A stretch of DNA of 64,000 nt from Candidatus Woesebacteria bacterium (GTDB lineage Bacteria > Patescibacteriota > Microgenomatia > UBA8517), in NCBI GenBank assembly GCA_016432365.1, contig CP066686.1:874918-938917 (forward strand), in the 5' to 3' direction. The notes beneath the pieces are model-generated. The model made no database searches, was not told the DNA's origin, and was given only the letters and a program-made list of their open reading frames with translations. How positions within the stretch are numbered: position 1 is the stretch's first letter; the number at the start of each line of letters is the position of its first letter. Below, one piece after another: positions 1-64,000 of the stretch. Made by a program: the position numbers and the translations under genes.

Positions 1-8
1 AGACCGGA

Positions 9-515
9 GTGTCAAATCCAAAAAGGGAGAGAACTCCCAAATCAATCAAGGAGATTGAAATGAACATTCTAGGTTTTTTTCTGCCCATCTGGGCAATTGT
101 CCTTGCAGGCGTTGTTATCGTCCTGCTTTCACTCGTGGGTAGGATTCTTTACGTAAGATTCCTACAAACTAGTGTAAATGCGTTTGTGTTCAGGGTGCGC
201 GCACCGAAGCTTTTCGAAGAATACTTCGGTTCCACCCCCGATCATCGTGACGATCAACTTCGCCCGGTCCAACTGACGAGGGTTATTGAACCACGACTGT
301 TCGAACTTGCCGCCCTACTCAAAAAGGCCTATGAACGGGAAAGTGAACTCCTGGGTAACGGGCATGATATGGGAACATCTTACGAAGTAAAGCGTAATTC
401 GATCTTGAGCGCACGTTCGCTCAAAGAAGAGCGCGAAGTCGCGTTCTACAGTGCACACAAAACGGCCAAAGCCCTGGGCTTCCAGGTGAAAGAGACGGCC
501 TACTATCGCCGCTAA
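9..515 (+). CDS. hypothetical protein with N-terminal TM helix
   Basis: 168-aa ORF with a hydrophobic segment (FFLPIWAIVLAGVVIVLLSLVG). No recognisable motif. GC is visibly higher than the window average. Confidence 0.3.
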   Translation: MSNPKRERTPKSIKEIEMNILGFFLPIWAIVLAGVVIVLLSLVGRILYVRFLQTSVNAFVFRVRAPKLFEEYFGSTPDHRDDQLRPVQLTRVIEPRLFELAALLKKAYERESELLGNGHDMGTSYEVKRNSILSARSLKEEREVAFYSAHKTAKALGFQVKETAYYRR

Positions 516-627
516 ATAAATCTGAGAGTTTGGGGTTGCAGAGGCAGCCATGGGATTTAGGGTGTGAGAGATCTCACATTTTCTAACTTCTGTGCTGCAA
601 CCCCGTACTACCCTTCCAAGTCCTATT

Positions 628-1755
628 CTAGGCTCCTATTTTGAATTCCACAACATCACCATCATGCATTACGTAGTCGCGGCCCTCACTCCTGACTTTA
701 CCTTCCTCACGACAAACCTTCCACCCGCCTATGCCCGGCTTCGGTGAGGCAAGTCCACCAATAAAGTCATTAAAATCACAAACATCAGCTTTAATAAACT
801 TCTTGATAAAATCCGTATGAATTACACCGGCGGCTTCCTGAGCACTGATACCTACCGGAATTGTCCAAGCCCTAACTTCCTTCTCCCCCGCTGTTAGAAA
901 GGTAATAAGACCTAGTGTTTTAAATGCTTTTTGAATTAAACGCTCGAGTCCGGACTTTTTAATTCCAAGATCTTCCATATATATTTTCTGGTCTTCAGCT
1001 GAAAGTTCTGCAAGTTCGCTTTCGGTCTTTGCACAAATTGCCACAACTTGATCGAGATTTAATTTAAGTTTTTCAGCGAAAGAAATTTCCAGGTCATGTG
1101 CGTTTACCAAATCTTTTTCATCCACATTTAGTACAACCATAATAGGTTTAGCGGTAAGAAGAGATAGTTGTTTTGCTATTTTTAGTTCCTCCTCTGTTAA
1201 ATTTACCTCTCTGGCGGGGATACCTTTTTGAAGTTCATCTTTTATTTTTAAAACTACTTCCCATCTCTTTTTTAAATCTTTATCCGGAGTATTGCCTGGG
1301 TCTCTTTGATTTTCCAAAGTTTGAAAGTCCGCAAGTTTGAGTTCGGTTTCTACAACATCTAGATCGGTTGCAGGATCTGATACTCCCTGTTTAACAATGT
1401 CAGCATCGGTAAAAGCACGGACTACGTGGCAGATTGCAGAAGTCTCACGGATGTGGGAAAGAAATTTATTTCCCAACCCCTCACCTTTAGAAGCTCCCGC
1501 AATAAGCCCCGCAATATCGACAAATTCTACCGTAGCAGGAACTTCTGGAGGCAAATTGGCCATATTCTCGGCATTTTTTGTGACTTCAGATAATTTTTGA
1601 AGACGTTCATCCGGCACAGGTACAATCCCTATGTTTGGTTCAATCGTTGCGAACGGAAAGTTGGCAACATACGCCTGCTGCTTTTTAAGCAAGGCGTTAA
1701 ATAACGTTGACTTACCTACATTTGGAAGACCCACTATCCCAACAGAAAGTGACAT
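628..1755 (-). CDS. ychF: ribosome-binding ATPase YchF (Obg-family GTPase)
   Basis: N-terminal GLPNVGKSTLFNAL P-loop and the FATIEPN motif; C-terminal TGS domain (HTDFIKKFIKADV). 375 aa is typical for YchF. Confidence 0.9.
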   Translation of the reverse strand: MSLSVGIVGLPNVGKSTLFNALLKKQQAYVANFPFATIEPNIGIVPVPDERLQKLSEVTKNAENMANLPPEVPATVEFVDIAGLIAGASKGEGLGNKFLSHIRETSAICHVVRAFTDADIVKQGVSDPATDLDVVETELKLADFQTLENQRDPGNTPDKDLKKRWEVVLKIKDELQKGIPAREVNLTEEELKIAKQLSLLTAKPIMVVLNVDEKDLVNAHDLEISFAEKLKLNLDQVVAICAKTESELAELSAEDQKIYMEDLGIKKSGLERLIQKAFKTLGLITFLTAGEKEVRAWTIPVGISAQEAAGVIHTDFIKKFIKADVCDFNDFIGGLASPKPGIGGWKVCREEGKVRSEGRDYVMHDGDVVEFKIGA

Positions 1756-1771
1756 ACGCGTATTTTAACAT

Positions 1772-2485
1772 TTATTTATACTGCTTTGAGACGTAGTCGA
1801 ATTCTTTTCGAGCTTGATCAACTTTACTCCCTTCTGCCTCTACCTGAACACGGGTTTCCGCAAGTATTCCTAATATTTTTTCTACATCAGCATTTGGGGA
1901 ATTTAAAAGCCGTTTTAAATCATAAATATCCCTGTCATCTGTGTGTCTTTCTTTTGAAGTATCAACGCCATCTTTTAACAAATAAAGCTTGTGAATCTTT
2001 TGAGCAAGAAGATCGTTAATCTCAACCACTTGAACATTAATTCTTTCCCCTTGAGAATCGATCAAAAGGGCTGGTACATACCATGTTGTATTTTCCTTCG
2101 TATAAAGTACTATCTCCAACCTCCTTCTATCGAAAAAGGATTTAGATTCATCATCTTCACGATATTCACTTTTTGTGTCCGTCTGTTTATGGGTTTTCCA
2201 CTTAGTTGTTTCACTAAAAACGATTTTCTCTTCAATCGAAGAAAATATTTGTCTGGAGTCATGGAGATCATCTATTAAAATATGTATATCCACGTCTCCG
2301 TGTGGCCTTGTAATATTTCCGCCACATAAAGCTTCGGTGGCGTAACCCCCAGTCAACACGACAACGAAACCATTTGCTTCAGCATACATATTCAAAGATT
2401 TTATAGTAGCTAAGTCCAAATCAGCTTTCCTAATCTGCTCCGGAGTTATCGGAACTGTTAACTTATTGATATTGTGATTTTCCAT
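1772..2485 (-). CDS. nucleotidyltransferase, ANT(2'')/LinB-like (Pol-beta fold)
   Basis: Motif LTGGYATEALCGGNITRPHGDVDIHI matches the GG..A..G..R.H.D.D nucleotidyltransferase signature of aminoglycoside/lincosamide NTase-like enzymes. Recalled from memory, not database-verified. Confidence 0.5.
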   Translation of the reverse strand: MENHNINKLTVPITPEQIRKADLDLATIKSLNMYAEANGFVVVLTGGYATEALCGGNITRPHGDVDIHILIDDLHDSRQIFSSIEEKIVFSETTKWKTHKQTDTKSEYREDDESKSFFDRRRLEIVLYTKENTTWYVPALLIDSQGERINVQVVEINDLLAQKIHKLYLLKDGVDTSKERHTDDRDIYDLKRLLNSPNADVEKILGILAETRVQVEAEGSKVDQARKEFDYVSKQYK

Positions 2486-2583
2486 ACTACGATTTTACCA
2501 TTAAAAAATGGCATCCCGACAGAAAGCGAAGTGATTAGATTTTAGCATACCCTCTCCCCCATTTTTACTCGTCAGAAAAGAGG

Positions 2584-2591
2584 TGTATAAT
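2584..2591 (+). promoter_or_regulatory. extended -10 box (TGTATAAT) immediately upstream of ATG 2599; candidate leaderless promoter
   Basis: tgtataat at 2584-2591 ends 7 nt before the start codon. No room for a Shine-Dalgarno sequence. Confidence 0.35.
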
Positions 2592-2598
2592 TCCCGCC

Positions 2599-3789
2599 AT
2601 GAAACAGGAAATACTGTTTGCCGAAGCAAAAAACCTCAAGACCGAATTTACATTTTCAAAACTGGACCCGGAAGAAAAAGAAATTGTGGCCGCACTTGTC
2701 TCGTGGTCCAATCCTGCTAAGTACACAGGACAGATCGAACAACTTCACGGCAGAAGTGTGGTTATTAAAAGCCCAACAAGACATGTTTCGGATCCTACTG
2801 ACTTTTTTATGGAAAAATATGACGGAATCCAAATTTTCGGATTTGGAGGCGCAAGGGCAATGATTCGTGAGGGTGTTGCAGAAGTACCAAGCAAAATTGA
2901 AATTACACAACTTAACGAGACCAATCACTCAAACGAGCTTGCAGCAATTATTCAACTTAGAGACTTCGACGACAAAGGCAGACTTAAAACATGGAATAGA
3001 CCTTACGCCCCAATGCATGGAATGGACCAAACCGAGGCAAAGGCCAGAAAGGCAATAACAGTAAAAATTGCCGATTATCACAGCAAGGTCTTAAAAGAAC
3101 AGGGAGTTCCCTTTTTTTCTGTTCCCGAATTTGTTGCAGAAGGTTTTTTTCCCGACAAAAAAGATCCTTCCGGCAACCCTTTAGTTTTCCAGGCATACAG
3201 AGTCCCGATAATTGACAGATTCCCCTCTCAGTTAATCCAAACCGCTCAATCGGAGAGTGTTGAAATCATGTTTCATCGCTTGCAAACATTTTCTTTCCTG
3301 GCAGGCAGATTTTTTAGAACACTTCACCAGACATTCGACTTAGCTTATATGGATGGACACCTGGGAAATATGAGTCTTCTTAGAACTGAGAAAAAAGCCG
3401 GAATTTATGCAACCGATTTGGGAAGCGCCAAAGATATAAAAAGCCACCCATTTGCTGAAAAATTCAGAGGAATTGATATTTATACTTATATAGCAACATC
3501 ACGCAGTCTTATGGCAAGTTATGCTGGCTTTTTGGAGGCACGGCATGGGCAGGATAAAGCAATAAAAGATTTCCAAAACTTACTTACATTTATAAGTATT
3601 TCCGGCCTTGCTTCCGGATATTTTGAAACAGAAATAACAAAAGGTGAAAACATGTCTACAATAAAAGTTATAAAGAACGGGGAAAAGTTTGGAAATGATC
3701 TAATGAAGATATTCTCCCCAAATAGTAGTCCTCAGGTCTCACTGGATATGTTTGAGGTATACCTTAAAGAAATCACAGAAAATAACTAA
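2599..3789 (+). CDS. hypothetical protein (396 aa)
   Basis: Long ORF, divergent from the NTase gene. No motif recognised. Confidence 0.4.
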   Translation: MKQEILFAEAKNLKTEFTFSKLDPEEKEIVAALVSWSNPAKYTGQIEQLHGRSVVIKSPTRHVSDPTDFFMEKYDGIQIFGFGGARAMIREGVAEVPSKIEITQLNETNHSNELAAIIQLRDFDDKGRLKTWNRPYAPMHGMDQTEAKARKAITVKIADYHSKVLKEQGVPFFSVPEFVAEGFFPDKKDPSGNPLVFQAYRVPIIDRFPSQLIQTAQSESVEIMFHRLQTFSFLAGRFFRTLHQTFDLAYMDGHLGNMSLLRTEKKAGIYATDLGSAKDIKSHPFAEKFRGIDIYTYIATSRSLMASYAGFLEARHGQDKAIKDFQNLLTFISISGLASGYFETEITKGENMSTIKVIKNGEKFGNDLMKIFSPNSSPQVSLDMFEVYLKEITENN

Positions 3790-3791
3790 GC

Positions 3792-4274
3792 TCACTCACT
3801 CAATTTTCTTTTAGGAAAAGGGAGACCTGCTTCAACCACTTTCTTGGCAAAATTCAAAAAAAGGGCATCGCTTTTATCTGCAGAGATTTCGATAGTTTTC
3901 CCCTCCACCACCACGATTTTTAGTATCGGTCTTGATTCCTTTTCAAGATGATTAAACCTAATAATTTCCGTTGACGGATGCCTCATTGCCCGTCTGGCAT
4001 TATGATCACCAACCGGATGAACCGAAAACTCAACGCTTACAGGATCAGAAAAACCCGTTAGTGCCAAATTCATGTGTTCAGCAATTCTATTCGCCACACC
4101 CACAGCACCAGAGGCTGCATCTTGAATATCCTCAGTAGACAATACCTTAACTTTAAAATTATCCGGCTGTGAGTCTAAAATCTCCACTCTAAAGTCCGGC
4201 TTTGCATTCGCAAGAACATCAGCCTCGTAAATACTAAAATCTTGCTCGTCAAATTTACCCGTCTGCGCTTCCAT
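3792..4274 (-). CDS. hypothetical protein (160 aa)
   Basis: ORF only. Confidence 0.3.
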   Translation of the reverse strand: MEAQTGKFDEQDFSIYEADVLANAKPDFRVEILDSQPDNFKVKVLSTEDIQDAASGAVGVANRIAEHMNLALTGFSDPVSVEFSVHPVGDHNARRAMRHPSTEIIRFNHLEKESRPILKIVVVEGKTIEISADKSDALFLNFAKKVVEAGLPFPKRKLSE

Positions 4275-4291
4275 GGACTTATTATATCAAA

Positions 4292-4957
4292 CTAATAAAC
4301 TATCTTTACCCTTCCCCCGTTAAACGTTGCCTCGGCGCCATTTAGCGATTTAATTTGTACTCGATAAACATTTTGGCCCCTCCAAAAATAAAGTCTCCCA
4401 GATGCAGTCCTAACACCGATTGTGTTATTGCTTTCGAGTTCACTTCCATTGACGGCAATTTTATTTGTCGTATCATAAAGTCGGACAAATACTTTGCTTC
4501 CGGAGCTTGATATCTTGATTGATGCATCCCAATCAACATAACTGTCTTTACCATATTCAGTCTCTAAATTGATTGGCGTATCAGTCCCGGCAATGTCAAC
4601 CCAATCGGTATTTGTTGTAGTAAACGTCCCGTTTAAATTCAGATATGCAGTCTTTTTTACGGATGAAGTAGCTGTGACAACTTTGCCGGGTGTTGGTGTT
4701 TGTGTAGCTACAGGAGTCGGCGTCTGCGACTTTAAAACAGACACGACGACTTGAGTGACGTAATCTTTTATTTCATTTAAATCTACCTGCTGTGCAATTG
4801 TATTGGCCCCATCTTGTGTGGTAATTTTGTTGTCTTTAACTTTTTTAACTTCACCCAAAAGAAAAAGAAAACTGGCCGTCAACGCCACTATGCAAATTAG
4901 GAAAAATATATGTACCAACGTATCCGAAGTTACCTTTTTGCCATTCACTAAAGCCAT
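4292..4957 (-). CDS. membrane-anchored/secreted hypothetical protein with TP-rich linker
   Basis: N-terminal TM helix (IFFLICIVALTASFLFLLG) followed by a TPTPVATQTPTPG linker. C-terminal region predicted beta-rich. Confidence 0.4.
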   Translation of the reverse strand: MALVNGKKVTSDTLVHIFFLICIVALTASFLFLLGEVKKVKDNKITTQDGANTIAQQVDLNEIKDYVTQVVVSVLKSQTPTPVATQTPTPGKVVTATSSVKKTAYLNLNGTFTTTNTDWVDIAGTDTPINLETEYGKDSYVDWDASIKISSSGSKVFVRLYDTTNKIAVNGSELESNNTIGVRTASGRLYFWRGQNVYRVQIKSLNGAEATFNGGRVKIVY

Positions 4958-5034
4958 ATTAAAATCTTAACCCTTTTTATCCACAACTTCAATTTGTCGA
5001 GAGTCACAGAACTGTCATATGTTTTAACTAGATA

Positions 5035-5286
5035 TTAGAACAGTCTGCTAATGACAAGGACTAAAAGTGAACCTGCAACAGCAACTATAAAGGATGTTAA
5101 GTTAAATCCGGTAACACCGACTCCAAAAAATCTTTGTCCCAGATAACCACCTACAACAGCTCCGATAATCCCCAGGATGATTGATCCAACAATTCCACCC
5201 ATCGAACTGGGAGAAATAAAATTGGCAATCGCCCCTGCGATAAGTCCAAAAATAACCCAATAAATAATTTCAGTCATATCTATCAC
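5035..5286 (-). CDS. GlsB/YeaQ/YmgE family transglycosylase-associated membrane protein
   Basis: 83 aa, Gly-rich TM pattern GLIAGAIANF...GGIVGSIILGIIGAVVGGYLG, typical of this family. Confidence 0.7.
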   Translation of the reverse strand: MIDMTEIIYWVIFGLIAGAIANFISPSSMGGIVGSIILGIIGAVVGGYLGQRFFGVGVTGFNLTSFIVAVAGSLLVLVISRLF

Positions 5287-5290
5287 CCCC

Positions 5291-5485
5291 TTATTTTGTC
5301 TGATTAACGTTTACATCAATCTCACTGGGTATATTTACCTGCGGGGTTCCCATTTGTCTAAGCGCGGGAAGCCCATACACAAATCCCAGATAACCCAAAA
5401 TAACCAAAACTACAATTACAACGATCATTCCCATGGGTCCACCTGAATTGTCGGAAGACGGCGGATTGTTTACAATAGTTGTCAT
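5291..5485 (-). CDS. small membrane protein (64 aa)
   Basis: Single TM helix (IVVIVVLVILGYLGFVYGL). Confidence 0.3.
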   Translation of the reverse strand: MTTIVNNPPSSDNSGGPMGMIVVIVVLVILGYLGFVYGLPALRQMGTPQVNIPSEIDVNVNQTK

Positions 5486-5565
5486 ATAATATTCACCTCT
5501 TTTCCAAAAAGGCTGGCATTTAAACCTTTAATTTTGATTCAAATGCCAAGTCTTTACCCTAGAAC

Positions 5566-5820
5566 CTAAAGCTTGCTCTTAACAGCTTTTTTTGCCTCCT
5601 CAACTTTCTTCTCTCCTTGACTAACCACGTCCTTGGCCTGATCGGCAACACCCGCCGCAACCTCTTCTACTTTATCCTTAACTTCATTAAACTTTTTACC
5701 AATTGCTTTCCTATTTTTTTCCTCGGAAAGAACAACTGCTGTTGCCCCTACTGCTGCTCCTACTACGGCTCCTACCACCCCAGCGGCAATAGGACTCATC
5801 CCTTTGTCATTATTTGCCAT
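5566..5820 (-). CDS. YtxH-like small stress protein
   Basis: Gly/Ala-rich N-terminal helix followed by a Lys/Glu coiled-coil (KKFNEVKDKVEEVAAGVADQAKD). Start trimmed to an internal Met to limit overlap with the next gene. Confidence 0.4.
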   Translation of the reverse strand: MANNDKGMSPIAAGVVGAVVGAAVGATAVVLSEEKNRKAIGKKFNEVKDKVEEVAAGVADQAKDVVSQGEKKVEEAKKAVKSKL

Positions 5821-6046
5821 CTTTAACACCCCCCTTCTTTACGAACATATCCTTCAAATAAATAATTCCTTTTTTAATAAAATCCTTAAGTACTTCTGCA
5901 TCTTTTGCAATAGCGTCTACTTTTTCTAAAATTGAAGTTAGTTCTTTAAGAGTGTTGGAAAGGTTAAATGCCGAGTACGACACAAACCCTACCAGTACTA
6001 AAAATCCGATTGCCAAAGAGTAATTTAGAAGATCGTAAGAATTCAT
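5810..6046 (-). CDS. DUF948-like membrane-anchored coiled-coil protein
   Basis: N-terminal TM helix plus a short coiled coil; 78 aa. Confidence 0.35.
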   Translation of the reverse strand: MNSYDLLNYSLAIGFLVLVGFVSYSAFNLSNTLKELTSILEKVDAIAKDAEVLKDFIKKGIIYLKDMFVKKGGVKDGK

Positions 6047-6054
6047 ACTCTTAG

Positions 6055-6351
6055 TTATGTTGATTTTCCGGTAACTTCAAAAATACTTTTAATCTGGGGG
6101 TTTGTGACCTTGTAGAATATATTTTTACCTTGACGCCTAGATTTAACCAGCCCTGTAAGCCTTAATATTTTTAAATGTTGGGAGGTGTTAGATTTTCTGA
6201 CCTTTAGAACTTTTGATAGTTCATTGACCGTAACTTCGAAATTCATAGTCATACTTAGAATTTCGAGTCTTTTGGAGTTGGCAATAGCTTTGAACAGTTC
6301 GGCCATTTGTTCGTAAACTTTTGGTGTGTATGAAAGTTTATTTGTTACCAT
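6055..6351 (-). CDS. ArsR/SmtB-family HTH transcriptional regulator
   Basis: 98 aa with KALANSKRLEILSM...VNELSKVLKVRKSNTSQHLKILRLTGLVKSRRQGKNIFY, a winged-helix ArsR signature. Confidence 0.75.
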   Translation of the reverse strand: MVTNKLSYTPKVYEQMAELFKAIANSKRLEILSMTMNFEVTVNELSKVLKVRKSNTSQHLKILRLTGLVKSRRQGKNIFYKVTNPQIKSIFEVTGKST

Positions 6352-6366
6352 ATCTAATATGCTAAT

Positions 6367-6386
6367 ATGTTACATATTTGTAACAT
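6367..6386. promoter_or_regulatory. perfect 20-bp palindrome atgttacatatttgtaacat (candidate ArsR operator)
   Basis: Perfect inverted repeat 16 bp upstream of the arsR-like start (minus strand). Confidence 0.45.
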
Positions 6387-6422
6387 GTATACGACCCCCT
6401 GTCAATATGCAAACAGTACCAC

Positions 6423-6451
6423 TTGACAAAGTTTGGTATCTGCGATGTAAT
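6423..6451 (+). promoter_or_regulatory. sigma70-like promoter (TTGACA-17-TGTAAT) for the response-regulator gene
   Basis: ttgaca at 6423-6428, a 17-nt spacer, tgtaat at 6446-6451; about 33 nt upstream of ATG 6485. Confidence 0.45.
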
Positions 6452-6458
6452 GAAACTA

Positions 6459-6476
6459 AGTTACTGATTTGTAACT
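6459..6476. promoter_or_regulatory. second inverted repeat agttactgatttgtaact (operator-like, half-sites related to 6367-6386)
   Basis: gttac-N6-gtaac palindrome between the -10 box and the start codon. Confidence 0.35.
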
Positions 6477-6484
6477 ATACGTAA

Positions 6485-6907
6485 ATGAAAAAAATTTTGA
6501 TTGTCGAAGACGAACCATCTTTCCTTAACCTACTCCACAAAGAGTTAACTTCAAAAGGATATACAGTAGTTGACGCTAAGGACGGAAAGGAGGGCTACGA
6601 TACCGCAGTGCTTGTTAAACCGGATCTTATTCTTCTCGACATACTTATGCCCGGAGTTGACGGCCTCACCATGCTCGAACTTCTGAGAAAAAGCAAGGAA
6701 GGAAAGGACATGAAGGTTATTATTCTCACCAATTTGGAATTAGACAATAACGTTATGAAACGGGCGCTGGATGCCAAACCTCTTTATTACTTCGTAAAAA
6801 GCGATATCGCCCTTTCCGCCTTAATTGAAAAAATAGATGAAGAGCTAATGGAGCAGGAGGTAAAAGAGCTGGTCGAAGAAGACAACGAACATAAAGGAAT
6901 CATTTGA
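6485..6907 (+). CDS. response regulator receiver domain protein (CheY-like, stand-alone)
   Basis: KILIVEDE...DLILLDILMPGVDG...K motifs (phospho-acceptor Asp, conserved Lys); 140 aa with no output domain. Confidence 0.8.
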   Translation: MKKILIVEDEPSFLNLLHKELTSKGYTVVDAKDGKEGYDTAVLVKPDLILLDILMPGVDGLTMLELLRKSKEGKDMKVIILTNLELDNNVMKRALDAKPLYYFVKSDIALSALIEKIDEELMEQEVKELVEEDNEHKGII

Positions 6908-7158
6908 TACCCGCAATGAATGCTATTATCTGGATCGCAATCGGAATAATCAGAGGTTGGCTAATTGCAACATTTGTAAAACACTCCACAAGCAATCTTA
7001 TCGATCTGATCTTCGGGCTTGTGGGCAGTTTAGTTGGTGCCTTTATTGCCAGTTCACTAATAGGTATTCCGTCAACAAGTGCCTTTACTTTTATATCGGC
7101 CGCGGTCGGAGCCGTGGTTTTTATTTTTCTGGGAAGACTTCACGAAATATTCAAGTGA
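6904..7158 (+). CDS. GlsB/YeaQ/YmgE family membrane protein
   Basis: 84 aa, same Gly-rich TM pattern as 5035..5286. Confidence 0.6.
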   Translation: MIPAMNAIIWIAIGIIRGWLIATFVKHSTSNLIDLIFGLVGSLVGAFIASSLIGIPSTSAFTFISAAVGAVVFIFLGRLHEIFK

Positions 7159-7176
7159 GTGTAAATTGCACTCGCT

Positions 7177-9399
7177 TTACTTGGCAATTGTTTTTAAAGC
7201 TTTTAGTAGGGCCGGCTCAACCTCAAGTGCCATATCATACCTCCCTCCAGAATATTCATGTTTGTCTAGAATAAACTTATATCTATTTGCACCACGGTTG
7301 CGATTTATCCTCTTGAATACGCGTCTAAGACCATATTCAAAAGCTTTCGGATCGCCAACATCTGAAAATTTAATTTTTACACTCCTCTTAAAAAAATCCC
7401 TACCCTCAACCAAACCTCGTTCTTTCCAGTGCTTTGACCAAAATACTGAAGTGTTTTTATAGACATAGTCCTTATCGTTAACTTTAAAAAATAGCTTATT
7501 TTGGACCGCCTCCGGCGAAAATGTTATAACCCTCTTACTTAATTCGGTTTTAGAAAAGTCTTTAGCAAGTTTTCCCAGTTTTTCTCTAAAACCACGAGTG
7601 AGTCCTTTACTCAGGGGTCGGCTGTAAAGCAACCTCCTGTAACGAGCCCAGGCCGCCTTAGTCCAATTCCTGGGCTTTTCCCTAATTCGAATCTTGTTAA
7701 AATCATATTCTTTGACAACAAATTTAGTTTTTATGGTTTTTAACTCCAATGTTTTTTCCAACCTACCAACATCAATTACCACCTTTCTTTCAGGCATGGG
7801 GATCCTCTCCCCAGGCCGAATATACGGGGTATACTCCTCCCTTTCAACTTTCATCCCATGTAATAAGCGGAGCCTCATGGCAAGTGGAATTTTATCCATA
7901 TTTATTGCCGGAACCGTAAATTCATATTTTCCTTTTGAAGTTTCGGGGAATTTTAAAGACAACCCACCACCTTCAGAACGCACCACTCTTGTTGAGTTGA
8001 AAAAATTTTGTACAAATGGAAGATAATCCGACCTTGAAAACATTCTAAATACGGCATAGAACATACTTGCTTCCGGAGGTTTTTTGGTAATCCCCAATTC
8101 ATAATTTAAAATGTCATCGTGTTCCCTTATGTATTCGCTCGATACATTTAACATCCCATTTCTGCTGATCGTAGCGTTATTCAAAACATGTGACGTCACT
8201 TTGCTCCTATCTTTTGTATGGTGTACCACCGGGCTTTTAACCTTAGTCGCCGGGACTACTCCTTTTGCATCAGGTTTTTCCAAACCATAAATTGCACCGG
8301 ATAAAAGTATCGCCAAAATAACATCGGCATCTTGCATGGATTCATGGACAGACGGCCTTACCTCTATCCTATCAGTCGAGTATCTTAAAAGATTTTGTCT
8401 ATTCACCTCCAAGGCAAATTTGATTAATTTCTCAGATTGAACATGATATTTATTTATTAACACAAACATAGCATCATAAAATGCTTTAGTTATGCCTTGT
8501 GTAATCAGTTTGGCTTTTGAGGAAAATGCAGGATTTTTATCATTTAAAATGTTCCCATTTTTATTCCAAAAGCTTACGTTGATATGAAAGCTCGGATGTG
8601 AGGTTAATTCCAAACCATACTTAACTGCTTTATCGTAAAGTGAATTAAGAACTACCTGGCGGCTTTTAAGAGACATCTCCGGTGATAATGGCTTGACCTT
8701 CAGCTCTAATATGCTCTGAGCATCGTAATACCCGTTTCCATCTCTGGTCTTACCGAAAAGGGGCTCCAGAATATTCTTTGTCTTCGGATCCAATTCTATA
8801 AGATCATACATAAGCATTTCTCTAGCATTGAACTTTTTAACTGCAAAATACTTTTCCTTTAACCTTTTGCGTTCCCCAGATTCAACCGCCGCATCTATTT
8901 CTGTTCTCAATTCCCTAAGGACTTTACGTTTTACAGATCTTGCATGATAAAAACCTTTAACGGGTTTTTCGTTTGTAGAAAATTCCATTTCTAACCCAAC
9001 CTTGACTTCTGTGATTCCAAATTTTCGTAAAATACGCATTTGATTTTCAATTTCTTCGGGGATTTTTTCTCTGAGTGGCCAGGTAAACGGTTTTTCTTTT
9101 GTGGGGTATGGAAACCCATCTTCATGGATTGTCGTTGCTTGCCTGATAAGAAGCTGACTCCTGGCGGCCATATCCACGAGTGCCTCATATTTTGTCCCAG
9201 AAAGATGGGGGGAAATGTCGCTTAGTGCTTCAGGGGTTAACGAAGCAAAATCGGCAATGGAAAGCTCAAAAGGAGTCTCTATGCGTGTATAGCCGTTGTC
9301 ACGTCGCCTCTTAAGCAAAATGCCATTACGTTCATACTCTGCCTTTTTTTCGTCTCCCACAGGCATGGGATAATCTAAAGTTACGCCTTCTTTTGACAT
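7177..9399 (-). CDS. glutamine synthetase-fold ligase, type III GS-like (740 aa)
   Basis: GS/GCL catalytic signatures: VGLEMEF (GxExEF), SHPSFHINVSF (GxHxHxS-like), and RIEVRPS...DADVILAILLSGAIYGL (R.E.R.P...NPYL..A.LAAGL.GI-like). Length fits GSIII (about 730 aa). Motif match by eye only. Confidence 0.4.
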   Translation of the reverse strand: MSKEGVTLDYPMPVGDEKKAEYERNGILLKRRRDNGYTRIETPFELSIADFASLTPEALSDISPHLSGTKYEALVDMAARSQLLIRQATTIHEDGFPYPTKEKPFTWPLREKIPEEIENQMRILRKFGITEVKVGLEMEFSTNEKPVKGFYHARSVKRKVLRELRTEIDAAVESGERKRLKEKYFAVKKFNAREMLMYDLIELDPKTKNILEPLFGKTRDGNGYYDAQSILELKVKPLSPEMSLKSRQVVLNSLYDKAVKYGLELTSHPSFHINVSFWNKNGNILNDKNPAFSSKAKLITQGITKAFYDAMFVLINKYHVQSEKLIKFALEVNRQNLLRYSTDRIEVRPSVHESMQDADVILAILLSGAIYGLEKPDAKGVVPATKVKSPVVHHTKDRSKVTSHVLNNATISRNGMLNVSSEYIREHDDILNYELGITKKPPEASMFYAVFRMFSRSDYLPFVQNFFNSTRVVRSEGGGLSLKFPETSKGKYEFTVPAINMDKIPLAMRLRLLHGMKVEREEYTPYIRPGERIPMPERKVVIDVGRLEKTLELKTIKTKFVVKEYDFNKIRIREKPRNWTKAAWARYRRLLYSRPLSKGLTRGFREKLGKLAKDFSKTELSKRVITFSPEAVQNKLFFKVNDKDYVYKNTSVFWSKHWKERGLVEGRDFFKRSVKIKFSDVGDPKAFEYGLRRVFKRINRNRGANRYKFILDKHEYSGGRYDMALEVEPALLKALKTIAK

Positions 9400-9433
9400 G
9401 GCAGGTATTATACACCTTTTTGCAAGTTATAGG

Positions 9434-10450
9434 TTATAATTCTGAACCAACCAGTTGGGCAAGCTGTGCCTCCATTACATCGTCCATCCTGAACGCCCCC
9501 GGAGTAAAAGGATGTGGCAACCATTTTTCAACGTCTGTAGAACATGCGGACGAAACGAAAACTGTTCCATTTGTTATCCGTGACGCGTCTACTATTTCTA
9601 CCGGAAGTGGAGTTTTACTCCCCGTGTATCGCCTTAAAATCTCGTCGAGTTCCAATATAGCTTGACGGTCACGATAAAATGGCTTTGGCATATTGCCATA
9701 CGAAGCGAGAACTAATTTTGACAGTTTTAGGTGTTTTTCCGAAACAGTCCCAAGCGGATAACTATTCCTCCAATTTATAACTGCACTAAGTACGGGTGTA
9801 ATGGAGTCATAACCAACGTTGGTGTAGTGGGAACCCATCCAGGTCGCCCCGTCCTCGGAAACTAAAGCCGCGCCATAAACACCACGCTTAAGGTCTTCAG
9901 GCAAATATATGTTTACAGCAGAATCTACCGCGCCGAGCGCAATCTCTACCGCTAGTTTATCGATATTAAGCGTATCAATCTTGTCAAAATCGTCGTGTAA
10001 GAAATCTGAAAGACGTGTAAAAACAATCCCTTCAGAATTTCCAGTTAAAAGAGCCATACTTGGATCACAATACCTAAGCATTACATCACGGCAATTGCCG
10101 CAAGGGCGAGCATAACTCTCAGAAATCGGACCGGGTTTGTCTTTTTTTAAGTACCAAGCAACTGCCTCGATGGGACTAGCGGTAATATCACGTAGTCCTG
10201 ATATTGCAGCTGTCTCTCCGTGGATGAAAGCGTCACTTAACCCATATTCTTTATTTCCCCCTGCATGCATTTCACCATTAATTGATAGCGCAGCCGCACG
10301 TACATGATAACCCGATTGATATGGATAGGCCTTGCCCTCAAGTGCAAATGAGACAAGTCTTGTATATTTTTCAATCTGTTCAGAGGTCAGTTCGATTTCT
10401 ATGCTTTGATTCGAAACATAATCGGGTTGATGAAGCTGACGTCGTTCCAC
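9434..10450 (-). CDS. cdd: cytidine deaminase, two-domain (dimeric-type)
   Basis: HGETAAI ... PCGNCRDVM zinc-binding CDA motifs in the N-terminal domain, plus a second degenerate CDA-like domain, as in E. coli Cdd. Confidence 0.7.
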   Translation of the reverse strand: MERRQLHQPDYVSNQSIEIELTSEQIEKYTRLVSFALEGKAYPYQSGYHVRAAALSINGEMHAGGNKEYGLSDAFIHGETAAISGLRDITASPIEAVAWYLKKDKPGPISESYARPCGNCRDVMLRYCDPSMALLTGNSEGIVFTRLSDFLHDDFDKIDTLNIDKLAVEIALGAVDSAVNIYLPEDLKRGVYGAALVSEDGATWMGSHYTNVGYDSITPVLSAVINWRNSYPLGTVSEKHLKLSKLVLASYGNMPKPFYRDRQAILELDEILRRYTGSKTPLPVEIVDASRITNGTVFVSSACSTDVEKWLPHPFTPGAFRMDDVMEAQLAQLVGSEL

Positions 10451-10514
10451 AAATGACTTTTACAGCAGGTTGTATGTCTTGTCAATAATAAATACCTGAT
10501 ATAAAATAAGGAAC

Positions 10515-12194
10515 ATGAAGTTCGTCTTCGTGTCAGGTGGAGTTGTCTCGGGTTTAGGTAAAGGCATAACCTGCTCCTCAATCGGCGCCATTTTAGAATC
10601 CTTCGGAATCAAAGTCACCATCGTCAAAATTGATATGTACCTCAATGTTGATGCCGGTACAATAAGGCCCCAAGAGCATGGTGAAGTTTTTGTAACTGAA
10701 GATGGCCTGGAAACAGACCAGGATCTTGGGAATTACGAACGCTTTTTGAATCACTCACTTCATAGGGAAAATTACATGACCGCAGGACAAGTTTATAAAT
10801 CAGTTATCGATCGTGAACGGGCATTTGGTTATGAGGGCGAAGATGTAGAAGCCATCCCCCATGTAACCGATGAGATAACTAGTCGAATAATGGCGGCAGG
10901 GAAAATAAATAAAGCCGACGTGGTTATAATTGAACTTGGCGGAACAGTTGGCGAATATCAAAATGCAATTTTTTTTGAAGCAAGCAGAATTTTAAAGCTC
11001 AAAAAGCCGAAGGATGTTCTTCAGATACATGTAACATATCTCCCCTTCCTTAAAAATATAGGAGAACTTAAAAGCAAACCGGCTCAACAATCCGTAAAAA
11101 TTTTAAACGGCATGGGAATTCAGCCTGACTTTGTAATTACCAGAAGCGAACTTCCGATCGATCAAAAAAGAAAAGAGAAAATATCAGTATTTTGCAATGT
11201 CCGTGAAGATGAGATTATCGGTAACCCCGATTTAACAAGCATCTACGAAGTTCCGCTATATCTGGAGGAACAAAAGTTTGGTGAAAAGATAATTAAAAAA
11301 CTTGGGCTGAAGAAGAAAGCACGCAACTCCGGACTATCCAGTTGGAAAAAACTTAAAAATCAAAGGCTTAGTGCTAAAAAAGTTTTAAAAATCGCAATGG
11401 TCGGCAAATATTTTATGACCGGAAATTACAAACTGATCGACTCTTATGTTTCAGTTGTTGAGGCAATAAAACAAGCGAGCTGGGCACAAGGAGTTGATCC
11501 CGAATTTACATGGATTGACAGTACTGAATTTGAAAAAGGAAAGATGAGTCTAAAGGGGTTCGACGGAATAGTTGTTCCACAGGGCTGGGGCAGCCGAGGT
11601 ATTGAAGGAAAGCTTATGGCAGTTAGATACGCAAGAGAAAACAAGATCCCCTATCTCGGGCTTTGTTTTGGGATGCAAATGGCCACCATTGAATTCGCGA
11701 GAAATGTTTTAAAACTTAAGGGGGCAAATACAACTGAAGCAGACCCAAGAACGGGTTGTCCGATTATTCATGTAATGAATGATCAAAAAGAATATCTATT
11801 AAAAAAACAATATGGGGGAACCATTCGACTCGGCTCATGGCCTTGCAAAATAAAAGAAGGGTCATTGCTCGATAAAATCTATATGAAATACGGAACCGAT
11901 CCGTCAGCTCCCTGGTATTCTGATCGCGGTTTTAATTCGGTTCCTTCGGATACCAAAGATATAATTTACGAACGCCACAGACATCGATATGAATTTAATA
12001 ATGACTACCGTGAACAATTTGAAAAAGCAGGGTTCGTAATTTCCGGTACTTCCCCGGATGGTAAATTAGTTGAGGCGATGGAACTGGCTAATCACCCATT
12101 TTTTTTGGGAACGCAATTTCACCCTGAATATATTGCGCGTCCACACTCCCCTCACCCAATTTTCCTGGCGTTTGTAAATGCTTGTAAAAAATAG
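10515..12194 (+). CDS. pyrG: CTP synthase
   Basis: N-terminal KFVFVSGGVVSGLGKG; glutamine amidotransferase GLCFGMQ catalytic Cys; 559 aa. Confidence 0.95.
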   Translation: MKFVFVSGGVVSGLGKGITCSSIGAILESFGIKVTIVKIDMYLNVDAGTIRPQEHGEVFVTEDGLETDQDLGNYERFLNHSLHRENYMTAGQVYKSVIDRERAFGYEGEDVEAIPHVTDEITSRIMAAGKINKADVVIIELGGTVGEYQNAIFFEASRILKLKKPKDVLQIHVTYLPFLKNIGELKSKPAQQSVKILNGMGIQPDFVITRSELPIDQKRKEKISVFCNVREDEIIGNPDLTSIYEVPLYLEEQKFGEKIIKKLGLKKKARNSGLSSWKKLKNQRLSAKKVLKIAMVGKYFMTGNYKLIDSYVSVVEAIKQASWAQGVDPEFTWIDSTEFEKGKMSLKGFDGIVVPQGWGSRGIEGKLMAVRYARENKIPYLGLCFGMQMATIEFARNVLKLKGANTTEADPRTGCPIIHVMNDQKEYLLKKQYGGTIRLGSWPCKIKEGSLLDKIYMKYGTDPSAPWYSDRGFNSVPSDTKDIIYERHRHRYEFNNDYREQFEKAGFVISGTSPDGKLVEAMELANHPFFLGTQFHPEYIARPHSPHPIFLAFVNACKK

Positions 12195-12219
12195 TTAATA
12201 GTTTATCGTATTTTGAAGC

Positions 12220-12639
12220 CTACTCTGTCTTTTTCTGGGGTTTCTTAAAAACCAACAAAATTCCCAAAGTGAAGACTGTAATCATATCCAGTTGGCACAA
12301 TATGCAAACAGGACAGACTACACGAAGTTCAAAAAGCTCACGAAAGGCAATATATAGACAAAATGCCAAACCAAATGTCGCCATACCTAGAACCAACTTC
12401 GCATTTTTCTTGAATGCAGCAAAAAGTATGATGACATAACCAACTAGCCCAATTAAGGGCGTGGGGATTCCGAGAGTGTTTGAAACTTCTCCGGAAATCA
12501 CTGCATCGCAATTAACAGTAGCATTTATATTGCATGGTTGGAAACTTGGTTGAAAATACCTCTCCCAAAGAAGAAAAAGGGCCAAAAAAATTCCAACAAA
12601 GGCTAATATCTTTATCCAGTCAAAATATTTATTATTCAT
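12220..12639 (-). CDS. vitamin K epoxide reductase (VKOR) family protein
   Basis: Four-TM protein with CPVC redox motif and a conserved Cys pair in the loop (CNINATVNCD). Confidence 0.65.
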   Translation of the reverse strand: MNNKYFDWIKILAFVGIFLALFLLWERYFQPSFQPCNINATVNCDAVISGEVSNTLGIPTPLIGLVGYVIILFAAFKKNAKLVLGMATFGLAFCLYIAFRELFELRVVCPVCILCQLDMITVFTLGILLVFKKPQKKTE

Positions 12640-12646
12640 CTAAAAA

Positions 12647-13171
12647 TTATTTTACCACAAAAGTCCCTGTCATCCCTAAACTTTTATGACTTCCTACTGA
12701 ACAATAGAATTCAAAACTCCCTGCTTTGTCGGCCACGAACTGAAGCTGAGCCTCGGATCCACTGCCTATTATCTTTGTTGATAGATTGTATCCATCTATA
12801 CCCAGATTGTGCCTGCCGTCATTATCTTTAAAAGTAATTTTTACTATATCGCCTTTATTTACAACGATTGTTTCAGGATCAAACTTGTAGCTGCTTCCAT
12901 TAACTGTAAATTCTTTAACAGGACCACCCGAAATACTTTTTACATTAGCCAAATCGTTTGAAGACTGTGTTTTTGTTTTACTGAAAAGAAAACCGGCCAT
13001 ACCCAAAACAACCAGTACAACTACAACAACTAACAATTTTGTTGATTTTTTATTTTCCGGTGATCCGTTCGATTCTTCCACTCTGGGTAAATTGTAGCAC
13101 GAATCACCGGCAAGTGGTTTCAAAATTTGTTGTTTGCCCTCGCATAAATGCTTGGGGAAATCTTCATCCAT
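12647..13171 (-). CDS. membrane-anchored cupredoxin (type-1 copper) domain protein
   Basis: N-terminal TM helix; C-terminal C-x2-H-x4-M copper ligand pattern (YCSVGSHKSLGM) with upstream His (GRHNLG). Confidence 0.5.
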   Translation of the reverse strand: MDEDFPKHLCEGKQQILKPLAGDSCYNLPRVEESNGSPENKKSTKLLVVVVVLVVLGMAGFLFSKTKTQSSNDLANVKSISGGPVKEFTVNGSSYKFDPETIVVNKGDIVKITFKDNDGRHNLGIDGYNLSTKIIGSGSEAQLQFVADKAGSFEFYCSVGSHKSLGMTGTFVVK

Positions 13172-13211
13172 CGCGCTGGCGCGCGAGGTTTTAAGATTTG
13201 TTGTTATAAAG

Positions 13212-13589
13212 ATGCAATTGCACGGGTGTATAATGAAGGCGAGAATGTTAAGTCACGAACATTATTTGAGCGAAGGCCTCGTTTGCCACTATCTTATAGA
13301 AAATGCGGACAGAATCGCAAGAGTACGAGATCCAAAAAAAAGAAGTGTCCAGTGTGAAGAATACGCAAGAATAATTTTAGTACCCCTTGCGGCACACGGT
13401 ATTCCCGTTTCTTTGTTGGAACGAATTAAAATAGATTTTGTAAGACCTCAAAGAAATTCAGAGCTTGATAACATTAACAGAGAGTCTGGAATTCTTAAAA
13501 CAGTCAGGGAAACTATTGAGCAAGAATTTGGTCAGGAGTTATCAAGAAGGGTGTCTTTAGTGTTAAGTCCTGAAAAACATCAGTCATGA
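13212..13589 (+). CDS. hypothetical protein
   Basis: ORF only. Start moved to an internal Met to avoid overlap with 12647..13171. Confidence 0.2.
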   Translation: MQLHGCIMKARMLSHEHYLSEGLVCHYLIENADRIARVRDPKKRSVQCEEYARIILVPLAAHGIPVSLLERIKIDFVRPQRNSELDNINRESGILKTVRETIEQEFGQELSRRVSLVLSPEKHQS

Positions 13590-14468
13590 ACGCAAAGAGA
13601 AAATAGCTTTTTTCAAAGCAGGAGCTACGTTCACGATTTCAAATTTTTTAGAAAGACCTTCGACAGGTTTAATAGAATCTGTAGTTATTATCTTTTTGAT
13701 TAGATTGCTGCGATCCAGCTTTTTCCAACCACCTCCGCCATAGTCCATGTGAACCGAGGCTACATAGATGTCATTTGCACCGTTTTTCCTAAGAGATTTT
13801 GCTGCTGAAAGAATCGTTCCTCCGGATTGAACCATGTCGTCTACAACTACGACGTTTAAGTCTTTAACATTGCCCGTAATTTGTAACACCTCAACGTTTG
13901 TATGAGACAAGCGATTTTTTTTAATAGTCACAATATTTTTTTTACCCAAATAACCGGCAAATTCTTTTGCCCTGGCCACTCCCCCTTCGTCTGGGGAAAC
14001 GATCTCAAAATTTTTTAAACTTTTAAAATTTTCGGCCAACCCGTTAATAAAACTGACATGCATGACGGGGGTCTTGAAAAACTTTTCGAGTCTGATGCTG
14101 TGAAGATTCATTACAAGAATATCTTTAAGTTTTTTCCCACCCAATGCCTCTATTGTATTTATCAACGCCCTGGAACTTATTGATTGCCCCGATATTTTCT
14201 CCACATCACTTTTGGCATAACCGAGATAAGGAACAGCTATTGAAACCTTTCTGGCCCCGTTATGCACAACGGTGTCCAAAGTGAGTAAAAGTTCAATTAA
14301 ATTCTCTGCCGGCGGTTGGGTAGAACCAATAATGACCACCTCTTTATTTTTGACATCTTCGCCCAACGTAACAGACACTTCACCATCCGGAAATCTTCCG
14401 CATATAAGTTCTCCGTTATCCAAACCCAAGTGCTTGCTACTGCTTATGGCCAAAATTATTTTTTTCAC
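13584..14468 (-). CDS. prs: ribose-phosphate pyrophosphokinase
   Basis: PRPP-binding VVVDDMVQSGGT motif; 294 aa. Confidence 0.9.
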   Translation of the reverse strand: MKKIILAISSSKHLGLDNGELICGRFPDGEVSVTLGEDVKNKEVVIIGSTQPPAENLIELLLTLDTVVHNGARKVSIAVPYLGYAKSDVEKISGQSISSRALINTIEALGGKKLKDILVMNLHSIRLEKFFKTPVMHVSFINGLAENFKSLKNFEIVSPDEGGVARAKEFAGYLGKKNIVTIKKNRLSHTNVEVLQITGNVKDLNVVVVDDMVQSGGTILSAAKSLRKNGANDIYVASVHMDYGGGGWKKLDRSNLIKKIITTDSIKPVEGLSKKFEIVNVAPALKKAIFSLRS

Positions 14469-14575
14469 AATAGCATTATATATTAATACTCTTTACGTCT
14501 ACTATATTTGGATATGGTCTTATGCCTTAAAAATCAAGAGTTGATTTTGAGTTCGTCTTTAGCGAAAATTGGAGT

Positions 14576-14899
14576 ATGACAAAATACAAAGAATACTTTA
14601 ACCGAATGGTTGAAGAAAATAAGGAGGCTTTTGACAAATTTACTCAGAAGCATTTTGAATATTCCACAGACGAGGACAAATTTCAGGCGGAATTTAACCA
14701 GGCCGGAGAGGAAATCTTAAAAATAATTCACGAATGGGAAGACAGGCTGTGCAAAACTTCAGAAAAAGCCGGTTTTAGCAGTTATACGGGAAACCTCGCG
14801 GAAAAATTTCAAGAAGAAATTCGGGGCCATTTTCCCTTGATCGATCACGTAGGTATTATCGTAAAGCCTGCATTTTCCCTCAAGAAGATTAAGCTCTAA
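14576..14899 (+). CDS. hypothetical protein (107 aa)
   Basis: ORF only. Confidence 0.3.
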   Translation: MTKYKEYFNRMVEENKEAFDKFTQKHFEYSTDEDKFQAEFNQAGEEILKIIHEWEDRLCKTSEKAGFSSYTGNLAEKFQEEIRGHFPLIDHVGIIVKPAFSLKKIKL

Positions 14900-16107
14900 A
14901 GAGCTATTAATATTGAGGCAAGTATTACAAGCACCCCTACTCCGCCGGCAATAACTGTTGGCCAATCGGTACCCGTAACAGGAATCGGACGAGGGGTAGC
15001 ACCGGTTCCCGATGAACCGGTTGGGGTAGCTGTAGCGGTTGCAGTAGCAGTTGCAGTAGCAGTAGCTGTGGCTGTAGCGGTTGCAGTAGCAGTTGCAGTA
15101 GCAGTAGCTGTGGCTGTAGCGGTTGCAGTAGCAGTTGCAGTAGCGCTTGCAGGACAACTAACAACCAAGTTGTCGTATGTCACGGTAGCGGTGTTTGAAG
15201 TTGCACCTAAAGCCAGACCCGAAAACGTAAAGTTCACATCGTCAGTGATTGTACCGGTGAAAGTTTTTACTAAAACATAATCTGCCGTAGTTTTATACCA
15301 AAGCGTAAAAACACCGGACTTTCGTTCGACCTTAAAACTAACCGGACCTGAGGTGATATCAACACTAGCACTATCGTTGCCGGTAGTCGCTATATTTCCC
15401 CCAACCTTACTTACACCTCTAAAAACACCAAAATTATATTGATTGGCCGCCATAAAAACAACCATGCCATTTCCTCCTTGGCCGGTTACTGCTATAGACG
15501 GAGAGTCAAAAGTTACTGAAAAGTCCCCACTAAGCTTATTAAGCATTGTTATACCGGAAGTTTCACCAGACTTAATAACCATAGACAACTGACCGGACAC
15601 AATACTAGCATTATTTCCTACATGCCATTTAGTTGTGTCTATAGTGGATGAGGAAAAAGTTTCAGAAAATCCTGCCGAACAAACCAGCGTCCCACCGGTT
15701 CCGGGCGAAGCTGTCGCTGCAGCACACTTAGCCATGTCTGTTGTCCAAGCCCCACCCACAGATGGACAACAATATTCATCCCCTCCACACGACCCGATTT
15801 TACCAACTCTGTTACAAACCTGTTCATCAGGAGACCCGTCTGCCTGAGCAGGGGTACAATTTCTTAAATGTGACGGGTTGCCAGTAACGGGACATTGCTC
15901 GTCAGCGGGACATACAGGTACCGCAGCTTTCTCCTGAATGTTTTGCCTTTGTCGTACTAGAAGAACTCCGGCTACGACGCTAAGAATCAAAAATACAACA
16001 ACCAAAACCGCTACAAGCACACCTTTTTTGCCAAAACTTTTACTTTTTTTAGAAGTTACGATTTCGAACGGAGAGGCAGCTTTCTGATTTGTATTTTGAT
16101 CGGGCAT
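14896..16107 (-). CDS. cell-surface protein with Cys-rich region, lectin/glucanase-like beta domain, (Ala-Thr)n linker and C-terminal TM anchor
   Basis: N-terminal TM/signal-anchor, a Cys cluster, an (AT)x22 run, then PVTGTDWPTVIAGGVGVLVILASILIAL as C-terminal hydrophobic anchor. Confidence 0.5.
   Translation of the reverse strand: MPDQNTNQKAASPFEIVTSKKSKSFGKKGVLVAVLVVVFLILSVVAGVLLVRQRQNIQEKAAVPVCPADEQCPVTGNPSHLRNCTPAQADGSPDEQVCNRVGKIGSCGGDEYCCPSVGGAWTTDMAKCAAATASPGTGGTLVCSAGFSETFSSSTIDTTKWHVGNNASIVSGQLSMVIKSGETSGITMLNKLSGDFSVTFDSPSIAVTGQGGNGMVVFMAANQYNFGVFRGVSKVGGNIATTGNDSASVDITSGPVSFKVERKSGVFTLWYKTTADYVLVKTFTGTITDDVNFTFSGLALGATSNTATVTYDNLVVSCPASATATATATATATATATATATATATATATATATATATATATPTGSSGTGATPRPIPVTGTDWPTVIAGGVGVLVILASILIAL
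15029..15150. repeat. 42-bp tandem repeat, about 2.9 copies (encodes the (Ala-Thr)n linker on the minus strand)
   Basis: Unit gctgtagcggttgcagtagcagttgcagtagcagtagctgtg repeated head-to-tail. Alternate-frame ORFs 14759..15157 and 15068..15280 are artefacts of this repeat. Confidence 0.8.
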
Positions 16108-16160
16108 ATTAAATCATCATACAATGTTTTTTAATGAGTGGTCAACAAGATCCTGTAACA

Positions 16161-17543
16161 TCATTTAACTGAGTCATCATTGGTCTCAAATCCCGCGTCT
16201 TCAATCTGCTTTCTGATTTTGTCTGCCTCTTCAAACTTTTTTTCTTTCCTCAACTGTTCTCTTTTAGAAATTAGGATTTGAATATTGTTTGGAATTTCGG
16301 ATTTAGAATTTTGGATTAGGCCTAAATTTAGGCCTAATACTTCATCAAAACTCATGGCAAGATCATATTTATCCTCCGATGGAATATTGCTTTTCAGCAT
16401 CTCCCAAACTATAGCCAACGACTGAGAAATGTTAATGTCATCCGCAAGAGCAGCCATGAACTTATTTCTAAATTCATCGATCTTATTTTCTTTTTCTTCA
16501 GATAACATAGTTCTATCGGACTGAGACCGGAGGCCAGCAACTTGGTCTCTCAAATTATTGAGTGCATTCTGGGCAGCATCCAAAGATTCAAAAGAAAAAT
16601 TAATTCCCTTTTTATAATGAGAGGTTAAAATTAAATATCTCATTGCAAGTGGATCATACCCTTTCTCCAAAAGGTCCTGAGCAGTAACAAAATTTCCCAG
16701 AGATTTACTCATTTTTTCTCCCCCCTTACCCATAAGCCAACCGTTATGGAGCCAATAGTTGGCGGTTCTTTTGCCGAACGCCGCGAAACCCTGCGCTATT
16801 TCGTTCGTATGATGAACCGCAATATGTTCAACCCCCCCAGTATGAATATCAAAATTATTACCTAAATATTTTGTAGACATTGCGGTGCACTCAATATGCC
16901 AACCCGGGTAACCTTCACCCCAAGGGCTAGACCACTTCATAATATGATTTGGGTTTATCGCCCAAAGGAAAAAGTCCCAAGGAAGTTTTTTGTCGGGATC
17001 GATTTCTACATCACTTCTGGTTTTGGTTTCTTCTAAATTCAGATTGCCAAACTTGGCATAATCCGGAAATTTCGAAGTGTCATAGATTAAACCTTTTTTT
17101 GTAGTGTAAGTAAAACCGTTTTTTTCAATTAACTGATTTAATTTAATTTGTTCAGGAATGTTTTCAGTTGCCCGGCATAAAACATCGGGTGGATTTATTC
17201 CCAAAAGTTTCATACTGTCTTTAAATTGATTTATATATTTATCGGCAATTTCCCAAACCGTAAGACCTTCACGTTTGGCACCTTTTTCCATCTTGTCTTC
17301 GCCCAAATCTTCATCAGAAGTCATGTGTCCAACATCTGTTACATTCATCACCCATTTGACATCGTTACCAACAAAACGGAGGAATCGTACCAAAATATCC
17401 CACTGAACATAGGCATACATGTGTCCGATATGTTGATTCCAATACACTGTGGGGCCGCATGAATAAATTCCAACTTTACCTGAAGTATTTTGGACAAACT
17501 TTTCTTTTTTTCTTGTAAGTGAATTGGTTAAATAAATATCCAT
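16161..17543 (-). CDS. cysS: cysteinyl-tRNA synthetase
   Basis: YSCGPTVY...HIGH and KMSKS class I motifs; 460 aa. Confidence 0.95.
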   Translation of the reverse strand: MDIYLTNSLTRKKEKFVQNTSGKVGIYSCGPTVYWNQHIGHMYAYVQWDILVRFLRFVGNDVKWVMNVTDVGHMTSDEDLGEDKMEKGAKREGLTVWEIADKYINQFKDSMKLLGINPPDVLCRATENIPEQIKLNQLIEKNGFTYTTKKGLIYDTSKFPDYAKFGNLNLEETKTRSDVEIDPDKKLPWDFFLWAINPNHIMKWSSPWGEGYPGWHIECTAMSTKYLGNNFDIHTGGVEHIAVHHTNEIAQGFAAFGKRTANYWLHNGWLMGKGGEKMSKSLGNFVTAQDLLEKGYDPLAMRYLILTSHYKKGINFSFESLDAAQNALNNLRDQVAGLRSQSDRTMLSEEKENKIDEFRNKFMAALADDINISQSLAIVWEMLKSNIPSEDKYDLAMSFDEVLGLNLGLIQNSKSEIPNNIQILISKREQLRKEKKFEEADKIRKQIEDAGFETNDDSVK

Positions 17544-17559
17544 AACTGATTATATATCA

Positions 17560-17672
17560 GAAATGCGAAGCACGAAATCCGAAATCCTAAACAAACATCA
17601 AATACAAATGTTTCAAATTTTAAATTTATAATTTTGACATTGTTTCGAATTTCGATTTTCGATATTCGAATT
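17560..17672. repeat. interspersed repeat element, family A, copy 1 (about 110 bp)
   Basis: cgaagcacgaaatccgaaatcctaaacaaa ... ttcgaatttcgattttcgatattcgaattt. The reverse complement recurs at 61866..61976, with an identical 30-mer core. Confidence 0.7.
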
Positions 17673-18226
17673 TATCCTGAGGGTGGAACCGGTTTTTCTA
17701 CTCTAGTCTGTTGTTTTTCTGCTTCCTGCTTTTGCCCCCCGCCCATTTTTCTTCCTTTTTTGGCAGTACCGAATAACGAGCCGCCACCCTGAGACTCAGC
17801 GTACTCTTGTTGTTTCTTTTGAAATGCTACAGCTTCCATTTGGGCTTTGAGTACTTGCTTTTGTTCCATTGAAAGCTCCGAATAATCCTCCAGTGGAATT
17901 ATTTCTCCATCAGTAATTCTGGCTTGAAGATCTTTGAAAATATCCTGTTTATGAATGTCCCCCAACTCCCTCTCCAAAGCTTCAATTAACCTGCTGCTTT
18001 TCATCTTGTCCTGAATTTCCTGCTGGTGATGAATAAGTTTTGCTTGATCCTCTTGGGTTTGGGGTTGTGATTGTGGCTGAAATTCACCCGAACTCCGTTT
18101 TTCTTCCCCCGTCACCTGAGAGCCTGCGGTCTTAAGTACCTCCAATGGCTCCCGAGCCATTTGTTTGGCAATCTGTTGGGCCAGGCTTTTAGCCGATTGT
18201 CCTACTTGTTTGGCAGTACCATTCAT
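17672..18226 (-). CDS. hypothetical Gln/Glu-rich protein
   Basis: ORF. Start set at the internal Met (MNGTAKQ) so it does not overlap recR. Confidence 0.3.
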   Translation of the reverse strand: MNGTAKQVGQSAKSLAQQIAKQMAREPLEVLKTAGSQVTGEEKRSSGEFQPQSQPQTQEDQAKLIHHQQEIQDKMKSSRLIEALERELGDIHKQDIFKDLQARITDGEIIPLEDYSELSMEQKQVLKAQMEAVAFQKKQQEYAESQGGGSLFGTAKKGRKMGGGQKQEAEKQQTRVEKPVPPSG

Positions 18227-18236
18227 AATTCTTAAT

Positions 18237-18875
18237 TTATAACTCACGCCTGCCCTCGAGCGCTTGCGTAAGTGTTGTCTCATCAGCATATTCCAAATCT
18301 GCGCCCGTTGGAATACCCATCCCAAGTCTACTAATTTTGACTTTTGCATTTTGAATTTTGACTTTTTTATCTAGATACATGGCAGTAGCATTCCCTTCCA
18401 TAGTTGGATTTGTCGCAATGATTATTTCTTCCACCAGGGCTTTGTCTGGCCAAGCTTTGCTTACTCTTCCACTCTCCTGCTCTTTTACTCTCTTCAATAG
18501 ATCGTCAATATATAATTCATCCGGTCCAATGTTTTCCAATGGATTAATCGCGCCATGAAGAACATGGTAAACCCCTTTAAAATGAGTTCTTTCGAATGCA
18601 AGAATATCCAATGGTTGTTCAACCACCATCACTAACGATTTGTCCCGCATTGGATCTGTACAAATCGGGCAAGGGTCGTCTTCACTAATATTTTTACATA
18701 TTGAACAAAGTTTTGTATTTTTCTTTAAGTTCATAACGGAGTCGGCAAACTCGTCGAGTTGGATTTGGGGAACATGCAAAAGATAGTAAGTAAGGCGCTG
18801 AGCACTCTTTGGCCCGATTCCGGGAAGTTTACTAAAAGATTCAATTAGAGCTGTAATGGGACGTGCAATCTTCAT
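18237..18875 (-). CDS. recR: recombination protein RecR
   Basis: HhH motif (LPGIGPKSAQRL), C4 zinc finger (CSICKN...CPIC), Toprim region, C-terminal GMGIPTGADLEYADETTL. Confidence 0.9.
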   Translation of the reverse strand: MKIARPITALIESFSKLPGIGPKSAQRLTYYLLHVPQIQLDEFADSVMNLKKNTKLCSICKNISEDDPCPICTDPMRDKSLVMVVEQPLDILAFERTHFKGVYHVLHGAINPLENIGPDELYIDDLLKRVKEQESGRVSKAWPDKALVEEIIIATNPTMEGNATAMYLDKKVKIQNAKVKISRLGMGIPTGADLEYADETTLTQALEGRREL

Positions 18876-19011
18876 TAGGTCATTCTATCAAATAGAATTA
18901 ATAAGCAAATAAACAAATTCATAATAAACAAATAAATTACAAATTATTAAATGTCATATGAATTAATTCATTTGAAGATTTATTTGTAGATTGGGTTATT
19001 GGCAGATTTGC

Positions 19012-19296
19012 TTATTTAAGCCCCCCAAGAAGCCCGCCCAAACCTCCGCCCATTTCCATCATTTTCTTAGCAGATTCTTTTTGCACTTTCTTCATTGCTT
19101 CGTTTATCAAATCAACTAACTCCTGCAAATCTTCACCATCTTTCTTAATGTATCGAATTTTCTGATCCCCCGTTACGGAAACTGTCCAGCCCTTTTTTTC
19201 CAGAGTTTCAATTATTTTTTCGAGTTCCTTCTGGAGCTCTGCGGCCTTTTTCCGCATTTCGTTTAACTGACCCAATTGTTTAAATTTATCAAACAT
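19012..19296 (-). CDS. ybaB: nucleoid-associated protein YbaB/EbfC
   Basis: 94 aa; ...MRKKAAELQKELE...VTGDQK... with a Gly-rich tail. Conserved dnaX-ybaB-recR order. Confidence 0.9.
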   Translation of the reverse strand: MFDKFKQLGQLNEMRKKAAELQKELEKIIETLEKKGWTVSVTGDQKIRYIKKDGEDLQELVDLINEAMKKVQKESAKKMMEMGGGLGGLLGGLK

Positions 19297-19310
19297 AATA
19301 GAAAAATCAA

Positions 19311-19380
19311 AAGTTAGAAGTCAAAACTCAAAATTTTTACTTTTGAATTGTATTTTTGACTTTTGCTTTTTGAATCTTAA
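19311..19380. repeat. interspersed repeat, family B, copy 1 (dnaX-ybaB intergenic)
   Basis: ttagaagtcaaaa...cttttgaattgtatttttgacttttgctttttgaat. Related to 42285..42395. Confidence 0.6.
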
Positions 19381-19381
19381 T

Positions 19382-20848
19382 TTAATTTCCAAATATCTCT
19401 TCTGCAACCTTGATTATATCCTTATCTTTCCCTTCAGTCAAAATCGGTTCAATTTTATTTTCTTCCACAATCTTCTTTACGGGAGGGTCTACCAATGTAC
19501 AAACAACCCTTGTAGGAGATTGAAGAACTTTTCCAACCACGTCCTCTACTATCCGCCGATGCTGATTATCTTCTAATCGTTCTTTATGAAATTTATAATA
19601 TACCCCCAGGGTCAGGGTCTTTCCGTCGTAAGCTACCGGGCGGGCAGCCCGGAGCAACGCTTCGATCGAGGCATTAATGGGTTTTACAAGTGATAGGACA
19701 TTCTTCCAGGTCTCGCCCTCAACCTCCATATTTTCGACGGGGGCTGAAATTCGCTCATTAGTGATGATTTCAACCGCTTGAATCATCCCTGTCTTAGGAG
19801 TAGGCTCATTTACATCTTCTTTTTTAATTTTTAATTCTTCATTATCAATTACCTCCCCGCACCACTTTATTACAGCAATCTCGAGTGGCAATTCTTCAAT
19901 CGGCGAATCCGGAACTTGGCGGTTGGCTTCAATCAAGAGTTCTGCCAGAAGAATCAATTCGCCACTTCCGTCGACATCCGAAATGATATTTTTGTGTATC
20001 TCGGTAAGCGTTTGTTTAAGTAATGCCTCAACACCCGCACCAGCCTCAACTGCATTTTTGACAAAATTAAGAGCACTGTCCAAATCTTTCTTGTACAAAA
20101 AGTTTACAAACTCCTCCACACCCTGAGCTTTGCCCTTTTCCAGAAATTTATTACCTTCAACACTAACCTGCTCTAAAAGTTTCACAGCATCCCTGAACGA
20201 CCCGTTGGCTGCACCGGCAATATCTTCCAAAGTTTTTGGATCAATATCAAGGTTTTCCCCTTTAATCACACGTGTTAAAGATTGCCGGATTTCTTCAGAG
20301 CTGGCTTTTCTGAATCTGATAAACGTCGTTCTTGATCGGATTGTGTCTATTAGTTTCTCGGGATTTGTTGTTGCCAAAATAAAAACAACATGCTCTGGGG
20401 GTTCCTCAAGGGTTTTAAGTAGCGCGTTGCTGGCTTCGGTTGTTAACATGTGAGCCTCGTCAATAATGTATATTTTTTTATTCGCTTTTACAGGTGAAAG
20501 TTTGACGGCGTCTTTTAAAGTACGAACATCGTCAATACCACGATGACTTGCGGCATCCATTTCAACAACGTCTAAATTATTACCTTTTGTAATAGATATG
20601 CACTGTTCACACTTATCACACGGTTCATAACTTTTCACTTTTAACTTTTCACTTTTCGCTACCTCCTCACAGTTTATTATTTTTGCTAATATTCTTGCTG
20701 CGGAAGTTTTACCCGTTCCTTTTGGTCCGGCAAATAAAAATGCATGAGGTATTTGGCCGGAAGTTACAATTTTTTTTAATGATTCACGGACCTCGGGCAA
20801 ATCAAGTTCATCTAAATTATTTGAACGGTATTTTAAATAGAGTGTCAT
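19382..20848 (-). CDS. dnaX: DNA polymerase III subunit gamma/tau
   Basis: AAA+ P-loop FAGPKGTGKTS; zinc module C..CDKCEQC; DEAH-like IIDEAHML; 488 aa. Confidence 0.9.
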   Translation of the reverse strand: MTLYLKYRSNNLDELDLPEVRESLKKIVTSGQIPHAFLFAGPKGTGKTSAARILAKIINCEEVAKSEKLKVKSYEPCDKCEQCISITKGNNLDVVEMDAASHRGIDDVRTLKDAVKLSPVKANKKIYIIDEAHMLTTEASNALLKTLEEPPEHVVFILATTNPEKLIDTIRSRTTFIRFRKASSEEIRQSLTRVIKGENLDIDPKTLEDIAGAANGSFRDAVKLLEQVSVEGNKFLEKGKAQGVEEFVNFLYKKDLDSALNFVKNAVEAGAGVEALLKQTLTEIHKNIISDVDGSGELILLAELLIEANRQVPDSPIEELPLEIAVIKWCGEVIDNEELKIKKEDVNEPTPKTGMIQAVEIITNERISAPVENMEVEGETWKNVLSLVKPINASIEALLRAARPVAYDGKTLTLGVYYKFHKERLEDNQHRRIVEDVVGKVLQSPTRVVCTLVDPPVKKIVEENKIEPILTEGKDKDIIKVAEEIFGN

Positions 20849-20883
20849 TATTTATTTACCTATTTGTTGATTTGATTATTTGC

Positions 20884-21270
20884 TTATTCCGCATGGTGTA
20901 TTCCCAACAAGTGCAAAGTTCCGTGTTCAGTGAGTTCGTAAACTCTCTCGTCGATCAAAACATTTTCTTCTTTGGCCTCCCTAAGCGCTTCGGGATAACA
21001 AATAATTACCTCTCCAAGATGCATGGTTCCATCGGGGGGATATACGAACCCTTTTACTTCAGTTGGAGTAAAAGAAAGAACATTGTGAAGTTTCCTATCT
21101 TTAAGATATTTTTTACCAATCTCCAACATTTTAGTTTCTCCAACGATGGCGACTGAAATTTCAGCATCAGAAACTATACCATTTTTAGCCAAAAAATCGG
21201 CCAGTTTTTTCTTAATGACCGTTGCCTTAACGGGATAATTTGACTGTTTAGTTATTGAAACTTTAATCAT
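20884..21270 (-). CDS. ybeY: rRNA maturation endoribonuclease YbeY
   Basis: HGTLHLLGIHH metal-binding motif (H..H....H) at the C-terminus; 128 aa. Confidence 0.8.
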   Translation of the reverse strand: MIKVSITKQSNYPVKATVIKKKLADFLAKNGIVSDAEISVAIVGETKMLEIGKKYLKDRKLHNVLSFTPTEVKGFVYPPDGTMHLGEVIICYPEALREAKEENVLIDERVYELTEHGTLHLLGIHHAE

Positions 21271-21285
21271 AATAGTAACTAGCTA

Positions 21286-21744
21286 CTAGTGACTAGTTAC
21301 TAGTTTCTGGCGAACAAGTTCTGCAATTTTCCCTCCTTCAACACTTGGGGCCTTTGATTTAACGACCCCGATGACCCTACCTAAATCGGCAATTGTTTTA
21401 GCCCCTAACTGATTTATTGAATCACTGATTAATTGATTTAATTCCGCCTCATCCATTTCCGGAGGTAAAAATTCCTGAAGTATCTTAAGCTCCAATTTTT
21501 CCGATTCAGCCAAATCAGACCTCCCCGCCTTTTCGTATGCATCGATAGAATCTTTTCTTTGTTTGGCCTGCTTTCGAATTACGTTTAATTCCTCATCTCC
21601 CGTTAAATCGTGTTGTTTCTCGATTTTTTCGTAATTAAAAGCGCTAGAAAGAAGTTTGAGAGTCGAAAGACGCACCGTGTCATGCGCCTTCATGGCCTCT
21701 CCTATTAATTTTGCAATGTCTTTAGATATCATAGTTTTGAGCAA
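21286..21744 (-). CDS. GatB/YqeY domain protein
   Basis: 152 aa; full-length similarity pattern of the YqeY family (LKLLSSA...IRKQAKQRKDSI). Confidence 0.75.
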   Translation of the reverse strand: MLKTMISKDIAKLIGEAMKAHDTVRLSTLKLLSSAFNYEKIEKQHDLTGDEELNVIRKQAKQRKDSIDAYEKAGRSDLAESEKLELKILQEFLPPEMDEAELNQLISDSINQLGAKTIADLGRVIGVVKSKAPSVEGGKIAELVRQKLVTSH

Positions 21745-21816
21745 CTTGCCCTTACGCCCGCATGCGATGCAGTCTGCCTTGGCGAAGGAGGGTCATTGTC
21801 TGTATATTTTGAGCTA

Positions 21817-22209
21817 TCATATGTTTTCTTTAATCATTTTAGCAGTTTTTTCCATTTCGACAGCGTCAAATGTTTTTCTATTCGAAGTATCTATGAATGC
21901 TTCTTTCCCATAGATCGGAACTATCCAAATATGCGCATGGTGAACATCCATACCGTGCGTCAAAAACTCAACCATTGGAGCCCCCAAAGACTTCAACTGC
22001 GCCTTTGCAACTTTCCTGGCCACTTCCCAATATTCACCAAAATTGGGAACATCCCAAGTCCATCTGTAGTGTGTCTTTGGAATTAATTGGACGTGACCGA
22101 TATTTAGTGGAGATATGTCTAAAAATGCCATGAAATCGGCATCTTCGTATACTTTATATGAAGGTATTTCTCCTTTAACGATTTTGCAAAAAATACAATC
22201 AGAAACCAT
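21817..22209 (-). CDS. HIT-family hydrolase (histidine triad)
   Basis: CIFCKI zinc motif and HGMDVHHAHIWIVP histidine triad. Confidence 0.85.
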   Translation of the reverse strand: MVSDCIFCKIVKGEIPSYKVYEDADFMAFLDISPLNIGHVQLIPKTHYRWTWDVPNFGEYWEVARKVAKAQLKSLGAPMVEFLTHGMDVHHAHIWIVPIYGKEAFIDTSNRKTFDAVEMEKTAKMIKENI

Positions 22210-22366
22210 AGCCCGACAAGTATATATATTTTCACGGAGAACGACAAGACATCAATCTATACAAAAATGAAGACATAAGTCGTTGACTATGGGTTTACAT
22301 TAATGTAAACTTCATCCTCGCTGTTTGAAAGTAAAATAAGGAAAAAGGAGCCACAATGTTTCATTT

Positions 22367-22648
22367 GTGATGCTCGAAGACCGTACGCGCGGACCAGCGA
22401 CAAAGATCGCAGCGGAAATTTTGTGCCGTTGGCTACTCTTGTTCTGGGGCTTTTTAAAATCCCTTACCAAGGAAGAATCTGAAAGGAGAGGAATGAACAA
22501 AAACGAAGAAAGGTTTCTCTGGGCATTGGCCAAGGTGATCTTCTACTTTAAGCAAATTTTCTGGTCAGATTTTGCCAAAGCCATATATGTAGCATTGCTA
22601 CTGCTCGCTTTTGTCTACGGTGTTTCCCGCAACTTTATGCTGCCGTAG
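22367..22648 (+). CDS. small hypothetical membrane protein
   Basis: 93-aa ORF followed directly by a strong intrinsic terminator on the same strand. Confidence 0.3.
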   Translation: MMLEDRTRGPATKIAAEILCRWLLLFWGFLKSLTKEESERRGMNKNEERFLWALAKVIFYFKQIFWSDFAKAIYVALLLLAFVYGVSRNFMLP

Positions 22649-22656
22649 CCAAATCC

Positions 22657-22706
22657 TCACAGTGGTTGTTAACCAACAATAACCACTGTGAGAGTACTAT
22701 TTTTTT
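22657..22706 (+). terminator. Rho-independent terminator (12-bp perfect stem, 13-nt loop, T7 run)
   Basis: ctcacagtggtt-gttaaccaacaat-aaccactgtgag followed by agtactattttttt. Confidence 0.6.
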
Positions 22707-23893
22707 AGTCTCTCAATAGCCTCGTCTAAACTCAGAAGTTCACTTTCGTCTTTTGATCTTTCCTTATATTCAACTTTATCCCCATTTCTTTCCGATAACA
22801 CCAACCTGACCGGTATTCCGATTAAATCGCTGTCTCCAAATTTTTCCCCGGCACTAACTTCACGGTCATCCCAAAGAACGTCGAAACCTGTCTCAATCAA
22901 TTTACCGTATATTTCTTTACCATTGCCGTTTAAGTCAACTAAATGGATATCAAAAGGAGAAATTTGCTTGCTCCAAATAATTCCTTTATCATCATGCGAA
23001 ACTTCAACCCAAGTTCCCATGACACGTGTCGGACCTATTCCGTAGCTTCCAAACCAAATCGGTTTCTTGCCACCATCACGATCGGTAAAATAGGCTCTCA
23101 TGCGTTCTGAATAAAAGGTTCCCAGAGGAAAAATATTTCCGACTTCAATAGACTTTGCACTTATATATTCCTCTTTATTCCCCTCCATCACTTCCTCATT
23201 TGTAGCTTCTGTATCTCCTTCTTTCCAATAAATTGTATCTTCACCAACATCGCTTAATACTTGAAATTCGTGAGTAAATTTGTCTGTAAATACCCCACCC
23301 GATGCTTTAGCAATTTTAAAATTGAAGCCTAAACGGGTAAAAATCTTTGAATATGCACTTTTGACTTTTTCATAATACTCCATTAGGTCTTCTTCAGAAG
23401 CGTGGGCAGAATACAAATCTTTCATCATGAATTCTCGACCTCTTAAAATTCCGCTTTTAGCACGAAGCTCGTTTCTGAATTTTGTGGAAAAATGATAAAT
23501 GGAAACCGGCAAATCTTTGTAGCTGCTAATCGTTTTTCTCAGAAGATCCATAACTATTTCTTCGTGAGTAAAAGAGAGGGCGTATTCTTTTTCTCTTGAA
23601 TCTTTAAGCTTATACATTATCTCATTGGCCTTGTCCCACCTCCCGGTTTCGTTCCATATTGTTTTCGGGTGAAGTAGTGGCATAAGCATTTCCTGCCCGC
23701 CAACAGCATTAATTTCTTCCCTGATTATCTGGTTAATTTTTTGCACAACCTTAAAACCCATTGGAAGAAGTGTCCAGCTGCCCGCCATAAGTTGATCCAT
23801 AAATCCGGCACGGACCAGGAGTTTATGATTGATACTTTCTGCATCCTTCGGCGCTTCTTTTTTTGTCTTCGGAAAAAGTTGAGATTGCTTCAC
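22697..23893 (-). CDS. proS: prolyl-tRNA synthetase, minimal form (no editing insertion, no C-terminal Zn domain)
   Basis: Class II core (LVRAGFMDQLMAGSWTLLPMGFKV; motif 2/3 regions) plus an anticodon-binding C-terminal domain. Only 398 aa. Confidence 0.85.
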   Translation of the reverse strand: MKQSQLFPKTKKEAPKDAESINHKLLVRAGFMDQLMAGSWTLLPMGFKVVQKINQIIREEINAVGGQEMLMPLLHPKTIWNETGRWDKANEIMYKLKDSREKEYALSFTHEEIVMDLLRKTISSYKDLPVSIYHFSTKFRNELRAKSGILRGREFMMKDLYSAHASEEDLMEYYEKVKSAYSKIFTRLGFNFKIAKASGGVFTDKFTHEFQVLSDVGEDTIYWKEGDTEATNEEVMEGNKEEYISAKSIEVGNIFPLGTFYSERMRAYFTDRDGGKKPIWFGSYGIGPTRVMGTWVEVSHDDKGIIWSKQISPFDIHLVDLNGNGKEIYGKLIETGFDVLWDDREVSAGEKFGDSDLIGIPVRLVLSERNGDKVEYKERSKDESELLSLDEAIERLKK

Positions 23894-23913
23894 AGAAGTT
23901 ATTCTACTATATA

Positions 23914-25002
23914 TTACCTAACAATGCTCTTTAAAAATCCATCTATGCTTCCCGCTGTAATCAGCCGCCGGATATCCCCTATTGTTATTGCCAGGATCAG
24001 AGTCAAAAGAATTACCATTCCAATTGTATGAACTATTGCCTCAACTTTAGGAACAATTTTTTTACCGATTATGGATTCAATTCCAATAAAAAACAGGCGT
24101 CCACCGTCAAGGGCCGGGAATGGAAGAATGTTTAAGATAGCCAAATTTACAGATAAAACTCCTACAAAATTAATTAAAGTTATGATTCCATTTTTTGCGG
24201 CCTCAGTTGTCACAGCAAATATTCCCACTGGCCCGGAAACGTCCTGCGGGGCGTGTCCTTTGAATAGTCCAGCAATAATTCCCAAAAGCCCGACAAGGAT
24301 TGTTTGTCCCCAGAAAATCGCGTCTTTAAATCCGTAATAAATTCCGTAAAATGGTCGCTGCCAAACAGGTGGAAAATATATTTCAGTTGAAGTAATGGTT
24401 ACTCCCAACGGACCTTCCCCTGCAGGCGGATTAACCCTGGGGATTACAGTGATTTTACCTTTTTCAGTTTCTATATTAACTTTTTGCCCTTTTTTGGCAT
24501 CAACATTTTTTATGAAGTTGTTTACATCGGCTACATCTTTTCCGTCAACTTTCCTGATGATGTCCCCCACAACTAATCCAGCTGAAATCGCCGGAGAATT
24601 TGCGGAAATATCAACTACTTTTATTTGATGAGTATCTTTTGGAATTCCAGTTACGGAATAGACTATTGCAAAAGCGACTACGGCAAGTAGAAAATTCATA
24701 ACCACTCCGGCTACGACGACAGAAATTCTGGTTCTCTTATTTTTGTTGAGAAATGCGCGGTTGGGATCGGTAACTCCACCCTCTTCTTGTTCACCATGAA
24801 GCCTAACGAATCCACCGAAAGGGAGTGCGTTTACAGAATAAATTGTTTCCCCTATTTTTTTGCCGAAAAGCCGGGGTGGAAGTCCAAAACCAAATTCCTC
24901 AACCCAGATTCCGGCCCGCCTGGCCATAATAAAGTGGCCAAGTTCATGAACCAAAATCAGAACGGAAAGAACAACAAGAAAAACTAAAATTGAAATCAAC
25001 AT
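23914..25002 (-). CDS. rseP: RIP metalloprotease RseP (site-2 protease, M50) with PDZ domain
   Basis: HELGHFIMAR zinc motif in TM1, PDZ segment, LDGG motif near the C-terminal TM region. Confidence 0.85.
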   Translation of the reverse strand: MLISILVFLVVLSVLILVHELGHFIMARRAGIWVEEFGFGLPPRLFGKKIGETIYSVNALPFGGFVRLHGEQEEGGVTDPNRAFLNKNKRTRISVVVAGVVMNFLLAVVAFAIVYSVTGIPKDTHQIKVVDISANSPAISAGLVVGDIIRKVDGKDVADVNNFIKNVDAKKGQKVNIETEKGKITVIPRVNPPAGEGPLGVTITSTEIYFPPVWQRPFYGIYYGFKDAIFWGQTILVGLLGIIAGLFKGHAPQDVSGPVGIFAVTTEAAKNGIITLINFVGVLSVNLAILNILPFPALDGGRLFFIGIESIIGKKIVPKVEAIVHTIGMVILLTLILAITIGDIRRLITAGSIDGFLKSIVR

Positions 25003-25061
25003 GTAAAAAGTAGTATGTAGAATACGAAGAGGAAAAGCAAGGAAGAAAATTGAAAAATGAT

Positions 25062-26171
25062 TTATTTCGACTTAGGACCAATCAATAACTTGTAGTCGCC
25101 GGAAAGTTTGTGGCCATTGACCTGTAACCTGTCAAAAATTCCTTTCTTGGTTCTTTTAGGATCACTATTGGGAGCCAAATACAAGTACCTTCCCACCTCT
25201 GATTCCTGATCTTGAGTATAAAACCTGATCCCGGCAATTCTGGCTCCGGGGTTTCCAAGTACTGAAGACTTGCCGTTTTCATCCACCCAATGGGAGTCCA
25301 CACCCTCAAAAATATTTTTAAATACCGCAGCAGAAATGAATGCGCTTTTTGTCTCGTCTTTCGATACAACCCTGATTCCCGACACTTCTGCGTTTTTTCC
25401 ACTACCGGTTATATCCACCTCTATTTTGCTGACATCGTCATGTTCCCAAAGCGAAACAAAAAGACCCACCATCTCTTCTTCTTTGGGGGTCGTTCGCCTT
25501 TTAATTTCATCTTTTGACTTTAACTTTATGGAAAACATTTGTTCAGTTTCCGGCTTAGGTTTTTCCCGCTCCTCTTTAAAACTATCTGCCGCCCTTGCAG
25601 CGGGCTCGGTTTGGACCGGTTCAGCGGCTGGCGTTTCCGGTTCTTGGGGATTTGGATTTGATTTCAACACTTTCAATTGGTCTTCTTCTACTTTATATCT
25701 TTTTCTTTCCTCCGCAAAATCGTCAACAATAAACTTCATAAATGAATCTTCGTCTTGTCCATCAAAATCGGGGTTTGGGGTACCATAAACTTTTTCCAAG
25801 TCTTTGAGAGTGTTAATGGGTTCCGGACTGGTGTAACTATGAAGGTATCTTTCCCAATCCGCCTTCAAACCTTCGTCCTCAATCGGACGATCCGTTTTTA
25901 TATGGTCCACAAGTTCGGCCTGCCAGTTTATCTCTTTTGGTTTTTCTTCAACCGCCGGCATTCTCTTATCTGCCTCAATATCCCTCAACGCCGCCGCTAC
26001 AATATCTGAACCAAGTGCGACCCTAGTACCACCCCTTGACCATGGTTCAGAATCTTTTCTGTCACGGCCACCACGCCGTCTGGAATGCTCATCCTTGACC
26101 TGGGGTTTCCTCTCTACAGGCTCAATGCCGCCAACTCCATATCTATCATCTGCTTCTCCACCTCGTGCCAT
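25062..26171 (-). CDS. hypothetical acidic protein (369 aa)
   Basis: Charged, low-complexity N-terminal half and a folded C-terminal half. Sits where uppS/cdsA usually lie between frr and rseP. Confidence 0.35.
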   Translation of the reverse strand: MARGGEADDRYGVGGIEPVERKPQVKDEHSRRRGGRDRKDSEPWSRGGTRVALGSDIVAAALRDIEADKRMPAVEEKPKEINWQAELVDHIKTDRPIEDEGLKADWERYLHSYTSPEPINTLKDLEKVYGTPNPDFDGQDEDSFMKFIVDDFAEERKRYKVEEDQLKVLKSNPNPQEPETPAAEPVQTEPAARAADSFKEEREKPKPETEQMFSIKLKSKDEIKRRTTPKEEEMVGLFVSLWEHDDVSKIEVDITGSGKNAEVSGIRVVSKDETKSAFISAAVFKNIFEGVDSHWVDENGKSSVLGNPGARIAGIRFYTQDQESEVGRYLYLAPNSDPKRTKKGIFDRLQVNGHKLSGDYKLLIGPKSK

Positions 26172-26208
26172 ACATTCAGTTTATCACAATTTGAAAACTG
26201 TCAAGAAG

Positions 26209-26763
26209 TTAAATTTGAAGTAACTCTGCCTTTTTCTTTTCTCCCATCTCGTCGATCTTGGCGATGAAGGAATCTGTAATTTCTTGAAGTTTTTTTTCAT
26301 TTGCAAATTTTTCGTCTTCCGTAATTTCCTTTTCTTCAAATTTCTTTTTAATTTCATGCATTTCGTCAGCACGGACTTGCCTAACCGCTACCTTGCCGTT
26401 TTCCAGTTTGACGGATAGGAGCTTTACATATTTTTCGCGATCTTCTGTTGTCAGGGGCTGCATAATTATTCTGAGAATCTCTCCATCAATGGAGGGATTC
26501 ATACCAATATTGGCTTCTAAGATTCCTTTTCGGATATCCCCGATTATAGATTTATCCCAAGGGTTAATTACTATTGAGGTTGGGTCGGGCGAAGTAATAC
26601 TAGCCACCTCCATTACTCTTAGGCGCTGTGTTCCGCCATACGCAGGAACAACAATGTTTTCTACAAGCGAAGGAGTTGCACGACCAGTGCGAACACCTGC
26701 GATGTCCGAGGCAATAGAATCTACCGAAGCCTGCATTTTGGAGCGGATTAAACCTTCATCCAT
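26209..26763 (-). CDS. frr: ribosome recycling factor
   Basis: 184 aa; conserved RTGRA.P..L.N..V.YGG motif. Confidence 0.9.
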   Translation of the reverse strand: MDEGLIRSKMQASVDSIASDIAGVRTGRATPSLVENIVVPAYGGTQRLRVMEVASITSPDPTSIVINPWDKSIIGDIRKGILEANIGMNPSIDGEILRIIMQPLTTEDREKYVKLLSVKLENGKVAVRQVRADEMHEIKKKFEEKEITEDEKFANEKKLQEITDSFIAKIDEMGEKKKAELLQI

Positions 26764-27215
26764 TACTTTCCTAATTCTACACGAAAAACGCGACCGATGC
26801 GAATATTTTCTCCGGTCTTGGCGATAACTTCTTTAACAAGATCCAAAACTTTCTTTGATGGGTCTTTTATAAAATCCTGTTTTTCTAAATCAACTTCCCC
26901 CATTGACGCAGCTTGCATAGCAACTTCGCGGCCTAAATTTTCAAAAAGCTCGTTTTTGGCTACAAAGTCGGTTTCGCAAAGAAGCTCTACTACTCCGACA
27001 ACTTTACCTGTGTGGTGAGTGTAAACAAAAATTTTTCCCTGTGAAGTTACCCTACCTTCTCTTTTTTCTGCTTTGGCCAATCCCTCTTTCTTAAGAATTA
27101 CCAGAGCCTCCTTCTCACTTCCTTTTACATCCTCCAAAACTTCTCTAATACGGATAAATGCCACCCCAGTTTCTTCCCTAAGTTTTTTAATAAGACCGAT
27201 ATCTATCTTTCCCAT
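26763..27215 (-). CDS. tsf: elongation factor Ts (short form)
   Basis: N-terminal LIKKLREETG UBA-like motif; 150 aa; conserved rpsB-tsf order. Confidence 0.8.
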   Translation of the reverse strand: MGKIDIGLIKKLREETGVAFIRIREVLEDVKGSEKEALVILKKEGLAKAEKREGRVTSQGKIFVYTHHTGKVVGVVELLCETDFVAKNELFENLGREVAMQAASMGEVDLEKQDFIKDPSKKVLDLVKEVIAKTGENIRIGRVFRVELGK

Positions 27216-27218
27216 GCT

Positions 27219-27932
27219 TTATTTTTCCGTTTTTACTTCTTCGCTCTTCGGTTTTCCTTCAAGAATAGCCTCTTTGACTAAATTAAGTACATACTCCAAA
27301 GCCTTGCTTGCATCGTCATTCATGGGAATTGGGTAATCAATATCATCCGGATCAGAATTGCTGTCAACTATACCGACAATGGCCACATGCCCCGCAGTTG
27401 CTTCTCTTATTGCCGATGTCTCTCTTTTTGTGTCGATGACAAAAAGAACGTCCGGGACTTTCGTCAAGGTTTGAACTCCACCAAAAAATCTTTCAAGTCT
27501 TGTTATCTCTCTGTCAATTAAAAGCCTCTCTTTTTTCGTAAATTTAGCGTAACCACCCGAGGCCATATTGGCTCTCATTTCCTCCATTTTGGTAAGTGAT
27601 TTTTTAATTTGACCGAAGTTTGAGACTGTTCCACCCAACCATCTTTCGTTGACATAAGGAACACCAGCTTCCTCTGCAACCTCTTTAACCCTCTCTTTAA
27701 TCTGTTTTTTTGTACCCAAAAGAAGTATTGTTTTTCCTTCTTTTGCTGATTTTGTTAAAAATTCCAAAGCCTCTTCGATAAGGGGCTTGGTTTTGGTTAA
27801 ATCAAAAATATGAACTCCGTTTTCTGAGCCATAAAGATACTCCTCCATTTTGGGGTTCCAACGTTTGGTTTGATGCCCAAAATGAGCTCCAGAATCCAAG
27901 AGATCTTCGAGTGAAATTTTAACTTTTGACAT
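27219..27932 (-). CDS. rpsB: 30S ribosomal protein S2
   Basis: LLDSGAHFGHQTKRWNPKM N-terminal signature. Confidence 0.95.
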   Translation of the reverse strand: MSKVKISLEDLLDSGAHFGHQTKRWNPKMEEYLYGSENGVHIFDLTKTKPLIEEALEFLTKSAKEGKTILLLGTKKQIKERVKEVAEEAGVPYVNERWLGGTVSNFGQIKKSLTKMEEMRANMASGGYAKFTKKERLLIDREITRLERFFGGVQTLTKVPDVLFVIDTKRETSAIREATAGHVAIVGIVDSNSDPDDIDYPIPMNDDASKALEYVLNLVKEAILEGKPKSEEVKTEK

Positions 27933-28021
27933 GTTATCGTCGTGGCTTCCTTTGTCCGCCGCAGATCGGAAGTGATCCAGGAAACCGGATCTGCGTGTGA
28001 GATCGAATTATAACCTAAGCC

Positions 28022-28537
28022 TTACAGCTTGGCAAGGGCTGACTTATTTATCTTTATATTTTCCAAGGCGCTTTTGGCCGCGGCACGGGCGAGATGAATT
28101 GCGGTTCGTCCGTCGCTAACAGCGTTTTTGTTACCCACCCTGGAAACTCTATACCCCAACTCCTCCAGTTCGTGAGAAAGTTTTCTTACTTCCATTGGAA
28201 CTTCGATTGCGTATTTTAAGGATTTTTTAATTATCTGGGCTCTATTCGGATTTTCTTTGTCCATTTTGTATGCTTCCATTACTTTTTGATAAGCTTTGGC
28301 GTCTTCCTCGGCAAGGACAGCCAATCGTTTTTTGATTTCTCCCGTGTCTTTGGCAATTTTAAGTAGAATTTTTTCTTTATCTTCATACCCCTTTTTACCT
28401 ATTGTTAAATTAACAACCATTTCTATTAACGATGCCGCAAAGCTTGCCGCAAGTGCCGCCACAACCCCACCCCCAGGAGTCGGATTTTTACTACTCAATT
28501 CTCTCTGAAATTCCTCAATTGTTTGTTTGTTTACCAT
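28022..28537 (-). CDS. formiminotetrahydrofolate cyclodeaminase / methenyl-THF cyclohydrolase family protein
   Basis: PTPGGGVVAALAASFAASL motif of the FTCD C-terminal (cyclodeaminase) fold; 171 aa. Confidence 0.65.
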   Translation of the reverse strand: MVNKQTIEEFQRELSSKNPTPGGGVVAALAASFAASLIEMVVNLTIGKKGYEDKEKILLKIAKDTGEIKKRLAVLAEEDAKAYQKVMEAYKMDKENPNRAQIIKKSLKYAIEVPMEVRKLSHELEELGYRVSRVGNKNAVSDGRTAIHLARAAAKSALENIKINKSALAKL

Positions 28538-28580
28538 TTGCTCTACTGAATTACTATTTTTATCGAATTATTTGTTTTTA

Positions 28581-29492
28581 TTATTCCCAGAGTTTCTTTT
28601 CTAAAATCTGGTCTGATTTAAAATTGTCAGCCTTAAATGTTGTCTTAACTGCCCGAACTAGTGATTCAAGCGGAATCATACCATAAATTTCCGAGCTTTT
28701 AATTTTAATTCCCAATTTATTTGCTTCTGTTTCAATAGCACGATATGCCTCATCAAAATTTGTGACTTCAAAATCCACCAAATTCATTGAGACTTGAGCA
28801 AATCCGTCTACTTCAAATCCCAGCGCTTTAACAGCTTTTAGACCACCGTCTTTTTCTCTAATTTTCTTGGCAATATCTTTTGCAATTTGAACGTCGGCTG
28901 TATCCAAATTCACATTGTATGCCACCAAATATTTCCTGGCACCAATTACGGTTGCCCCGGCCGAAAGATGGATTTTATCTGGTCCGTAATCCGGTGTTTT
29001 CATTTTTACTCTTAAACTCTCCAGCTCTCCTGCTCTTACATCAGCCAGATTTCTATTTTCCGGCTTTGTTGCCGCTTCTTCATACAAAAATACCGGGATC
29101 CCAAGTTCCTCACCAACCTTTTTGCCCAATTTATTGGCCAATTCCACACATTCTTCCATGGACACCCCGGAGACCGGAACAAAAGGAACGACATCCGTTG
29201 CCCCAATTCTGGGATGTTCACCGACATGTTTATTCATGTCAATTAGTTTTGTTGCAGTTTTAATTGATTCAAAAACAGAATTCATTACTGCCTCGGGCTC
29301 CCCGACGATTGTGAACAACATGCGATTATGTGAAGCGTTAAATTCTAGCTCGAACACCTTGGCTGATTTGACAGATTGGGCCGATTTGAAAATAGCATCT
29401 ATGATTTTCTTATCGCGGCCCTCGCTGAAGTTTGGTACACACTCGACAATTTTTTGCATATTATTTAAACTTACCAACAACTCTCTCTGCAA
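28581..29492 (-). CDS. glutamate formimidoyltransferase
   Basis: VECVPNFSEGR N-terminal signature of the formiminotransferase domain; 303 aa. Confidence 0.8.
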   Translation of the reverse strand: MQRELLVSLNNMQKIVECVPNFSEGRDKKIIDAIFKSAQSVKSAKVFELEFNASHNRMLFTIVGEPEAVMNSVFESIKTATKLIDMNKHVGEHPRIGATDVVPFVPVSGVSMEECVELANKLGKKVGEELGIPVFLYEEAATKPENRNLADVRAGELESLRVKMKTPDYGPDKIHLSAGATVIGARKYLVAYNVNLDTADVQIAKDIAKKIREKDGGLKAVKALGFEVDGFAQVSMNLVDFEVTNFDEAYRAIETEANKLGIKIKSSEIYGMIPLESLVRAVKTTFKADNFKSDQILEKKLWE

Positions 29493-30171
29493 AACCTCCC
29501 ATGCTAGGAATTAGGTCTGTAACAAAAGCGCCACTTTTATTCAATTTTAGATTCAATGGGGCAACCTCGATATTTTGCTCCCCAGTACTTTCCCTAAGTT
29601 TCGATGACAACTCCGTTACCGTTCTGATATTTGCATTATATTCCCTAGACGATAAAGAACCAAGTGACGGATGATCATGAACAAAGTATTCGTTCCCATC
29701 ACCAGTAAGTGAGTACCCTTCGATAAATGGTCTGACCAACTCTGGAAAACCCTCCTTTACACCAACCTTTAACACTCTTACAATATTTACTGCAAAGGAT
29801 ATCTCTTTTCCTCCACCTCTTAACTTTGCACTTTGACCGAACCATTTTAGAGCTAACCTGTCCACCCAATCTTTGTATAAATTAAAAACGCTAAGATTAT
29901 ATCTGGGATCAAACTCGTTCGGTGGAAAAATTTGATGAACTTCGTCTCCAATATGTACAACTTCCGATTCTCGCCCGGAAGAGACTAAAACACCTCCAGA
30001 TTCGACTAACCTTTTTACCAGTCCGTCGCGCCGCTCCCACCACTCCAAATTTAGTTTTGATCTTTCCACAATAACGGGTATTTTACACCAACTACAGCCG
30101 TTCGCGCCCCCCGCGATTACCCTCTGGAGATCTAAATGCGCTTTCCATGACCTCATTCCATACAAGGCCAT
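29461..30171 (-). CDS. hypothetical protein (236 aa) overlapping tmk by about 80 nt
   Basis: Long ORF with a CSWC motif and no in-frame Met downstream that would avoid the overlap; may use a non-ATG start. Embedded in the thymidylate gene cluster. Confidence 0.3.
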   Translation of the reverse strand: MALYGMRSWKAHLDLQRVIAGGANGCSWCKIPVIVERSKLNLEWWERRDGLVKRLVESGGVLVSSGRESEVVHIGDEVHQIFPPNEFDPRYNLSVFNLYKDWVDRLALKWFGQSAKLRGGGKEISFAVNIVRVLKVGVKEGFPELVRPFIEGYSLTGDGNEYFVHDHPSLGSLSSREYNANIRTVTELSSKLRESTGEQNIEVAPLNLKLNKSGAFVTDLIPSMGGFAERVVGKFK

Positions 30172-30811
30172 GAATTTCTTCGGGAGTCATTAGTTTGCCC
30201 TCTTTTGTACAATCTATTCCAACTACATTAGGAAAAAAATTTGGAATATCTTGATATATTCCTGCAACTTCTAACTGGTATGCAACATCGGCCTCATGAA
30301 TATCTTTTTTACCACCCTCTAAGTATGCCCTAGCCTTTTTAAGTTCTATAAGTTGGGCACTTATTTCTGCGGGAATGTGCAAAACGATATTTAGGTCTTC
30401 TTTTGGAATTCCGTAAATTATATATTCCAACTCCTGTAGAAATTGTATAAATTTTGGACGCTCCTCAACCGGAAGTTTTGCTGACTGGTGTGCCACATTT
30501 GATAAAAAATATCTGTTTGATACCACATTCACCCCCCCTGATAACATTTCATTAATTTTTGAACTGGCCTGCCATCTGTCACCGGCATAAGTTAAAGAAG
30601 CAAGATATGGATTTACTTCTTTAAGACCTCCAAATTCACCTTTTAAAAACCGGCCAACCAGTTTTCCAAAAAAACTTGTTTCATATTGAGGAAAATCAAA
30701 AAATTCAACAGGCAGACCCCGCTCTTTAAAACGCGACATTAACAGCTTGGCCTGTGTCTCTTTTCCTGTTCCATCAGGGCCTTCAATGACAACAAAGCTT
30801 CCTTTTTTCAT
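30092..30811 (-). CDS. tmk: thymidylate kinase
   Basis: FVVIEGPDGTGKETQ P-loop and DRW/Y (AGDRWQAS) motif. Confidence 0.85.
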   Translation of the reverse strand: MKKGSFVVIEGPDGTGKETQAKLLMSRFKERGLPVEFFDFPQYETSFFGKLVGRFLKGEFGGLKEVNPYLASLTYAGDRWQASSKINEMLSGGVNVVSNRYFLSNVAHQSAKLPVEERPKFIQFLQELEYIIYGIPKEDLNIVLHIPAEISAQLIELKKARAYLEGGKKDIHEADVAYQLEVAGIYQDIPNFFPNVVGIDCTKEGKLMTPEEIHGLVWNEVMESAFRSPEGNRGGRERL

Positions 30812-31500
30812 GATTTATTTTTACCCGGTCGCCCTGGGACTTCGTGATGCTGACGGCACCTGGCTTCATATAAATTGGTTCCTCCCACCACTTCTACCGG
30901 ATCGTTATAACTTGCAGGTCTACGGATTTTTTTACCATTAGAGTCTTCTTCAATTATTCTTTGAGTAAAAATTGCAGCGTCACCGCATTTTGTACATACT
31001 GCGCTTAAAAAATCTGGATGTTCCGCTTCAAGTGCCAACACCCCAATCCCGCCCCATTTTTCGCCCTTAAAATTTAAAGAGAGGCCTACAACAATAACTT
31101 TTAGTCCTTTTTTCCTTGCCAACTCTCTGCAAGTTTCGACAAGGTCATCTTCGGACCAAAACTGTGCTTCATCAAACGCCACAATCAGGGTGTCTTTTGT
31201 GATTAGTTCTAAAGCTCTGTTTGCATTTTCAATCGGTATGGCTGGATAAGACTGTCCATTTTCCGAATTTACAGTCCTTTCACCTCTTCGTTTATCAATC
31301 GTGGGTTTGAAAACCATAATCCTTTGATCTAAATCGGCTTCCGTCAAAACACCCGCATTCTGCATCGTTTTTATTGCAATCCCCGCTATTGTTAACCGCC
31401 TTATTAACTCGTCCGATTTTCCACTAAACATCGGTCCGGTTATTATGTCGATAGAACCCTTTCCACTCAAAATCTCCGATGGATTAATTTTTTCTTTCAT
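30808..31500 (-). CDS. tdk: thymidine kinase
   Basis: GPMFSGKS P-loop; C-terminal zinc ribbon CTKCG...; 230 aa. Confidence 0.9.
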   Translation of the reverse strand: MKEKINPSEILSGKGSIDIITGPMFSGKSDELIRRLTIAGIAIKTMQNAGVLTEADLDQRIMVFKPTIDKRRGERTVNSENGQSYPAIPIENANRALELITKDTLIVAFDEAQFWSEDDLVETCRELARKKGLKVIVVGLSLNFKGEKWGGIGVLALEAEHPDFLSAVCTKCGDAAIFTQRIIEEDSNGKKIRRPASYNDPVEVVGGTNLYEARCRQHHEVPGRPGKNKS

Positions 31501-31502
31501 GT

Positions 31503-32459
31503 TTATTTTTTAACTATCCCCAGTTTTGTAAGTTTTTCCATTAACTCTTCTCTTTCTCTTTTGTTGGTGAGGCCAACTACCTTTGATGCTTGGTCTACTT
31601 GATCTGCGGTAAACGTCAATCCTGAATCCAACAATAATTTAGATAACGTGTTTTGCTCCGGGCGTGATAGAGCTGTTGCGAAAAGTTCGTAATCTTCGAA
31701 TGCCTTATAAGACATGGGGAATGCGTCTTTAACTATTGTCGCCATTACATTTGCATATTGCCTAATTTCGAGTTGGGCATGAGGATCCATTCTGAGCGCA
31801 AGAAAATGAAACAAGTTATGAAGATCGACCTTCCAATACCATTGAGTATAAATATCCACTGGCAAAACATTTCTGGCAAGCTCTCTGGCGATTTGAGGTC
31901 TTCGGGGATCGACCGGGTTTCCCGTTCCGTCATCATTTAGCAATAGTTGATAGTCTGCATAGCTCCTTGCTCCGTTTTCCTCAAAAACCCGGCGGACAAA
32001 TTCTGCCTCATCTTTTCCAACACCGTCACCCCGGCCCTGTTTATTATTTGCAGATTGGATATTTACAGAATCGGCTCCAGGGATATAAAACTCGTCTTTG
32101 AGAATAGAATACCTTGCGGAATATTCATTTAGACTTGCTGTTCTGTGGCGAACCCATTGCCTGGCAACCGAAATGGGAAGCTTAACATGAAACTTAAGTT
32201 CGGACATTTCGAAAGGGCTTGTATGTCTGTTTCGATCAAGATACCTGATTAACCCCTCTGTTTGGCTAACCGACTTTGTTCCATAACCATATGAGACTCT
32301 TGCCGCCTGGGCAATTGATTCATCATCCCCCATGTAGTCGACCAGATAAATAAATCCGTGATCTAGAACGGGTACAACTTCTCCAAGCCATTTTTCAGCA
32401 CCGGGATTAACGGTTCGTTTTGTTAGTTCTGGTTCCCGATTTTGAAATTCAGCACTCAT
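31503..32459 (-). CDS. thyX: FAD-dependent thymidylate synthase ThyX
   Basis: ThyX signature RHRTASLNEYSARY (RHR..S..E.S.RY). Confidence 0.9.
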   Translation of the reverse strand: MSAEFQNREPELTKRTVNPGAEKWLGEVVPVLDHGFIYLVDYMGDDESIAQAARVSYGYGTKSVSQTEGLIRYLDRNRHTSPFEMSELKFHVKLPISVARQWVRHRTASLNEYSARYSILKDEFYIPGADSVNIQSANNKQGRGDGVGKDEAEFVRRVFEENGARSYADYQLLLNDDGTGNPVDPRRPQIARELARNVLPVDIYTQWYWKVDLHNLFHFLALRMDPHAQLEIRQYANVMATIVKDAFPMSYKAFEDYELFATALSRPEQNTLSKLLLDSGLTFTADQVDQASKVVGLTNKREREELMEKLTKLGIVKK

Positions 32460-32578
32460 GTGATCTGAAAGCTTTTTACCAGTTGGCGAAGAGGAGTGTC
32501 AATACGCAATCAAATAGCAAAACGGCACTACAAATTGTGTCTCTTTATTTTTTATTCTTTTCTTGATATTAATATTTA

Positions 32579-33160
32579 ATGAAAGAACTTCTTTGTGTAA
32601 CCGGACTTACCGGTTCCGGCAAAAGTGTCGCCTCAGACTTCTTTGTAGATAAAGGTTATCAATATGTAAGATTTGGACAAATAGTTTTGGACGAAGTCAA
32701 AAAAAGAAACTTGGAGCCAATCGAAGCAAACGAAAGGCCTATCCGCGAAGAATTCAGAAAGAAATATGGAATGGCCGCGATGGCCATTTTAAATCTCCCA
32801 AAATTTAAAAAACTTTTAGAAGTTGGTGATGTTTTGGGCGACGGACTTTACAGTTTTGAAGAGTATAAAATACTGAAAGAAGAATTCGGAAAACAATTTA
32901 TTACCGTCGCGGTTTACGCCCCACCTGAGTTGAGATACGAAAGACTTGCCAAACGGAAATTAACGAGCGAAGACACTGAGCTTAGAAACCGTCCCTCGAC
33001 AAAAGAGGCCGCCGAGTCCCGTGATTACGCAGAACTTGAAAACTTAAACAAAGGTGCGACTATTGCGATGAGCGATTACACTGTTTTAAACACAAAAGAT
33101 TTAGATTTTTTTAAAAAACAGTTAAATGAAATCTTCCAAGAAATCCAAAAAAATAAATAA
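32579..33160 (+). CDS. P-loop nucleotide/nucleoside kinase (dNMP-kinase / CoaE-like)
   Basis: GLTGSGKS Walker A at the N-terminus; 193 aa; sits beside dCMP deaminase in a pyrimidine cluster. Confidence 0.5.
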   Translation: MKELLCVTGLTGSGKSVASDFFVDKGYQYVRFGQIVLDEVKKRNLEPIEANERPIREEFRKKYGMAAMAILNLPKFKKLLEVGDVLGDGLYSFEEYKILKEEFGKQFITVAVYAPPELRYERLAKRKLTSEDTELRNRPSTKEAAESRDYAELENLNKGATIAMSDYTVLNTKDLDFFKKQLNEIFQEIQKNK

Positions 33161-33665
33161 CAAATCTGAATATGTCCGCCCGTCTTGGGATGATTATTTC
33201 ATGGAAATAATGCGGTCTGTTTCCAAAAGAGCGACATGCGATCGCGGACGCGCGTCAGCCGTTTTTGTAAAAGACAAGCAAATATTGGTTACGGGTTATG
33301 TGGGTTCCCCAAAAGGCATGCCCCATTGCGACGAAATCGGGCATCAGATGAAAAAAACAATTCACGAGGACGGAACAATAACCGACCATTGCGTCCGCAC
33401 CGTCCATGCTGAACAAAATGCAATTTGCCAAGCTGCAAAACGCGGAGTAACAATTGACGGAGCCACGGTTTACGTAAACATGACGCCCTGCAGAACATGT
33501 GCGATGCTTTTAATTAATTGTGGGGTTAAAAGAGTCGTTGCAGATAAAAAATATCACGCCGGGGCCGAAAGTGAAATGATGTTTAAAAAGGCAAAAATCA
33601 AGTTGGAATTTATCTCTTCAAAAATTGAAAAGTATGAAAATCGAGTACAATTAAATCATGAGTGA
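33126..33665 (+). CDS. dCMP deaminase (deoxycytidylate deaminase)
   Basis: PSWDDYFM N-terminal box, HAEQNAI and PCRTCAMLL zinc motifs. The annotated start overlaps the upstream gene; the true start is probably downstream or non-ATG. Confidence 0.8.
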   Translation: MKSSKKSKKINNKSEYVRPSWDDYFMEIMRSVSKRATCDRGRASAVFVKDKQILVTGYVGSPKGMPHCDEIGHQMKKTIHEDGTITDHCVRTVHAEQNAICQAAKRGVTIDGATVYVNMTPCRTCAMLLINCGVKRVVADKKYHAGAESEMMFKKAKIKLEFISSKIEKYENRVQLNHE

Positions 33666-34617
33666 AACTTCTTTAGAACCACCTACCACAATTTTGGAGC
33701 CTGAAAAACTAGATAATGAACCTCAATTTTTAAATAAATTAGGTATTGACCATCCAACAGTTGCAAATGAAATAAGAGGCCGCATTCCTGAATGGAAAAA
33801 GAAGGTCGATGAATTAAGCGGAATTGAGGATTTTGGCGCGAAGATGTTGAACGCAATTGAATATGTCGATAAGGAAGAAACTGATCGGTTGATAAGTTCT
33901 GTCGCAGATGAAATAAGAAAAATCAGAGAAAAAGATCCAACCAAGCCTATTAGATTCATTGCTTGGAGTACTACAGATGGAAGCGGTAAGTGGTTTTACG
34001 ATCAGCTTGTGGCATCTTTACAAGATATTTCGACAGATAATATTTCATTAATTGCACCATATGATGTTGGCTACGAGGCAGACTTAAAAGCATACGAACC
34101 AACATATTTCTATCTGGATGACGCCGGGAATTCTGGGCAGCAAATTCAACAAGGTATTTTTGCTTTTAGAAGTGTTGTAGGAAATTTAGAACATTCAGTA
34201 GATCAGGGTGAGGACGAAAACGCAATGATTGAAAACCCAATAGATGTAAGAATCAGACTTCTTAGAGTGACAGATGAAGTAACAGACTTCATAAATCGAC
34301 AAAAAAAATTTTTCATTAATGAGTCAGGTCATCCTTTGGTTGTAGTCGATACCGAAAATAATCCAAACGCTAATAAGCGCATGCCGACCGTGAGTGATTT
34401 GATAACCAACCTAGGATTAAAAGCGGACGACATACAAAATTACGGCGCTTTCCTTTATGGTCATCACGGTAGATTTCCCACAACCCTCGCAATATTTCGA
34501 CATAAAATCCAAGACAACATGCCTATCGCTTTAGTTGAAGGCAGATTGAGTAGCGACAAGGTACCGTTTTTAATTTCGCAAGAAAACAGAAAGTCTATAA
34601 GAAAGTTTTATAAATAA
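33658..34617 (+). CDS. hypothetical protein (319 aa)
   Basis: ORF only. Confidence 0.35.
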   Translation: MSETSLEPPTTILEPEKLDNEPQFLNKLGIDHPTVANEIRGRIPEWKKKVDELSGIEDFGAKMLNAIEYVDKEETDRLISSVADEIRKIREKDPTKPIRFIAWSTTDGSGKWFYDQLVASLQDISTDNISLIAPYDVGYEADLKAYEPTYFYLDDAGNSGQQIQQGIFAFRSVVGNLEHSVDQGEDENAMIENPIDVRIRLLRVTDEVTDFINRQKKFFINESGHPLVVVDTENNPNANKRMPTVSDLITNLGLKADDIQNYGAFLYGHHGRFPTTLAIFRHKIQDNMPIALVEGRLSSDKVPFLISQENRKSIRKFYK

Positions 34618-36630
34618 CTATTTTTCTTCTTCTTTTTTAGGAGAACGCCAACTGGCATATTTACAATCCGGGTAGCGGGAACAGCCAAAAAACCTTCTTC
34701 CCTTGCCCGTCTTTTTTACAATTACTTCTCCTTTTTTGCATTCGGGACAAATTACCCCAACTTTTTCCAAATATTTTTCCGTGTATTTACATGTCGGGAA
34801 AAGAGAACAGGATATAAACTTACCAAACCTTCCGGTTCTTACTACCAACTCTCCGGTTCTGCTCGCATCACCCGCCACCCTTGCTTCATCGCAATTGGGA
34901 CAAGTCCTGCCCAACTTTTCTGTCTCAATTTTCACCCTTTCACTATTTTTCTCTACATCTTTTAATTTGTTGGCGAATGGACTCCAAAACTCTTTGATCG
35001 GCTCAACCCATTTTAATTTACCGTTAGCAATATCATCCAAATCGTTTTCCATGTGCGCTGTAAATTGATATTCAAAAGTATCCGGGAAATTTCCGATTAA
35101 AAAATCATTGACGGCAATGCCGATTGAAGTCGGCATAAACTGTTTGCTTTCATTTTTTTCAATATAGTTCCTGACTTGAACAGTGGAAATCGTTGGCGCG
35201 TAAGTGCTGGGCCTACCGATTCCCAACTTTTCCAAAGTCTTGATTAATGACGCTTCGTTATATCTTGCCGGGGGTTGGGTAAACTTTTGGTCTCCCCAAG
35301 TTTTGATCAAATCAAGTTCTTCATCTTTTTCAACATCCGGAAGAGTTACAACAACTTCTTCCGCATCTTTTTTAATAGGAAGAACACGTCTCCAACCGTC
35401 AAAAATCATTATTTGCCCTGAAGCCCTTAGTAGATACTTAGTACTCTGCACTTTGTACTCCGCACTAACCTCAATTGTTGTTTCGTCAAAAATCGAAGGG
35501 TTCATTTGACACGCGACAAACCTGGCCCAAATCAATTCGTAAAGCTTAGAGTTTTCCTCAGCAAATTTGTCACCGGTAATTCCAAGTTTGAAATTTACGT
35601 CTGTTGGACGTATAGCCTCATGCGCTTCCTGTGCCACTTTTGAGACTGTCTTAAAAAATCTTGGCGATGGCGGTAAGTACTTATCCCCATATTCTTTCTG
35701 AATAAATGACCGGACTGAGTCGACTGCGGTTTTAGCCAAATTTAACGAGTCGGTTCTGTGGTACGTAATAAAACCTTCTTCGTATAATTTCTGAGCAACC
35801 GACATTGTTTTTTTGGACGACCAGCCAAAAACTCTTGAACCCGCCTGAGATAAAGTGGAAGTCGTAAACGGCGGATAGGGACTTTTTGTAACCTTGCGCT
35901 TTTTTATGTCGGCAACTTTGTACTCCGCCTTTTCCAAATCAGCCAAAATTTTATCTGCTTCATCTTTATTTTTTACTTCCGCGGCTTTGTCCCCGATTTT
36001 TATTAGTTGAACTGTAAAATCATCTTTGACTTTTGAATTTCGACTTTTAACTTTGGAATATATTTCCCAATACTCTTCTGCTTTAAACTTCCCAATCTCC
36101 CTCTCTTTTTCTACAACCAGGCGAACAACAACCGACTGGACTCTGCCTGCGGAAAGCCCCACCCTAACTTTTTTCCAAAGAAGTGGAGAAAGTTTATAAC
36201 CAACTAGGCGATCAAGTACCCTACGAGCTGTCTGTGCATCAACTAAATTCTTATCTATTTCATGAGGATTGTTTATAGCGTCCGTAACAGCCCCTTTTGT
36301 AATTTCGTGGAATGTAACCCGTTTCAACTTGCTGTCTGCGTGAAGTATGTCGGCTACATGTTGGGCAATTGCTTCTCCTTCACGATCAGGGTCGGAAGCC
36401 ACATATATCGTTTTTGCCTTTTTGGATAATTTGATTAGTTTTGCGATTGTATCTGCTCTTTTCGGAACATCAACAAATTCAGGAGCGAAATCGTTTTCGA
36501 TATCTACTCCTAGTGTACTTTTTGGAAGGTCTTTAATATGACCCATCGTTGCCTCCACGTCATACGCATTACCTAAAAATTTGGCTAATGTCCTAGCCTT
36601 TGTGGGTGATTCGACTATTATTAAATTCAT
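34618..36630 (-). CDS. topA: DNA topoisomerase I with C-terminal zinc ribbons
   Basis: Toprim (LIIVESPTKA), active-site region, C4 zinc ribbons (CPNCDE...; CPECKKG...CSRYPDC). Confidence 0.95.
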   Translation of the reverse strand: MNLIIVESPTKARTLAKFLGNAYDVEATMGHIKDLPKSTLGVDIENDFAPEFVDVPKRADTIAKLIKLSKKAKTIYVASDPDREGEAIAQHVADILHADSKLKRVTFHEITKGAVTDAINNPHEIDKNLVDAQTARRVLDRLVGYKLSPLLWKKVRVGLSAGRVQSVVVRLVVEKEREIGKFKAEEYWEIYSKVKSRNSKVKDDFTVQLIKIGDKAAEVKNKDEADKILADLEKAEYKVADIKKRKVTKSPYPPFTTSTLSQAGSRVFGWSSKKTMSVAQKLYEEGFITYHRTDSLNLAKTAVDSVRSFIQKEYGDKYLPPSPRFFKTVSKVAQEAHEAIRPTDVNFKLGITGDKFAEENSKLYELIWARFVACQMNPSIFDETTIEVSAEYKVQSTKYLLRASGQIMIFDGWRRVLPIKKDAEEVVVTLPDVEKDEELDLIKTWGDQKFTQPPARYNEASLIKTLEKLGIGRPSTYAPTISTVQVRNYIEKNESKQFMPTSIGIAVNDFLIGNFPDTFEYQFTAHMENDLDDIANGKLKWVEPIKEFWSPFANKLKDVEKNSERVKIETEKLGRTCPNCDEARVAGDASRTGELVVRTGRFGKFISCSLFPTCKYTEKYLEKVGVICPECKKGEVIVKKTGKGRRFFGCSRYPDCKYASWRSPKKEEEK

Positions 36631-36739
36631 ATTGATATATAAAAAATTAAATATTAAACATCAAAATAGATTTTAAAATTCAAAAATTCTAAAACTATTT
36701 ACATTTTTATCTGTCATTTTAATCTTTAATATTTTATAT

Positions 36740-37822
36740 TTACACTTTCTTGTATACTCCTTTTCCCATATTTCTGACCATCCCTTTCATTTCCATAATG
36801 GTAAGTCTAGCAGACACTTCACTTGTTTTGCCACCCGATATTCTAACAAGCTCGTCAAGATGTATGGGTTCACGCTCCAAAATTTCCAGAAATTTAGCTT
36901 CGGTTGCGTCACTTGGCATCACTTTTTTGACCGCCTCTTTATCCACTTTAAACTGCAAATGAAGTTCATCCAAAATGTCTTTTGACGAGGTTACTAACTT
37001 ACTTCCGTTTTGGATTAGATAGTTTGGAGCTTCTGAAGTTGGGGAAGTTATTGGTCCGGGCACAGCAAAAACAGTTCTTCCTTGCTCGGCCGCAGCATTG
37101 ACTGTGTAAAAAGTTCCACTTTTCATTCTGCCTTCAACAACAATAACCGCCTTTGAAAGACCGGAGATCAGACGATTACGAACTGCAAAATCGGATGGAA
37201 AAGGTTGATGCCCCAAGGGTTGTTCCGAAATTAAAGCACCGTTATTCTTAATAAACTCTAACGCCAGATTTTTATTCGTTAGGGGCGAGATTATATCCAG
37301 CCCCGATGCAAGAACTGCAATTGTTCGTCCTCCAACTGAAAGCGCAGCGCGTTGTGCCTCAGCATCAATTCCAAGTGCAAGACCTGAAACTATTGTGACA
37401 CCAAAACTTGCAAGTTCACCGGCAAATTTTTTGGCAACCTCACGTCCGTAACTTGTCATCATCCGACTTCCGACAATAGCAATCGCGTTTGTATCTGTAT
37501 TCTTAAATTTCCCGAGGATATAAAGTACATGTGGAGCATCAGATAAATCTTTAAGATTTTCCGGATAATCTTCATCAAAAATTGTTACAACTTTAATCGA
37601 AAGCCTTTCCAGTCTTGAAAGATAGTCTTGGATATTGAATGAATCCCTGTGCTTGATGAACTTTTCGCCAGTTTCCTGTTTTATTCCAATCTCTCTAAGA
37701 TCTGATAAACTCAAATTCCAAATTTTTTTTGCCGACTGAAAATACTTTAAAAGTAGTTTTGTCCGGGCTGGCCCAAACATAGTAAAGGTACTTAGAGCAG
37801 TTAAATATTCTTTTTCTGTCAT
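36740..37822 (-). CDS. dprA: DNA processing protein DprA (Smf)
   Basis: Rossmann-like core IAIVGSR...SGLALGID...VVVEG....SGT. Confidence 0.85.
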   Translation of the reverse strand: MTEKEYLTALSTFTMFGPARTKLLLKYFQSAKKIWNLSLSDLREIGIKQETGEKFIKHRDSFNIQDYLSRLERLSIKVVTIFDEDYPENLKDLSDAPHVLYILGKFKNTDTNAIAIVGSRMMTSYGREVAKKFAGELASFGVTIVSGLALGIDAEAQRAALSVGGRTIAVLASGLDIISPLTNKNLALEFIKNNGALISEQPLGHQPFPSDFAVRNRLISGLSKAVIVVEGRMKSGTFYTVNAAAEQGRTVFAVPGPITSPTSEAPNYLIQNGSKLVTSSKDILDELHLQFKVDKEAVKKVMPSDATEAKFLEILEREPIHLDELVRISGGKTSEVSARLTIMEMKGMVRNMGKGVYKKV

Positions 37823-39432
37823 TGGGTAGTAGAAAGTCCAGCAAAATAATAATCAAATATCTTTCGGGCAACCGGCCCCGCCACTTGCGACCCTTGTCCA
37901 CCTTTTTCAAACAGTATTGTTGCAACAATCTGGGGTTTGTCTATCGGAGAAAAAACAGTAAACCAAGCATGAGGATTTCCATCTGCCGACACTTCAGCTG
38001 TTCCAGTCTTACAAGCAACCGTCTGTCCACCATGTTTGGACGGAAAATCAAAAAATGTATAGGCTGTACCACCTTCACTACAAGCCTCTTTCATACCGGC
38101 TTTTACCAAATCCAGGTTTTGCTTATCAATCCCAATGCCTCGACATTTATTATTTAGATCTGCTAAAAAATGGGGAGTACAAATCGTTCCCCCGTCGGCT
38201 ATTGCAGAAATATAAGTGTTAATTTCAATTGGTGTAACAGCAACATCACCCTGCCCGATCGCCATATTGTAGGTGTTACCAAGAAACCAAGCTTCTTTTT
38301 TAACTTTTTGCTTCCACTCGGGGGTGGGAATTAAACCAACGGTTTCCCCGGGCAAATCGATTCCTGTGCGTTTGTTGAGTCCAAAAGTATCTGCCCATTT
38401 GGCTAAATTGTTAGCACCTATCATTTCCCCAATTTTGTAAAAAAAGGTATCTGTTGAACGAGCAATTGCGCGCGTTAAGTCAACCTCTCCTTCCGTGCGA
38501 CCGTACTCAACAAAGTACCAATTTCTGTAAGTAAATCCACTAACAGTAACTGAACCTGTGTCGTTGTATCTGAAATTTTTATCAATAACATTTTCCTGTA
38601 AGGCGGCGATTGCCGTAGCTGGTTTAAAAACACTTCCTGGATGAAATGTTCCACTTATTACTCTATTAAAAAGCGGCAAATTCTGATCGGTTAATGACGG
38701 TGCAACATTGTCGGGATCAAAAGAAGGCGAAGAATAAAAAGCCAATATTTGCCCCCCCGGATCAGTAACAATTGCAGCCCCCTTTTTATTATCCATCTCA
38801 CTTGCCACTTCAGCCTGTAAACCAAAATCGATTGTTGTGTTGATATCCTGACCGGGAATTGGAATACGTTTTCCGAGCGATCTGATTTTAGCCCCTTGAG
38901 TATTAACCTCAATGAGTTCTTCGCCCGGTATTCCCAATAATCTACACTGATATTCCTCTTCCAACCCCGTCCTGCCGACTAGAGTGCCGCTAACAACCGG
39001 CCCCTTTTCCGGACACTCAGGATTAATCTTGCCAACCTCAGTGTCTCCCGCCTTTGTCAGATATCCAATGGCGTGAGCCGCTTTAGTCCCCAAAGGATAA
39101 TATCTTTTATAGTCGGAGACGACTTCCTCAGACGACGCCTCCGTTAAATCGTCCGTAATTTCAAACCCGCCATTTTTTATAAATTTAACTCTTTTCTTTG
39201 TCTCGAAATTTCCCGCCAAAACTTCACCGCTTCTGGCGATTATTTTTCCACGGGGAGCAGGAATCGGAATGTGACGGATTCTATTTTCTTCGGATAACTT
39301 ACGGTAATAATCGCCTTTGATGATTTGAACTTCAATAAGTTTTGCAAAAAGAATGAGAAAAACGACAATCAAAAGCCCCCTCAAAAACCATGAAAGCCAG
39401 GACTGAGTATTCTGTGAAGCTAGTGAATTCAT
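37819..39432 (-). CDS. mrdA: penicillin-binding protein 2 (peptidoglycan D,D-transpeptidase)
   Basis: N-terminal TM helix, dimerisation domain, transpeptidase SVFKP (SxxK), SGT/KTGT motifs. Adjacent to mreB. Confidence 0.8.
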   Translation of the reverse strand: MNSLASQNTQSWLSWFLRGLLIVVFLILFAKLIEVQIIKGDYYRKLSEENRIRHIPIPAPRGKIIARSGEVLAGNFETKKRVKFIKNGGFEITDDLTEASSEEVVSDYKRYYPLGTKAAHAIGYLTKAGDTEVGKINPECPEKGPVVSGTLVGRTGLEEEYQCRLLGIPGEELIEVNTQGAKIRSLGKRIPIPGQDINTTIDFGLQAEVASEMDNKKGAAIVTDPGGQILAFYSSPSFDPDNVAPSLTDQNLPLFNRVISGTFHPGSVFKPATAIAALQENVIDKNFRYNDTGSVTVSGFTYRNWYFVEYGRTEGEVDLTRAIARSTDTFFYKIGEMIGANNLAKWADTFGLNKRTGIDLPGETVGLIPTPEWKQKVKKEAWFLGNTYNMAIGQGDVAVTPIEINTYISAIADGGTICTPHFLADLNNKCRGIGIDKQNLDLVKAGMKEACSEGGTAYTFFDFPSKHGGQTVACKTGTAEVSADGNPHAWFTVFSPIDKPQIVATILFEKGGQGSQVAGPVARKIFDYYFAGLSTTQ

Positions 39433-39486
39433 GTCTACAATATAGTGTTTCTGGTCGAGAGTTTCCAGTAACCAGTTTTTAGTAAA

Positions 39487-40554
39487 TCAAAGGCCTTTGG
39501 TTATTCGTATCTTTTTCAAAAGTCCGTTGTCTTCTAAACACACACCGCATCCCCGGACTACACAAGTTAGTGGGTCTTCAGCTACCCAAACAGGCATCTT
39601 TGTTGCTTCGGAAATTACTTTGTCAATTCCGCCGATAAGTGACCCGCCACCTGCAAGCGTTATCCCTTTTTCCATAATATCGCTGGTCAGCTCCGGCGGA
39701 GTTTCTTCCAAAGTGTCAACAATATTTGCAACTATTTCCTGAATGATTGTAGAGAGAGCTTCCTGAATTTCGCTACTCGTGAGTTTAACCGATTTGGGTA
39801 GCCCTGTTTCCAAATCCCGCCCGCGGACAACCGTAAATTTGTCTTTTGCCGGGATGACAGACCCAATCCCGATTTTAACCGCCTCCGCAGTTGGTTGACC
39901 CAAAAGAAGAGAGTATTTAAGTCTGACATAATTTATTATCGCCTCATCCATTTCATCTCCGGCAACACGGACGCTCCTCCCGATAACTATTCCACCAAGT
40001 GAAATTACTGCTATTTCGCTAGTCCCGCCACCAATATCAACAATAAAATTTCCCTCAGGTCCTTCTATTGGCAATTTCGCTCCGATTGCAGCAGCTAAAG
40101 GCTCTTCTATTAGATGAGCTTCCCTGGCACCGGCATCAAGGGCGGCATCTGCCACAGCCCGTCTTTCCACATCGGTTACCCCGGACGGAATTCCGATGAT
40201 AACTCTTGGACGCGGGATTTTTGGCATAATCGTTCCCGATTCATGAACTTTTTGAATATAATGCTTAAGCATTGCAGCTGTTGCATCAAAATCTGCAATG
40301 ACCCCGTCCCTGAGAGGCCTAATTGTTTCGATTGTCGCAGGCGCTCTTCCGTACATTTTTTTGGCGCTTGTTCCGATTGCCAAAATTTCCTTAGTTTTTT
40401 TATGACGAGCCACAGCCGAGGGTTCGCGTATTACTATTCCTTTTCCGCGGACATAAACCAGAGTGTTGGCAGTTCCCAAATCAATACCGATATCGTGCGA
40501 GAAAAGCCCTAAGAAACGGTCTATCGGATTTACAAATTTAACAAAATTTCGCAT
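39487..40554 (-). CDS. mreB: rod shape-determining protein MreB
   Basis: DIGIDLGTANTLVYV phosphate-1 motif and actin-like fold motifs. Start set at the internal Met (MRNFVKF). Confidence 0.9.
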   Translation of the reverse strand: MRNFVKFVNPIDRFLGLFSHDIGIDLGTANTLVYVRGKGIVIREPSAVARHKKTKEILAIGTSAKKMYGRAPATIETIRPLRDGVIADFDATAAMLKHYIQKVHESGTIMPKIPRPRVIIGIPSGVTDVERRAVADAALDAGAREAHLIEEPLAAAIGAKLPIEGPEGNFIVDIGGGTSEIAVISLGGIVIGRSVRVAGDEMDEAIINYVRLKYSLLLGQPTAEAVKIGIGSVIPAKDKFTVVRGRDLETGLPKSVKLTSSEIQEALSTIIQEIVANIVDTLEETPPELTSDIMEKGITLAGGGSLIGGIDKVISEATKMPVWVAEDPLTCVVRGCGVCLEDNGLLKKIRITKGL

Positions 40555-40722
40555 AGCAACGCAGTATATCCAGTCAGGCAAAATATTCAAATAGTCAAAT
40601 TACAAATTTGTAAATATCTGAAAAACCCAGCAATCTTTACTTATAAGTGGTAGTAGTGATACTATTCAACCTCGTTATCTCGCATCGAATTCAAATTTCA
40701 ATCGTCACAAAAGGAGGACGAA

Positions 40723-41004
40723 ATGACCTACCCACTTTATTTGCGCACACTCGCATGGATGATGGGAGACGATGATTTGGTAAAAATCATAGACGGTGAG
40801 CCCGCCGATTTACCCAATCTGACAGGCCAGGAACTCGCCCGCGCGCTTGGGTTAAAAGCAGACAAACCCGAAGATATCGACTGGACCGAGTTCGCAAATG
40901 CCTGCCTGAATGCGCAGTTCAACCCGTTGGTAATCGCCTTGCCGGAAAAGCAACGGTTGCAGGTGCTTCGTACCGCCGCCGACCTTCTGTCACACATCTG
41001 GTGA
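40723..41004 (+). CDS. hypothetical protein, GC-rich ORF (93 aa)
   Basis: About 52% GC by eye against a background of about 38-40%. No motif. Confidence 0.3.
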   Translation: MTYPLYLRTLAWMMGDDDLVKIIDGEPADLPNLTGQELARALGLKADKPEDIDWTEFANACLNAQFNPLVIALPEKQRLQVLRTAADLLSHIW

Positions 41005-41105
41005 GCCAACCGGAAAAACCCTCCCAACCAATATTTATGCTTTTAAAAGCGTTGATATCTGGTTCGGAGGGTTTAATTTTGCCAAAAATCGGTTAGAATA
41101 TCTAA

Positions 41106-43235
41106 ATGGACAAGCTTCAAAAAACAATTTTCGTCTTTTTTGCAATTCTTTTTTTCTTCGTTCCTTTAGTTTTATGGCCGTATACATCTGAGGTTTTTGA
41201 ATTCAACAAAATAGTTTTGGTATACGGATTAACCGTATTAATTACCGGCACCTGGGTAATCCGGATGATTCTGGAAAGAAAAATTATCTTTCGTCGCACA
41301 ATATTAGATATTCCGCTTTTAGTTTTTTTTGCTTCGCAGTTAATTTCGACCCTCCTCTCGATAGATCCATCGACATCATGGTTCGGATATTATTCAAGAT
41401 TTAACGGCGGACTATTGTCTACTATTTCCTATACCCTACTTTACTGGACATTTGTAAGTAATTTAGACCGAAAGCATACCCTACGTATTCTATATACCGT
41501 TCTGTGTTCTGCCGCTATCGTTTCAATATATGGTGTATTAGAACACTGGGGCATTGACAAAGCTCTCTGGGTACAAGATGTTAAGTCCCGTGTCTTTTCC
41601 ACTCTTGGACAGCCAAATTGGCTGGCGGCATATGTCGTAGCGCTCCTGCCCATCACTTGGGCACTCGCGCTAGAAAAATCTCAAATCTCAAATCCGAAAT
41701 CACAAACAAATTCTAAATTCTTAATATATTTCTCGCTTTCGGTTTTGTTTTTCTGGACATTAATTTTTACAAAGTCTCGTTCTGGTCTTTTAGGCCTTGG
41801 GGTTGCTTTCATAATATTTTGGGCTGGATACTTTTGGATTAACCGATTAAAAATTAAAAATATTATGTTTCCGTTTGCAATTATTACTTCTTCATTATTA
41901 ATTATTTGTTTAATCTCCGGCACCCAGTTCACTCCAAGTATTTCCGACCTATTAAACAAATCAAGGATGGCTTTGCCCTCCAAAGCTTTAGCGTCGGAGG
42001 GTCCAGCTCTTGAGGTTGGTGGAACTGAATCCGGCACTATACGTAAAATCGTTTGGACAGGGGCTGTCGAGGTCTGGAAACACTATCCAATTTTTGGGAC
42101 AGGGGTAGAAACATTTGCTTTTTCATACTATCAATATAGACCTGTTGAACACAACTTAGTTTCCGAATGGGATTTTATTTACAACAAAGCACACAACGAA
42201 TATCTTAACATTGCAGCCAATAGCGGATCGTTTGGTTTATTAAGCTATCTTATTTTGATAGGATTTTCAATTTATCAAACATCGCAAGTCAAAAATCAAA
42301 ATTTAGAAGTCAAAAATACAAGTAAAAATTCAAAAATAGAAAGCCAAAACTTTTCACTTTTGAATTGTAATTTTGACTTTTGCCTTTTGAATTTTGCATT
42401 ATTGGCAGGTTATGCAAGTCTCCTAATAACTAATTTTTTTGGCTTTTCGGTCGTTCCAACTCAACTTCAATTATTTTTATTTCCGGCGATAGCTGTGATA
42501 TTAAGTACTAATGAAGAATTAAGAATTAAGAATGAAAAATTTGGGACGCGAACAAATTTTCAAAAACTTGGCTACGTCTCAGTCATATTTCTTATTTCTT
42601 ATTTCTTATTTCTTATTTCTCGCTATTGGTACGCCGACACTCAATATGCTTTGGGTAAGGCATATAACGGCATTCAGAGACAAGACGTTGCCGCGAATTA
42701 TTTAATCCAAGCAGTTAACATTGAGCCCTGGCAACCGCTTTATCACAGCGAGTTGGCAAATTCATACGCGGCCATAGCTTTGGCCCTATACAACCAAAAA
42801 GACGCAGAAAATTCAAAGAAGTATACGGAGCTTGCAATTAGCGAATCCGACAGGTCTATCAACCTTTCTTCTTCTCTGAATTTAAAAAGGTCCCGTTTTG
42901 GCGTTTTTGTAGTACTTTCGACAACAAATCCAGATTACCTCCGTGCCGCCCAAGAAACATTGATTGGTGCCATAACACTTGCCCCAACCGATGCTAAACT
43001 TTATTACAATTTAGCCTTAACCTACGCAAGAACAAACCAACCCGACCGCGCGATGGAGGTTTTAATTAATACAATCGGTTTAAAAGCAAATTACAGGGAT
43101 GCAAGGCTGGCATATGCGTACCTTTTAATGGAGAAGAAAGAATACTCCGAGGCCAAAACTCAGCTCACTTACATTCTTAAATATATCGATCCGAACGACC
43201 CACTCGCCAAACAGGCGCTTGAGGGTATAAAATAA
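41106..43235 (+). CDS. O-antigen ligase (Wzy_C) family membrane protein fused to C-terminal TPR repeats
   Basis: Ten or more TM helices in the first about 390 aa, a low-complexity insert (QNLEVKNTSKNSKIESQNF...) and C-terminal TPR-like repeats (ALGKAYNGIQRQDVAANYLIQAV...). Confidence 0.6.
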   Translation: MDKLQKTIFVFFAILFFFVPLVLWPYTSEVFEFNKIVLVYGLTVLITGTWVIRMILERKIIFRRTILDIPLLVFFASQLISTLLSIDPSTSWFGYYSRFNGGLLSTISYTLLYWTFVSNLDRKHTLRILYTVLCSAAIVSIYGVLEHWGIDKALWVQDVKSRVFSTLGQPNWLAAYVVALLPITWALALEKSQISNPKSQTNSKFLIYFSLSVLFFWTLIFTKSRSGLLGLGVAFIIFWAGYFWINRLKIKNIMFPFAIITSSLLIICLISGTQFTPSISDLLNKSRMALPSKALASEGPALEVGGTESGTIRKIVWTGAVEVWKHYPIFGTGVETFAFSYYQYRPVEHNLVSEWDFIYNKAHNEYLNIAANSGSFGLLSYLILIGFSIYQTSQVKNQNLEVKNTSKNSKIESQNFSLLNCNFDFCLLNFALLAGYASLLITNFFGFSVVPTQLQLFLFPAIAVILSTNEELRIKNEKFGTRTNFQKLGYVSVIFLISYFLFLISRYWYADTQYALGKAYNGIQRQDVAANYLIQAVNIEPWQPLYHSELANSYAAIALALYNQKDAENSKKYTELAISESDRSINLSSSLNLKRSRFGVFVVLSTTNPDYLRAAQETLIGAITLAPTDAKLYYNLALTYARTNQPDRAMEVLINTIGLKANYRDARLAYAYLLMEKKEYSEAKTQLTYILKYIDPNDPLAKQALEGIK
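42285..42395. repeat. interspersed repeat, family B, copy 2, in-frame inside CDS 41106..43235
   Basis: gaagtcaaaaatac...cttttgaattgtaattttgacttttgccttttgaattttgc. The same family as 19311..19380, with a roughly 40-bp internal expansion. Confidence 0.6.
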
Positions 43236-43335
43236 ATCAGCCACATCAGAAAAGTTCAGAGATGTCAGAGGGGCTTGCCGGCAGGAATTCATCCAAATTA
43301 TTCTGATTTATCCGACCCTCTGGTATAATTCGTGT

Positions 43336-43881
43336 ATGATCAGAAAAATAGTTCAGTCCGGCGACCCGATTTTAAGACGAAAATCCAAAAACATTGCCAA
43401 GGTGGACAAAAAGGTTTTGGATATAATTAAGGACCTTAAAGATACTCTAAAAATTCAAAAGGAGCCGGAGGGCGTAGGACTTGCGGCCCCACAAATTGGG
43501 AAAAATCTAAATATTTTTATTGCGGATTACAAAAATTTTCAAAGGGTGGTAATAAACCCTGAAATACTAAAAATGAGCGAAAAGCAACCCCGCTCCGCCA
43601 AGGCTACGCGGGGCAAGAAAACTAATAAGGAAATACTTGAAGGCTGTTTATCGCTTCCCTATTATTACGGACCACTAAAACGGGCAGATAAAATTACAGT
43701 TAAATATCTAAACGAAAAGGGAGTAGAAATTACAGAAGATTTCGAAGGTTTTGACGCTCAAATAATCCTTCATGAAATTGACCATCTTAACGGCACCCTG
43801 TTCATCGACAGGCTTTTTGAAGAAAAAAAACCCTTGTATAAAGTTGATGGAGATGAATGGGAGGAGATAGAACTCGTATGA
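43336..43881 (+). CDS. def: peptide deformylase
   Basis: GVGLAAPQIG, EGCLS, HEIDHLNG motifs. Confidence 0.9.
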   Translation: MIRKIVQSGDPILRRKSKNIAKVDKKVLDIIKDLKDTLKIQKEPEGVGLAAPQIGKNLNIFIADYKNFQRVVINPEILKMSEKQPRSAKATRGKKTNKEILEGCLSLPYYYGPLKRADKITVKYLNEKGVEITEDFEGFDAQIILHEIDHLNGTLFIDRLFEEKKPLYKVDGDEWEEIELV

Positions 43882-44726
43882 AAATAGTTTTCTTTGGCAC
43901 ACCGGATTATGTTCTGCCTGTTCTCACCACCCTTCACAAAAAATTTGTGTCCGGCCCCGGAAAGTCTCCAATTGTTGCTGTAGTGACCCAAAGTCCCAAA
44001 CCAACCGGCAGAAAACAATATCTAACATATTCTCCCGTAGACAAATGGGCCCACGAACGTAAAGTTTTTACACATTATTCGGCCGAAGAACTAATTGATG
44101 CCAATCTTGATATGGAAGTTGGAATTTTGGCTTCCTACGGAGAAATCATCAAAAAGGAAGTAATAGACCTGTTTCCTAAGGGAATACTAGTAATCCATCC
44201 GTCTCTTTTGCCAGCATATAGAGGCGCTTCCCCAATTCAAGCGGCAATCGCAAACGGAGACACTCAAACCGGCGTTACTATATTCAAGATGGATGAAAAA
44301 GTGGACCACGGCCCGATAATTACTCAGTTTAAAGAAGAAGTCCTTCCTGATGATACATTTGAAACTCTTCGAACAAGACTTTTTGAGAGGTCGGCAGAGG
44401 TTTTGACCGAAATGATCGAGCCCTATCTTAAAGGGAAAATTACTCCCAAAACTCAAGATGAAACTGATGCCACATATACCAAAATTGTAAAAAGAGAAGA
44501 TGGATTTATAGATCTCAAAAAAGACAGTCCGGAAAAAATTGAGAGACTATCCAGGGCAATGTATCCCTGGCCCGGTATCTGGACTTATTTGCCTAACGAA
44601 AAACGTCTAAAAATTCTTAAATGCCACCTCGAAAATGGTAAGTTGATTCTTGATGAAGTCCAGTTGGAGGGCAAAAATCCTGTCAGTTGGAAACAATTCG
44701 AAGAAGCCTACAAGGCAGAACTCTAA
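43878..44726 (+). CDS. fmt: methionyl-tRNA formyltransferase
   Basis: MKIVFFGTPDY N-terminus; formyltransferase HPSLLPAYRG...; C-terminal domain. 4-nt overlap with def. Confidence 0.85.
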   Translation: MKIVFFGTPDYVLPVLTTLHKKFVSGPGKSPIVAVVTQSPKPTGRKQYLTYSPVDKWAHERKVFTHYSAEELIDANLDMEVGILASYGEIIKKEVIDLFPKGILVIHPSLLPAYRGASPIQAAIANGDTQTGVTIFKMDEKVDHGPIITQFKEEVLPDDTFETLRTRLFERSAEVLTEMIEPYLKGKITPKTQDETDATYTKIVKREDGFIDLKKDSPEKIERLSRAMYPWPGIWTYLPNEKRLKILKCHLENGKLILDEVQLEGKNPVSWKQFEEAYKAEL

Positions 44727-45272
44727 TTAATTTTGATTGACCAAACTCTGAAGTTGATCCAATACTTCCCCCAATATTGGACCATGAGTTGTTGCCAATT
44801 TATCACTCGAACTAAAATATCTCACTAAAAAAGCTTTCCATGAGGGACCAGATTTAGAAACCATATCCACACCCCATCCAAAAGCATTATAACGCTCCTC
44901 GAACCACTCTTTGGCCCCAGACTCGTCGGGTACCGACATGCCGACAGTTGGATCATTTATGTCAAACCTTTGCCCAACAATCTTCGCTCCCTTAATCCTC
45001 GCCGCATAGTTACTTTTCTCTTCGTCGTCAATCAAAGTTTGTACCTCCAAAATCAAAGATTCCCCGATAGACCCATTCGCCAGCAAAACTTCCAATTTTG
45101 ACTTACCGGTTTGCGAGTGAAATAAAACCGATTTTAAATAACCCTCTGAACTAATCAGTGCAAAAATCGCTTCAGCTTGTGAAATTTGCTCTTCTGTTGG
45201 TGTGTTCTCCTGAGCTTCAGATTTCACCTTAGTTAGTATAGAGTCTACAAGTTGCTGATGTGTTTCTTTCAT
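44727..45272 (-). CDS. hypothetical protein (181 aa)
   Basis: ORF only. Confidence 0.3.
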   Translation of the reverse strand: MKETHQQLVDSILTKVKSEAQENTPTEEQISQAEAIFALISSEGYLKSVLFHSQTGKSKLEVLLANGSIGESLILEVQTLIDDEEKSNYAARIKGAKIVGQRFDINDPTVGMSVPDESGAKEWFEERYNAFGWGVDMVSKSGPSWKAFLVRYFSSSDKLATTHGPILGEVLDQLQSLVNQN

Positions 45273-45352
45273 GCGGCAATTCTACTACTACCTATAGGCT
45301 ATGTCAAACATAAGAAATTGTAGCAAATCAGTCTCAATCCGCCAAATTATCG

Positions 45353-45613
45353 TCAAATACTTGCAGAGATAGAAGTCGAACGCTTTGGAGCTAATTTACC
45401 GACATTCTTAAATTTACTAATACAGTCGGTACAAAGCTTCATTTGAGACTTTTTGCCATTGACCATAACAGCTATCTTTTGGAGATTGGGTTTAAATTTT
45501 CTAAGTGTTACCTCTGCCCTCTTTTTCCAACGTTTACCGGCAACCCCTCTGTGATGAGAGCTGGTTCTGCCTGAAACCGTTCCTTTTCCGCAATTGTCGC
45601 AAATATATGCCAT
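45353..45613 (-). CDS. rpmB: 50S ribosomal protein L28 (zinc-ribbon form)
   Basis: CDNCGKG...GRTSSHHRG..KR.....LRKFKPNLQK; second Cys pair CTDC. Confidence 0.75.
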   Translation of the reverse strand: MAYICDNCGKGTVSGRTSSHHRGVAGKRWKKRAEVTLRKFKPNLQKIAVMVNGKKSQMKLCTDCISKFKNVGKLAPKRSTSISASI

Positions 45614-45683
45614 AAATTTAGTAGCTAGCAACTAGTGACTAGTAGCTAGGGATGAATTATACTATCAAAGACATATAAATTCA

Positions 45684-46325
45684 ATGGAAATATTATTAAT
45701 CATACTTGGAATTGCCGGACTGGCATACACAATAATTATCCACGAGGTCGCTCACGGTTGGATGGCTAACTACCTAGGCGATCCAACAGCACGGATATCG
45801 GGTAGATTAACCCTTAACCCAATTCCACACATTGACCCATTGGGAACTATAATTGTTCCGCTTCTAATGTATTTTTCCCCAGCCCACTTCGTTTTTGGGT
45901 GGGCAAAACCGGTACCCATTGACCCTTACAACCTTAAAAATCCAAAAAAGGATACTTTGCTCATTTCGCTGGCAGGACCTCTTTCCAATATGGTCTTAGC
46001 TTTGGTGTTAGCCGTCATTTTTTGGTTAATACCAATGCCTCAAATAATGGCAGATCTGGTAAAAACTATGGTTGGACTTAACGTAAGCTTGGCGGTTTTT
46101 AATTTGATTCCGATTTCCCCACTCGACGGAGAAAAAATACTTGTCGGGCTTTTACCCCACAAGGAAGCCAGAGAATTTGAATATTTTATGAGTAAATTCG
46201 GAATGATTTTACTGGCATTCTTAATATTTCCGATTTTTGGAGGTGTCTCCCTAATATCTCCGATTTTGTTCCCAATAATCAATTTTATATTGAATCTTCT
46301 AATACCAGGTTTCCCACGGTATTAA
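45684..46325 (+). CDS. site-2 protease family (M50) zinc metalloprotease
   Basis: HEVAHG zinc motif in TM1; multi-TM; LDGEK motif. Confidence 0.7.
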   Translation: MEILLIILGIAGLAYTIIIHEVAHGWMANYLGDPTARISGRLTLNPIPHIDPLGTIIVPLLMYFSPAHFVFGWAKPVPIDPYNLKNPKKDTLLISLAGPLSNMVLALVLAVIFWLIPMPQIMADLVKTMVGLNVSLAVFNLIPISPLDGEKILVGLLPHKEAREFEYFMSKFGMILLAFLIFPIFGGVSLISPILFPIINFILNLLIPGFPRY

Positions 46326-46644
46326 CTTTTTCATTTTTCACATTGACTTACGTGGTACAATTATATTGACCCTGTTAAAGAAGGATACGGTCGGAATTTC
46401 CTGATCAAGTATATTCTAAAATGGGAGGACGGAGTCCGTTAAGTAATGCGCAAGCTAGCTTAATGGCAGTTCACCCACCTGGTTTTTCCAGGAATATCGC
46501 CGTACTTTTGATAATGGGGTCATTTTTTGGCAAAAAACAGCTTCAATTTCTGATATAATTGGTTTTGATCCAAAATTGCTTGGCAATTTTGAGAGTGGAA
46601 GTTTCGACAGGCCGGGATAAGCGTAGCTTGTCCCCGCACTGCGT

Positions 46645-46716
46645 GCCGGGATAGCTCAACGGTGGAGCAACGCTTTTGTAAAGCGAAGGTTGAAGGTTCA
46701 AATCCTTTTCCCGGCT
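46645..46716 (+). tRNA. tRNA-Thr (anticodon TGT)
   Basis: Cloverleaf by hand: acceptor GCCGGGA/TCCCGGC, D-stem GCTC/GAGC, anticodon loop TTTGTAA, T-arm GAAGG-TTCAAAT-CCTTT. No CCA encoded. Confidence 0.8.
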
Positions 46717-46772
46717 CATAACAGTTCGCCGGTCGGATTTGATAGTGCCAAGATTGGTAGAGGCTTTGCACA

Positions 46773-46791
46773 CAAATCCTTTTCCCGGCTC
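46773..46791 (+). repeat. exact 19-nt duplicate of the tRNA-Thr(TGT) T-loop/3' acceptor end (caaatccttttcccggctc)
   Basis: Identical to 46699..46717 and lies 56 bp downstream of the tRNA. att-site-like footprint. Confidence 0.6.
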
Positions 46792-46839
46792 CCTAAACAC
46801 ACCTTTTTGGTGTACGATTAGCGCGTTGTATTAAAACAC

Positions 46840-46924
46840 GCTGAGGTGGCGGAGCGGTCAATCGCATCAGACTGTAAATCTGACGGCCGGAAGGCCTACA
46901 TAGGTTCGAATCCTGTCCTCAGCA
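46840..46924 (+). tRNA. tRNA-Tyr (anticodon GTA), class II with long variable arm
   Basis: Acceptor GCTGAGG/CCTCAGC, anticodon loop CTGTAAA, long variable arm, T-arm GGTTCGAATCC. Confidence 0.8.
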
Positions 46925-46930
46925 CATTTG

Positions 46931-47926
46931 TCATTTCTCCCACTCAGGCTGGGCGAAGTTTTGCATATAAATCGGAAGTTTTTCCTCCCCTATTAATTTC
47001 CTGTCACGATAAGTCAATTTCATAACAAGACCTCTTCTTGTTTCCTCACTCCACATCTGATCAAAAATAAAATTGCCAAGTGAATAATACACAGGTTTCC
47101 CGTTGATGTGATCAATTGATTGCACCCAATGCGGATGTGTCCCATACACAACATCCGCCCCCGCCCCCACTAGGTTTTTAGCTATTAGCTTTTGGCTTTT
47201 CGTTGGGTCTGTCGTGTATTCCAATCCCCAGTGCACAGCAACAATCAAAACATCCACCTTTTGTTTTGAATCAGAAGTTAATTGAAAGTCTTTATCCTTG
47301 GGAGCAAAATCAACGTAATCAAACCCCAAAAAACCAAATTTTGTACCATTTACTTCCTTAACCACCAAATTCCCGTCTCCGGTGTAATCTATCCCCGCCT
47401 TACTAAGAAAATTTTCAGTTTGAGATACCCCTTCTTTACCGTAATTTCCGGAGTGGTTATTGGCGATATTAACTACATCGATGCCTGCAAAAGTTAGGCC
47501 GTCAATCATTTTTGGATCCGCGCAAAATTTAAATCCCGAGCTTATCGAGGGACATTTTTCGATTATCGGATTTTCGAGATTGGCAAAAACAAGATCCGCG
47601 CCGGCAAGTGTGTCGCCAACTTTTAGAAATGGATAGGTGGGATCCCCTTTCTTCAAACTAACACCCATCACACTCCTCCCTAGCATGATATCCCCGGTTA
47701 AAAGTATAGAAATATCCTGCTTTCCGGAAAAATTGTTTACGAAGTTCTGGACCGAGTTGAGCTCAGTCCTGTTTTTAAGGTCCGGAGCCAGTACCGGTTT
47801 TGCAGAGATAACGTAAAGCAAAATTCCCAAAAAGCTTGCCGCAATTACCAAAATCCCCACCTGCCACCGATTCATGGTTTTAGTATACAGTTTGTGTATT
47901 GTATAATCATTGCTTGCGTCCCCCAC
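46931..47926 (-). CDS. CapA/PgsA-family metallophosphoesterase (poly-gamma-glutamate synthesis-like)
   Basis: N-terminal TM helix; GDIMLGR and GADLVFANLENP metallophosphatase motifs; NNHSGNYG; GTHPHW. Confidence 0.7.
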   Translation of the reverse strand: MGDASNDYTIHKLYTKTMNRWQVGILVIAASFLGILLYVISAKPVLAPDLKNRTELNSVQNFVNNFSGKQDISILLTGDIMLGRSVMGVSLKKGDPTYPFLKVGDTLAGADLVFANLENPIIEKCPSISSGFKFCADPKMIDGLTFAGIDVVNIANNHSGNYGKEGVSQTENFLSKAGIDYTGDGNLVVKEVNGTKFGFLGFDYVDFAPKDKDFQLTSDSKQKVDVLIVAVHWGLEYTTDPTKSQKLIAKNLVGAGADVVYGTHPHWVQSIDHINGKPVYYSLGNFIFDQMWSEETRRGLVMKLTYRDRKLIGEEKLPIYMQNFAQPEWEK

Positions 47927-48020
47927 AAAATTGCACGCAATTTTGAGAGGAGGAATAGCGAAACGGATAGATTTTGGCCTTTTAAGGCCAAATATCGCGA
48001 AGTGAAGCTTATTCCGACAA

Positions 48021-48092
48021 GCCTGGGTAGCTCAGTGGTAGAGCGCGTTCTTGGTAAGAACGAGGTCGTGGGTCCAATCCCCACCTCAGGCT
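48021..48092 (+). tRNA. tRNA-Thr (anticodon GGT)
   Basis: Acceptor GCCTGGG/CTCAGGC (one G-U), D-arm GCTCAGTGGTAGAGC, anticodon loop TTGGTAA, T-arm GTGGGTCCAATCCCCAC. Confidence 0.8.
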
Positions 48093-48120
48093 CAAAGATT
48101 GTGTCGTTCTCGGCTATGCC

Positions 48121-48171
48121 GTAAGAACGAGGTCATGGGGGTAGTCCCCACCTCAGGCTCAAAGATTGTGT
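48121..48171 (+). repeat. degenerate duplicate of the 3' half of tRNA-Thr(GGT) plus 12 nt of downstream flank
   Basis: gtaagaacgaggtcatgggggtagtccccacctcaggctcaaagattgtgt versus the original 48054..48104 (about 80% identity; the flank caaagattgtgt is identical). Confidence 0.6.
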
Positions 48172-48221
48172 ATTACACTCGCCCTTGTCGTTTGGTGTCA
48201 TGACTGGTAAAATACCCATGT

Positions 48222-48407
48222 ATGGCAAAAAAGGGCGCCCGAGAACTTGTTAGCATGATTTGTTCCGTATGTAAAAATCAAAATTACATTTCTACCCGGA
48301 ATAAAGTTAATATGGACGTAAAAGGTAAAGGTAAGCTCCAAATCAAAAAATATTGCAAATTTTGCCGAAAGTCTCAGCTTCACAAAGAGAGCTCCAAGCT
48401 CAAATAA
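48222..48407 (+). CDS. rpmG: 50S ribosomal protein L33 (zinc-ribbon form)
   Basis: MAKKG...CSVCKNQNY.STRNK.N...L...KYCKFCRK..LHKE. Confidence 0.8.
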   Translation: MAKKGARELVSMICSVCKNQNYISTRNKVNMDVKGKGKLQIKKYCKFCRKSQLHKESSKLK

Positions 48408-48459
48408 ACCTTACTTAGCTTTTGCCCACTCCCCTTGATATAATTAAACGTATCAATTT

Positions 48460-48533
48460 AGGGTCGTCGTTCAACGGCAGGACAGCGGTCTCCAAAACCG
48501 CTAATGATGGTTCGATTCCATCCGACCCTGCCA
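48460..48533 (+). tRNA. tRNA-Trp (anticodon CCA)
   Basis: Anticodon arm GCGGT-CTCCAAA-ACCGC, T-arm GGTTCGATTCC, acceptor AGGGTCG/CGACCCT, encoded CCA. Confidence 0.75.
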
Positions 48534-48573
48534 CATTTAGTTCACTTAGTTACGAACGTGGCTGGCCATGTAA

Positions 48574-49005
48574 ATGAAAGAAGATAAGGTGTGTTATAAT
48601 TTATCAGATAGAAACATGGTAGATACACAAATCGAGCAAGCTGGTGGAAATGAAATAAAACAAGCCCCTCCTCATTACGTAATCACAGTAGAAGATTTTT
48701 ATAGCGGTCACTATGCCGACAAAATAACACAAGGTGAGTGTGTGGTAGGCAAACTCTTCGGTGAGCCAAAAAGAGAAGATTATGATTCTGAGGCTGAGTA
48801 TCAAAGTAATCAAGCCGCTTTTGACCTCGTTATAAAAATAAATCCTACAGGAAATTTACAAACTTTTAATACGGTTGAAAAACAAGGTGATTACTATTTA
48901 ATGACATCTTTTGATAAAAGTGGTGGTGTTGGAACAATGCCAATGAGCGGAGACGAAAAACTTCTTGTATTTTCAAGGACTCCAAAATTATCTTCAGGTA
49001 GTTAG
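48574..49005 (+). CDS. hypothetical protein (143 aa)
   Basis: ORF. Its 3' end lies inside direct-repeat copy DR34-1. Confidence 0.35.
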   Translation: MKEDKVCYNLSDRNMVDTQIEQAGGNEIKQAPPHYVITVEDFYSGHYADKITQGECVVGKLFGEPKREDYDSEAEYQSNQAAFDLVIKINPTGNLQTFNTVEKQGDYYLMTSFDKSGGVGTMPMSGDEKLLVFSRTPKLSSGS

Positions 49006-49025
49006 AAACTAAAAATTTGCCATTT
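48992..49025. repeat. direct repeat DR34 copy 1 (cttcaggtagttagaaactaaaaatttgccattt)
   Basis: 32/34 identical to 49701..49734. The pair brackets CDS 49041..49652. Confidence 0.7.
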
Positions 49026-49040
49026 GCAGAGTAGCAACCC

Positions 49041-49652
49041 CTACTTTACAACCCTCATTCTGCTTGTCGGTATATTCTCCGGGATCAGAATTTCTGGTAA
49101 ATTAAAATCCCCATAATCGCCTTCACTCCCATCGTGCCCTTCCTTTAGATATTCGGATAAAGGTTTCGCTGTTTCCCAGTAACTTTTTGCGTATGATCTA
49201 GCCGCTTCTAATCCAAAACCCTCCAAATAAGAATCGGCCTCGGTATAATACTCGCCTTCTGCTACGACCGCATTTTGCATTTTCGGATCTATCATGGCTT
49301 CAACAATCACACTTTTTTTGGGGTCGTATGACAAACCCACATTAAACCTATCCGGTCGCCTTGGAAAAGCAAAAACACGTTTAGTTCTATCGACGCCTAC
49401 ACCCATATCCTGTGCCGTTTGATTAAATATTTCCTCAAGTTTTTGTTGTCGCCCGTTCATTCGATTATCTTCAACACGAAAACCATTATCAGCGACATGC
49501 TGCAAACTTTCTTTGCTTACTAGGATGTATACAGGGATAAACCCTTTTGGAATCTCACCGAAATCTCTCAAGGAAAATGGGATCTCATTTTTTGTGGATA
49601 GATTTTGATTATGCGTTTCTAACCCGTCGGCCTCAAGAGCATCAGCATTCAT
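49041..49652 (-). CDS. hypothetical protein (203 aa)
   Basis: ORF flanked by the DR34 pair. No motif recognised. Confidence 0.35.
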   Translation of the reverse strand: MNADALEADGLETHNQNLSTKNEIPFSLRDFGEIPKGFIPVYILVSKESLQHVADNGFRVEDNRMNGRQQKLEEIFNQTAQDMGVGVDRTKRVFAFPRRPDRFNVGLSYDPKKSVIVEAMIDPKMQNAVVAEGEYYTEADSYLEGFGLEAARSYAKSYWETAKPLSEYLKEGHDGSEGDYGDFNLPEILIPENIPTSRMRVVK

Positions 49653-49700
49653 ATTTTAACTATACATTATGAAGGCTGTAGCTCAAATTGTTTTAGATAC

Positions 49701-49734
49701 CTTCAGGTAGTTGGAAACTAAAAATTTGCCACTT
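49701..49734. repeat. direct repeat DR34 copy 2
   Basis: cttcaggtagttggaaactaaaaatttgccactt. Preceded by a 13-codon remnant ORF (MKAVAQIVLDTFR*). Confidence 0.7.
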
Positions 49735-49764
49735 TTCCGAGGGATTTCCATCCAGACCCGCAAA

Positions 49765-50322
49765 CTATTTAGGCAAGAAAAGGAAATCAACCAAGGTTTT
49801 TATTTGTTCTTCTATGTTTTGAGTTCGTATTGAATTGTCTATAACAATTCTCTCCTCAATATCCATTGGACTGTCGACCTCTCTCGATATGTATTGGCCG
49901 TCGATATTTCCTTTTCCGGCAACTTCTTCTTCACAAACAACCTCAATCCAAACAACTTTCTTGTTATTTCTCTGGGCCAATCCTACCGCTTTTTGCCGAT
50001 ATTCCAACTTCGAAAAAGTCGCATCTAAAACAACAGAATGTGCCCCCTCATCAAATAGTTTTTGTGCATTATCAAGCATATCTTCTAGGGCTACTTCCGA
50101 GTGCCAAGGCTCATATTGAATTTCAGAAATTCTTTTTCGCCTAAATACGTCGCTAGACAGTGTTGGGGTTTCCAATCGAAGACTGATTTCGTTAGCTATT
50201 GTGGTTTTTCCTACACCAATTTTTCCAAACACAACCACAACAATAGGCTCGGAAACACTTATTCGTAATTCTTTTGATTCAAACCCCGTTGCTTTAACCT
50301 TCTCAATACCCATATGCAACAA
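49765..50322 (-). CDS. P-loop kinase, AAA_33 / polynucleotide-kinase-like
   Basis: VVVFGKIGVGKTT Walker A; D..F......R pattern resembling the T4 Pnk / zeta-like kinase domain; 185 aa. Confidence 0.5.
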   Translation of the reverse strand: MLHMGIEKVKATGFESKELRISVSEPIVVVVFGKIGVGKTTIANEISLRLETPTLSSDVFRRKRISEIQYEPWHSEVALEDMLDNAQKLFDEGAHSVVLDATFSKLEYRQKAVGLAQRNNKKVVWIEVVCEEEVAGKGNIDGQYISREVDSPMDIEERIVIDNSIRTQNIEEQIKTLVDFLFLPK

Positions 50323-50365
50323 TCATACCAAAATTGAGCAAGCTTTCGACTACACTTTACTCATT

Positions 50366-50415
50366 CCCAACTTTTTGGGCCAGGAGTCGCCCTTCGGAGT
50401 AATTATAAACATCAT
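50366..50415. repeat. direct repeat DR50 copy 1 (perfect 50-mer)
   Basis: cccaactttttgggccaggagtcgcccttcggagtaattataaacatcat. Identical to 51425..51474. Confidence 0.85.
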
Positions 50416-50534
50416 TTTTTATCAGTTGCGTCAAATCTTTGTACAACACTCCTAAAACCCCTGTCCACCTTTCTAACGGTTGGGGCACTCTATCTAATAT
50501 CAACTAAGGAATTTAGTCACCTGCCATAAACCAA

Positions 50535-51461
50535 TTGCACTCCAACAATTGTTTGTCAACGATTTCTAACAATTGGTATACTAGATTCTCCATGTCTGAT
50601 CGTCCACAACAAGAAAAGGAATTTCGAATACGACCGTCTTTATTCGATTCTTTAGACCTACTTCCGCAGACTCCAGAACAAGCCTTAAAGTTCGGTGCTG
50701 AGTATTACAAAGAATTTCTTGAACCGGTTCTTCCGGGACTGGCCAGCGAAGTTGCAAAAATTCAGCAAGAAACAGGTGTACCAAATGACAAAACAGCATG
50801 TGTCTTCTTGGAAAGAGACGCTAGGCCTGCAATGCTTGCCTGGCACGAACTCACGACAGGATCCTCCCTCACTTCACTTTCAATACCAATTTCTGCAACG
50901 CAAATGGACGAAATATTTGAACTTTACCCGCCGTTCGAAAATGCAAACCTTGGACTCATTAAAAATCCCGACGAATGGTCCCGAACTTGGGCACATGAGA
51001 TTGATCCACTTTTCCATTATTTTGGAAATTCCCAAAATTGGGTTGATGCTATACGCGAAAGTCACGGCAAAAAACTAGCTAATACTAAACTCATTAATGT
51101 TGTTGATATCGGATACCACGGCAGCGCCGTTGAAACTGGACGTTACTTACTAAAAAGGGCTTTTCCTGATAAAACAGTAAAATCAATTTTGCTTTATCGT
51201 TACTCAGACGAAATTCCTATACGGTGCGTCAAATCTGACGAAACTACATGGTACGCAGAAAAATCTATCCCCCATACAACATCCGGGTATGCTTTAAGTG
51301 CTGGTAAATACAGGTATCTAAGACCAGAGGCAACAAAAAATAGTATCGAAATTGAAAACCAGTTCTACCGCGGGGTTATTAAGGCAGCCAGAAAAGATAA
51401 AGAGAGATTTAGACTTTTGTCATCCCCAACTTTTTGGGCCAGGAGTCGCCCTTCGGAGTAA
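50535..51461 (+). CDS. hypothetical protein (308 aa; TTG start, or Met at 50592)
   Basis: ORF bracketed by the DR50 pair. Its last 12 codons lie in DR50 copy 2. Confidence 0.35.
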   Translation: MHSNNCLSTISNNWYTRFSMSDRPQQEKEFRIRPSLFDSLDLLPQTPEQALKFGAEYYKEFLEPVLPGLASEVAKIQQETGVPNDKTACVFLERDARPAMLAWHELTTGSSLTSLSIPISATQMDEIFELYPPFENANLGLIKNPDEWSRTWAHEIDPLFHYFGNSQNWVDAIRESHGKKLANTKLINVVDIGYHGSAVETGRYLLKRAFPDKTVKSILLYRYSDEIPIRCVKSDETTWYAEKSIPHTTSGYALSAGKYRYLRPEATKNSIEIENQFYRGVIKAARKDKERFRLLSSPTFWARSRPSE

Positions 51462-52086
51462 TTATAAACATCATCCTTTTGTCGGTAATAGTACGGGGCT
51501 TGGAAGTTCCCCCAACTTTAATCTCGTTCGAATCCCACCAGCGCCTTTGAAAATCCTTAATTCTAAATCTTCTGTCCACCCCTGCGAACTTATGGAACGG
51601 GTCAGCAATTCTTAAATAACCTCTGTTTTTATCTACACGGGTAACAACGCCGTAATGCCCATCGTCTTCGTCTGCATCCTCGTAAAAAACTCCCTGCCAC
51701 TCTACACCTACCGGAAATCCATATTTGTTTACAATTGTATCCAAGTCACTTATTTTAGAATTAGCTTTTTTCCAGAAAGAAAAACCACCTTTGCCGGCAA
51801 TTTTAGATGCCCTTGCCAAGTCTCTTACACTCATACCCCATTTTCTGATTTTCTTCTGGGCGCGAAGAGAGGCCACAATTCGTTTTTGAAAAACCTTTAC
51901 TCCCAGGAAGGAGAAAAGCATGGCAAGGACGGCAGGGCCACAGCTATAGATGTCTACCTGCTTGATCCTGGCCATTTTAGGGAGGGCAACCCCCTGAAGC
52001 CTGTCCTGTAAGGCCAAAAGACGCCTGACTACCGCCCGAACAGTCCTGTTGGTATTTATTTCCATTTGGCCCAATTGTACGGCCAT
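51409..52086 (-). CDS. papain-like cysteine peptidase, C39-like domain
   Basis: QVDIYSCGPAVLAMLFSFLG matches the Q...SCGPA.LAM catalytic-Cys motif of Peptidase_C39-like domains; downstream His/Asp candidates (DGHYGVV). True start may be the internal Met. Confidence 0.45.
   Translation of the reverse strand: MAVQLGQMEINTNRTVRAVVRRLLALQDRLQGVALPKMARIKQVDIYSCGPAVLAMLFSFLGVKVFQKRIVASLRAQKKIRKWGMSVRDLARASKIAGKGGFSFWKKANSKISDLDTIVNKYGFPVGVEWQGVFYEDADEDDGHYGVVTRVDKNRGYLRIADPFHKFAGVDRRFRIKDFQRRWWDSNEIKVGGTSKPRTITDKRMMFIITPKGDSWPKKLGMTKV
51425..51474. repeat. direct repeat DR50 copy 2
   Basis: Perfect 50/50 match to 50366..50415, with one further match 5 nt upstream. Confidence 0.85.
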
Positions 52087-52103
52087 TAGTCAAATTTGTC
52101 CAC

Positions 52104-53177
52104 CTATATATTTCTGGCGTATTTGGAAAGAAGACTTCCAATTGTTTCCGAAAACTCGACTCCATTCATCGACATTACCTCTGTCATCGGAAGACCTATG
52201 TCGGGCCCAAACGCTGTATTGGGATTACTGTCTGTAAAATACGGAATATGAGTATTTTCATCAACCCTTATATCAAACTTTGCATAATCTTTATGTTGTA
52301 ACCCTCCGAAAGCTCTCACCGCAAGTTTTTTGATTTCATACTTTAAACTTTCTTCAACGGGAACATATCTATATGCCCTTGCATCAGAATACGATTCAAA
52401 ACTTGTAAAAAAATGCTTTCCGTCCGGTTTTTTTCTAAATACTTTTTGGGCCATAAAGACATGACGTTTAACGTTGTCTTCAAAAACCACAACCGTAATT
52501 TCCGGCCCATCAATAAACTTTTCTACAATTACAGGAACTTTATAGGTTGAAACCATATGATTGACTCTTAGTTTAGCTGCTCTGTCTGTTTCTTTGACTG
52601 ATGTGTCATTTATACCAACGCTTCCCCCACCTTCATTTAATTTGACTATTAGAGGCAAGCCCAAATCTTCGTCGATGTTTGTTCCGGCGCGACGAATAAA
52701 CTGAAAAGGAGGAGTCGGAACATCGTAAGCCATAAGAAGTCTCTTTGTTAAGTTACGGTTATTACCAATAATTAAGCCTTCCATTCCGGCACCGGTATAG
52801 GGAATGTTGGCAAGCTCAAGAGCCGCCGGAACCGATGGCTGAAGCTGATCTCGACCTTTTAATGTATCAACAAGGTTAATGACCAGATCGGGTCTGTCCA
52901 CCAACAAGTTGGTATAAAAATATTGATCCCCGGGAAGGGTGCGAGTGGGAATTCCGAGTTTCCTAACTTCTTCTGATACCTCAATTGCCCTCGCTTCTAC
53001 TTCGATTTCGGCTTCATATGCATCTTTAGTAGCAAAATTCTCCCGTTCAACAGATGAGTAAGCCACAACAACCAGCCGGAATTTTTTGAGAGCCTCTTTA
53101 TCTACAGACAACTTAATGTTTTCCCTGGACGGAGATTTTTTTATTTCGACTTCTTCCTCGACTTTGGCAGTGGGCAT
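52104..53177 (-). CDS. D-alanine--D-alanine ligase family ATP-grasp enzyme
   Basis: Ddl-like central and C-terminal domains: NIPYTGAG, PLIVKLNEGGGSVGI, ARFDIRVDENTHIPYFTDSNPNTAFGP. Confidence 0.65.
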   Translation of the reverse strand: MPTAKVEEEVEIKKSPSRENIKLSVDKEALKKFRLVVVAYSSVERENFATKDAYEAEIEVEARAIEVSEEVRKLGIPTRTLPGDQYFYTNLLVDRPDLVINLVDTLKGRDQLQPSVPAALELANIPYTGAGMEGLIIGNNRNLTKRLLMAYDVPTPPFQFIRRAGTNIDEDLGLPLIVKLNEGGGSVGINDTSVKETDRAAKLRVNHMVSTYKVPVIVEKFIDGPEITVVVFEDNVKRHVFMAQKVFRKKPDGKHFFTSFESYSDARAYRYVPVEESLKYEIKKLAVRAFGGLQHKDYAKFDIRVDENTHIPYFTDSNPNTAFGPDIGLPMTEVMSMNGVEFSETIGSLLSKYARNI

Positions 53178-53213
53178 ATATATATAGTAAAAGGTAAAAA
53201 GTAAAAGGTAAAG

Positions 53214-53678
53214 ATGTATAATTTTGATATGAAGAATAAGCAGAGCTTGCCATCAAATGGTAAAGTATTGGTTGGCGGGTGTTTTGATATTCTGCATTAT
53301 GGACATATTCACTTCCTTAAACACGCTAAGGCTTTGGGAAACCATCTTGTGATTGCTCTCGAGTCAGACAAAAATATCAAAAAATTAAAAGGGGTCGGGC
53401 GCCCCATTCATGATCAGAATAAAAGACGTGAAGTTCTTGAATCTTTAAACTTTGTAGATGAAGTAATAATTTTGAAAGACGAAATGCGCGATAGCGATTA
53501 TTTTGAACTGGTTGACAGGGTCCGACCCCTGGTAATCGCAGTCACCGCCGGAGACCCGATGATTGAAAAAAAGAAGTCTCATGCCTTCAAGGTCGGAGCC
53601 AAGGTTATTGAAATCCCCAAAATCGATTCGCCCTCAACGACACAAATTGCCAGGCTTTTAGAACTTGAGACAAATTGA
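53214..53678 (+). CDS. cytidylyltransferase-like nucleotidyltransferase (HldE domain II / TagD-like)
   Basis: GGCFDILHYGH (HxGH) motif near the N-terminus; 154 aa. Confidence 0.6.
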   Translation: MYNFDMKNKQSLPSNGKVLVGGCFDILHYGHIHFLKHAKALGNHLVIALESDKNIKKLKGVGRPIHDQNKRREVLESLNFVDEVIILKDEMRDSDYFELVDRVRPLVIAVTAGDPMIEKKKSHAFKVGAKVIEIPKIDSPSTTQIARLLELETN

Positions 53679-53762
53679 AAAGTTGACAAATGCAGTAATA
53701 GACCTATAATTAGGCCGAATACACACAAATGTTGTGTAAATCTTGCACCTTAGGAGCAAAAA

Positions 53763-54044
53763 ATGCCCGTAACATATTCGCTTGTAAAACCCGTTGCCAA
53801 TCCCAGTACCAAACCAAGGAAAAAGCGAACAACAGTACATCCAACGGCAAGAGAGATCGTGTTGGAAGCCAAAGGGCTAGATCTGAATAGGGTTGCTTTA
53901 CTGGCACACCAATCTGATGATCTATGTCTTACAAGACCTTTGCCGGCCGGTAAATCTGTAAATTTATGTCTCTACTGTGGCGCCGAAATGGAACTGGATC
54001 AGAACCAGTGCGCAGAATGTGACAACTTTGTTTCCAGTCTCTGA
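53763..54044 (+). CDS. hypothetical protein with C-terminal zinc-ribbon-like CxxC...CxxC
   Basis: CLYCGAEMELDQNQCAEC; GC is higher than the surrounding sequence. Confidence 0.3.
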   Translation: MPVTYSLVKPVANPSTKPRKKRTTVHPTAREIVLEAKGLDLNRVALLAHQSDDLCLTRPLPAGKSVNLCLYCGAEMELDQNQCAECDNFVSSL

Positions 54045-54213
54045 ATGAATCCATTTTTCCTTGAGGGGAGCAGAAAAAACAACAAATTTCAAAATTTGAT
54101 TGCATACTCTGCTCCCCGTACCACCCTCTAATCTTTCTCCAAAAAAAACGGGAGAAAAGATTTCCAAGATACAATAGTAAATTGTAAATTCTTGGTTCTC
54201 CCTTCTCCCTTAA

Positions 54214-54639
54214 CTAATGTGTTGACCGTCTTGTGTGCTTTCCGTGTCGGGACGCGTCGTTAGGGCTTAATGAAGCAATGTATTTCGCCTTTTGGATATA
54301 CAGCTCCATCTTGCCTGTACGAAGATTTGGCTGCCATCTTCCTACATCTCCATTAGGAAAATAGACCAACTGGCCAAATTCGGGCCTGCCCTCAGTCTTT
54401 TCGTCCGGCATGGGCTGGCTTTCAACAATCATCGGTCCTGCATCTATTCTCGAAAACCTTTTGGTGTCTTCATCCCGACGATACGTCTCTTTTTTGCCTT
54501 CTTCTCTTTCGACGGTCACAATCCCGGTGACCAGATCGAGCACTCCTTCCAAGAGTTCTCCCTTGCCCTTGACGCTAGCAAAGAAAGTAATTCTCTTTGT
54601 CTTGGCGTTCCCGTCAACATCCGACCGTTTCATTCTCAC
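54214..54639 (-). CDS. hypothetical protein (141 aa)
   Basis: ORF in a patch of relatively high GC. Confidence 0.3.
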   Translation of the reverse strand: MRMKRSDVDGNAKTKRITFFASVKGKGELLEGVLDLVTGIVTVEREEGKKETYRRDEDTKRFSRIDAGPMIVESQPMPDEKTEGRPEFGQLVYFPNGDVGRWQPNLRTGKMELYIQKAKYIASLSPNDASRHGKHTRRSTH

Positions 54640-54715
54640 TTCAGCCTCCGATCAAATTTGTACTTAAATTACTGTCTCAAAATGTGCCAGACGAGATTTT
54701 ACCACACACACCATA

Positions 54716-55966
54716 TTATTCCCAAGTCTTGATTTCCCCCTGAGGTAAACGAAATTTTTTTGGAGTTACAAAAAGAAGTAAAACTGACACTACCACTACG
54801 ATCACCCCCACAATACCGAACGTCATTTGTTCCCCTACTTTTGAAGAAATCAGTCCCGTAAACGGTGGGGCAAAAATATATGAGATATTTACCATCGAAT
54901 TGGTTAAACCTATCATTTCTTTTTTCTCTCTACCCATTCTGGCAACAACATCAGAATAAACGCCTTCTATTAATGGATAGCTGATTGATACCGCGATGGA
55001 AGACAGGAGTACCATAGAAAGCTGCCAGAAAACGGTTCCGCTTAATGTTAATGCAATCAAAAATAATCCTGCCAAAATTAACATTTTTTCACTTAAGATT
55101 TTCTTGCCTTTATATATTCCCCACCTGGCAATAATTAAACCCGTGACAATGCCTGGAAATTGGTATATCGGCAAAAACAACCCTCCCCAGAAATTTTCTC
55201 CGGAAAGTTTTTCTGTATAAACCGCACCCGTTGTCCAAAAAGTTGAATCGATTAATCCCAAAAGCAAACTTATTACTATTGCCGGCCACACCACCTTACC
55301 AAGGGTGAGCCAATGCCTAATTTCTAACCCGGGGTTTACTTCGGTTAAATCAACTTTTACAGGAATATCGTGAACTTTTTCTGTAATCAGAAGTAAGATC
55401 AGTGCAGCCACCAAAAATAAAATAATCGAAGCTTCCGTAATGACGTAACCCCTATACAGAAGATAAGATGCAATAAGAGGTCCTAAAAAATAGGCCAAAT
55501 TCAAAAATATTCCGGCTACTCCCCAAGCCGACGAGCGCATGTGTGGAGGCACAGATCCTTCCATAAATTGATAACTGGCGAATGAAATTAGTTCATAATA
55601 AATCCCCCAAAGTGCCATGGTGACAAGAAATATTGAAACAAAAGGCCAAAATATTGTGTTTACGAGAAAAAACGAAGTAAAGCCCGACATCATTATTCCC
55701 CAAAACACAAGTCCTCTTGCGCGGACACCTCGGAGTAACTTTGGAAAAACGATATCTGCCATTAGCCCAACAACAGACTGAAAACTTATAATTAATCCCA
55801 TTACCACAGAGCTCCCCAAAACACTTTGGATCTGAACCGGAGCCCAAAAACTTATAATTCCGTCGCTCAACCTGGCCAAAAACAGAATGAAACAGAAAAG
55901 CAAAATCTTTGGCCAAAATTCATTTTGAGAAATTTGAAGATATCTTCTGGAGAATAACGCAAACAT
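54716..55966 (-). CDS. MFS-type transporter
   Basis: About 12 predicted TM helices. Start set at the internal Met (MFALFSRRYL); the upstream part of the ORF looks non-coding. Confidence 0.6.
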   Translation of the reverse strand: MFALFSRRYLQISQNEFWPKILLFCFILFLARLSDGIISFWAPVQIQSVLGSSVVMGLIISFQSVVGLMADIVFPKLLRGVRARGLVFWGIMMSGFTSFFLVNTIFWPFVSIFLVTMALWGIYYELISFASYQFMEGSVPPHMRSSAWGVAGIFLNLAYFLGPLIASYLLYRGYVITEASIILFLVAALILLLITEKVHDIPVKVDLTEVNPGLEIRHWLTLGKVVWPAIVISLLLGLIDSTFWTTGAVYTEKLSGENFWGGLFLPIYQFPGIVTGLIIARWGIYKGKKILSEKMLILAGLFLIALTLSGTVFWQLSMVLLSSIAVSISYPLIEGVYSDVVARMGREKKEMIGLTNSMVNISYIFAPPFTGLISSKVGEQMTFGIVGVIVVVVSVLLLFVTPKKFRLPQGEIKTWE

Positions 55967-56084
55967 GATTAATCTTAAGTTCCCCGGAAATTTTATGCAA
56001 GATTTTGAAAATTGAAACATTGTGTATATAATAATGGCCTGTACTGGCACGTTTGTAACAAAAATCTTTTTTCTGGAGAGAAAA

Positions 56085-56351
56085 ATGAGCCAAACTGCAT
56101 GTATTTGCAATCCCTTACACTCCCATAAAAACAAGAGGTGCAAAAGATGTTTCCCTCCCAAGTGGAAACAAAAGAAAATTCAAACCGGAATGACCGGACA
56201 TGACCCCAAGCGGTATGCTGAAATTAAACAGCATGTCGGTATCAAGTTGGGTGAGGCCCTACTTTTGCAAAGCGCACCAATTCCTGTGGAGACCGATGAT
56301 GAAGAACCGACAGAATGGGAAGAAATTGATCGTGAATACGCCGACGCGTAA
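56085..56351 (+). CDS. hypothetical Cys/His-rich small protein
   Basis: CICNPLHSHKNKRCKRC; acidic C-terminus. Confidence 0.2.
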   Translation: MSQTACICNPLHSHKNKRCKRCFPPKWKQKKIQTGMTGHDPKRYAEIKQHVGIKLGEALLLQSAPIPVETDDEEPTEWEEIDREYADA

Positions 56352-56513
56352 CAAATCAGCGTCAAAACCGGCGGTTTCGATCAATAAACACAAAAGCCAA
56401 GGAGCAAGAAAGATAACCAGGGACGGAAAAAAGTAGTTACAATTGAACAAAAATACCGAAAGGTGGAATGAAAATTTCTCAGCCCACCTTTCGGTACGTC
56501 TTTTAAGTTCTTC

Positions 56514-56555
56514 CTTTTCGCTTTTCGCTTTTCGCTTTTCGCTTTTCGCTTTTCG
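56514..56555. repeat. 7-bp tandem repeat (cttttcg), about 5-6 copies, downstream of gmd
   Basis: Head-to-tail cttttcg units. My hand count (5) and the ORF-track frame (implies 6) disagree by one unit, so copy number and end coordinate are approximate. Confidence 0.6.
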
Positions 56556-57587
56556 CTATTTAAGTCTCGCTATATGCGCATCTACCATCATGGCAACTAA
56601 CTTTTTAAAAGTAGTTGTTGGTGTCCAGCCCAAGATCTTCTTAGCTTTTGCCGGGTTTGCGACCAACGGACCTGTTTCGGTCGGTCTAACAAATCTTTGG
56701 TCAATCTCTACATAATCCTCCCAATTTAATCCGACGTACTCAAATGCTTCCTCACAAAGCTCCCGAATCGTGTGGGTTTCCCCAGTCCCGATTACAAAAT
56801 CGTCCGGCTTAGGCTGTTGCATAATTAACCACATCGCCTCCACAAAGTCTCCCGTAAAACCCCAATCACGTTTAGCTTCTAAGTTCCCCAAAGCGACTTT
56901 TCCATTTTTGACAATCGGCTCCCCTTCTTCGTTCAAATGATCCGAGTTTTTGATCCCAAGCTTTGCTGCTGCTGCTGCGTAGGTAACCTTTTGCGTAACA
57001 AAATTCAAATGGCGTCTGGGAGATTCGTGATTAAAAAGTATTCCACAGGCTGCAAACATGTTGTAGCTTTCCCTATAAATTCTGGTCATAGAATGCGCGT
57101 AAAGTTTGGCTGCTGCATAAGGATTTGCCGGATTAAACGGTGTATCTTCACTCTGAGGAATTTCTCTAACCCAACCAAACATCTCGGAAGAGCTTGCCTG
57201 ATAGAACTTAGCTCGCGGAACCACATCCCAAACCGCATCAAGCACCCTGTGGGCGCCAAGAGCTGTAATTTCGGCAGTATGGATAGGTTGTTTAAAACTC
57301 TCCGCCGGGTGGCTCTGAGCTGCCAAATTGTATACCTCATCTGGCTGAATCTTTTGAATCGCCTCACGGAGTGACACAGGATCAAGAAGGTCTGCCTGAA
57401 TCAGATGAAGACGATCTTGAATATGGCCAATGTTGTCATAAGACATGTTGCTGCTTTTCCTGACAATCCCGCCTACAACGTCATATCCTTTTTTAAGAAG
57501 CAGTTCCGCCAAATACGAGCCGTCTTGACCGGTTATCCCTGTGATAAACGCCGTTTTGCTCTTGGGGCCCACCTTTTTCTTCGTCAT
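56556..57587 (-). CDS. gmd: GDP-mannose 4,6-dehydratase
   Basis: AFITGITGQDGSYLAELLL Rossmann motif; SDR catalytic region; 343 aa. Confidence 0.9.
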   Translation of the reverse strand: MTKKKVGPKSKTAFITGITGQDGSYLAELLLKKGYDVVGGIVRKSSNMSYDNIGHIQDRLHLIQADLLDPVSLREAIQKIQPDEVYNLAAQSHPAESFKQPIHTAEITALGAHRVLDAVWDVVPRAKFYQASSSEMFGWVREIPQSEDTPFNPANPYAAAKLYAHSMTRIYRESYNMFAACGILFNHESPRRHLNFVTQKVTYAAAAAKLGIKNSDHLNEEGEPIVKNGKVALGNLEAKRDWGFTGDFVEAMWLIMQQPKPDDFVIGTGETHTIRELCEEAFEYVGLNWEDYVEIDQRFVRPTETGPLVANPAKAKKILGWTPTTTFKKLVAMMVDAHIARLK

Positions 57588-57590
57588 GTG

Positions 57591-58622
57591 TCATATTTTA
57601 ATGATAATTATCAGTAAAATCCAGTGGACAATACTCAAGGGTTGAACCATTGAGTATGTTAAAAATGACAAAAGTGCAATTTTTTTGTTTATTTCAAGCC
57701 CAACAAATGTCTGATACAGAAATCCGAAAAATAAAATCAAGCCGACAATTCCGGACCACATGGTCACATCCAAAAACAAGTTGTGTGCGCGGTCAACTAT
57801 CAAATCCGATAAAGGAATGCCGCTCTTGACAAAAGCCTGATTAAAAACAAACTCACCGCTCTCCGCGCCGTAACCTAATATCGGTTTTTGTGAGATCTGA
57901 TTAACCGCCAGTTTCCAGATAATAGGCCTGTTTTCAAAAGGAGAAACCCCCTTTCCGATTGTAAAAATGTACAAAAATAAAACCATAGCCGGAATTAAAA
58001 CAATCAGAAAAGTTTTTTTTACGTTCCCCAAAAACGGAACTATTGCAAGAATTCCCGATCTTGATTGAGCCAAAAAAATTGTAAGAATAGGAACCAACAA
58101 TAATAATTTAGGGAAGGACTCAAAAACAAAATATGAACCGATTGCCAAAAATCCCGCTACCGCATTTGCCTCGCCAATTGTCCCAAGGGGGTGACCAAAA
58201 TATAATCTACCCCCAAAGAACTGAAAAATCACCACCACACATTCGATAAGAACCACTACTCCGACACTTTTAGTTAAAAGTTTTTTATGATCCTTATCGA
58301 GAAGTTCAACAGTTTTTCCGATCAACCATAAAGCAAGAAAAAAAATTACTCCCTCCTGTCTATAGCTTCCTCCCAAAAAAGATTCAAAAGGATGAATTCC
58401 GATAAAACTTGAGACTGAAAGGGTAAAAAGCCATGCAAGAAAAAAATAATCCGACTTGGAAAATGTAAAATATTTTTTGTATTTAAGCACCCTAAATATC
58501 CAAAAAATTATAAGCGGTACACTTCCTGTCAAAAAGTAGAAAACCTTTGGTCCTTCGTACAGACCTTTCCACACGACAAGGGGAAGCGCTGCTAAGTAAT
58601 AAATAAGGATGTCGTAAAGCAT
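57591..58622 (-). CDS. O-antigen polymerase/ligase-like polytopic membrane protein
   Basis: About 10 TM helices. Adjacent to gmd, consistent with surface-glycan synthesis. Confidence 0.45.
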   Translation of the reverse strand: MLYDILIYYLAALPLVVWKGLYEGPKVFYFLTGSVPLIIFWIFRVLKYKKYFTFSKSDYFFLAWLFTLSVSSFIGIHPFESFLGGSYRQEGVIFFLALWLIGKTVELLDKDHKKLLTKSVGVVVLIECVVVIFQFFGGRLYFGHPLGTIGEANAVAGFLAIGSYFVFESFPKLLLLVPILTIFLAQSRSGILAIVPFLGNVKKTFLIVLIPAMVLFLYIFTIGKGVSPFENRPIIWKLAVNQISQKPILGYGAESGEFVFNQAFVKSGIPLSDLIVDRAHNLFLDVTMWSGIVGLILFFGFLYQTFVGLEINKKIALLSFLTYSMVQPLSIVHWILLIIIIKI

Positions 58623-58705
58623 TACAATTAATTATATCCGATGCTTTTTTCTATTGTTTTGAAATAGCTATTGATAATAAATAATTACATGACTAATATT
58701 AATTA

Positions 58706-60547
58706 ATGGATTTTAAAACTAGGTTCAATTCTCTGCCTGTTTCAACCAAAAGACTTCTTGGAATAGGTGTTGTTTTGGCCCTTGCTGTTGCTCTCCCCCT
58801 CTTTATTTGGGCAATCATCACTCAAAGATTCCTTATTATTAAACGTGCTTCAAGTGGAGAACCAGGTGTTTGTCTGGCGCAAAATAAAGTTATTATTGTT
58901 ACTCCGGAATCTGACACGAATGGAACCTGTCACAATATTCAAACCGCGGTGGACGCAGTTACAGGTGACGGCTATACGGTTCAGATAGAACCCGGGACTT
59001 ACAACATAACATCAACAATTAACGTCAGCGGAAAAACAAACATAAATATTACCGGTAATTCACAAGCCGGCTCAGGTGCAGCCGTAATCAACTCAACTGC
59101 CGGTGGAGGGTGGGGATTCTTGGTAGACAGCTCATCCGGAACTATTCAATACCTTTCGATGCGGGGAGGAAGCTCAAACGGGATGTTAAGTGTAAAGAAT
59201 AGTAATAATTTTTCTGTAGCCTATACTAGCTTAAACTCTCAGTCATCTCACACTTTAGATGTTCAAGGATCAAACCATATCAGTATAATTAATAATGAAA
59301 TTGTAAGTTCCGCCGGAGCTGTTGAAGTTGGTACTTCGAACTATGTAAATGTAGCAAACAACAAGATCCACGACTCGGCAAACGCGATTTCGATCCATAA
59401 TTCTACAAATGTAAACGTGTTGGGAAATCTGGTTTACAATAACCGTGAATCGGGACTGACAATTAATGCTACCAACGGCTCAATTAGGCTTTTGAAGGTT
59501 AGCCACAATACTTTTGTAAACAACACCACAGGTAGTCCGAATTCTGCAACCATATTTTTGATAGGAAATTTCGGACGAAACCTGGAATTCAGTAACAACA
59601 TAGTTACTTCGAGTGTTGGGGCCGGAATTGACTCAAGAAGCAGACTCGCCTTTGATACATTTTCTTTCAACGATTTTTATAGAAATAACCCCAACTACAA
59701 ACAGTATCAAGTTATGACCGGAAGGTCGGGAAATATATCCGCTGATCCCCTACTCAATTCCGCCAACTTTATTTATTGTCCAAGTTCCAACTCTCCTGTT
59801 ATTTATGGAAACGTTGCAAACGGTAGATATATGGGTTACATGGGACCATGTGGGACAGCAACTCCAACCCCGACACCTACACCTACCGGAACACCCACCC
59901 CTACACCAACCGGATATCCCAGTCCAACACCCTCACCTTCGGCGACGCCAACGGCAACTCCGGGTGTGACTCCTCCCCCAACTGTAAGACCATTCGAAAT
60001 ATTGCTAAAGTTTGACGGTGTCACCGATGGTTCGGCTGACCTCGCAAAAGTAACCGTAAGGTTTATTAATTCAGCATTCGGCAACTCCCTTGGACTAACC
60101 ACACCGGCGCTCCCGGTCAATTATGTTGATAGTGGGGTCTACAGATTACCGTTTGGTGTTTGGTCATCCGACCTTGTCTCCCTTTCAAATTATTCGATTG
60201 TACTAAAAGGAGAAAAGCACTTGGGTGTAAAATTCTGCGCTCCAAGCGGACAAACAACTCATTGTTCAGGAAGTGAAACAGGAAGCATCTCGCTTCCCAA
60301 TGACCCGTTGCAAATGGTTTCCCTGGACTTTACAGGGATTTCTCTTCCCGCAGGAGACACTTATCCACAAGACGGAGTTGTCAATTCTGTCGACTACGAC
60401 AGAGTAAGAAGTTTATTTAGCAAACCGGATTCCGAATTAACAACTACTGACAAACTCACAGGCGACCTTAATTACGATGGGTTCATCGATATTAGGGATT
60501 CATTCCTAATTAGAAAAACATTAGGAACCAGATACGATGAAAATTAA
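58706..60547 (+). CDS. secreted right-handed beta-helix (pectate-lyase-like) protein with PT-rich linker and C-terminal dockerin-like module
   Basis: N-terminal signal-anchor. Parallel beta-helix repeats (NNEIVSSAGAVEVGTSNYVNVANNKIHDSANAISIHNSTNVNVLGNLVYNN). A TPTPTPTPTGTPTPTPTGYPSPTPSPS linker. C-terminal DLNYDGFIDIRDSFLIRKTL matches the dockerin Ca-binding repeat. Confidence 0.55.
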   Translation: MDFKTRFNSLPVSTKRLLGIGVVLALAVALPLFIWAIITQRFLIIKRASSGEPGVCLAQNKVIIVTPESDTNGTCHNIQTAVDAVTGDGYTVQIEPGTYNITSTINVSGKTNINITGNSQAGSGAAVINSTAGGGWGFLVDSSSGTIQYLSMRGGSSNGMLSVKNSNNFSVAYTSLNSQSSHTLDVQGSNHISIINNEIVSSAGAVEVGTSNYVNVANNKIHDSANAISIHNSTNVNVLGNLVYNNRESGLTINATNGSIRLLKVSHNTFVNNTTGSPNSATIFLIGNFGRNLEFSNNIVTSSVGAGIDSRSRLAFDTFSFNDFYRNNPNYKQYQVMTGRSGNISADPLLNSANFIYCPSSNSPVIYGNVANGRYMGYMGPCGTATPTPTPTPTGTPTPTPTGYPSPTPSPSATPTATPGVTPPPTVRPFEILLKFDGVTDGSADLAKVTVRFINSAFGNSLGLTTPALPVNYVDSGVYRLPFGVWSSDLVSLSNYSIVLKGEKHLGVKFCAPSGQTTHCSGSETGSISLPNDPLQMVSLDFTGISLPAGDTYPQDGVVNSVDYDRVRSLFSKPDSELTTTDKLTGDLNYDGFIDIRDSFLIRKTLGTRYDEN

Positions 60548-61589
60548 ATTTTTTCTTAAAACTTTATTTGTTTCCTGCCTTTTTTTTGTGGCAAGCGGAC
60601 TTACAGGTCAGGTTTACGCAGCCCCCAGAATTTATTTTGAGCCTGCAACATACTCCACTTCTAAAAACACGGATTTCCAAATAAATCTTAAAATTGACGT
60701 TGAAAGCAAATCTTCAACAGGCGCAAAAGTTACTCTGAACTTTCCGTCTGACACCATAACTTTTAAAGATCCTGCAAACGGAGGGTTTTTTAGTGATTTT
60801 TCATTTTCCCGAAGCGATGGGAAAATTGTAATCAATGCCCAACCGGCATTGGGAGATAGTAAATCAGGAAACGGAACTTTGGCTGTTTTGACTTTAAATT
60901 CAAATAAAGACACAGGAACCGGAGCAGTTAGCATCACCTGTTCAGGGAGTGGCAACGATAGTTTTATTCTTGATTCAACTGGCGCAAACATCTTGGATTG
61001 CGGATCTATCAATCAATTGAGCCTTACCTACTCTTCAAGCAGCTCTGGTGGAAATTCCGGAGACGGGCCAACAAACGCCTGTGGAGGAACTTGCGGAAGT
61101 GTATACAATTGCAATTCCGGACTATTCTGCTATCAGGGTTTTTGTAGAAACCCGGATTGCCGAACAGACTTGACCTGCGGTTGCAAAAGTCCTACACCTT
61201 CGCCTTCTGCAAAACCCAAGACTCCGACTCCAACAATAAAACCGTCGTCGACCCCCACAGTCGTGACTCTAACCCAATTTACTCCGTTACCTTCATCTAC
61301 TCCTTCGGCCACACCGGTTTCTAGTGGTAGCGGATCAGGTCTAAACCTGCAAAGTGTGGCTCTTTGGGCTGGACTAGGGATCTTGGGCCTTGCTATATTG
61401 TTTGCCATTATCGGGATGATCAAAAGCAGAAATAAACCGCCCAAAATAACTCCTCCGGAAACAACAACGACGACGACAACCACAACCGAAGTGACCACAC
61501 CTTCATCCCTCAATACTCCGCCTGAGCCGCCGGCTGTTCCACAACCACCACCCATGCCTCCAGTCGAACCCCCTCCTGCCACTTTTTAA
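60537..61589 (+). CDS. membrane-anchored cohesin-like beta-sandwich protein with Cys-rich module and Pro-rich C-terminal tail
   Basis: Signal peptide. A beta-rich roughly 140-aa module (RIYFEPATYSTSKNTDFQINLKIDVESK...GTLAVLTLNS...) of cohesin-like composition. A Cys-rich knot, TP linker, TM helix (ALWAGLGILGLAILFAIIGMI) and Pro-rich tail. The ATG overlaps the upstream stop (ATGAAAATTAA). Confidence 0.35.
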   Translation: MKIKFFLKTLFVSCLFFVASGLTGQVYAAPRIYFEPATYSTSKNTDFQINLKIDVESKSSTGAKVTLNFPSDTITFKDPANGGFFSDFSFSRSDGKIVINAQPALGDSKSGNGTLAVLTLNSNKDTGTGAVSITCSGSGNDSFILDSTGANILDCGSINQLSLTYSSSSSGGNSGDGPTNACGGTCGSVYNCNSGLFCYQGFCRNPDCRTDLTCGCKSPTPSPSAKPKTPTPTIKPSSTPTVVTLTQFTPLPSSTPSATPVSSGSGSGLNLQSVALWAGLGILGLAILFAIIGMIKSRNKPPKITPPETTTTTTTTTEVTTPSSLNTPPEPPAVPQPPPMPPVEPPPATF

Positions 61590-61652
61590 ATTTCCGATTT
61601 TTGTGTTAAAATGGAAACCAAGAAAGATAGGTGATTTTATCAGACTATAAAA

Positions 61653-61847
61653 ATGTTCATACTCAAAAAGAATAAAGGCGAAAGCGATGACAAGCTAATT
61701 GCCCGCTTCCGCAAAAAAACCATTGTAGAAGGTGTAATGCAAGAATATCGCGACCGCGAACACTACAAAAAACCTTCTGAAAAAAGGAAAGAGGCCAAAT
61801 ACAGGATTGCCCACTCTATTGAATTGGAGAAAAAGAGGCACTTCTAA
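61653..61847 (+). CDS. rpsU: 30S ribosomal protein S21
   Basis: ...LIARFRKK...EYRDREHYKKPSEKRKEAK..., the S21 pattern; 64 aa. Confidence 0.7.
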   Translation: MFILKKNKGESDDKLIARFRKKTIVEGVMQEYRDREHYKKPSEKRKEAKYRIAHSIELEKKRHF

Positions 61848-61865
61848 TTTTGCATAGCAAAAATT

Positions 61866-61976
61866 AAATTCGAAAATCCAAATCCGAAATTCGAAACAGT
61901 CCTCAAGTTCCAAAGTTTTAAATTTGGAACATTTTTGATTTTGAATTTGTTTAGGATTTCGGATTTCGTGCTTCGA
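61866..61976. repeat. interspersed repeat element, family A, copy 2 (inverted relative to copy 1)
   Basis: The reverse complement aligns with 17560..17672 over about 110 bp. The core tttgtttaggatttcggatttcgtgcttcg equals the reverse complement of 17566..17595. Confidence 0.7.
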
Positions 61977-62778
61977 GTTTAGAACTCCAAGTGTTGACGA
62001 AGGCTTTTCTGTGTAATTTGGTCATTCCATGTTTTTTGATGGCTTTTTGATGTTCTTTTGTGCCGTAACCCTTGTTTTTACCCCATTTGTAAATCCTGAA
62101 TTTTGAATTATTTGATAATTTTGTCATCAAACTATCTCGATAAACTTTAGCTATAATTGAGGCCGCCGCGATTGAAATTGATTTCGTGTCCCCTTTGACA
62201 ATCGCCTTCTGATTTCTACGTCTTAAACCCTTTACATAAGGTATGTAAAAAGCATCTATTAGAAGATAGTCAATCGAAGTCTGATGTGAGAAATTTGAAG
62301 TTTGAATAGGAAATATGAATTTAGAATTATGAATTTTGAGTTTTCGGGCCTCAGACTTCATTTTTCGAACTTCGTTATCCCGCTTCGCTTCTCTGTCTTC
62401 CAAATTCTTACTGGCCACTTTGATCGCCAATCGGAAAGCTATCTCACTCGCCTTTTTGGTCCCAAATTTATTTATCTGAGCAACACTCGCCTGACCAATT
62501 CCAACTGCGAGTGCGTTTTCCCTTATCCACTTATCCGCGATCTCTCTTTGTTTCGGAGACAGTCGCTTTGAATCATTGATAATTATCTGATTATTTGCAT
62601 ATTTGCTTTTCAGCGCAGCTGACGACATTCGCTTATTGAAGACGGCGCATCCGGCTACAACCGGACCTGCAAAACAGCCCCGGCCCACCTCGTCTACTCC
62701 GGCAACGGTTTTAAAACCTCGTTTCCAAGCTTTTTTTTCGAAAGAGAAATCCGGTAATTCCATTTGTCGTTTTTTCAT
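61951..62778 (-). CDS. rnhB: ribonuclease HII with about 50-aa internal insertion
   Basis: GVDEVGRGCFAGPVV and DSK catalytic motifs. An extra low-complexity segment (NLEDREAKRDNEVRKMKSEARKLKIHNSKFIFPIQTSNFSHQ) is encoded by repeat-like DNA at 62288..62400. Confidence 0.8.
   Translation of the reverse strand: MKKRQMELPDFSFEKKAWKRGFKTVAGVDEVGRGCFAGPVVAGCAVFNKRMSSAALKSKYANNQIIINDSKRLSPKQREIADKWIRENALAVGIGQASVAQINKFGTKKASEIAFRLAIKVASKNLEDREAKRDNEVRKMKSEARKLKIHNSKFIFPIQTSNFSHQTSIDYLLIDAFYIPYVKGLRRRNQKAIVKGDTKSISIAAASIIAKVYRDSLMTKLSNNSKFRIYKWGKNKGYGTKEHQKAIKKHGMTKLHRKAFVNTWSSKLEARNPKS
62288..62400. repeat. family-A-related repeat fragment inside the rnhB coding sequence
   Basis: aaatttgaagtttgaatagg...tttttcgaacttcgttatcccgcttcgcttc shares the ttcgaa(t/c)ttcg...gcttcg blocks with family A. 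Confidence 0.45.
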
Positions 62779-62821
62779 TGCCTTGATTATACTACCCGCA
62801 ATCTGTTACAATTTAGCTTCG

Positions 62822-63007
62822 ATGAAACAAATTTTCAACTTCTTTTCTGAGGTTAAAATCGAGCTTTCCAAGGTAACTTGGCCTAAAAGAGACGACGTTA
62901 TAAAGCTCACCTTGATAGTATTCGCTGTCTCAGCTATAATTGGAGCCTACGTCGGAGGTTTAGACTTTTTATTCACAAAACTTCTAGCGTTAATTGTTAC
63001 TAAATAA
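62822..63007 (+). CDS. secE: preprotein translocase subunit SecE
   Basis: 61 aa; MKQIFNFFSEVKIELSKVTWPKRDDV...; single TM helix; conserved secE-nusG order. Confidence 0.7.
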   Translation: MKQIFNFFSEVKIELSKVTWPKRDDVIKLTLIVFAVSAIIGAYVGGLDFLFTKLLALIVTK

Positions 63008-63010
63008 TAT

Positions 63011-63637
63011 ATGGCAGACGATCAAAAACAGGAGGATATAACCCAAATTGCTGAGCGTGGAACCGGAAAAAAGAAGATCCCCGGTCACATGGTAATTGCT
63101 CAAACAGAAGATCCCAAGGCTAAATGGTATGTGGTCCATACCTCCTCAGGACACGAAGTTCGTGTTATGGAGACTCTTAGACAAAGGGTTGAAACGATGA
63201 ACCTTGTTGGCCGAATATTCGAAATGCTTGTCCCCACTCAAGATAGAGTCATCATCCGCGGTGGTAAAAAGGCCACAATCAAAGAAAAGATTTTCCCGGG
63301 ATACCTTCTGGTTAAAATGATTTTAGACGACCCAACCTGGTTGGCAGTTCGCACCACAGCAGGAATTACCGGATTTGTAGGCGCAGGCAACAACCCGACA
63401 CCTTTGTCCGAAACCGAAGTTGCCAACATTCAAAAGTTTGTCAGCTCCCCGGCTCCCAGGTTCAAAACCAAATTTACAGTTGGAGAAGCTGTCAAAATCA
63501 CCGACGGACCTTTCAGCGATTTTCTTGGAACGATTCACGAAATGGACGATGAAAAAGGTAAAGTTAAAGTTTTGGTAAGCATTTTCGGACGAGAAACCCC
63601 AGTCGAGCTTGACTTCTTGCAAATCCAAAAAGTATAA
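63011..63637 (+). CDS. nusG: transcription termination/antitermination factor NusG
   Basis: NGN domain (KWYVVHTSSGHE) and KOW motif (GEAVKITDGPFSDFLGTI). Confidence 0.9.
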   Translation: MADDQKQEDITQIAERGTGKKKIPGHMVIAQTEDPKAKWYVVHTSSGHEVRVMETLRQRVETMNLVGRIFEMLVPTQDRVIIRGGKKATIKEKIFPGYLLVKMILDDPTWLAVRTTAGITGFVGAGNNPTPLSETEVANIQKFVSSPAPRFKTKFTVGEAVKITDGPFSDFLGTIHEMDDEKGKVKVLVSIFGRETPVELDFLQIQKV

Positions 63638-63639
63638 GT

Positions 63640-63906
63640 TTATTTGTAGAATATTTCCCCTGTTTGAGGATTGATCGAAGAGAGTCTTTGTGTCTCACCA
63701 TCGCTACGCTTTAACAAAACTCCGAATTTTCCTGTTTTTGGTTCAAAAACACGAACTAATGTGCTCCCATATACTCCTTCAGTTTTGTCTTCTATGGCCA
63801 CGACCTCAAGGACTTCTGTAGCTTTTCCAAATGGAGTATGCTCTAAAGTATCTCCAATGTTTATATCACCTGTCTTAATTCTTTCTGCCACAAGCGGATC
63901 ATACAT
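63640..63906 (-). CDS. hypothetical protein (88 aa)
   Basis: ORF only. Confidence 0.25.
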   Translation of the reverse strand: MYDPLVAERIKTGDINIGDTLEHTPFGKATEVLEVVAIEDKTEGVYGSTLVRVFEPKTGKFGVLLKRSDGETQRLSSINPQTGEIFYK

Positions 63907-64000
63907 GTTCCTTATTGAAGAATCAACGTAGATTTGTTACAATGGCCATACCTCGGAACAATCTGAGGAAGACGCAGGTCGAAACTTCTTTTAGTTTCTC

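Follow-up and report, generated by a model that had tools for sequence, protein, structure and literature searches.

Two overlapping genes in the tiny genome of a Candidatus Woesebacteria bacterium, here called A and B, probably encode a cohesin-dockerin pair of non-cellulosomal type, by which the cell would carry variable cargo on its surface. Members of the Candidate Phyla Radiation, to which it belongs, are believed to rely on contacts with other cells, and most of their surface machinery lacks annotation. Both genes lie in the 64-kb stretch of DNA that was analysed as a whole (the window), and their features are collected in Table 1. The two open reading frames are those proposed in an earlier reading of the letters alone (the sequence-only reading). 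The layout that it gave to B, from a secreted beta-sandwich module through a Cys-rich knot and a Thr/Pro linker to a TM anchor and Pro-rich tail, agrees with ours, as do the signal-anchor, beta-helix and Pro/Thr linker that it saw in A, although it overlooked the conserved beta-sandwich module in front of the A dockerin.

The sequence of protein A is exactly that of P0027 (Candidatus Woesebacteria), a 'right-handed parallel beta-helix repeat-containing protein' in the NCBI naming; this name covers the beta-helix repeat only. For the relatives of B that we looked up, no name is given in the collections searched, and NCBIfam has nothing informative on A, B or the neighbouring Wzy_C gene.

Table 1. 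Features of genes A and B and of the adjacent divergent genes, in window coordinates
Feature	Position	Strand	Basis or remark
GDP-mannose 4,6-dehydratase-like gene	56556-57587	-	Pfam GDP_Man_Dehyd, 1.1e-113
Wzy_C/O-antigen-ligase-family membrane protein gene	57591-58622	-	Pfam Wzy_C, 2.6e-11
Gene A: signal-anchor, beta-helix, PT linker, X-like beta module, dockerin; 613 aa	58706..60547	+	ORF list
A N-terminal hydrophobic segment (aa 17-38), then KRASSGEP motif (aa 46-53)	58754..58864	+	conserved
A right-handed parallel beta-helix cargo domain (aa ~55-382)	58868..59851	+	Pfam Beta_helix, NosD
A Pro/Thr-rich linker (aa 384-427)	59855..59986	+	
A conserved beta-sandwich module directly before dockerin (aa 428-547, ~120 aa)	59987..60346	+	alignment, AF2 model
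A divergent two-repeat dockerin (aa 548-613)	60347..60544	+	Dockerin_1 score, family profile, AF2 model
Dockerin loop 1, GDTYPQDGVVNSVD	60353-60394	+	atypical; longer by one residue and lacking D/N at position 3
Dockerin loop 2, DLNYDGFIDIRD (aa 587-598)	60464-60499	+	canonical
A/B overlap, 11 nt, ATGAAAATTAA	60537..60547	+	A end GAT GAA AAT TAA; B start ATG AAA ATT AA
Gene B: predicted type I membrane protein with one cohesin, 350 aa	60537..61589	+	ORF list
B signal peptide (aa 1-28, ...GQVYA/AP)	60537..60620	+	read from sequence
B cohesin module (aa 29-167)	60621..61037	+	AF2, Foldseek, Pfam on orthologues
B eight-Cys knot module (aa 181-216; Cys at aa 182-216)	61077..61184	+	all eight Cys invariant in alignment
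B Pro/Thr/Ser-rich stalk (aa 218-273)	61188..61355	+	
B transmembrane helix (aa 274-295), then KSRNK	61356..61421	+	position conserved in alignment
B Pro-rich tail, predicted cytoplasmic (aa 296-350), K/R-flanked	61422..61586	+	conserved motifs

Gene B is predicted to encode a stalked membrane protein with a cohesin fold

The cohesin fold is a nine-stranded, flattened beta-sandwich (jelly-roll). An AF2 model of B aa 28-170 is all-beta (pLDDT 91.6, pTM 0.86), and when it was compared with the PDB by Foldseek, ranks 1-42 were all cohesins, with E-values down to 4e-10 and TM scores of 0.63-0.81; the best of these superpose with an rmsd of about 2.1-2.4 Å. A missing cohesin-fold match had been named beforehand as grounds to refute the cohesin assignment of the sequence-only reading, and the comparison came out in favour of a cohesin fold for aa 29-167 as modelled. 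The closest structural matches are type I cohesins (TM 0.80), with type II/III cohesins at 0.70-0.76.

By sequence, B scores 9.6 bits (E 1.4) on Pfam Cohesin (PF00963), for which the gathering cutoff is 24.1. Its orthologues P0004, P0009, P0011 and P0014 exceed that cutoff with 26.1-29.1 bits, more distant relatives reach 30-50 bits, and the family is matched at E<=1 by 10 of the 14 members of the B family. The membership of B in Pfam Cohesin thus appears to hold by transitive homology only. Two cohesin profiles (A1 and A2) found no cohesin among the PDB sequences, and the kinship of the B module to PDB cohesins is seen by fold comparison only. Likewise, phmmer searches of the PDB sequences with single A and B sequences gave nothing significant, the best dockerin match having an E-value of 0.19.

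B has thirteen full-length homologues of the same architecture. The predicted mature N-terminus reads AAPR(L/I)YF(D/E)P among homologues, and the cohesin module holds an invariant Cys pair, C135 and C155. The Cys-knot module, which also occurs in other small surface proteins (P0015-P0026), belongs to no Pfam family; it resembles CBM1 (CGG..C.SG..C), yet has no Pfam CBM_1 match at E<=10. Beyond the transmembrane helix, the tail keeps the motifs PPKI(T)PP and, at the C-terminus, PPxxPP..F, and from the positive-inside rule it would be cytoplasmic.

Gene A ends in a conserved beta module and a divergent dockerin

A type I dockerin consists of two tandem segments of ~22 residues, each a 12-residue Ca2+ loop followed by a helix, in a three-helix module. 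The C-terminus of A has both parts of this pattern. The sequence-only reading had placed a dockerin motif here on the strength of loop 2, and A matches Pfam Dockerin_1 (PF00404) over profile positions 6-56 of 57 with an E-value of 2e-4, at 21.9 bits and so below the gathering cutoff of 22.9. Its syntenic orthologues score 16.6-22.3 bits, and 26 of 90 members of the wider family match at E<=1e-3 (best 3e-10); this is a divergent dockerin family near the Pfam threshold. A profile built from 28 C-terminal sequences of the A family matches solved dockerins across both repeats, including 2ccl_B (5-59), 1ohz_B, 5nrm_B and 6kg9_A, at E-values of 4e-6 to 1e-3, whereas calmodulin reaches only 0.65-0.82 on the same profile. 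The preference for dockerins amounts to some five orders of magnitude in E-value, and by this measure the A C-terminus is distinguishable from a generic EF-hand, the other point on which the sequence-only reading could have failed. The full-length A profile also matches the dockerin part of three solved chains that combine an X module with a dockerin (2b59_B, 4u3s_B and 3kcp_A).

In an AF2 model of A aa 428-613 (pLDDT 89.8, pTM 0.86), a three-helix dockerin, with helices at model residues 134-141, 153-159 and 169-179, packs on an eight-stranded beta module. In its position this module resembles an X module, and its Cys pair C511 and C520 is invariant. It has no Pfam match, and against PDB folds it gave no significant match (best E 0.013, TM <0.35), known X modules included. 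Its lack of a significant match to X modules, the sub-threshold Pfam scores of both A and B and the atypical loop 1 count against the module reading.

The low Pfam scores and the degenerate loop also fit co-option of the two folds: the B sandwich might serve in adhesion or glycan binding, the A C-terminus as a Ca2+-stabilised structural cap, with no cohesin-dockerin contact. The cohesin jelly-roll does resemble many CBM and adhesin folds, and the lower-ranked Foldseek matches include pilin and adhesin domains. However, the top 42 structural matches are exclusively cohesins, the dockerin profile prefers dockerins to EF-hands, and strict co-inheritance of both modules while the cargo varies (see below) is what a binding pair predicts. 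We consider co-option very unlikely. At the level of fold and profile, the two modules are a cohesin and a dockerin.

The gene pair is conserved and its cargo varies

The B start codon lies within the conserved Y-D-E codons at the end of A (in Asp-Glu), 8 nt before the TAA, and not inside the A stop codon as the sequence-only reading had it. Nine of 18 distinct loci have an 11-nt overlap, six a 14-nt and one an 8-nt overlap, and two have a 1-nt spacer. In all 22 loci that include upstream DNA, representing 16 distinct pairs, the ORF directly upstream of the cohesin ORF ends in a dockerin, and two further pairs (L029 and L030) keep the 11-nt overlap in a different genomic context. Thus, the dockerin-ending gene immediately precedes the cohesin gene in all 18 distinct loci with upstream DNA. 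The pair is far beyond chance: both A and B have full-length homologues at 39-87% identity and recur together in 18 distinct loci. A promoter and terminator scan of positions 58400-61900 gave counts no higher than in shuffled sequence.

The dehydratase-like and Wzy_C genes (56556..58622) are divergently transcribed from A/B and adjacent in most related loci, though the Wzy_C gene is absent from loci L018 and L020. These neighbours may be linked to the pair without being required.

Across the relatives of A, the constant part is the unit formed by the beta module and dockerin, and the N-terminal cargo is swapped: it may be a beta-helix, PKD, NEW3-like or of unknown type. The unit stands at the very C-terminus of at least 150 cluster representatives, proteins of 86-923 aa whose cargos include Beta_helix, PKD, NPCBM_assoc, CARDB, GH16 and CHRD, although most have no Pfam match. 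In A itself, aa 162-309 match Pfam Beta_helix (PF13229) with 41.5 bits (E 1.3e-10; gathering cutoff 25.9) and the domain also matches NosD (E 1.3e-4). The nearest solved relatives by family profile are mannuronan C5-epimerases (E 5e-5), and the beta-helix is most likely a polysaccharide-binding or polysaccharide-modifying domain.

Could A and B be genuine dockerin and cohesin proteins that are not partners of each other? B might take other dockerins, or A might bind another cohesin or a neighbouring cell, with adjacency reflecting only the co-regulation of envelope genes. The window holds one cohesin and one dockerin, which speaks for a cognate pair, but this census covers only 64 kb of a genome of at least 1.08 Mb (the contig with gene A has this length), and further dockerins or cohesins may sit elsewhere in the genome. 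In related genomes, loci L027 and L028 hold multiple cohesin and dockerin genes, among them one for a cohesin-plus-dockerin adaptor; a cohesin is also present in 6 of 90 family members with the same beta-module-plus-dockerin unit; and cohesins and dockerins are documented to bind promiscuously and across species (PMC13487519). Against this stands an adjacency that is invariant in 18 distinct loci, two of them in another genomic context, and we regard a non-cognate pair as unlikely.

Predicted membrane topology and a model for surface mounting

We favour a model in which A and B bind each other at the cell surface. B would be a single-cohesin anchoring protein that loses its signal peptide on export and stays in the membrane through its C-terminal TM helix, with the cohesin at the far end of a stalk made of the Cys knot and the PT-rich segment. 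A would be exported through its conserved N-terminal hydrophobic segment, and its beta module and Ca2+-binding dockerin would plug into the B cohesin at a ratio of 1:1; we infer both the binding and its Ca2+ dependence. The two dockerin repeats differ, and therefore a single binding orientation is expected. The tight gene overlap would suit equal production of the two proteins. In this species the cargo is the right-handed beta-helix, and other species have different cargos on this unit.

A may be released or may remain in the membrane. The motif ...SLPxxT(K/R)RLLxLGIVxALxVALPLF(I/V)WA..TQRF..(K/R)A(A/S)(S/T)GEP is common to the A family irrespective of cargo, and the segment could be either an export signal or a signal-anchor. 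Some homologues have S/T-R-R-L-L here, but the twin arginine of a Tat signal is not conserved (KR, RK, TR and KQ are common), and we rejected this candidate. With its 22 residues and unusual degree of conservation, the hydrophobic segment may keep A anchored in the membrane. The label 'exoprotein' is uncertain for this reason.

The same domains and the same binding could describe a fixed membrane heterodimer in which A is tethered at both ends, by its own TM helix and through its dockerin to the B cohesin. The TM helices of the two might touch, and the conserved Pro-rich tail of B might play a part. The only plausible small-residue site, A-S-S/G, lies twelve residues beyond the 22-residue core, the segment is conserved across cargos far beyond ordinary signal peptides, and the tail motifs of B are also conserved. 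However, signal peptidase might just as well cut at the conserved (K/R)A(A/S)(S/T)GEP. In three 'collapsed' genes (P0016, P0017 and P0019), the same N-terminus is joined to a protein with a C-terminal TM helix of its own, which fits a cleaved signal and a hairpin alike. We hold double tethering to be a possible, though not the favoured, arrangement.

A broader proposal would make the pair the core of a lineage-wide, cargo-swappable device by which Woesebacteria-type bacteria contact a host. Its constant chassis would comprise the A N-terminal TM segment, the beta module and dockerin, and the stalked cohesin and Pro-rich tail of B. A would be fixed at either end, with the tail linking the outer complex to a partner in the cytoplasm. 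Glycosylation of the PT stalks would fall to the divergent Wzy_C and GDP-mannose-dehydratase genes, and a fast-evolving, species-specific cargo would decide which host or substrate glycan is selected for cell attachment or feeding. We find this extended proposal doubtful as a whole.

On the favoured model of a surface-mounting pair, the conserved chassis would open a way into at least 150 clusters of surface proteins that otherwise defy interpretation. The modules are small, well predicted and directly testable as a protein pair, and they may provide a new orthogonal cohesin-dockerin pair for protein engineering.

Comparison with known cohesin-dockerin systems

In a cellulosome, a multi-cohesin scaffoldin integrates several dockerin enzymes, and the system combines a cellulose-binding CBM with glycoside hydrolases that act on the plant cell wall. 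B has a single cohesin, the window adds no other, and neither A nor B matches any CBM or GH family of Pfam at E<=10. The pair is not a cellulosome. From the 'cellulosome-like' label of the sequence-only reading, the plug-and-socket principle survives; the cellulosome itself, with its several cohesins, CBM and cellulase, does not.

Anchoring scaffoldins with type II/III cohesins offer a parallel, as in C. thermocellum SdbA/CipA (2b59) and R. flavefaciens ScaE/CttA (4iu3). There, as the A and B models would have it, one cohesin on the cell binds a dockerin that follows a rigidly packed beta module, and the two dockerin repeats are asymmetric. However, B is anchored by a TM helix and not by SLH domains or sortase, its cohesin is nearest to type I, and the A beta module gave no significant match to known X modules.

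Non-cellulosomal cohesin and dockerin modules have been described (Peer et al. 2009, as cited in PMC9012536). They share with A/B single cohesins or dockerins, non-cellulose-degrading hosts, variable partner domains and the lack of a multi-cohesin scaffoldin. Cohesins from Archaeoglobus fulgidus (2xdh) and Clostridium perfringens (2jh2, 2vo8, 2w1n) are among the Foldseek matches to B, at ranks 10, 19, 24 and 28. Unlike A/B, none of those examples is described as two overlapping genes conserved together, and they are without a TM/Cys-knot anchor or a conserved beta module before the dockerin. In Patescibacteria, the envelope protein SEML1_0315 of the Saccharibacterium Southlakia epibionticum has a dockerin domain, is reported to be essential and is speculated to target host-cell glycans (PMC10633639). 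It belongs to another lineage, and no cohesin partner is mentioned in its paper (PMC10633639). In the literature searched, no paper connected Woesebacteria to cohesin or dockerin.

An experimental precedent is the pair of adjacent genes clcD (dockerin) and clcC (cohesin) of Cellulosilyticum lentocellum (Clole_2598/2599), whose products were shown experimentally to form a heterodimer (PMC13487519). Both systems have one dockerin protein and one cohesin protein from adjacent, co-oriented genes, dockerin gene first, and asymmetric dockerin repeats that imply a single binding mode (PMC13487519). In contrast, ClcD carries a GH5 cellulase where A carries a beta-helix; ClcC has CBM3 and X2 but no cell anchor, in a cell-free system, whereas B lacks a CBM and is membrane-anchored on a Cys-knot/PT stalk; and clcD and clcC lie ~40 bp apart with separate ribosome-binding sites (PMC13487519), whereas A and B overlap by 11 nt. 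The host of A/B is a Candidate Phyla Radiation bacterium, unlike C. lentocellum. The pair looks like a known kind of system, plug-and-socket surface mounting, in an undescribed form, and would extend the recently shown principle of one cohesin and one dockerin (PMC13487519) beyond the cellulolytic Firmicutes.

The overlapping gene pair

Gene A, which encodes a beta-helix protein ending in a dockerin, and gene B, which encodes a membrane-anchored cohesin protein, were both found as described in the sequence-only reading. That reading had placed the start of B inside the stop codon of A. Instead, the A gene ends ...TAC GAT GAA AAT TAA, and the B ATG lies within GAT-GAA, 8 nt before the stop, giving an 11-nt overlap. 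Across 18 distinct loci, the overlap is 11 nt in nine, 14 nt in six and 8 nt in one, and a 1-nt spacer separates the genes in the other two; thus, the start of B is built into the conserved C-terminal Y-D-E codons of A. Protein A is identical to an NCBI 'right-handed parallel beta-helix repeat-containing protein' from Candidatus Woesebacteria, encoded on a 1.08-Mb contig. This places the window in a Woesebacteria genome (Candidate Phyla Radiation / Patescibacteria), in keeping with the reduced metabolism mentioned in the sequence-only reading. The exact 350-aa B sequence was not found in a collection of 15 billion proteins that does hold an identical A; the closest cluster is represented by P0001, a 328-aa protein that begins at a later codon. 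Overlap with A seems to make gene callers mis-set the start of B.

Coordinates of the gene pair, its domains, its neighbours and selected related loci (window positions unless a locus is named)
Feature	Residues	Position	Strand	Remarks
Gene A		58706..60547	+	ORF, 613 aa
A N-terminal motif	1-53	58706-58864		
A hydrophobic segment	17-38			22 residues, K/R residues just before
A KRASSGEP motif	46-53			after hydrophobic segment
A right-handed beta-helix	~55-382			Pfam Beta_helix E 1.3e-10, NosD E 1.3e-4
A PT linker	384-427			
A beta module	428-547			conserved
A dockerin-like end	548-613			
A Cys-pair positions	578, 593	60437-60439, 60482-60484		
Gene B		60537..61589	+	ORF, 350 aa
B signal peptide	1-28			ends ..VYA, AP next
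B beta module (cohesin)	29-167			Ser/Gly linker after
B eight-Cys module	181-216	61077-61184		all eight Cys invariant in 14 sequences
B PT/S stalk	218-273			
B TM helix	274-295			KSRNK next
B Pro-rich tail	296-350			conserved PPKI(T)PP and PPxxPP..F
Wzy_C/O-antigen-ligase-family protein and GDP-mannose 4,6-dehydratase-like (Gmd-like) gene		56556-58622	-	divergent, upstream
RNase HII homologue		61951-62778	-	275 aa
Short dockerin ORF		L012:4432-4896		155 aa
Collapsed gene P0016		L026:5001-5534		no cargo, dockerin or cohesin
Collapsed gene P0017		L025:1079-1690		no cargo, dockerin or cohesin
Collapsed gene P0019				no cargo, dockerin or cohesin
Four-to-five-gene cluster		L027:1054-5657		several cohesin and dockerin proteins
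Four-to-five-gene cluster		L028:164-6451		several cohesin and dockerin proteins

Protein B carries a predicted cohesin fold

All the parts that had been read from the sequence of B (secreted beta module, Cys-rich knot, Pro/Thr linker, TM helix and Pro-rich tail) are present, and the whole architecture is common to 13 full-length homologues. By sequence, the case for a cohesin in B itself is unconvincing: Pfam Cohesin scores 9.6 bits (E 1.4) on B alone, and PDB sequences yielded no cohesin to a search with the single sequence or to searches with profiles of the family. The family makes a stronger case. Pfam Cohesin matches 10 of the 14 family members, four orthologues exceed its gathering score (26.1-29.1 bits versus 24.1), and more distant relatives that the family profile picked up reach 30-50 bits. 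An AlphaFold2 model of B residues 28-170, built from a 14-sequence alignment, is all-beta and confident (pLDDT 91.6, pTM 0.86). When this model was compared with the PDB using Foldseek, ranks 1 to 42 were all cohesin modules, so the proposed cohesin assignment is supported at the level of fold. The best matches are the type I cohesins CaCohA2 (6kgf; E 4e-10, TM 0.80), AcScaB Coh6 (5nrm), CipC (1g1k) and OlpC (4dh2). Cohesins of Clostridium perfringens are also listed, as is 2xdh, a non-cellulosomal cohesin from an archaeon.

The eight-Cys module (CGGTCGSxYNCxSGLFCYQGFCRNPxC...) has no Pfam family. Many other small surface proteins with PT-rich sequence (P0015-P0026) contain it at 65-80% identity, and P0015 has two copies in tandem. 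These proteins end variously, in a TM helix or in a sortase-like LPNAG, LPDAG, LPSAG, LPETG or LLQTG, and the module seems to be a widespread stalk element among surface proteins of the Patescibacteria type.

Protein A ends in an asymmetric dockerin

The sequence-only reading of A correctly identified the N-terminal hydrophobic segment, beta-helix, PT linker and dockerin-like end, but overlooked the beta module. Conservation among homologues is strong over the last 72 residues. Pfam Dockerin_1 scores 21.9 bits, just under its gathering score of 22.9, and the match spans profile positions 6-56 of 57 and therefore both repeats. A profile of 28 homologous A C-termini, searched against solved structures, gave as its best matches the dockerins 6kg9_A (E 4e-6), 8x39_A (E 5e-6), 2ccl_B (E 1.8e-5; 9-65 aligned to 5-59), 1ohz_B (E 2.9e-5) and 5nrm_B (E 5e-5), whereas calmodulin reached only E 0.65-0.82, which argues for a dockerin rather than a generic EF-hand.

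The two repeats are clearly unlike each other. Loop 1, GD-TYPQDG-VVNSVD, contains one residue extra and lacks D/N at position 3; the 12 residues of loop 2, DLNYDGFIDIRD, make up a canonical Ca2+ loop. As for other dockerins with unlike repeats (PMC13487519), this asymmetry suggests that A has a single rather than a dual binding mode. Most orthologous dockerins carry a Cys pair, in the inter-repeat linker (KPC) and at loop-2 position 7 (DYNGC), that presumably forms a disulfide. In the window, L005 and L006, which make up one clade, the pair is replaced by Asp and Phe, so both cysteines have been lost together.

An AlphaFold2 model of A residues 428-613 (27-sequence alignment; pLDDT 89.8, pTM 0.86) shows eight strands, then three helices. 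The high pTM for this two-domain piece suggests that beta module and dockerin could form a rigid unit, like the X-module-plus-dockerin of type II/III systems. The beta module had no Pfam match and no significant Foldseek match in the PDB (best E 0.013, TM below 0.35, to transthyretin-like sandwiches), and we claim no homology to known X modules. The nearest solved relatives of the A family profile are mannuronan C5-epimerases (E 5e-5). The probable role of the beta-helix cargo is to bind or modify a polysaccharide.

The N-terminal motif, ...(R)FKSLPxxT(K/R)RLLxLGIVxALxVALPLF(I/V)WA(I/V)xTQRFxxRK(R/K)A(A/S)(S/T)GEP, is common to A homologues with unrelated cargos (P0100-P0131). Such conservation is far above that of ordinary signal peptides and would not be expected of a simple Sec signal; the segment may undergo processing of its own or have a TM-TM partner. 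Because the hydrophobic segment is both long and conserved to this degree, A may be anchored at both ends, with the segment uncleaved.

The pair is conserved while its cargo varies

Cohesin-alignment scans of species-representative genomes and metagenomes yielded 20 loci, to which related contigs added more (25 sources in all), and all six-frame ORFs were searched with HMMs of the family cohesin (A2) and dockerin (A3). The ORF directly upstream of the cohesin gene ends in the family dockerin in 22 of the 22 sources with upstream DNA (16 distinct pairs); the remaining three contigs begin at the cohesin gene. Within the 64-kb window, the only cohesin and the only dockerin are those of B and A. 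L029 and L030, two pairs of more remote kinship, adjoin alanyl-tRNA synthetase, not S21/RNase HII, and still consist of a dockerin gene, then a cohesin gene overlapping it by 11 nt (A2 HMM 1e-24 and 9e-54). Their cohesin protein has a signal peptide, cohesin, PT linker, stalk domain unlike that of B, TM helix and Pro tail.

Dockerin-borne proteins are characterised by a connector that stays constant and a cargo that varies. In the upstream gene, the N-terminal hydrophobic motif, beta module and dockerin are constant and the middle varies: a beta-helix (window, L005, L006), a beta-helix with PKD (L001), an NPCBM_assoc/NEW3-like cargo (L017, L018) or no recognisable domain (L002, L004, L010, L021). 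When all of 1.84 billion representatives were scanned with HMMER for a beta-module-plus-dockerin profile (E<=1e-30), this unit was found in at least 150 clusters. Among the 150 matches listed, the proteins measure 86 to 923 aa and the unit lies at, or a few residues from, the C-terminus. Pfam, run on 90 of these, detected Beta_helix (9), NosD (8), NPCBM_assoc (6), Cohesin (6, adaptor-like), PKD (4), CARDB (3), GH16 (1) and CHRD (1), and the majority had no match.

L012, a single metagenome contig, shares an identical B with L005/L011 but has an upstream dockerin ORF of only 155 aa, and neither Gmd nor Wzy_C was detected upstream; this could reflect truncation, rearrangement or an assembly artefact. 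Three MAG records with a Woesebacteria-type locus (L006, L008, L010) are titled 'uncultured Gammaproteobacteria bacterium'. The L006 cohesin is 86% identical to the window's and lies among the same neighbouring genes; the taxonomic labels of the three records are probably wrong.

At L025 and L026, the place of the pair is taken by one short gene in which the A N-terminal motif runs straight into the later part of B, from the Cys knot through the stalk and TM helix to the tail. Wzy_C and Gmd are gone as well from L026, while L025 keeps Gmd and has only short ORFs in the expected Wzy_C place. The collapsed genes look like the result of a deletion that took out cargo, dockerin and cohesin together, consistent with these three acting as one unit and with the A N-terminus serving as an export signal.

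Genomic context

Besides the Wzy_C and Gmd-like genes, an MFS transporter gene lies upstream of A, divergently transcribed; S21, RNase HII, SecE and NusG follow B, and most related loci keep to this order. On TIGR01472, the Gmd-like gene reaches 374 bits, under the cutoff of 415, and Wzy_C is missing in L018/L020 and thus not obligatory. Since the Wzy_C family includes protein O-oligosaccharyltransferases, the Wzy_C and Gmd-like genes might serve to glycosylate the PT linkers in both proteins of the pair. The window's RNase HII is long; its Pfam profile matches in two stretches, and a Lys/Arg/Glu-rich insertion occupies about aa 115-165.

A model for the pair and its relation to known systems

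Domain identity and genetic coupling support the reading of A and B as a pair. In the best-supported model, B would be a type I membrane protein whose disulfide-rich, PT-rich stalk keeps its single cohesin off the membrane. A would be exported, and its C-terminal beta-module-plus-dockerin unit would bind the B cohesin 1:1 in a Ca2+-dependent manner, with the overlapping genes favouring equimolar synthesis.

The sequence-only reading had called this a cellulosome-like pair. The two components and their coupling stand, but with a single cohesin, no CBM and no cellulase, A/B is not a cellulosome and belongs with the non-cellulosomal cohesin-dockerin systems (Peer et al., 2009, as cited in PMC9012536). 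A literature search found no paper tying Woesebacteria to cohesin or dockerin. In Saccharibacteria, dockerin-bearing envelope proteins are known, one of them essential, and a cohesin partner is not discussed (PMC10633639). More distant relatives of the B cohesin (P0091, P0097), with LPxTG-type sortase signals at their ends, are encoded in the L027/L028 clusters. Among the cluster proteins are an adaptor-like one of 388 aa that combines Cohesin with Dockerin_1, and one that joins Pur_ac_phosph_N to a dockerin; the clusters are small cohesin-dockerin systems of a more elaborate kind, in other uncultured bacteria.

Closest in logic is ClcD/ClcC of Cellulosilyticum lentocellum, an experimentally shown heterodimer with adjacent genes, the dockerin gene first and an asymmetric dockerin (PMC13487519). 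A/B differs in having a Candidate Phyla Radiation host. It is anchored by a TM helix with a Cys-knot stalk, where elsewhere there are SLH domains, sortase or none, and it is further set apart by the unmatched beta module ahead of the dockerin, the overlapping genes and the turnover of cargo across the family.
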